Source of the DNA: Candidatus Undinarchaeales archaeon
Lineage (GTDB): Archaea > SpSt-1190 > JASMDC01
Direction: 5' to 3'
Assembly: GCA_030753015.1 (NCBI GenBank)
Contig: JASMDC010000042.1
Coordinates: 1-25,331 of the forward strand
Length of the DNA stretch: 25,331 nt
Part shown: in pieces, positions 1-25,331 of the stretch
Numbering within the stretch: position 1 is the stretch's first letter
How the letters are laid out: each line of letters opens with the position of its first letter
Notes under the pieces: model-generated
Told to the model about the DNA's origin: nothing
The model's database searches: none
The model's input: the letters and a program-made list of their open reading frames with translations, nothing else
Translations under genes and position numbers: made by a program

Positions 1-446
1 AGGAAGCCGATCCCGATGTCGTTCACGCACGTCTCCACGTCCTTTGGTGTCAAGGTAATGTTCACGCCCAGGCTTTCGAGGAGGTCGGCGGACCCCGACC
101 TGCTAGACACGCTTCTGTTCCCGTGTTTGGCCACCGACACGCCCGCACCAGCCACGACGAACGCGACTGTGGTGCTGATGTTGAACGTCCCGGAGCCATC
201 GCCGCCAGTCCCGCACGTGTCCACGGCAGTGCCCTGTACCGAGATGCTCTCGGCCTTCTGACGCATCACGGTCGCGCACGCGAAGATCTCGTCAACGGTC
301 TCGCCCTTCAGTCTGAGCGCCGTCAGGAACGCAGCGATCTGCGCAGGTGTCGCGCTTCCTCCCATGATCTCGTTCATGACGTCGAGCGCCTCTTTCTCCG
401 ACAGGTCCTTGCCTTCGATGACCTTCTTGATTGCTTCTTTTATCAT
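1..446 (-). CDS. trpD: Anthranilate phosphoribosyltransferase, N-terminal part (runs off the window edge)
   Basis: Not in the ORF track. Translated by hand from ATG at 446: [50 protein letters not shown]...[17 protein letters not shown]...[20 protein letters not shown], which are the TrpD PRPP-binding motifs. Abuts the trpG stop codon. Confidence 0.96.
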
Positions 447-1016
447 TCATGCTCCCTCCAGGAAGTTTCTGAGGATGTCCTTACCATGTTCTGTAAGTAT
501 CGATTCGGGGTGGAACTGAACGCCGTAGATCGGATACTCGCGGTGCTGGACCGCCATGATCTCGTCGGCCTCCGTCCTGCCGGTGATCTCCAACTGGTCG
601 GGGAAGCCCTCCCGGGCGATCACGAGCGAGTGGTACCGGGTCGCGGTGATGGGGGTCGGGACATCGGCGAAGATGCCCGTGCCGGTGTGATGGATGGGGC
701 TCGTCTTCCCGTGCAGGAGGTTGGCCGCCCTCTCGATAGTGCCCCCGAACACCAGTCCCATGGCCTGATGGCCCAGGCACACGCCGAGTGTCGGTATCGT
801 CCTGCTCATCGTCCGCAGTATATCGAGGGTAACGCCCGAGTCCTTGGGATGTCCGGGCCCCGGGCTGAGCACGATCCTGTCGGGCTTCGCCGCCATGGCC
901 TCCTCCAGGGAGATGTCGTTCCGCTCGACGATGATCTCTGCTCCCATCTCGCCGAGATACTGGGCGATGTTGTAAACGAACGAGTCGTAGTTGTCGATGA
1001 TGAGGATCCTAACCAC
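447..1016 (-). CDS. trpG: Anthranilate synthase component II (glutamine amidotransferase)
   Basis: IDNYDSF, SPGPG, GVCLGHQ, RYHSL and GVQFHPES motifs. Start is probably GTG at 1016, overlapping the end of trpE with GGGGGTGG upstream; the ORF track starts at 1025. Confidence 0.96.
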   Translation of the reverse strand: MVRILIIDNYDSFVYNIAQYLGEMGAEIIVERNDISLEEAMAAKPDRIVLSPGPGHPKDSGVTLDILRTMSRTIPTLGVCLGHQAMGLVFGGTIERAANLLHGKTSPIHHTGTGIFADVPTPITATRYHSLVIAREGFPDQLEITGRTEADEIMAVQHREYPIYGVQFHPESILTEHGKDILRNFLEGA

Positions 1017-2434
1017 TGTGGCCACCCCCCAGTACCGACATCATGGCGCCCATCTTGTTCTCCGTCTCTATGAACTCGTTCTCCGGGACCGAGTCGGCGA
1101 CGATGCCGGCGCCCGCTTGCAGGTACGCTTTGTTGCCTTTGGTGAAGATCGATCTGATCGTGATGGCGAAGTCCATGTTCCCGTTGAAGTCGAAGTACCC
1201 CACCGCGCCCGCATATGGACCTCTCCGGGTCATCTCGAGCTCCTCGATGATCTCCATGGCCCTGATCTTGGGCGCTCCCGATACAGTGCCCGCAGGGAAG
1301 CATGAGCGCAGCGCGTCGAAGCAGTCCCGGTCCTTGCGCAGCTTGCTCGTGACGTTAGAGACGATGTGTTGGACATGCGAGTACTTCTCGCAGCCCATGA
1401 GCTCGTCCACCTTGACCGAACCGTACTCGGAGACGCGGCCCATGTCGTTGCGATGCAGGTCCACGAGCATGATGTGCTCGGCCCGCTCTTTCTCGTCGAG
1501 GAGCATGCTCACCTTCAGCTTCTCATCCTCCTCGGGATCCTTGGACCGGGGACGCGTACCGGCCAGGGGGCGGGTGGTGAGGACGCTGTTCTCGAGCCGC
1601 ACGAGCATCTCGGGGGAGGAACCGAAGACCTTCGATTCGTCGAAGTCGATGTAGAAGAGGTAGGGCGAGGGGTTCACCTGCCTGAGGATCCGGTACATGT
1701 CGAACTCGTTGCCCTTGAACGTCGCTTCCGTCCGCCGCGAGATGACCGTCTGGAAGATGTCGCCCGCCCGGATGTACTCCTTTGCCTGCTCGACCGCGTC
1801 CTCGAACGCAGGGCTCTTCATGTTGGTACGCGGTTTGCCGATGGTGAGCTCTTCATGTTCCTCATCACGATAGCCGTTGATAAGACCCTCGACATCCCGT
1901 TCCATCCTGTGCGAGATGAGATATGCCTTCCGGTGGATGTGGTCGAAGCAGACCACCTGTGACGGGATGATGAAGTGGGCGTCGGGAAGGTTCAGTTCGT
2001 CCTTCCTCAGCTCGGGGAGCCGCTCGAAGAAGCGGACGATGTCGTAGGAGAAGTAACCCACCATTCCGCCCGAGAAAGGGAGGAAGTCGACGGGCTCGGC
2101 ACTGAAGTCGTAGAACTCGCGTCGCAGGTACTCGTACGGATTCTCGCACTTTTCCCGGGTACCGTTGAACCGCACCTCGTGCCCCTTGGACCTGAATGAG
2201 AACACCGGATCGAACCCGATGAAGGAGTATCGCGCGGTCTTCTTGGTGCCCTCCACCGATTCCAGGAGGAAGCTCTCGTCCTTGTACTCCTGCTTGATGG
2301 CGGCATAGGCACCGACGACATCGAATCGGTCGAGACGGAGGTTCCGGACACTTGCCGTCAGAAGGTGGTGCTTGGGCGTGGGACTACCTTTGCGCTTCTT
2401 TCCGCCGACGCCAAAGGTGATCCCTCCTTTTCAT
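1009..2434 (-). CDS. trpE: Anthranilate synthase component I; start is non-canonical (putative +1 frameshift from the leader ATG at 2434, or a CTG start at 2361)
   Basis: SFLLESVEG, NPSPY, GSSPE, PLAGT, EHIMLVDL.RND, FPAGTVSGAPK and QAGAGIVADS motifs. The frame is open from 2430 to 1009, but its first canonical start codon (GTG 2256) lies just after the conserved LLES motif. Product identity is secure; the start is not. Confidence 0.93.
2384..2434 (-). CDS. Putative trp leader peptide MKRRDHLWRRRKEAQR (16 aa, single Trp codon)
   Basis: ATG AAA AGG AGG GAT CAC CTT TGG CGT CGG CGG AAA GAA GCG CAA AGG TAG, beginning about 30 nt downstream of a TATA box and immediately 5' of the trpE body. Confidence 0.65.
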   Translation of the reverse strand: MKRRDHLWRRRKEAQR

Positions 2435-2462
2435 GCGATCGAATAGATAAGACGTCTCCAGC

Positions 2463-2470
2463 TATTTAAA
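2463..2470 (-). promoter_or_regulatory. TATA box of the trp operon (TTTAAATA)
   Basis: Archaeal TATA consensus in an AT-rich intergenic region, about 30 nt upstream of ATG 2434. Confidence 0.6.
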
Positions 2471-2491
2471 GATTGCTATTTATTGTTGATA

Positions 2492-2511
2492 ATTGTACAT
2501 TAATGTACAAT
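2492..2511. promoter_or_regulatory. Paired TRP boxes (TGTACA-TTAA-TGTACA), putative TrpY-type operator
   Basis: Perfect 20-bp palindrome ATTGTACATTAATGTACAAT upstream of trpE. TGTACA is the TRP-box consensus bound by TrpY in Methanothermobacter. Confidence 0.75.
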
Positions 2512-2570
2512 ACATTTGTTGTATACCCCTAGTAAAAGTATAAGAACCGGCCTGGAGCGCATCCTGTCAC

Positions 2571-3959
2571 ATGGACGCCGAGCACCTCGTCCCGCCGGAT
2601 GAACTCTACGATAAAGCGGTCACTTTTTTCGAGGGCGTCCGCAAGTATGATAAGGTCCTGGTGTACGGCGATGGTGATCCTGACGGGATGACCGCTGCGG
2701 TGTGCGTGTCAGAAGTGCTGGACGCACGGCTCGCCAACTACGACGTGCGGTTCACCCGTGGCCAGCTCAACACAAAGGACGTCGAGCAGGTGGCCCAGGG
2801 CAAGTACAACAAGGTCTACTGCACCGATTTCTGGGAGATATACGAGTCGCCTGTCGAGGTCGTGGCCGACATGGTGGAGAAGGTGAAGGAGTTCGTGGTG
2901 TACGATCACCATGACATACGCACCGCGGGTCGCGAGAACCTCGACCGCCTATACGAGGAGCTGGACAGGCGGGGCATCCGTGACCGGTTTACTCTCATCA
3001 ATCCCAATCTCGAGGGTGTCGTGGACGTCCCCAACGGCTCGGCCTGGGAGTACCGTGTAGCCGAGCGATATGTAGCCCGCCATCCGCAGGCCCTGCTCGC
3101 CAAGCATATGTCGCGACTCAAGGAGGTGGCGACGGCAGGAGCGATCCTCGACTACTGCGCACCCCAGTCGGCCGACCTGGTGGCCGAAACGTTGCTCGAG
3201 CATCCCGAGTCGCTCGACTTCGACCGAAAGGGCCTGAGAAAGGCGCTGGACGACTACCAGAACGCCACGCCCGGGGACACTGTCACGTTCACAGCCTTGA
3301 AGGAAGCGCTGCCGCCGCAGAACGAGCTGCTCGGCTCGACATTCGGCATCGCCGGCCGTAACACGTTCGCCAACTGGATCGTCGCCGGATGGCGCGGTGC
3401 CCAAGACGTGTACAAGGCAGCAAAGGCCATGGCCCGCGGCACGGGCTCGTTCAACGACCTTGTCGAGGACACGGGCAGGTTCCCCGAGTTCTTCAAGAAC
3501 GTGAACCGCGTGGAGGGCGAACTGGCGTCCCAGTACGCGGTGTTCGAGGATGACCTCGCGCATCACGAGCGGGGCGAGGACACCACCGCCACCTCGTTCG
3601 ATGACGAGCTTGGACTCGCTGTGTTCCAGTACTCATCGGAGGACCCACTGCGGTTCGCCAGCCACCTTTCCACCAACCTGCGCGACCGGCACCCCGAGTT
3701 CGCATGGTTCGTATACCAGGTCAACGAGGAGAAGGGGTGGGTCGGTGGTAGCCTGCGTCTTGACGCGGAGCACTTCCCCCAGTACGACCTGGCCCGCGCC
3801 GTGGCCGAAGCGTCAAAGGGCATTGACGGGGCACGCGGCGGTGGCCACAGTGCCGCCAGCGGAGCGAGCATGGCCGAGAAGGACCTCCCGCTGTTCATCG
3901 AGCGTATCAAGGAAGAGCTCAGGCAGCAGCGGAAAGGGTCCGACGAAGAACCCGTCTGA
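2571..3959 (+). CDS. DHH-family phosphoesterase (RecJ/NrnA-like) with C-terminal DHHA1 domain
   Basis: DGDPDG (motif I), TDF (II), YDHH (III), GAILD (IV), GSLR and GGGH motifs. TATA-like AAAGTATAAG about 30 nt upstream. Confidence 0.85.
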   Translation: MDAEHLVPPDELYDKAVTFFEGVRKYDKVLVYGDGDPDGMTAAVCVSEVLDARLANYDVRFTRGQLNTKDVEQVAQGKYNKVYCTDFWEIYESPVEVVADMVEKVKEFVVYDHHDIRTAGRENLDRLYEELDRRGIRDRFTLINPNLEGVVDVPNGSAWEYRVAERYVARHPQALLAKHMSRLKEVATAGAILDYCAPQSADLVAETLLEHPESLDFDRKGLRKALDDYQNATPGDTVTFTALKEALPPQNELLGSTFGIAGRNTFANWIVAGWRGAQDVYKAAKAMARGTGSFNDLVEDTGRFPEFFKNVNRVEGELASQYAVFEDDLAHHERGEDTTATSFDDELGLAVFQYSSEDPLRFASHLSTNLRDRHPEFAWFVYQVNEEKGWVGGSLRLDAEHFPQYDLARAVAEASKGIDGARGGGHSAASGASMAEKDLPLFIERIKEELRQQRKGSDEEPV

Positions 3960-4099
3960 TGGTGCCGGTCCGGCACTGACGGATTATCACTCACGAACTG
4001 AGATCCCTGAGAACGGATCTCATTCCCTCTTTCCATGTGTGATGGGACGGGAAAACCGTGTTATTTTTATACTCCGGACGCTGCTCCCTTTCACCACCC

Positions 4100-4885
4100 A
4101 TGCGATATACTGTCACGCTCCTGTTGCTTGTCCTCCTTTGCGGCTGCACCGGCGGTCCGGCGGACGACCTCGCGGCCAACGCCACGGCGGCGGGTGAGGA
4201 CGCACGTGACGGAGTGAACCGGTTCGCGAACGAGACGTTGCCGCTCCGGGTGGCAGAGCATGAGCCACTGGACCTGTCCAGCGTCGAGAGCTTCGGGCAC
4301 TACCAGCAGTTCTGCAACGAGACCAACGTCCTCGTGGACGAGATGAACCGAGAGTTCGACCTCGGCATGCCGCGCATGGAGCCCACGCTTGAGGGCTGGG
4401 AGAAGGCGGCCGTGACCATCCAGGAGTACGGTCCGCTCATCCATACCCACAACGAGCTCATAGACTCGGCCCGTGCCTACAAGAGGGAACCCACGGAGGC
4501 GAACCTGGAACGTTTCTATCGGGTGTCGGGACGCTTCGCCCTGGAGACCACGCTCGTCTCAGGCCTGGTGTTCTCGGTCCCCGGGATCACAATCATCAGG
4601 GTGGGCTATCACGCGACCAAGGTCAATCGGTTCGACTGGGACCGTTCCAGCAGCATCACGCGGATGCTCAGTGAGGCCAGGGACACAACGAAGGAAGTGC
4701 TCGTCGAGACGAGCCAGACACCAGCCGACGAGGTGATCGAGGGCATCCTCGAGATGGCTAAGGAGCAGGACGGGATCGAAGCAAGCTTCGACGACCTGAA
4801 CGAATCTCTCGGCGATTTAAAGGACGAGCTCGTCAGCGGGCTCGACGATGTCCGACGTCAGGCGGCCGAGATCACGGACGGCTGA
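4100..4885 (+). CDS. Putative lipoprotein, hypothetical (acidic, helical)
   Basis: MRYTVTLLLLVLLCGC signal peptide with lipobox-like LCGC. TTTTTATA at about 4064-4071 supports ATG 4100 over the ORF-track start 4058. Confidence 0.75.
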   Translation: MRYTVTLLLLVLLCGCTGGPADDLAANATAAGEDARDGVNRFANETLPLRVAEHEPLDLSSVESFGHYQQFCNETNVLVDEMNREFDLGMPRMEPTLEGWEKAAVTIQEYGPLIHTHNELIDSARAYKREPTEANLERFYRVSGRFALETTLVSGLVFSVPGITIIRVGYHATKVNRFDWDRSSSITRMLSEARDTTKEVLVETSQTPADEVIEGILEMAKEQDGIEASFDDLNESLGDLKDELVSGLDDVRRQAAEITDG

Positions 4886-5273
4886 TCGGCGGGAGGGCCG
4901 TCAGCGGTTCCGACCGTGCATGCCTGCGGGGTTCATGCTCTGGAATAGATTGTTCCGCAGCTCATGCTCCCGCGTCGCAGTATGACGCGATAGAAGGCGC
5001 GTATGAGCGCCCATCTCACGTGTTCCATGCGGAGGAGTCGGCTCAAGGACATATCCGAGATATCGGGGCGGGCATGCGAAGGCCTTTTCATACCTTCGAC
5101 AGGGGGGGGCATACTCTGCATCTAGCAATGAGCTACGACCCCCGGCCATATGAACCTTGCACACGTATTTCCAATACGATATCAACGGTAAAGACGATCC
5201 TACCAAGCAATGGCCCTATGGGATGTCCCCGAGGGAGAGATATTTAAGCGACGTCCGTCGTTCAAAGGACGTC

Positions 5274-5510
5274 ATGGGCCTTGCCGACCGGGACTACATG
5301 AAAGGCGGGTACGACGAAGGTGACCATCCGCCGGCCTGTACCTGCTGGAAATGCAACGAGGTCCGACGTCGCCGTCGCGCGGAAGAGGGGCCGAGGGCGG
5401 ACGATGGTGCGGAGGATATGCTCGAAGGGCTCCCGCCGATTCTTCAGAACAGGATGTTCTGGGCCGCTGTCGCCGTGCTTGCGGGGCTTTTCCTCCTGCG
5501 TGCGCTGTGA
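5274..5510 (+). CDS. Small hypothetical membrane protein with HxxxCxCxxC motif
   Basis: MGLADRDYM start about 26 nt after TATTTAAG (5241-5248), HPPACTCWKC motif, and C-terminal hydrophobic helix FWAAVAVLAGLFLL. Confidence 0.6.
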   Translation: MGLADRDYMKGGYDEGDHPPACTCWKCNEVRRRRRAEEGPRADDGAEDMLEGLPPILQNRMFWAAVAVLAGLFLLRAL

Positions 5511-5626
5511 GCGGTCCAGGTCCGAAATATATATTTTGGATCGGTTCATAAGAAAACCTCTATCTAGAGAGTGACAGAGAGTCTGTACTTGGGAGATAGA
5601 AGAGTGGCAGCCGACTCCTCCGCGTG

Positions 5627-6895
5627 TCAATCGGGACCGCTCGAGTACACGCATCGTCGGAGGAACAGCTCCTCCTTCCCCACCACGCACCGCTCCCGGT
5701 CCACGTCCATCCCGAGCTCGGCGAGGAACCTGCCGTGCGCCCGGCCCAGCTTGCACTCGACACCCGACGGCACCACGTACGCCAGCTCCGGCGCCTTGGA
5801 GAGCACCTTCATGTTCGTGTCCCGCGTCCGTCCCACGGGCATGTAGACCAGACCGTATCGGGCGAACTGGCCGAGGTTGAGCGAGTCGGCGGCCTTGAGC
5901 ACCTTGAGCATACGCTCTCGCTGGAGGGGCTTGATAGAGATGGAGTAGACCACGTCCTCGTGTGAGAGCACGTAGAAGCTCGGCAGCTTGTAGGTGGTCT
6001 GGAGCTCTTTCAGCCGTTTCTCGTGCTTCTCCTGCCGCCTCCTGAAGTGCTTGAGGACGACCACGCTCAGGTCGGTTCCCGGCACCCGACTGCTCACTAG
6101 GGTCCGGAGACGGGTGGGCGGTGACCTGGCTCCCCATCGGTGCAGCCGCCCGAAGATGGTGCGGACCATTGAAAATGGTCGTTCATCTCCCCAGAAGGGG
6201 ATCCTAGGAGCAGGATAGTAAACACGCTGCACGCGTTTAAGTATTTCGTCCACAGGACGGGCGACCTCGTCCCGAGAGAGCACCGTGCACACGTACCCGG
6301 TCTTGGCGTTGATCGTTCCGGGGATGCGGAAGATGCGGCGCGTGTCGATTGTCGTCTTCCCGTCCACGACGATACCCGCGCCCGTGACCTCCTCCACCAT
6401 GGCCCTGTTCGCCTCCTTGTACGCATCCTCCCGCGACTCGGGATCGGCCTCTGCGATGCGCTGGTTGTCGCACACGACATGGAATCCCTTGCTCCCGCTG
6501 AAGGCGATATATCGCACATCCACACCCATGCCATCGAGGAACCCGAGGAGCGAGAGCGTCTCTTTTCGCACGTTCTCTAGCGTCCCGAGCTCCCCGCCCA
6601 CGTCCAGGTCGAACACAAGGTCGTTGTAGAGGAACATGGCGGTCCTGAGCGCCTTGGGCCCCAGCTTCTCGGGGGTGAGAAAGCAGGAGGTCGTGTAGTA
6701 GGCGTCCTGGGGCGTATGCTTGACCAGCTGCCCCTTGAGCTGGTCAGCGTTACGCACGTGCTCCTTGACCTTTTTGAAGCGGCCGTCGACGCGGAACCGG
6801 AAGTGACGGAACCGTACGTTCGGGATGGGGAACGCGGGCGTCAGTCCCCGGTAGTACGACTCAGCCTTCTTATCGGACCCGGACCAGATTACCAT
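5627..6895 (-). CDS. priS: PriS-family archaeo-eukaryotic primase with long basic C-terminal extension
   Basis: DLVFDLD (DxD), FSGSKGFH and DGKTTIDTRRIFRIPGTINAKTG catalytic motifs. ATG at 6895 preferred over the ORF-track start 6964. May be a paralogue rather than the replicative copy. Confidence 0.82.
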   Translation of the reverse strand: MVIWSGSDKKAESYYRGLTPAFPIPNVRFRHFRFRVDGRFKKVKEHVRNADQLKGQLVKHTPQDAYYTTSCFLTPEKLGPKALRTAMFLYNDLVFDLDVGGELGTLENVRKETLSLLGFLDGMGVDVRYIAFSGSKGFHVVCDNQRIAEADPESREDAYKEANRAMVEEVTGAGIVVDGKTTIDTRRIFRIPGTINAKTGYVCTVLSRDEVARPVDEILKRVQRVYYPAPRIPFWGDERPFSMVRTIFGRLHRWGARSPPTRLRTLVSSRVPGTDLSVVVLKHFRRRQEKHEKRLKELQTTYKLPSFYVLSHEDVVYSISIKPLQRERMLKVLKAADSLNLGQFARYGLVYMPVGRTRDTNMKVLSKAPELAYVVPSGVECKLGRAHGRFLAELGMDVDRERCVVGKEELFLRRCVYSSGPD

Positions 6896-7109
6896 ACTTC
6901 TCGGCCGTGATGTAGGTCTCCAGCGCGTTGACGAAGCTGGCGGGCGCGTCCCTGGGGCGGACACCGATGAGCGCGGACCTGATCTCGGCCTTGGTCATGC
7001 CGTCGCGGAACCGGTCACCGTGGTTATCCTTGATCCACGCGACCACCGAGTCGTAGCCGCCGTAGTCGGGCCCGTAGATGAGGTCCCAGATGAAGTCGAA
7101 GAATCCCAT
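6870..7109 (-). CDS. Small hypothetical protein (79 aa) overlapping the primase start
   Basis: Clean ORF with host-like codon usage, TTTAAA TATA about 25 nt upstream (7133-7138), and a 26-nt overlap with the primase gene. Confidence 0.65.
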   Translation of the reverse strand: MGFFDFIWDLIYGPDYGGYDSVVAWIKDNHGDRFRDGMTKAEIRSALIGVRPRDAPASFVNALETYITAEKYGNLVRVR

Positions 7110-7203
7110 CGGCCGTTCTGCACCATGGATGCTTTAAATCCTTGAGGCCGGGCGAGACGGCGAACGTCACACATAAAAAAACGAGGACGTAGAGGGCACA
7201 ACG

Positions 7204-8283
7204 ATGGACATCAACTCGTACGTCGACACGACGATCACTAGGGCACTGGAGATCAATCCGTCGTACAACCTGGTCACGGCGCTCATCGCCTTCCTTGCCA
7301 CGATCATCATCCTCAGGATACTCAAGGGGACGATCTGGAAGAAGCTCGAGTCGCTCATCGCCGCCAAGGAGGAGACCTTCGACGGCGTCCTCTTCTGGCT
7401 CCTTGATTCTCTGGGTTCCGTCTCCTACGCGGTCATCGGCCTGTGCGTGGCCATTCAGTTCCTCGTCCTTCCGGCCTGGGTGACGAACCTTGTCTATGCC
7501 ATCACCATGGTCGTCGTCTCGATCTACATCGTTGTCGGCCTCCAGAGCGCGATCGACACGACCATCCAGCGGATCGCTGAGAGGAAGAAGGAGCAAGGCG
7601 AGAGGATCGACTCGTCCCTGGTCGACCTCACGGGCAAGTTCCAGAAGGTCGTGCTCTGGGGCCTTGCCGCAGTGCTCATCCTCTCCAACCTCGGCTACGA
7701 TGTCACGGCCCTGGTGGCCACCCTGGGTATCGGCGGCATGGCGCTGGCCTTCGGCCTCCAGCGGGTCATCGAGGACATCTTCTCGTCCTTTTCCATCTAC
7801 CTGGACGAGCCCTTCGAGGTGGGCGATTTTATCGAGGTGGGCAGCGACGGCGGCACCGTCAAGCACATCGGTATCAAGTCCACCCGCATCCAGACACTCC
7901 CCGGGACCGAGCTGATCATCCCCAACCGCGACATCACCGGCAAGCGCATCAACAATTACAAGGTGCGGGAGAAGCGACGAGTGGTGTTCGATTTCGGGAT
8001 CCAGTATGAGACGCCTACGGCGAAGGTCAAGCGCGTCCCAGAGATCGTGACAAAGATCATCGAGGAGATGGAGCAGGCCGAGATCAGCCGTGTCCACCTG
8101 AAGGAGTTCGGGGACTATGCCCTGAACTTCGGCGTTGTCTACCTCGTCGAAACAACGGACTTCACGCTCTACATCAACCTCCATCAGGACGTTCTCATAA
8201 GGATCAAGGAAGCGCTGGAGAAGGAAGGTATCCAGTTCGCCTACCCGACGCAGACCCACTTCGTGGTGAACGCTAACAAGTGA
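7204..8283 (+). CDS. mscS: Small-conductance mechanosensitive channel (MscS family)
   Basis: Several TM helices, TALVATLGIGGMALAFGLQ pore helix, PFEVGDFI, GTVKHIGIKSTRI, IPN and GIQFAYPT motifs. Confidence 0.95.
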   Translation: MDINSYVDTTITRALEINPSYNLVTALIAFLATIIILRILKGTIWKKLESLIAAKEETFDGVLFWLLDSLGSVSYAVIGLCVAIQFLVLPAWVTNLVYAITMVVVSIYIVVGLQSAIDTTIQRIAERKKEQGERIDSSLVDLTGKFQKVVLWGLAAVLILSNLGYDVTALVATLGIGGMALAFGLQRVIEDIFSSFSIYLDEPFEVGDFIEVGSDGGTVKHIGIKSTRIQTLPGTELIIPNRDITGKRINNYKVREKRRVVFDFGIQYETPTAKVKRVPEIVTKIIEEMEQAEISRVHLKEFGDYALNFGVVYLVETTDFTLYINLHQDVLIRIKEALEKEGIQFAYPTQTHFVVNANK

Positions 8284-8299
8284 GCACGGTCGAACCGAA

Positions 8300-8632
8300 C
8301 TAGAACCCGAAGCCCAGTCCCAGCTCGCCGTCCGAGTCGATGACGAGACCGGGAGCTACCTCGATACCGATCCCCCCGCCATAGGTCATGCCGATACCGG
8401 GACCGTCCCACCCGTCGTCGCCCTCAACGGGCGCTGTGTTGTTGGTGGCGGGAGCCTGGTACTCACCGGGCTCGGCGGTGGCCCCGTAGTAGATGGCTGC
8501 TCCTACCCCGGCGACTGCAAGGCCACCGATACCGATCATGGCCCATTCCATGCCCTCAAGGTCGTTGGTGGTTGAGTAGCCCGCTGCAGCGTCAGCCTGT
8601 GCGTACTCGATGGTGTCGAGCTCGATGTCCAT
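8300..8632 (-). CDS. Acidic Gly-rich single-TM hypothetical protein, copy 1 (110 aa)
   Basis: Colinear paralogue of 8742..9074. Has its own TATA box (TTATAAAC, 8672-8665). Alternative start is GTG 8656. Confidence 0.8.
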   Translation of the reverse strand: MDIELDTIEYAQADAAAGYSTTNDLEGMEWAMIGIGGLAVAGVGAAIYYGATAEPGEYQAPATNNTAPVEGDDGWDGPGIGMTYGGGIGIEVAPGLVIDSDGELGLGFGF

Positions 8633-8741
8633 GATCGTCACTGAGGCTCTGGGCACGACCGCCGGTTTATAACTCTTACTGAGAGCGTTGCCGTCTCTAC
8701 TGGGAAAGAAGTACCCCGTCCCGGAATCCTTTCCCCTTTTC

Positions 8742-9074
8742 CTAGAAGCCGAAGCCCAGGCCCAGTTCACCGTCGAAGGTGTAGACTACACCGGGAGCGA
8801 TCTCGAGGCCAAGGTCACCGCCGTAGCTCATACCCAGGCCGATACCGTCCGAACCGCTGTCCTGGTACCCCGCACCGGTGTCGTTCGTGACAGGCGCTTG
8901 ATACTCGCCGGGCTCGGCGGTGGCCGCACAGTAGATGGCAGCACCGATACCGGCCGTCGCCAACGCCCCTACGCCTATCATCGCCCAGTCGGCGCCGTCC
9001 AGGTCGTCAGCTGTGGAATAGTCGGAGGTCGCCTCGGCATGAGCGTACTCGATAGTGTCAAGTGCCATGTCCAT
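8742..9074 (-). CDS. Acidic Gly-rich single-TM hypothetical protein, copy 2 (110 aa)
   Basis: 72/110 residues identical to copy 1 by manual ungapped alignment. TATA TTTATAAG at 9115-9108. Alternative starts at 9080 and 9098. Confidence 0.8.
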   Translation of the reverse strand: MDMALDTIEYAHAEATSDYSTADDLDGADWAMIGVGALATAGIGAAIYCAATAEPGEYQAPVTNDTGAGYQDSGSDGIGLGMSYGGDLGLEIAPGVVYTFDGELGLGFGF

Positions 9075-9253
9075 TATCATCAGAGGGGCGGTTGGCATCC
9101 TCGCAATCTTATAAATGTTACGCGTATCGTTGTTAAGTAGTAATATTGTTACGCTATACGTAGTGAAACGAGCAATAACTAGGATACATCGTCATTCGCG
9201 CGTAAATATATGAATAGGACTGGTAGGATAGATCCTGTGCCGGACGTACCGGC

Positions 9254-9778
9254 CTACTCGCTCTCTGTTATCTCCCTGAGCTTATCGAGGAACGCCTTCA
9301 TGAAGGAGGGAAGGTCCTCGGCGAACCTGGAAGTGACGAGGTTACCGTCAACTACGACGTCCTTGTCGACGATCTTGACACCGGCCTGTTCCAGCTCGTC
9401 GGTGATGGAAAGGAAGCAGGTCATGGTCTTGCCCGAGAGATCGAAGGCCTCCTTGAGCACGAGCCCGCCGTGGCAGATCGCGCCGATGAGCTTGCCCTTG
9501 GTGCACATGTCCCGGACGAAGGCGACGGTCTCAGGATCCCTGCGCAGCTGGTCGGGCGAGTACCCGCCGGGGATGATAAGAGCGTCATAGTCGTCCGCCT
9601 TAACTTCGGCCGCACTGAACCCACTTACGACGGGGTATCCGTGCTTGCCCTCGTAGGACGTGCCCTTCTTCGGGCCGATGATGTCGACGTCGTAGCCCTC
9701 CTCTCGGAGACGGAACTTCGGATAGTGAAGCTCGAGCTCGTCGTAGAGATCTTCGGCGAGGATGGCGATACGGACCAT
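9254..9778 (-). CDS. pfpI: PfpI/DJ-1 family protein (type 1 glutamine amidotransferase-like protease/deglycase)
   Basis: ELELHYP, YDALIIPGG, GAICHG nucleophile elbow and VVVDGNLVTSR motifs. Confidence 0.92.
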   Translation of the reverse strand: MVRIAILAEDLYDELELHYPKFRLREEGYDVDIIGPKKGTSYEGKHGYPVVSGFSAAEVKADDYDALIIPGGYSPDQLRRDPETVAFVRDMCTKGKLIGAICHGGLVLKEAFDLSGKTMTCFLSITDELEQAGVKIVDKDVVVDGNLVTSRFAEDLPSFMKAFLDKLREITESE

Positions 9779-9827
9779 GATGCGTTCCCTAGCGGGGGTG
9801 ACCCATTAAATAACTACCGTCGAGGGG

Positions 9828-10439
9828 CTAAATCCAATCCACCACGTCGGAGAGCGGACGCCGCGGACGTGGCCGGGGCATGCGGGCCGGGTGGCCCAAC
9901 GTGATGATGCCGGCCACCTCCCAGTTGTCCTCGGGTCGGCCCAACTCCTGCCTGATCCGTTGCTCGACGGCAGCGTCGCCCGTGGCCACCATCGTCCAGC
10001 AGGTACCGAGACCCAGGCCGTGGGCAGCAAGGGAAATGTTCTCGATGGCAGCGCTGGCCGAGTGGACCGAGTGGCTCTTACTGGTGTCCGCGAGGACCAC
10101 GATGACGACCGGAGCCCTGCCGATGAAGGTGAAGAACATCCCTGTGGTCATGTCCTCGATGAGCGCTTTGCGCTTCTCCTCAGGCATACCGGCGAAGCGC
10201 TCTTCGAGTGCGTGACGCTGGGGCGAGAATAACGCCTTCGCACCCCACTGAGAGTAACGACCGATGCGTTCGATGATATCTCTGTCCTGGACCACGACAA
10301 AGCGCCAGGCCTGCTGGTTCTCGGAATTGGGGGCACGCACGCCAGCCTCCAGGATCTTTGTGATGTCGTCCCTGTCCACGGGATCATCGCTGTAACTGCG
10401 GACACTGACCCGGCTGGTGATCGCGTCGAAGAGGTCCAT
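9828..10439 (-). CDS. Nitroreductase-family flavoprotein
   Basis: MDLFDAITSRVSVRSY, APNSENQQAWRFVVV and AIENISLAAHGLGLGTCW motifs. The ORF-track extension to 11249 is an out-of-frame shadow of the upstream gene. Confidence 0.92.
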   Translation of the reverse strand: MDLFDAITSRVSVRSYSDDPVDRDDITKILEAGVRAPNSENQQAWRFVVVQDRDIIERIGRYSQWGAKALFSPQRHALEERFAGMPEEKRKALIEDMTTGMFFTFIGRAPVVIVVLADTSKSHSVHSASAAIENISLAAHGLGLGTCWTMVATGDAAVEQRIRQELGRPEDNWEVAGIITLGHPARMPRPRPRRPLSDVVDWI

Positions 10440-10465
10440 GGGATTATTGAGAGGAGCAAGCTTCT

Positions 10466-12817
10466 TTAATCGTTCGCCTCGGCGTCCTTTGTCGCCAGTG
10501 CCACCTTCTCGGCGGTGACGGGCATGGCGGTGATGCGCACTCCCAGCGCGTCCTCCACGGCATTGGCCACGAGCGGTGCGACCGGGATCATGGGGTGCTC
10601 GCCGACGCCACGCGCACCGAACGGCCCGTCGGGCTGAGCGACCTCCACTATGATGGGGACGGTCTCGTCGGGGATGTCCATGGCGGTGGGGATCTTGTAG
10701 TCGGTGAAGTTCGGGTTGAGAATGCGCCCTTTCTCGTCGAACCGCATGTCCTCGTACAGCACCGTGGCGAGCCCCTGTACGATGCCGCCCACGATCTGGC
10801 CCTTGACCAGATCGGGATTGATCGCACGTCCCACATCGATGGCCTCGGCGACCTTCCTCACCTTCATGCGACCCGTTTCGCGGTCGACCTCGAGCACGAT
10901 GCCTGCTGCGCCAACGGTGTAGTGGACGTTGGGCTTGCCGCCCTGGCTGGTCTCCGGGTCGGAGAGCGCTGAGGAGAACTCGGGCATGAACATGCCACGT
11001 CCCATGATGGGCCCGCCCATGAACGTGCCGTCCTTGTTCATGATACCTTCGATGACAAAGTCCTTCAATGGGAGGTCGAAGTCGGGATCTGTCGTGGAGC
11101 GGACCGCCTCGTCCTCGAGGTAGAGTGTCTTTGCCTGGTAGTCGTGGGCCCGTGCAACGAGCTCGAAGATCTGCGTGCGCGCGTCCTCGGCCGCCAGCTT
11201 GACGGCGTTTCCGCACGACCAGGTGACATGCGACGCCACGGTCTGCCATTCGTACGGATTGCGGTCGGTGTCCGGTGTCTCCACCCTGATCTTCGAGGGC
11301 GGTACGGACAGTACTTCTGCAGCGATCTGGGCCATGGCCGTCATGAACCCCTGGCCGATCTCCATCCCCGAGACGATGACGTTTATGCTCGCGTCCTCGT
11401 TGAACTTGAGGTACGCTCCCGACGATGCATTAGGCGGCATGGCCGGTGCCTTCCAGAAGCAGGCCACGCCCTTGCCGATGGCCTTCGCCGGATCATCGCT
11501 GGCCTCCGCTACGCCCCAGTCGATGGCCTCTGCCACGCGGCCGATGCACTGGTGCAGGCCGGACGGGTTCATGGGGGCACCGTAGGCGAGCGTGTCGCCT
11601 TCCTTAATGGCGTTCTTGCGCCGGAACGCCACCGGATCGATCCCGAGCTTCCGGGCGATGCGGGTCATGTGCGACTCGAGCCCGAAGGTGAACTCCGAGT
11701 ATCCGAAGCCCCGATAGGCACCCGAGGGCGGGAGGTTGGTGTAGCAGCACACCGAGTCGATCCACACGTTGTCTATGCGGTACGGGCCAGTGGCCGAGAG
11801 GCCCACGGCGTTGACGATATTGGCGCCGTACTCTACGTACGCGCCTGCATCCCACCGAAGGACATGCTTGAGCGCGGTGATTGTGCCGTCCTTCTTGACG
11901 CCCACCTTCAGCCGTGCCACCACGGACTGGCGCTGGTAGGTGTTGTAGAACTCCTGCTCCCTGCTCCAGTTGATCTTCACCGGGTGACCGCGCACCATGA
12001 CCGCCAGGGCGGCCGCGAAGATCTCCATGGTCACGCCGGCCTTGCCGCCGAACCCGCCGCCCACGAACGGTGCGATGACACGCACGTCCTTGTGGCTGAT
12101 CCCCAGGGGCGCGAGGGCCTCGGCGAACCCGTGGCGCTGTGTGAAGGGTGACTGTGACGAGGCCCACACGGTGAGGCGTCCGGCATGGTCGAAGAGCGCA
12201 GTCGCCCCGTGGTACTCGATCGCGCAGTGCACGTACCTAGGCACGCGGTAGGTGTCCTCGAACACCAGGTCCGCTTCCGCGAAACCCTTCTCCACGTCGC
12301 CCTTGCGCGTCTTGCGCCAGTGGGCGATGTTCGTGTCCCCCTGAGGGAAGAACCACGGCACGTGGGGGTAGTCGCCCAGGTCGGGATGGACTAGCACGCA
12401 GCCCTCGGCAAGCGCATCGTCCGGATCGAACACCGGTGTCATGGGCTCGTACTCGACCTTCACGAGGGTTGCAGCCCGCTTCGCGGTCCTCGCATCACGA
12501 GCGATGACAGCGGCGACCTGCTCGCCGACGAACCGTACCTTGTCCGTGGGGAAAATGAAACGGTCCTTCATATAGAGGCCGTACTTGTAAGGGAGGTCCT
12601 TTCCGGTGACGACTCTTACGACACCGGGCACCTTCTGGGCCTCGGACGTATCGATGGAGAGGATGCGCGCATGGGCGTGCGGGCTCTCCACAAGCACCCC
12701 GTGGAGGAGGTCAGGGCCGAACTGTAGGTCGTCGATGTACTTGGTGGCGCCGGTGACCTTCTCGAGGCCGTCCACGCGGGTCACGGGCTTACCTACGAAC
12801 CGCTCGCTCGCCATCAA
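10466..12817 (-). CDS. Xanthine dehydrogenase/aldehyde oxidoreductase-family molybdopterin-binding (large) subunit
   Basis: KVTGATKYIDD, SPHAHARI, VGGGFGGK, AYRGFG, EIGQG, GQIVGGIVQG and GPFGARGVGE motifs. Confidence 0.95.
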   Translation of the reverse strand: MMASERFVGKPVTRVDGLEKVTGATKYIDDLQFGPDLLHGVLVESPHAHARILSIDTSEAQKVPGVVRVVTGKDLPYKYGLYMKDRFIFPTDKVRFVGEQVAAVIARDARTAKRAATLVKVEYEPMTPVFDPDDALAEGCVLVHPDLGDYPHVPWFFPQGDTNIAHWRKTRKGDVEKGFAEADLVFEDTYRVPRYVHCAIEYHGATALFDHAGRLTVWASSQSPFTQRHGFAEALAPLGISHKDVRVIAPFVGGGFGGKAGVTMEIFAAALAVMVRGHPVKINWSREQEFYNTYQRQSVVARLKVGVKKDGTITALKHVLRWDAGAYVEYGANIVNAVGLSATGPYRIDNVWIDSVCCYTNLPPSGAYRGFGYSEFTFGLESHMTRIARKLGIDPVAFRRKNAIKEGDTLAYGAPMNPSGLHQCIGRVAEAIDWGVAEASDDPAKAIGKGVACFWKAPAMPPNASSGAYLKFNEDASINVIVSGMEIGQGFMTAMAQIAAEVLSVPPSKIRVETPDTDRNPYEWQTVASHVTWSCGNAVKLAAEDARTQIFELVARAHDYQAKTLYLEDEAVRSTTDPDFDLPLKDFVIEGIMNKDGTFMGGPIMGRGMFMPEFSSALSDPETSQGGKPNVHYTVGAAGIVLEVDRETGRMKVRKVAEAIDVGRAINPDLVKGQIVGGIVQGLATVLYEDMRFDEKGRILNPNFTDYKIPTAMDIPDETVPIIVEVAQPDGPFGARGVGEHPMIPVAPLVANAVEDALGVRITAMPVTAEKVALATKDAEAND

Positions 12818-13278
12818 CGCTCACCTCCGATCGTCTCGAGCACAGCGTCTATGATCGGCGCGTACCCGGTGCACCGGCAGAGGTTGCCCGTCAGGGCCTC
12901 CTGCACGTCCTCCCTCGAGGGGTTAGGGTTCCTTTCCAGGAGGTCGGTGACCGTGAGGATGATGCCCGGTGCGCAGAAACCGCACTGGAACGCGTTGCGG
13001 TCCAGGAATGCCTGCTGGAGGGGCGTGAGACCGTCCCGGTTGAGACCTTCGAGGGTGGTGACCTCGTGGCCTGCCGCCTCCACGGCGAGCACCAGACAGC
13101 TGCGGACGCTCCTGCCGTCCAGGAGTACGGTACAGGCGCCGCAGTCCCCGCGGTCGCACCCGCACTTGGGGCTGGTGATGCCCAGCCGGTCACGCAGCAC
13201 CTCGAGCAATGTCTCGTTGGGCTCGACGGGGACCATACGCTCCTCGCCGTTCACCGTGATCGTCAGTTCCTGCACCAT
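12814..13278 (-). CDS. Xanthine dehydrogenase-family 2Fe-2S (small) subunit
   Basis: GCDRGDCGAC...SC, QCGFC and NLCRCTGY motifs. ATGA-type overlap with the large subunit gene. Confidence 0.96.
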   Translation of the reverse strand: MVQELTITVNGEERMVPVEPNETLLEVLRDRLGITSPKCGCDRGDCGACTVLLDGRSVRSCLVLAVEAAGHEVTTLEGLNRDGLTPLQQAFLDRNAFQCGFCAPGIILTVTDLLERNPNPSREDVQEALTGNLCRCTGYAPIIDAVLETIGGER

Positions 13279-14172
13279 TCAGACCACCCGCTCCCCGTAC
13301 CCGGGCCCATCGCCTGCCAGCCGGCTCGCCGCCGTCCGCAGCGCTCGTGTCAGCAGCACACCCGCCATGTGCGCGCGGTACTCCTTCGACGCTCTGATGT
13401 CGGTGATGGGGGCGATCTCGTCGGGCACCAGCGTCACGGCCTCTTCGATGATGTCGGTGTCCAGCGGACGGCCGTTGAGGACCGCCTCGATATCGCGTGC
13501 CCTGGTGGCCACCGGCCCTACGGCGCAGAACGCCACGCGGTACCGGTCACCCTCGAGAGCGAGGGCGGCGGCTCCCACCTGTGCCAGGTCCTCGCCCGCA
13601 TAACGCCCGGCGCGAACGTAGCATCCTGCATGAGCGTCCCTTGGCAAAGGTACGGCGACACCGGTGACGAGCTCTCCCGCTCCCAGGGCGGTCCGCTTGG
13701 GCCCCGTGAACCATTCCGTGATAGGGATCCGTCGATGCCCGTCGGGTCCGCGCACGAGCACATCGGCCTCGTGGACGAGGAGGGCCGGCCCGCTGTCGAG
13801 CGAGGGCACGGCCGAGCAGATGTTCCCGACGAGGGTCGCACGGTTGCGCACCCCCATGGATGCCACGTTCGTGGCCGCCTCCCAGAGCAGCGGTAGCTTC
13901 TCGCGCACGAGCTCGGACTCTATGATGTCAGTGAATGTGACGAGCGCCCCGATCAGGAGCGCATCATCAGATGCCTCGAGCCGTTCCAGTTCCTTGATAC
14001 CCTTGAGGTCGACGACCGCTCCGGGTTCGTCCCTACCGTCCTTGAGACGGACTACCAGGTCCGTACCACCTGCCAATGGCCGTGCGCCCTCACCATAGCG
14101 CTCCATGAGCATGAGCGCCTCGTCGAGAGAAGTAGGTCTATGATACTCGAACCCGGCTGTGATCATCGTCAC
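13279..14172 (-). CDS. Xanthine dehydrogenase-family FAD-binding (medium) subunit
   Basis: FEYHRPTSLDEA, LAGGTDL, RNRATLVGN and DIRASKEYR motifs. Start is GTG 14172 or ATG 14166. Confidence 0.95.
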   Translation of the reverse strand: MTMITAGFEYHRPTSLDEALMLMERYGEGARPLAGGTDLVVRLKDGRDEPGAVVDLKGIKELERLEASDDALLIGALVTFTDIIESELVREKLPLLWEAATNVASMGVRNRATLVGNICSAVPSLDSGPALLVHEADVLVRGPDGHRRIPITEWFTGPKRTALGAGELVTGVAVPLPRDAHAGCYVRAGRYAGEDLAQVGAAALALEGDRYRVAFCAVGPVATRARDIEAVLNGRPLDTDIIEEAVTLVPDEIAPITDIRASKEYRAHMAGVLLTRALRTAASRLAGDGPGYGERVV

Positions 14173-14177
14173 TACAC

Positions 14178-14999
14178 CTATTCCTCAGGGGCTCCGAAGG
14201 CGACCATGCGGCAGAGCGAGCTCTCGAGCTCCATACCCTTGAGCGGCATGCAACCGATCCAGCATCGCTTGTTGGACAGCTTCTCGATGTCGCCGCCCAA
14301 GTTCTCCGCGTGGACGAGCTTCAGGGGGAAGAGCTTGAGGTGCATTACCTGATAGTACTCCTCCAGGGGGAACATTACGTCCCATTCCTTCCCGTAGTTC
14401 TTCTTGAGCTTGGCCTCGGCCTCCGCAAAGAGCTTGGGATGCCAGTCGCGGATGATCGTGTTCATGGGGTGGTCGGCGGACCCGCAGTCAACGCCGATCC
14501 ACTTGAGCTTCATCTTGAGTGCCCACTTGTGGAACTCCGGGTTCGGACCGGGATGCTTGACGAAGTAGCGGACCTCGTCGCTCTCGGGCTCGTACCAGGC
14601 GTACCGGTGGTAACCGGTATTGATGACCAGGATGTCGCCCTTGCGGATATCGGCTCGCTCGGTGAGCATCTCGGGTGAGTAGAGGTCGTAGTCCCCCACT
14701 TCCCCGGAGATGTCGACGACGACGCCGGGACCCACCCACTCCTCCAGAGGGACCTGGCCGATGGTCCGGCCGCTGCCGTGGAAGTGGATCTCCCCGTCCA
14801 TGTGGGTGCCCACGTGGTTGGATGTCTTGATGATCTGGCCGTTGGCGCCCTGCCCCATATGGGCACCGGCGATGCGCTTGAAGTACTGGACCTGTAGCGG
14901 CATGTAGCTGGGCCACGGTGGCGTGTGCACGCTCAGCGGCTGGGTAAGGTCGTACATCTTCACTTTGCTCATGAACTCTAGGAACTCGTTCGCGTCCAT
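14178..14999 (-). CDS. Cyclase-family metal-dependent hydrolase (kynurenine formamidase/isatin hydrolase-like)
   Basis: YDLTQPL, HVGTHMD (HxGTHxD), GVDCGSAD and H...ENL motifs. Confidence 0.9.
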   Translation of the reverse strand: MDANEFLEFMSKVKMYDLTQPLSVHTPPWPSYMPLQVQYFKRIAGAHMGQGANGQIIKTSNHVGTHMDGEIHFHGSGRTIGQVPLEEWVGPGVVVDISGEVGDYDLYSPEMLTERADIRKGDILVINTGYHRYAWYEPESDEVRYFVKHPGPNPEFHKWALKMKLKWIGVDCGSADHPMNTIIRDWHPKLFAEAEAKLKKNYGKEWDVMFPLEEYYQVMHLKLFPLKLVHAENLGGDIEKLSNKRCWIGCMPLKGMELESSLCRMVAFGAPEE

Positions 15000-15156
15000 C
15001 GATTTTCACCCCGTTCCACAAGTCCCCCTCCCGGATGGCGGTCCGGCGTCAAGGGGACACCGACCACGACCTGCCCAATCAATAAAAGGGCTTCGGTCGG
15101 TGGTCGATGTGCCCGCTGGGGAAAGGTTGATGAACCTTTCTTATAGAGGGTGGCCT

Positions 15157-15795
15157 GTGATCATCCCTCCCGACGAACGCTCATCCCAACCGCTCGAGGG
15201 ACCGGCCGTGCTAACGCATCCCGATATGGAGCGGGCCTGGCGGCATATCGTCGAGGAGTACGAACCACCCCGGCGCGAGTATTGCATCCTCCTCACATGC
15301 TCCATGCGCAGGCCGTATCACGAGAGCCCCTCACATCGGATCTACGACCAGATAATCTTCTCCGTGCTCCCCCGCGAGAAGGTCCATCTCGTCGTGTTCG
15401 GGACCTGCGGTGTGGTGCCCAGGGAGCTGGACGGTGAGTACCCGTTCATGAACTACCGGTTCATGCTGGGGAAGTCCGATCCATCCGTCAAGCGCGCCTT
15501 CGTCCCCCATGAGGCGATGCGGCTCGCAGCCTACCTCGAGCGCAATCGGGACCATTACGAACATATCGTCGCTTATGCTATCGGGGTGTTCCGCGAGGCC
15601 GTCATGCTCGCGAGCGAGATGACGGGTATCCCCATCAAGTTGCTCCCCAACGACGACACGATAACCGCGCTCACGGACCCCTCCCGTCGTTTCCCCGCAG
15701 GCAGTCTCATGGCACAAGAGTACCTGCAGGACCTCGCGGACGCTCTTGCAGATATGGAAGGAGTACCCCGAAAAGAGGCGGTCTTCGAACGCTGA
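15157..15795 (+). CDS. DUF5591-like protein (related to archaeosine-synthase-type domains)
   Basis: ILLTCSMRRPYHESPSH and GVVPRELDGEYPFMNY resemble the LLPCSxxKPYxxSxSH and GxVPRELExxYP motifs. Start uncertain (15130, 15157 or 15226). Confidence 0.7.
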   Translation: MIIPPDERSSQPLEGPAVLTHPDMERAWRHIVEEYEPPRREYCILLTCSMRRPYHESPSHRIYDQIIFSVLPREKVHLVVFGTCGVVPRELDGEYPFMNYRFMLGKSDPSVKRAFVPHEAMRLAAYLERNRDHYEHIVAYAIGVFREAVMLASEMTGIPIKLLPNDDTITALTDPSRRFPAGSLMAQEYLQDLADALADMEGVPRKEAVFER

Positions 15796-15796
15796 C

Positions 15797-16879
15797 CTAG
15801 TGGATGGGTAGGAGGGTGGCGACACCTGCGATAAGGACTGCTTTCTCCACGTCGTACTTGAACCGCTCGTTCACGGCCTCCGTGTAAAGATCCGGTTCAT
15901 AGTCGCCCTTGATCTTCTGCCAGATGCGGCGACCGCAGTTACCCACCATGTCCTGAATGTGCACGTGATGAAGGTCGTCGACGTCCACACGCCCCTCAGT
16001 GTAATCCTCGAGGAAGTTGTTGCCGCTCGTGTGCTCGTACTTGAGAGCTTTGAGGGCGATATCGTTGGATTCAGTGGGGAGGGTGCCGATGTACTTCCCG
16101 GCGGCACGTATGTCGTCGGTCGTGCTCAGCGCCCTGAGAGTGGATGTGGGGCCCACCTTCCGTCCGTCAACAGCCCGCATTGCGTACGCCTCGTCAAGGA
16201 ACCGGACCGTCATGATGGTGGCCATCTCCTTCGATAGCTTTGGTGAGATGCTGATCTTATATGCGGAACCGTCAGTACTGACCCCGAGGGACCCGAACTC
16301 CTTCCAGCCAAGGCTGTCGCTGCTGAACTCCAGGTCAACGTTGTCCAGGAGCTCGAGGTCCTGGTCGTCCCAGTAGTCCGAGCTCTTCATGCGGTCGATG
16401 GCGCTTCTGTACACGTCCGCAGCGTCGTTCTCTCCAAGGTCCTTGTGATGGAACTTGCCCTCGCGATTGTAGAGGTCGATGTTGTGCTTCGTGAATGGGA
16501 TGGGGATATACCCGCCAACGAGCACATCGGTACCAAGGAGCCGTGCCAGCCTGCTCCCCGCGCCCTTCCGCTCCTGGGGCTTGAGTGATTTGAGGTCCAC
16601 GTTACCGATATAGCAGCCGATGGTGTCGGAGTTGGACCCGTCGATCGTGTCCATCTCGTTCTCGCCTATGTGCTCGATGACATAGGTGGTCCCTATTTGG
16701 GCGCTAACCTTGGCACTGTAATGGTACACCGCGTCCATGGCTGAAGCCCCGACCTTGGGCATCTCGTGAAAAAAGTTAGCAGTGGCGTAACCGGCGGCGA
16801 GGCCCACGCCAGCAGCGATCCCGTCCGAGATGTACTCGCGGTTGGGGATCCGCTCCGAGGACACCGTAAGGTATTCCAT
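15797..16879 (-). CDS. Hypothetical protein with hydrophobic N- and C-terminal segments
   Basis: 360-aa ORF with TTTATAA about 27 nt upstream of the ATG. No motif recognised. Confidence 0.75.
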   Translation of the reverse strand: MEYLTVSSERIPNREYISDGIAAGVGLAAGYATANFFHEMPKVGASAMDAVYHYSAKVSAQIGTTYVIEHIGENEMDTIDGSNSDTIGCYIGNVDLKSLKPQERKGAGSRLARLLGTDVLVGGYIPIPFTKHNIDLYNREGKFHHKDLGENDAADVYRSAIDRMKSSDYWDDQDLELLDNVDLEFSSDSLGWKEFGSLGVSTDGSAYKISISPKLSKEMATIMTVRFLDEAYAMRAVDGRKVGPTSTLRALSTTDDIRAAGKYIGTLPTESNDIALKALKYEHTSGNNFLEDYTEGRVDVDDLHHVHIQDMVGNCGRRIWQKIKGDYEPDLYTEAVNERFKYDVEKAVLIAGVATLLPIH

Positions 16880-17175
16880 CCGGTGGCGTTCAGGGCAGTG
16901 GCGGGTTATAAATGTTACCCCGGGGTAGTAACAGAACGTGAAGTGGATCGCGACTAGAACCGTTCGGCATAGTACGAGTGCTGGTCGCTAACGCTGGCGT
17001 TCCAGATCTTGTACGCCATGAGGAGGAAGAAGGGCAGACCACCGATCATAAAGCCCTTGAAGATGTTCCCGCCAGAGATGCCGCGCCAGGCGATCTCATT
17101 CGACACCTCATGATAGCTCATGGTGAGAGTGAATATTGGACTTATTCTTTTATGGATTACCTCTCAATCCACCGA

Positions 17176-18039
17176 ATGATGGCCGAAGAAACCACCGATA
17201 CGACCGGAGATGAAGTGGAGGTCATCGACAGGAGGACGTTGCTCAACCGACTGGCCGCTCTAGGTATCGGACTGGTCGGGCTTCGGCTCCTCAGTGACGG
17301 GCAGCTGCTGCGCGTTCTCCAGAGCGCCGAGCGGGAGCCCGAGGTGGCTTCAGCTCTATCAAAGAACAGTGGTGATCGTGTGGTGGTCTCAAAGGGAAAC
17401 GCAACCGACCTGGATCCGAACGCCTCGCCCGAGGCGATACCTGCCGTGGGGGAGCTCGTCATCAGCCCCGACACTCGGCGGGACAACCGCGTACCGCCCG
17501 GCCAGCGCCTGACGACAGGGTTCCCGATCACAGGTGCCGGTCCTATCCACCGCATCGATCCGGGCCACTGGACCTTCTCGATCACTGGGCTCGTAGAGGA
17601 AGAACGAGAGCTCCCCTTCAAGGAGTTCGTTTCCCTCGAGCATGTCAAGGTGCTCTCGGACATCCATTGTGTCACGACATGGTCACGATTGGACAACGTG
17701 TGGGAAGGTATCTCCACGCGGGCGATCAAGGACCTCATCGACATACGGCCAGAAGCCCGTTTCGTCATGGTCCATGCGGCAGGCGGGTTCAGTGCGAACT
17801 TGCCACTGGAGGACTTCTTCGAAGAGGACGTGCTGTTCGCCATCAAGCACAACGATAAGGAGCTGACCCCCGAGCACGGCTACCCCGTCCGCCTCGTCGT
17901 GCCACGGCTGTACTTCTGGAAGAGCGCCAAGTGGGTCACGGGTATCGAGTTCATAGCGGAGAACAAGCCCGGCTACTGGGAATCGCTCGGCTACCACATC
18001 CGCGGGGATCCCTGGAAAGAGGAGCGGTACAGTGGATAG
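17176..18039 (+). CDS. Sulfite-oxidase-family molybdopterin-dependent oxidoreductase with Tat-like signal
   Basis: IDRRTLLNRLAALGIG twin-arginine segment, RVPPGQ, DIHCVTTWS, HGYPVRLVVPRLYFWKSAKWV and GYWESLGYH motifs. The ORF-track start 16978 is probably too long. Confidence 0.9.
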   Translation: MMAEETTDTTGDEVEVIDRRTLLNRLAALGIGLVGLRLLSDGQLLRVLQSAEREPEVASALSKNSGDRVVVSKGNATDLDPNASPEAIPAVGELVISPDTRRDNRVPPGQRLTTGFPITGAGPIHRIDPGHWTFSITGLVEEERELPFKEFVSLEHVKVLSDIHCVTTWSRLDNVWEGISTRAIKDLIDIRPEARFVMVHAAGGFSANLPLEDFFEEDVLFAIKHNDKELTPEHGYPVRLVVPRLYFWKSAKWVTGIEFIAENKPGYWESLGYHIRGDPWKEERYSG

Positions 18040-18099
18040 AGTCCCGTTCGGAAGTCTGATGGGACGTTCACGGAACGACGACGGGGAGCGAGCCCCGAT

Positions 18100-19251
18100 T
18101 CACGTGTCTTTCTTGGCTACCGATTCAGGGGACAAGCGCTTGTAGAACACATGCCATGTCCGGTTACCTATGTAGTTATGGAGCGTTGTGCGGATGCGAT
18201 ACCGATGCTCACGAAGAACGGTCGTGAGCATACCGCGTGCGGGAACGTGGGCGAACACCTTGGCGATACCCTTCTTGGTAAAATGGTGTTCACATCGTTC
18301 CACCAGGCGAGCTGACGCTTCTTGGGCGAGCGGTCCGTCCATCTCCATGATGGCCGATTCGATGAATCCGCAGTCGTCCTGGATCGCGGCAATGAGCCGT
18401 CCGACACGCTTGTTTCCTAGGTTGGCCGATAGCGTGGTCGTGGCACGACCCGAGGTCCCGCTCGCCCGCGAGGACTCAGTCAGGATCGAGAGCTCGTCAC
18501 GGGGCACGAGAAGGAGGCGGTCCGGTTTGAGCGTCGTGTCCACACCATGGAACGGTGCATGGACGCGACGAAGGAGAAGTAGGACATTGTCCCGGATATA
18601 CGTGAGCACTTGGGGCCGGACGTCGGGGTCTATGTCCTCGGCTAGGATGACGCCGGTCCGCATCCCATGGGTGAAGAGCTCTCTGATAATAGGATAGGGG
18701 ACCGGTGGGGCCGGGAGCTCACGCCGCGGGATCACCGCCTTCCGGGGCCGTTCCTTCGGTAAGACCGTCCCCTTGGGGACATAATAGGCACGCCGGGATG
18801 ACTCGCGGATCTTCACAAGTTCCCGGGAGCGTACGAACCGGCGATAGACGCTGGCGAATGAGAGGTATCTGCGGTGCGTGGAAGGAAGATTCCTGCCGTA
18901 GACCGCCTTGATCGCGGCTTTGTAAGTGAGCTTTCCGTCGCGTGCGAGGACCTTGTCGAGCTTGGTGTACGCAGCCTCGTCCCGTTTGACACGACGGGCA
19001 TATCGTGGACTGCGTCCCCTTTTTTTCGCTGACAAAGGTACGAAGACGAGCCGTCCTTTCGAGCGCCTGCCACGGCATAGGCTCATCTCCCTCACGAACT
19101 GGTCATAGAAAGGACGCAGCTCAAGATAACCGGGCGAACTGGAGCTGAGGCGATGGCCGAACACTGCGTTGACTGCCTCGGTGTAGGTAAGTCGGCCGTT
19201 CTGGTGCAACAGATGCCGGAGAGTGGTGAACACGCAATCCCTTTCGAGCAC
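18100..19251 (-). CDS. Hypothetical basic protein: two repeated N-terminal domains plus a GNAT-like C-terminal domain
   Basis: Internal repeat (LTYxxAxxAV[FY]G...YL...YxxFVR...VP). The C-terminal ARLVERCEHHFTKKGIAKVFAHV pattern is GNAT-like. TATAAAA about 24 nt upstream of GTG 19251. Confidence 0.72.
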   Translation of the reverse strand: MLERDCVFTTLRHLLHQNGRLTYTEAVNAVFGHRLSSSSPGYLELRPFYDQFVREMSLCRGRRSKGRLVFVPLSAKKRGRSPRYARRVKRDEAAYTKLDKVLARDGKLTYKAAIKAVYGRNLPSTHRRYLSFASVYRRFVRSRELVKIRESSRRAYYVPKGTVLPKERPRKAVIPRRELPAPPVPYPIIRELFTHGMRTGVILAEDIDPDVRPQVLTYIRDNVLLLLRRVHAPFHGVDTTLKPDRLLLVPRDELSILTESSRASGTSGRATTTLSANLGNKRVGRLIAAIQDDCGFIESAIMEMDGPLAQEASARLVERCEHHFTKKGIAKVFAHVPARGMLTTVLREHRYRIRTTLHNYIGNRTWHVFYKRLSPESVAKKDT

Positions 19252-19294
19252 TGGTCGTGGCTGTGGCGCCCGTGTTTTATATGTTTGAGCCAGT

Positions 19295-20233
19295 TCAGTA
19301 TTCGTAGTCGAGTTTTTCCGTCCCGAACGTCTGTTCACCACATTCCGAACAGTACTTGGAACCCTCTTGCTCGAGTGTGCAGTCAGGGCACATCCATCGC
19401 CCGCACGCAAAGCACTGCTCGGGGGCCTCGGTAGTATTCCCGCATACGGCACACTCTCTAATGGACACAAGAGCATCCATGGAATAATAAACCGCGGCGG
19501 CCGTGAGCAGGACGAGCAGAACCACGATGACCAGAATGATCTGATTCTGCATCATCAGCTCCCACACGGTCTCCGCTGGGACTGGGGTCGTCGAGCCCTG
19601 GGCTATGTCTTCCAGGGTCTCGTTCGTGATCCTTAGCTCGATGTCCTGGATGAACGCCATGTGAGAAGGACCTCTGCCGGTCGTCAAGGGTTCCAGAACG
19701 ACGAAGTTCTCCCCCTTGGTGACCTTGCAGTTGTTCTTGTTCTTGAGCTCTTCTTTGCGGAACTCCGAGGCGAAGAGCTTCTTGCAGTCCAACTCGAGAC
19801 GACCTTCGCAGTCGAGCATGACGCTGTCGATGTGGCAGCATTGATCCTCATAGTCCGGATCTGTGCATACCTTCACGGAGAAGGATGCGTGCTGCGACAG
19901 TTTGATCCGTGAACCCTCCCTCACGGTGTAGATTGTCACTGTGTCGATGAACTTCTCATCGAGGACATCGAACACGTACGTGAGCCGGTCGTGCACACTA
20001 GTGGGTCCGATTATACCGACTGCACCTGTCTTGCTCTCCGGGCCGCAAAGCCGGCCCTCGGCCGTGGACGGGCATGGGCCGATTATCTTCTCCCTGTTCG
20101 TTTCACCTAGAAAGTAGACTGAATCGCCTTCTAGCACAGGGGCCTGTGCCTGGGCGACGATGGTGAGGATGATCAAGCAGAGGATGATGTGTCTTGCGAC
20201 ATGCCTACTGCTAAGTGATCGTTCTCCTCCCAT
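19295..20233 (-). CDS. Type I membrane protein: signal peptide, Cys-containing ectodomain, TM helix and C-terminal 4xCxxC zinc finger
   Basis: HIILCLIILTIVAQAQA signal, IILVIVVLLVLLTAAAVYY TM helix, and CAVC-CFAC-CPDC-CSEC. TTTATATA about 25 nt upstream of ATG 20233. Confidence 0.8.
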   Translation of the reverse strand: MGGERSLSSRHVARHIILCLIILTIVAQAQAPVLEGDSVYFLGETNREKIIGPCPSTAEGRLCGPESKTGAVGIIGPTSVHDRLTYVFDVLDEKFIDTVTIYTVREGSRIKLSQHASFSVKVCTDPDYEDQCCHIDSVMLDCEGRLELDCKKLFASEFRKEELKNKNNCKVTKGENFVVLEPLTTGRGPSHMAFIQDIELRITNETLEDIAQGSTTPVPAETVWELMMQNQIILVIVVLLVLLTAAAVYYSMDALVSIRECAVCGNTTEAPEQCFACGRWMCPDCTLEQEGSKYCSECGEQTFGTEKLDYEY

Positions 20234-20307
20234 TCTGACATTCACTCTCTTTCTTAGTATATAAAATTCCTTCCACTTCCGACGGTCGGAGTTAACCTTC
20301 ATAAATC

Positions 20308-20499
20308 ATGAGAGAGAATACCATGGCAATGGGGGCCACGGATATGGAGAACGAAAAATTCGAATCTTACATGGCCGAACCCCACAAGATGGGGAACGTG
20401 TTCGAGCAACTGGCTGAACGTGAACGTGACATGTGGATGTGCGAGCTGTACAAGGAGATCGAGCGAGACAACCACTTCTATTCCGTAGGTTGGCTATAG
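20308..20499 (+). CDS. Small hypothetical protein
   Basis: 63-aa ORF filling the gap, with TATA-like elements upstream. No motif recognised. Confidence 0.45.
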   Translation: MRENTMAMGATDMENEKFESYMAEPHKMGNVFEQLAERERDMWMCELYKEIERDNHFYSVGWL

Positions 20500-20557
20500 A
20501 TCGCCATCCCCACCCCCTAGGTTCACTTTATATTGTTTGACCTAGTCTGGGGATTCG

Positions 20558-21265
20558 ATGGCCAAGGGCGAGTCGGATAGTAAGAAAGGCCTTGTTGATG
20601 AGAAGAAGCGGATCCTTTCAGAGCTCCTGAAGGTGGAGAAGGAGGAGCTCCGTATCGCTGAGACGGAGCGGAAGCTCGCCCTGGACATCAAGACCATCGA
20701 AGCAGGGGAGAGTCGTATCGAAGAGGCGACACGCCGGATTTCTGACACGGAGAGTCGTCTCACTCAAACCGAGCGCAAGCTCGAGCGGGACCTCTCCAAG
20801 GTCGCAGCCGGGGAGAAACGCATCGAGGCCGAAGAGATCAAGATCGAGGCAGCCGAGGAGAAGATCGAAGAAGGTATCCGGAAGCTGGCCAAGGAAGAGC
20901 GCAAGATCGAGGCCGAGGAACGCAAGATCGAGGCCGTCGAGAAGAACCTTGAGAAGAACATCGAGAAGCTTGCCAAAGAAGAGAAGCGGATCGAGGTCGA
21001 GGAGCGCAAGATCGAGGAAGCAGAGAAGAAGATTTCCGACGATATCAAGACCATCGAGGAGAAGGAAGACGAGATCATTCGCACCGAGAAGCGCCTCGTC
21101 GAGACCGAGGAGTTCCTTCGCCACGAGACCAAGGTCATCGAGTTCCTTGCCTTCATGGGCATCCTCTTTCTCGTTATGATACTTGCGGCCCTGGGATTCT
21201 ATGTCTTCTCGGGCGGTATCATCCCGGCAGCCCCACCCGTGAACTCTACCCCAATCCCTCCGTGA
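20558..21265 (+). CDS. Membrane-anchored coiled-coil heptad-repeat protein
   Basis: Repeated E[RK][KR]IExx heptads, C-terminal TM helix FLAFMGILFLVMILAALGFYV, and TTTATA about 25 nt upstream. Confidence 0.85.
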   Translation: MAKGESDSKKGLVDEKKRILSELLKVEKEELRIAETERKLALDIKTIEAGESRIEEATRRISDTESRLTQTERKLERDLSKVAAGEKRIEAEEIKIEAAEEKIEEGIRKLAKEERKIEAEERKIEAVEKNLEKNIEKLAKEEKRIEVEERKIEEAEKKISDDIKTIEEKEDEIIRTEKRLVETEEFLRHETKVIEFLAFMGILFLVMILAALGFYVFSGGIIPAAPPVNSTPIPP

Positions 21266-21426
21266 GCCGTGTACGAACGTGAGGACCTGTCACCCAAGCC
21301 CCTAGCCGGAGGCATGGATGTCGTTGGAACATGATGCGGGGGGCGTTTGCCACTCTATAGGGGTTACAATAAAGGAAAACTATATAAACAACAAATGATA
21401 ATAGTATCATCGGGTGTGGGTTTAAG

Positions 21427-23112
21427 ATGACTAATTCGCTTGATGTTGATGATCTGAAGGCCGATGTGAAGGAAGCGGCCAAACGCGTAAAGGGGGTCAT
21501 CGACAAGGGAGGAAAGATCCTCGTTGTCAGCCACAGCGGCGATACCGATGGTGAGACCGGAGGTGCAATCGCTCTAAAGGGCATCTCCCGCGCCTATGGA
21601 TTTGACAAGCCCTATCTCTGGGACAACAGGGACGGTACCTTCGACGTGAAGGGAACACAGGGCAAGATCGACTACATGCCCGCCTCCTACAATCCCGACT
21701 CAGTGGAAAAGGTCGTCGAAATGGCCAATACAGGCGAGTACGACATGGTGCTCGCGTTCGACTGGGGTTCCGGCCTGCTCCGCTCGCTCTCGAAGATCGA
21801 CAACAAGGTCAGCGTGATCCTAGGTGACCACCATACTCAGGACATCACCGAAAAGGAGCGGCAGAAGCCCGAGTACCAGAACATCCTGGAGATCAACCCG
21901 AACCGGTACGGTCTCGACGAGGGCAAGGACGCCTGTGGCGCTTCTCTCTCTTATCTGGTCGCCAAGAGCGTAGATCCGCGGAACAAGGACCTGGCCGGCC
22001 TGGCCGTCCTCGGCGCTAAGGGGGATATGCAGGACTTCAGACGCGACGGGCTCGAGGGCGATATCTACAAAGAGATAGTCGCTGACGCCGGTTCATCGAC
22101 GGGATCGCACAAGGTCACTGCCGAGAAGGGCTTCATCGTTTACGGACGGGACACCATAGAGCTTCCCAAGCAGCTTCTCACCTACTACAACAGATCCGGT
22201 CCTCTCACACGTGCTCTGGTGCAGAACCACGGGCTCGACTCGGACATTAGTCGTCGCAGGCTGCTCACAGCGTTCGGAAAGATCATGAAGGACGACTGGG
22301 GCATGGACGTGACCGACAAGACGCTCTCACAGCTCTCCGACAAGGAGCAGAAGCAGATGTTCGACAACGTCTACAGGGAGCTCACGACCAGCGGTTACAA
22401 GATAGATAAGGCCAAGTTCGAGGACGAGATAACTGGCACGCTCTACACGTTCAACAACCAGCCCGAGGGTACCAAGTGGCACAACGCCAACGAATACTCC
22501 ACCATCACCTCTGCCTGCTCGAAGATGAACGAGCACGCCACCGCGATCAACGCTCTCCTCGAGCACGCCCAGTCGAAGGACCGGGCAGAGAACACGGTGT
22601 ACAAGGGCTACAAGCGCGCGATCGGCAGGGCTCTCGGCCAGGTCAAGTACGAGGACCGTGACGATATCCGCGTTGCCGATGCCTCTGGCCACAGGGCCAC
22701 TATCACCGGTATCCTTGCAGGCATCTACGTGGATGACGACTTCGAAAAGCCCATGGTCAGCGTCGTCTACTCCAAGCTCCCTAACGGTGGCTACAAGGGC
22801 TCGGTCCGCAGACCTGTGGATTCGCCCCTCTCCTGTTCGGACATGTGCCGCATCGCCGAGACCTACGGAGGTGAGGGCGGCGGCCACCCGTTCGCGGCCG
22901 GGTTCTTTGCTCCCGATGAGAAGGCCCTGGGCAGCATCCTCAAAGACATGGAGGCCTATGCCAAGCAGGGCGGCGGCTCGTACGCGAGCAGCACCCCTGG
23001 TGCCAGCCTCAAACCCTACGAGCAGTTCGTCATGCCCGGGTCCGGGTCGATAAGCGGAAAGGACAACCACGTCCCGATCGATGCACCCGCAGAGGGCTAC
23101 CAGATCGGCTAG
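21427..23112 (+). CDS. Archaeal RecJ-like DHH exonuclease (GAN/HAN/Cdc45-related family)
   Basis: SHSGDTDG, FDWGSG, GDHH, INPNRYGLDEGKDACGA, LAVLGAKGDMQD, GSVR and GGGHPFAAG motifs. Confidence 0.85.
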   Translation: MTNSLDVDDLKADVKEAAKRVKGVIDKGGKILVVSHSGDTDGETGGAIALKGISRAYGFDKPYLWDNRDGTFDVKGTQGKIDYMPASYNPDSVEKVVEMANTGEYDMVLAFDWGSGLLRSLSKIDNKVSVILGDHHTQDITEKERQKPEYQNILEINPNRYGLDEGKDACGASLSYLVAKSVDPRNKDLAGLAVLGAKGDMQDFRRDGLEGDIYKEIVADAGSSTGSHKVTAEKGFIVYGRDTIELPKQLLTYYNRSGPLTRALVQNHGLDSDISRRRLLTAFGKIMKDDWGMDVTDKTLSQLSDKEQKQMFDNVYRELTTSGYKIDKAKFEDEITGTLYTFNNQPEGTKWHNANEYSTITSACSKMNEHATAINALLEHAQSKDRAENTVYKGYKRAIGRALGQVKYEDRDDIRVADASGHRATITGILAGIYVDDDFEKPMVSVVYSKLPNGGYKGSVRRPVDSPLSCSDMCRIAETYGGEGGGHPFAAGFFAPDEKALGSILKDMEAYAKQGGGSYASSTPGASLKPYEQFVMPGSGSISGKDNHVPIDAPAEGYQIG

Positions 23113-23327
23113 AGATGCGAGCGCACCCTAGCACTCATCACACCCCAGGTAGATAGCATGGCGCGGTGACGGTCGTCCCACAACACCCACCCGATGGCCA
23201 CCACCCCGCCATCCCTGTCTGCAATCGTGGTGCGCTGGCAGGATAGCCGTACCGCACGAAGGTGCTGGCCTGCGTCCGTCACCTTGCGAGGTCGGGCGTC
23301 GAGACGTGACCTTTTTCAATCTAGCTG

Positions 23328-23672
23328 GTGATAGAGGTACCGATGGTTCCCCCCGAGCAGATCCAGGTGAGATGTCCCGGTTGTGGAGTGAGGATGGGTG
23401 AAGCGCACAACCGTGCATGCATGATCCCCATCTGCTCCGTGTGCGGAGATCCTTTGAACCAGTGTGGGCACTTCCCCGAGGGCAACACCGTGTGGAACGG
23501 CATCCAGCACCGGGAGGAGGTGCTCGTTGCCGAGCTGCTCGGTCTATTCGTGAAGTGGACCGGGAGCGAATGGGTGACCTGTCCTCCCGAGGATCCGGGG
23601 GCCCGATACGATCTCATACGTGCCTCGATGGTCATCAAGAAGGCTCTCAGGAAGATACGGGGCAAGATATAA
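23328..23672 (+). CDS. Small Cys/His-rich putative zinc-binding protein
   Basis: CPGCG-x5-H-x3-C-x4-CSVC-x6-CGH motif. Start is GTG 23328 or ATG 23343. Confidence 0.7.
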   Translation: MIEVPMVPPEQIQVRCPGCGVRMGEAHNRACMIPICSVCGDPLNQCGHFPEGNTVWNGIQHREEVLVAELLGLFVKWTGSEWVTCPPEDPGARYDLIRASMVIKKALRKIRGKI

Positions 23673-23752
23673 CTACGAGCAGTCTACCTGGACGGCGGAA
23701 GCGAGTGCTCTACATACCGGGAGTGAATCCTTTCCGAAGGTAACGATCCCCA

Positions 23753-24763
23753 CTAGAGCGATTCTAGGATGAAGCCGTTCTCCATCACGTCGGTCGCGGG
23801 CAGGTCCTGGGGCTTGAGCGAAGGCTTCCGCGCCCTGGACCGGTTCCTCCGAGCGCGTCGCTCGCCCGGCGGCTCGAGGTTAAGGTGCTCCTTGAGCTCA
23901 TGGTACCGGTTGCGCAGCGTGATCTCCGTGATACCTGCCACGGAAGCGGCCTGCTTCTGGGTGAAGCCCATCCCCTTGATCCTCGCTGCGAGGTAGAGGG
24001 CTGCGAGAGCGATGCCCTTGGGATCCTTACCGTTTGTGATGTTCGTTTGCTCGGCAGCGCGGGTGATGCGGACTGCCTCCATCTCGACATCACGCGGTAG
24101 TTCCAATGCCGAGGCATACTTGGGGATGAAATCCTCCGGAGAGGCTGGTGTGATCTTGATGCCGAGGCCTCGCGATACGAGCCGATGGGCCTTCCCGATG
24201 TCACGCTTGGGGATGCGGAACACCTGTGAGAGGTCCTTGAGGGTCACAGGGCACTTGTTCTGCTTGCATACGGCGTAGAGAACGCCCGCGAGCACGCATT
24301 CTGACGAGCGGCCGCGGATGCCACGCTTCTTGAGGAAGTTCCGGTAGAGGAAGGCGGCCTGCTCCTCGACGATGCGGGGCAGGTTGAGGAAGGATGTCGC
24401 GCGAGTGAGCTCCGTGAGCCCCTCCTTGAGCGTCACGTCCTTTGATGGCGTGGAGAACCTGTTCTGCCATTTGCTCAAACGCTGGTACTGGTTTCGCATC
24501 TGTCCGTTGGGCAGTTTGTTGAGGTCTGCGGACGTACCGATCTTGGTAGCGAGTCCGCCATCATGCTTGGTGAGCGAGAGTGGAGCTCCTACGCGCTCCT
24601 TATCGTTACTGGAGTCATCGCTGAACGATCTCCATTCCTTATTGGTGTCCACCATCGATTCGCTAATGACGAGACCACAGGATGAACAGATGAGCTCGGC
24701 ACGGATGGCGTCGTTTTGAAGATTGTTGGAACCGCATTCAGGACAGTCGTTGATGAACTCCAT
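23753..24763 (-). CDS. tfb: Transcription initiation factor IIB (TFB)
   Basis: CPECGS...CSSCGLVI zinc ribbon, EWRSF B-reader, RVGAP, and two cyclin repeats (GRSSECV, GKDPKGIA, ITEITLRNRY). ATG 24763 lies about 27 nt after TATATAAG. Confidence 0.96.
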   Translation of the reverse strand: MEFINDCPECGSNNLQNDAIRAELICSSCGLVISESMVDTNKEWRSFSDDSSNDKERVGAPLSLTKHDGGLATKIGTSADLNKLPNGQMRNQYQRLSKWQNRFSTPSKDVTLKEGLTELTRATSFLNLPRIVEEQAAFLYRNFLKKRGIRGRSSECVLAGVLYAVCKQNKCPVTLKDLSQVFRIPKRDIGKAHRLVSRGLGIKITPASPEDFIPKYASALELPRDVEMEAVRITRAAEQTNITNGKDPKGIALAALYLAARIKGMGFTQKQAASVAGITEITLRNRYHELKEHLNLEPPGERRARRNRSRARKPSLKPQDLPATDVMENGFILESL

Positions 24764-24949
24764 TGGAGATACCCGTCGAAATTTAGCCCTTATATATGTT
24801 TTCTTTTGTGCGAAAGTTTCAGGCCGCATACCATAATTTCACGAAGTATTACGATGACCCCGTTCATTGTTCTCACGCTGTTAATTAATGGAGAGACGCC
24901 CGCAGATAATCGACGCCTTTTTAAACTCAGCCTTTCCCATTTGGTCGGG

Positions 24950-25331
24950 ATGGAATTGCTCAACATCCTTGCCCTCATCGTCTTAGGGGCCTTGGTTGTG
25001 TATATTATCAACGAGCGGCGTGCCTTGTACTTCCCAAGTACGCGTCGTATAGTGGACACAATAGCCGATTTTGCTCAAATAACGGATGGGGACGTGGCCG
25101 TTGACCTCGGGGCCGGAGATGGCCGCGTATGTATAGAATTGGCTCAACGAGGAGCTGTATGCATTGGTATAGAGCGAAATCCTTTCCTTTTCTGGAGGGC
25201 AATGAAAAAGGTAGATGCAACGGATGTCAAGGATAGGATCACGCTCGTCAAGCAGGACCTCAATGAATATGACCTGTCAGGTGCGACCGTTGTCGTGGCG
25301 TTCCTCTCCCAGACCACCACATACCCGCTCA
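24950..25331 (+). CDS. Class I SAM-dependent methyltransferase with N-terminal TM helix (FAM173/aKMT-like), partial
   Basis: Not in the ORF track. Translated by hand: MELLNILALIVLGALVVYII...YFPSTRRIV...VDLGAGDGRV...GIERNPF...YDLSGATVVVAFL. TTTTTAAA about 25 nt upstream. Runs off the window edge. Confidence 0.88.
   Translation, partial: MELLNILALIVLGALVVYIINERRALYFPSTRRIVDTIADFAQITDGDVAVDLGAGDGRVCIELAQRGAVCIGIERNPFLFWRAMKKVDATDVKDRITLVKQDLNEYDLSGATVVVAFLSQTTTYPL

Follow-up and report, generated by a model that had tools for sequence, protein, structure and literature searches.

A short Trp-codon leader and a candidate tryptophan-sensing +1 frameshift site upstream of archaeal trpE genes

The trpE gene of a Candidatus Undinarchaeales archaeon may well be expressed through a +1 ribosomal frameshift at a CUU-UGG site within a short upstream leader, and frameshifting would rise when Trp-tRNA is scarce. 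We consider this the best reading of the locus and assign it a probability of roughly 0.55. The analysis concerned a window of 25,331 nucleotides (contig JASMDC010000042.1), in which all the features described below lie on the minus strand. The first-pass annotation of this window had already interpreted the locus as a Trp-sensing frameshift switch; the support that we can offer for this interpretation is comparative throughout, and none of the computational tests named in that annotation as capable of refuting it went against it.

The trpE frame extends, as an open reading frame, from TGA 2433-2431 to TAG 1011-1009. When the frame was re-read, no in-frame ATG, GTG or TTG was found before GTG 2256-2254, which agrees with the earlier claim of a missing start codon. 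This GTG (2254-2256) encodes the valine of SFLLESVEG and lies downstream of the LLES motif, as had been pointed out; it would make an implausible N-terminus, and we count the gene (1009-2361, for anthranilate synthase component I) from the conserved Leu codon CTG 2361 to the TAG. Its product scores 522.3 bits against TIGR00564, above the cut-off of this curated family (517.7) and with a match from residue 13, and it contains both the PF04715 and the PF00425 domains. The gene is adjoined downstream by trpG (447-1025) and then by trpD (3-446), which is cut by the contig end. TrpG would start at GTG 1025, after a G-rich SD-like run, and since this start overlaps the end of trpE it is plausible that frameshift control would reach TrpG and TrpD as well.

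Upstream, no other ATG stands between the TATA box TTTAAATA (2463-2470) and ATG 2434-2432, which opens a 16-codon ORF in another frame (MKRRDHLWRRRKEAQR, leader ORF 2384-2434, frame 0) ending at TAG 2386-2384. Relative to this leader the trpE frame is +1 (the leader thus being in the -1 frame relative to trpE), and TGG 2413-2411 is the leader's sole Trp codon, just as the first reading of the sequence had it. The proposed shift site, CUU UGG C (2410-2416), comprises the P-site codon CUU (CTT 2416-2414), the A-site codon UGG and the incoming +1 codon GGC. A shift at CTT-T gives TTT followed by GGC, and the 467 codons from GGC 2412, added to the seven leader codons, remain open to the trpE stop, which reproduces the 474-residue product predicted before. 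There is no Trp residue in the TrpE of the window, and Trp is absent from TrpE in 22 of 23 loci with such a leader, so that a ribosome on this path meets no Trp codon other than the leader UGG.

From this arrangement we infer the shift, its mechanism, a role for the SD-like element and a response to Trp. The trp operon mRNA would begin at ATG 2434 or a few bases before it, and ribosomes would initiate there and read the short leader until codon 7 (CUU) occupies the P site and the UGG comes next. If charged tRNA-Trp is plentiful, UGG would be read and translation would stop nine codons on, at TAG 2386, yielding a 16-residue peptide and no TrpE. If it is scarce, the A site would stay empty and peptidyl-tRNA-Leu(GAG) could re-pair one base forward on UUU, whereupon Gly-tRNA would read GGC and the trpE frame would be entered, giving an anthranilate synthase extended at the N-terminus by a hydrophilic stretch of about 24 residues. 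The conserved, purine-rich GGGAU located 3 nt before the P-site codon may promote the shift through pairing with the 16S 3' tail of an elongating ribosome.

A gene without a start codon could also be an artefact, produced by an assembly indel, or a decaying trpE that is no longer expressed, and the genome of the window (G000) is indeed a 117-contig bin with 5.01% contamination. We find this explanation hardly credible. Contigs of four runs from four studies cover positions 2150-2650 with no other letter and no gap, and neither an indel nor an ATG at 2361, both suggested previously as possible errors to be looked for, is present in any of them; since each run is flagged as a possible source, at most three of them are independent. 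A genome of the same genus (92% overall nucleotide identity) likewise lacks the start and has both the CTT-TGG and the frame relation, so the layout is common to two species, and it recurs, with intact genes, at 24 loci. The identical contigs and the shared layout led us to reject sequencing or assembly error. Moreover, the trpE body differs between the two genomes by 89 synonymous and 17 non-synonymous codon differences, and the gene is under purifying selection.

The same comparison shows that translation in the trpE frame begins upstream of the canonical starts. The 28 codons before FLLES carry 9 synonymous and 2 non-synonymous differences, and these codons, upstream of GTG 2256, must therefore be translated; a TrpE start at this GTG was ruled out because of the purifying selection on them. 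Nucleotide identity is 50/51 in the leader ORF, 70/96 in the promoter and 1039/1155 in the trpE body, which makes the leader the best-conserved segment of the locus. Its sole change, CAC to CAT at 2417, is silent in the leader frame and replaces T by I in the trpE frame. The linker in the trpE frame, from TTT 2415 to CTT 2364 (2362-2415), is hydrophilic, variable in sequence and stop-free; with 0 synonymous and 4 non-synonymous changes between the two genomes it shows no coding signature of its own, a point that counts against the frameshift.

In order to place the locus among its relatives we surveyed the window together with 102 loci (L023-L124), of which 63 distinct loci passed the parser; the excluded rows were duplicates, showed no FLLES-type motif or extended too short a way upstream. 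Of the 30 loci of one round, which sampled 400 genomes of a larger class, most duplicated earlier ones. Two loci that the parser did not pass, L055 and L073, were inspected by eye; the former is included in the counts of 24 and in the tree, from which L073, L079, L080 and L084 were omitted. An ATG...NTT-TGG leader was found in 25 of the 63 distinct loci, and trpE lies in the +1 frame in 23 of these and in L055. The conservation proposed earlier as a check is thus seen at 24 loci, mostly labelled Thermoplasmata or Methanomassiliicoccales, and since the loci are mutually related these counts overstate their independence. The shared layout consists of an ATG close behind a TATA box, a purine-rich GGGAU, exactly 3 nt, then CUU, UUU or GUU followed by UGG, with trpE in +1. 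The distance from TTT to the conserved Leu is 9, 13, 15, 16, 17, 18 or 19 codons, always whole codons.

In 12 of the 24 loci no ATG, GTG or TTG is encountered on the way from the shift site to the conserved N-terminal block L-x-T-x-V, so that these loci, like the window, possess a functional +1 ORF with no start of its own. L029 and L098 carry a TAG in the trpE frame directly 5' of TTT, and the frame can therefore be entered there only at the proposed site or later. Natural in-frame fusions also exist among relatives nested within these loci: in L043, in L117 and in a 9-row ATG-ATG group trpE is fused in frame at the same promoter-proximal ATG, and one member of the group, L052, has no other canonical start. 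In-frame starts at the motif itself occur as TTG in L073 and L047/L065 and as ATG in L038. A conserved site combined with in-frame-fused orthologues is the pattern by which a programmed +1 site is recognised. In the TrpE tree the layout is found in 24 rows scattered through a 40-row clade, the deepest branches included, and at least 7 state changes are needed, the mean after shuffling being 19.2. An old feature that would have been repeatedly lost by frame fusion fits this pattern. The layout is retained across TrpE divergence down to about 54-60% identity and also occurs, together with promoter and leader, in a lineage with 16S rRNA only about 79% identical to that of the Thermoplasmatota-type clade. 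Motif scans detected the full motif in G000 at trpE only (loose matches numbered four, one of them with an ATG leader) and in five further genomes (G041-G045) at trpE in 5/5, with three more matches that lacked a promoter or lay inside long ORFs; a reversed-pattern control gave 0 matches. In these six genomes, therefore, the scans found no regulon beyond trpE.

The composition of the site is consistent with a P-site tRNA that slips. Across the 24 loci the position -3 relative to TGG is C in 12, T in 10, G in 2 and never A, which corresponds to the P-site codons CUU (12), UUU (10) and GUU (2) and to a complete absence of AUU, as would be expected if the P-site tRNA has to re-pair; the two GUU loci count against the frameshift, because GUU in the P site re-pairs poorly on UUU. 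The invariance of TTTGG is by construction, this string having been used to pick the loci. Position +3 after TGG is C in 19 of 24 loci, although GGN always encodes Gly. The G000 bin contains genes for tRNA-Leu(GAG), tRNA-Gly(GCC), tRNA-Phe(GAA) and tRNA-Trp(CCA), the last being predicted twice by aragorn. Just upstream, AGGAGG-GAUC (2419-2428) is complementary to the 16S 3' tail (...GGAUCACCUCCU) with one rRNA base bulged. Here the 16S rRNA of relatives was used in place of that of G000, which was not found; the 16S 3' ends of four related genomes, that of the same genus among them, terminate in GGATCACCTCCT. GGGAU occupies the fixed positions -11 to -7 from TGG in 22-24 of the 24 loci, with a constant 3-nt spacer. 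Together with the bias at the first base of the P-site codon and the C after TGG, it shows nucleotide constraint exceeding that of either coding frame. Transcriptional slippage was rejected as a source of the frame change, the longest run at the site being T3-T4. Initiation at the in-frame ATC 2421 (ATH in relatives) was dismissed as well: the codon is followed immediately by TAG in L029 and L098, is absent from L040 and L054, and abuts the SD-like run.

Between the site and the conserved block, the trpE frame is free of stops in 21 of 21 linkers, as opposed to 51 of 126 16-codon windows of upstream non-coding DNA, and a stop in the leader frame is present in 17 of the 21. The linker also holds the anatomy behind the main rival to the frameshift, that is, termination-reinitiation or non-canonical initiation. 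A third-frame ORF (2358-2414), which was not part of the first-pass annotation, runs from TTG 2414 to TGA 2360-2358, and this TGA overlaps the in-frame CTG 2361-2359 (CTGA); the TTG lies 8 nt after AGGAGG, and the GGGAU-type element stands at normal SD spacing to it. Such a well-spaced SD and TTG, heading an ORF that ends on CTG 2361, counts against the frameshift. According to this alternative, which we regard as unlikely, a short upstream ORF (the ATG leader, or the third-frame ORF from TTG 2414 behind the SD-like element) would be translated and the terminating ribosome would restart, with no frameshift, at a nearby in-frame codon: at CUG 2361 in the window, through the CUGA overlap, and in relatives at an ATG, GTG or TTG beside the leader stop. 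CTTCTGA is in fact kept amid variable flanks in the window and in the same-genus genome. In 10 of 23 loci the stop that closes the third-frame ORF falls exactly on the block Leu codon (YTGA or CTAA), and in L067 it falls on GTGA; the third frame is stop-free in 18 of 21 linkers versus 55% of gene-body windows.

At nine of the 24 loci a canonical in-frame start precedes the block, and at all nine the leader stop is at most 10 nt away; this is a signature of termination-reinitiation that needs no frameshift, and in these loci reinitiation may act alongside the frameshift or instead of it. In L124 a TTG lies 10 nt past the stop. Further points on the same side are a TTG at the block Leu in three more loci and the different phase of the leader in L047 and L065, where a TTG is in frame. 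Termination-reinitiation at overlapping stop and start codons has been reported for archaea in the part of PMC6728339 that concerns us. On the other hand, six loci (L033, L040, L054, L055, L097 and L098) lack a canonical start ahead of the block as well as a third-frame stop on YTG, and L024 has CTAA, in which CTA cannot start. The overlap is cheap, since a third-frame TGA always overlaps an NTG in the trpE frame, and the openness of the third frame is expected because the hydrophilic linker has few codons with T in second place. In the window itself the leader TAG lies 22 nt before CTG 2361 and the third-frame TGA overlaps CTG rather than ATG, GTG or TTG; a stop overlapping or near a canonical start was found in 9-10 of the 24 relatives. 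To our knowledge CUG is not used as a start codon in archaea. The in-frame fusions at the leader ATG would be left unexplained, and the regulatory logic would be backwards, as stalling at UGG in Trp shortage would prevent termination and lower TrpE. A -1 shift out of the TTG frame was rejected too, there being no conserved slippery heptamer in the variable linker.

Stalling at UGG could act in the right direction by another route. The proposed shift site, the SD-like element and the leader stop are enclosed by a local hairpin (2380-2424) in which, in the centroid structure, GGGAU.ACCUUUGGC is paired with GC.GCAAAGG.UAGUC. A ribosome paused at UGG might melt this hairpin and expose AAGGU (2391-2387) as an internal ribosome-binding site, so that translation could initiate at a near-cognate in-frame ACG 2379 or CUG 2361, or in relatives at an SD-preceded ATG at -39. 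The hairpin pairs the shift-site region with the 3' end of the leader, and the whole 51-nt leader is conserved (50/51); the G-rich element pairs with a downstream C-rich run in several relatives, and L041 has a purine-rich run directly before an in-frame ATG. We nevertheless consider a translational attenuator of this stalling type distinctly improbable. The fold of the 106-nt stretch, with a z-score of 0.24, is no better than that of shuffles, and neither a hairpin common to the 24 loci nor any other conserved downstream stimulatory RNA structure was found among them. The canonical start is missing in 12 of the 24, and we know of no support for initiation at ACG or CUG in archaea. Also, the constant +1 relation of trpE and a frame that is open from TTT onward would find no explanation. 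A precedent is nonetheless available in mycobacteria, in the portion of a preprint (bioRxiv 10.1101/834739) to which we return below.

The structural evidence for a Trp-sensing shift would serve equally for a +1 shift at CUU-UGG that proceeds at a fixed level and senses nothing, a tolerated correction of an old one-base change near the start. The repeated loss by simple frame fusion shows that the extension and the shift are dispensable, and regulation could be left to transcription, for two TGTACA boxes (2509-2504 and 2499-2494) and a TGTA half-site (2494-2514 in all) were read upstream of the TATA box. We give this possibility little credence: UGG occupies the A site in every locus, in a tryptophan gene and within an otherwise variable leader (partly by construction, the loci having been picked by TTTGG), and the layout is kept over the wide range of TrpE identity given above.

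The TGTACA boxes are a candidate operator for a Trp-responsive repressor; TGTACA is what we take to be the consensus of the TRP box, and the upstream sequences of related loci contain similar GTACA-containing boxes. In archaea the start site lies at a characteristic distance from the TATA box, and as the leader ATG is 36 nt from the first base of the box, the predicted 5' UTR would be just a few bases long. A pattern search matched a TATA-like octamer in 13 of the 24 loci, 27-40 nt before the leader ATG (median 32). No RNA run was among those listed as containing the stretch, and one metatranscriptome run from a study with the stretch contained next to none of its words and was uninformative on expression. 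In Methanothermobacter thermautotrophicus, as described in the part of PMC6737238 relevant here, TrpY binds TRP boxes in the trpY-trpE promoter region and represses trpEGCFBAD; this resembles our locus as control of an archaeal trp operon with TGTACA-type boxes before the TATA box, and differs in being transcriptional and protein-mediated, so that the two could coexist.

Sensor-type programmed frameshifts are rare, the textbook cases being RF2 and antizyme. The first-pass annotation compared the site with prfB, the bacterial gene for release factor 2, in which the internal SD is spaced 3 nt from the CUU. The comparison holds for the slippery CUU-U and for the SD-like element, and does not hold for the spacing: the distance from AGGAGG (2428-2423) to CTT is 6 nt, as had been measured, and becomes 3 nt if the conserved GAU is counted. 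The longer spacing of 6 nt counts against the frameshift. In both systems a P-site CUU, read by tRNA-Leu(GAG), is followed by U, an SD-like element lies just upstream and orthologues that dispense with the shift exist; as in prfB, the trpE site would have a slowly filled A site as its sensor, a short frame-0 product, a full protein made in +1 and an output that feeds back on the thing sensed. However, what would be sensed at trpE is charged tRNA-Trp and not a release factor, since its A-site codon, UGG, is a sense codon; the shift would take place at codons 7-9 of a near-leaderless mRNA, and the host archaeon has no prfB. The leader is also reminiscent of trpL, a short Trp-codon ORF immediately before trpE that reads charged tRNA-Trp via ribosome pausing. 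In contrast to trpL, with its tandem Trp codons and its control of transcription by alternative terminator and antiterminator hairpins, the trpE leader has a single UGG, no T-run and no conserved hairpin, and it overlaps the trpE frame. A trpL-type attenuator was accordingly not recognised, as judged by the lack of a T-run between 2434 and 2256 and by the fold analysis of the window and the 24 loci.

Other known systems share parts of the arrangement. The +1 site of Ty1, CUU AGG C, and the concept of the hungry codon are presented in the part of PMC5009743 that deals with them; the Ty1 heptamer is one base off CUU UGG C, has the same incoming GGC and likewise combines a "hungry" A-site codon with slippage of a P-site tRNA-Leu. 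In yeast, however, a permanently rare tRNA-Arg sets a fixed ratio of Gag to Gag-Pol, whereas the tRNA at trpE would become limiting only in end-product shortage. The +1 frameshift of antizyme (OAZ) both senses and acts within a feedback loop that controls a biosynthetic pathway, according to the relevant part of a review, which is the role proposed here for trpE; in eukaryotes the antizyme shift takes place at a UGA stop in response to polyamines and yields a product that represses the pathway, while shortage of the amino acid would induce the first enzyme of the Trp pathway. The mycobacterial leaderless poly-Cys short ORFs, in the portion of the preprint already cited (bioRxiv 10.1101/834739), are attenuators located, as predicted for the trpE leader, at the extreme 5' end of a leaderless operon mRNA, where amino-acid sensing by ribosome pausing controls translation of downstream biosynthetic genes; they differ in that pausing frees a ribosome-binding site that is otherwise sequestered, in that the downstream gene carries a start of its own and in that the frame does not change.

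No description of a Trp-codon frameshift leader before trpE was found in the main texts of the literature searched. The words "anthranilate", "tryptophan" and "trpE" are absent from the text of PMC3711429, as are "tryptophan" and "anthranilate" from that of PMC8211752. Of hungry-codon frameshifting that yields trans-frame proteins useful in starvation, a 2016 review (PMC5009743) says in the pertinent part that "no examples are known", and the pertinent part of the 2021 review of recoding in Archaea (PMC8211752) gives one demonstrated -1 case and no cellular +1 case. It is conceivable, at somewhat short of even odds in our judgement, that the locus represents a frameshift attenuator in the full sense: the first natural +1 frameshift at a hungry sense codon, which would turn on an amino-acid biosynthetic operon when its own end product runs short, with neither a regulatory protein nor an RNA switch, on a leaderless archaeal mRNA, ancestral to the Thermoplasmatota-type trpE clade and present in a distant lineage, and the first cellular +1 case in Archaea.

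The 24 loci and their in-frame relatives constitute a ready-made set of natural mutants. For annotation, the consequence is that gene callers will truncate or mis-start trpE in these genomes, because the LLES region is lost when trpE is called from the first canonical start in the window, and a mis-called trpE could make Trp prototrophs among marine and sediment archaea look auxotrophic in metabolic reconstructions. If the proposed shift is real, archaeal ribosomes use SD-like elements during elongation, and the leader would stand for a new and very economical mode of regulating amino-acid synthesis.

The minus strand of the window carries trpE, trpG and trpD in that order. TrpE scores 522.3 bits against TIGR00564 (cut-off 517.7). 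Pfam matches are PF04715 and PF00425, followed by a GATase domain and the two anthranilate phosphoribosyltransferase domains. We re-read the frames and found all coordinates of the first-pass annotation to be correct. As it had stated, the trpE frame, open from TGA 2433-2431 to TAG 1011-1009 (-), contains no ATG, GTG or TTG until GTG 2256, itself inside SFLLESVEG, and the first ATG past the TATA box TTTAAATA (2470-2463, -) lies in another frame. This ATG (2434, -) opens a 16-codon leader ORF with CTT at 2416-2414 and TGG at 2413-2411, and trpE is in the +1 frame relative to it. A third-frame ORF extends from TTG 2414 to TGA 2360-2358 (-), where the TGA overlaps the in-frame CTG 2361. At the other end of trpE, the GTG start of trpG (1025; window 1009-1040, -) lies inside the last trpE codons (…GTGGTTAG) and is preceded by a G-rich run, GGGGGGTGG, an arrangement that suggests that translation of trpG is coupled to that of trpE.

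No indel or base error was found around the leader. Contigs of four runs from four studies match window 2150-2650 with no other letter and no gap (word depths 6.6-18), each run being flagged as a possible source and at most three being independent; all sampled words of this region are present in 11 runs from six studies. The layout is also kept in a same-genus genome (found twice, as L002 and L027, and entered once in the counts), which has an identical leader peptide, the same CTT-TGG and CTTCTGA, and as its first canonical start a GTG at codon -15 that is not conserved. The leader ORF is the best conserved part (50/51 nt, against 70/96 for the promoter and 1039/1155 for the gene body), and its sole change is silent in the leader frame and replaces an amino acid in the trpE frame. 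The gene bodies differ by 89 synonymous and 17 non-synonymous codons. Since the 28 codons preceding FLLES show 9 synonymous and 2 non-synonymous differences, we infer that trpE-frame translation begins well upstream of GTG 2256. Judged by sequence, the window trpE is neither an assembly artefact nor a decaying gene.

Loci of trpE were collected from a metagenome scan (4 loci), from a one-genome-per-species scan in which the first six sequences were aligned (68 loci), and from a 400-genome sample of the class of one match (30 loci taken, most repeating the second source). In this class sample trpE was matched in 89 of 401 genomes searched, including G042, a related genome. Altogether 63 distinct loci were parsed; L055 did not pass the parser and was added after inspection by eye. 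In 25 of the 63, the FLLES motif is preceded at 100-200 nt by a short ORF, ATG-(2-9 codons)-NTT-TGG, with the peptide consensus M-x(1-4)-[RQEG]-[RGC]-D-x-[FLV]-W; trpE is +1 to it in 23, or 24 with L055. L047 and L065, the remaining two, have a different phase, in which the TTG of CTTTGG shares the trpE frame and gives an ordinary SD-TTG start. The observation made in the window thus holds and becomes that of a conserved family. Within the genome bin of the window, trpE is the only place where the motif is found together with its ATG; in five related genomes it stands in a promoter context at trpE alone. A 27-nt match to the leader pattern (L133, G043:C169:675-701) encodes MAWSRDWLW, with three Trp codons; as no TATA box accompanies it and the +1 frame stays open for just ~37 codons, this is probably a chance hit that lies within another gene or on its opposite strand.

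The 24 loci were anchored on TGG, and TTTGG is invariant because it was used for picking them. Upstream, G-11 (24/24), G-10 and G-9 (22/24 each), A-8 and T-7 (23/24 each) are kept, followed by three variable bases. At the first P-site base, 12 loci have C, 10 have T, 2 have G and none has A. The base after TGG is C in 19/24, though any GGN encodes Gly; neither AGA nor CGN ever stands in for AGG, and GAC replaces GAT only once. Such constraints are explained by neither reading frame alone. The 16S rRNA 3' end is GGAUCACCUCCU in four related genomes, and the AGGAGG-GAUC of the window can pair with ten of its bases, one rRNA base being bulged. The genome bin encodes tRNA-Leu(GAG), tRNA-Phe(GAA), tRNA-Gly(GCC) and tRNA-Trp(CCA), and TrpE is without a Trp residue in 22/23 loci. 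The prfB frameshift site contains CUU-U, which the window site shares. The window site, CUU UGG C, is one base off that of Ty1, given as CUU AGG C in PMC5009743.

All clade members possess an N-terminal block, L-x-T-x-V/I, ~30 codons before FLLES. Between the motif TTT and this block a canonical in-frame start is present in 9/24 loci, TTG stands at the block Leu codon in 3/24, and no canonical in-frame start was found in 12/24 (the window, its relative, L029, L033, L040, L054, L055, L069, L096, L097, L098 and L121, the last with a far-upstream ATG at codon -70). The linker from TTT to the block is variable in sequence and 9, 13, 15, 16, 17, 18 or 19 codons long, always differing by whole codons. 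Its trpE frame is stop-free in 21/21 cases, against 51/126 16-codon windows of upstream non-coding DNA, and its leader frame is interrupted by a stop in 17/21. Nearly all loci have a trpE frame that is closed upstream of TTT. A TAG directly abuts TTT in L029 and L098, so there the frame can be entered only at the proposed site or later. A +1 frameshift at the motif (CUU-UGG in the window) is the only reading that fits all 24 loci, and we give it a probability of about 0.55.

Its strongest rival is production of TrpE by termination and reinitiation. In all nine loci with a canonical pre-block start, no more than 10 nt separate it from the leader stop, and L124 is similar with TTG; six loci, however, match neither form of coupling. 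The second form is a third-frame ORF with an SD-preceded TTG that ends exactly at the block Leu codon (YTGA or CTAA) in the window and nine other loci, and at GTGA in L067, but a third-frame TGA necessarily overlaps an NTG codon. The third frame is open in 18/21 linkers, against 55% of gene-body windows, as expected from a hydrophilic trpE-frame linker. Moreover, under reinitiation, stalling at UGG would reduce TrpE at Trp shortage. Unmasking of a start by stalling, of the mycobacterial poly-Cys type as outlined in bioRxiv 10.1101/834739, fits a local hairpin at window 2380-2424, yet shuffled sequences fold as well as the window does (z = 0.24), and a search for a shared hairpin among the leader-bearing loci found none.

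In the 13 loci where the pattern matched, a TATA-like octamer starts 27-40 nt (median 32) before the leader ATG. Given the usual archaeal distance from TATA box to transcription start, these mRNAs would be leaderless or nearly so. Two TGTACA boxes and a TGTA half-site (window 2494-2514, -) lie just upstream of the TATA box, and GTACA-type boxes (TATAGTACAT) precede and overlap the TATA boxes of related loci; the window boxes are a likely operator for a Trp-responsive repressor. As TRP boxes in the M. thermautotrophicus trp promoter are bound by TrpY, according to PMC6737238, transcriptional control probably coexists with the leader in the window. The trp promoter shares a 136-bp intergenic region with a divergent gene (2571-3959, +) for a 462-aa DHH/DHHA1-family protein, whose DHH match (24.4 bits) is under the Pfam cut-off of 28.1.

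For hungry-codon frameshifting that makes trans-frame proteins of use during starvation, a 2016 frameshifting review states that 'no examples are known'; it does not mention anthranilate synthase (PMC5009743). Neither tryptophan nor trpE is mentioned in a 2013 survey of frame transitions (PMC3711429). A 2021 archaeal recoding review gives one demonstrated -1 case and one suggested +1 case in a virus, without mention of tryptophan (PMC8211752). A full-text search, whose reach excluded most subscription journals and supplements, found no published description of the system.

The genome bin of the window has 3.8 Mb and 5.01% contamination; its 15 same-class relatives have 0.6-1.2 Mb, and none of the 15 gave a trpE match. 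L027 is labelled Candidatus Undinarchaeota, TrpE of the bin nests in a Thermoplasmatota-type clade, and the relative's 16S, located on its trpE contig, shares only 78.6% identity with that of two leader-bearing genomes. The trp operon with its leader may have been horizontally transferred, or the classification may be off. Aragorn predicts in the bin (C21, C32 and others) two intron-containing tRNA-Trp(CCA) genes, which may reflect contamination, a tRNA-SeC(TCA) and an odd tRNA with a four-base anticodon. L035 (labelled Desulfobacteria bacterium) and L058 (Nitrosotalea sp.) have trpE inside an ANME/Methanosarcinales-type group on the tree, likely by mis-binning or gene transfer.

Other relatives read trpE in frame. 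L043 and L117 keep the promoter, ATG and first leader codons, lack TTTTGG and run directly into trpE. In a nine-row group (11 loci), codons -53/-52 read ATG ATG and lie 29 nt past the TATA start; L052, one of its members, has no other canonical start. In L038 an in-frame ATG directly precedes GGG ATT, and in L073 (70% identity to the window) the trpE frame reads GTG ATT CAT TTG GGT and the frame-0 ORF has no Trp codon. Judging from these forms, relatives begin trpE translation at the ATG close to the promoter or at the motif rather than at the block. L073 (1000-1800) is the nearest relative after L023/L028, and its trpE frame closes ~195 codons past FLLES; this gene may be interrupted.

A quick maximum-likelihood tree was built from 61 TrpE rows. 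The 24 rows with the frameshift layout are scattered in a 40-row clade (SH-aLRT 92), deepest branches included, with the in-frame forms nested among them; this distribution requires at least 7 state changes, compared with a mean of 19.2 after shuffling. Repeated loss by frame fusion is known for other frameshifted genes. The lineages with an internal start may use both routes, basal reinitiation and induced frameshift, and the simplest history would be that of an old layout repeatedly lost through frame fusion.
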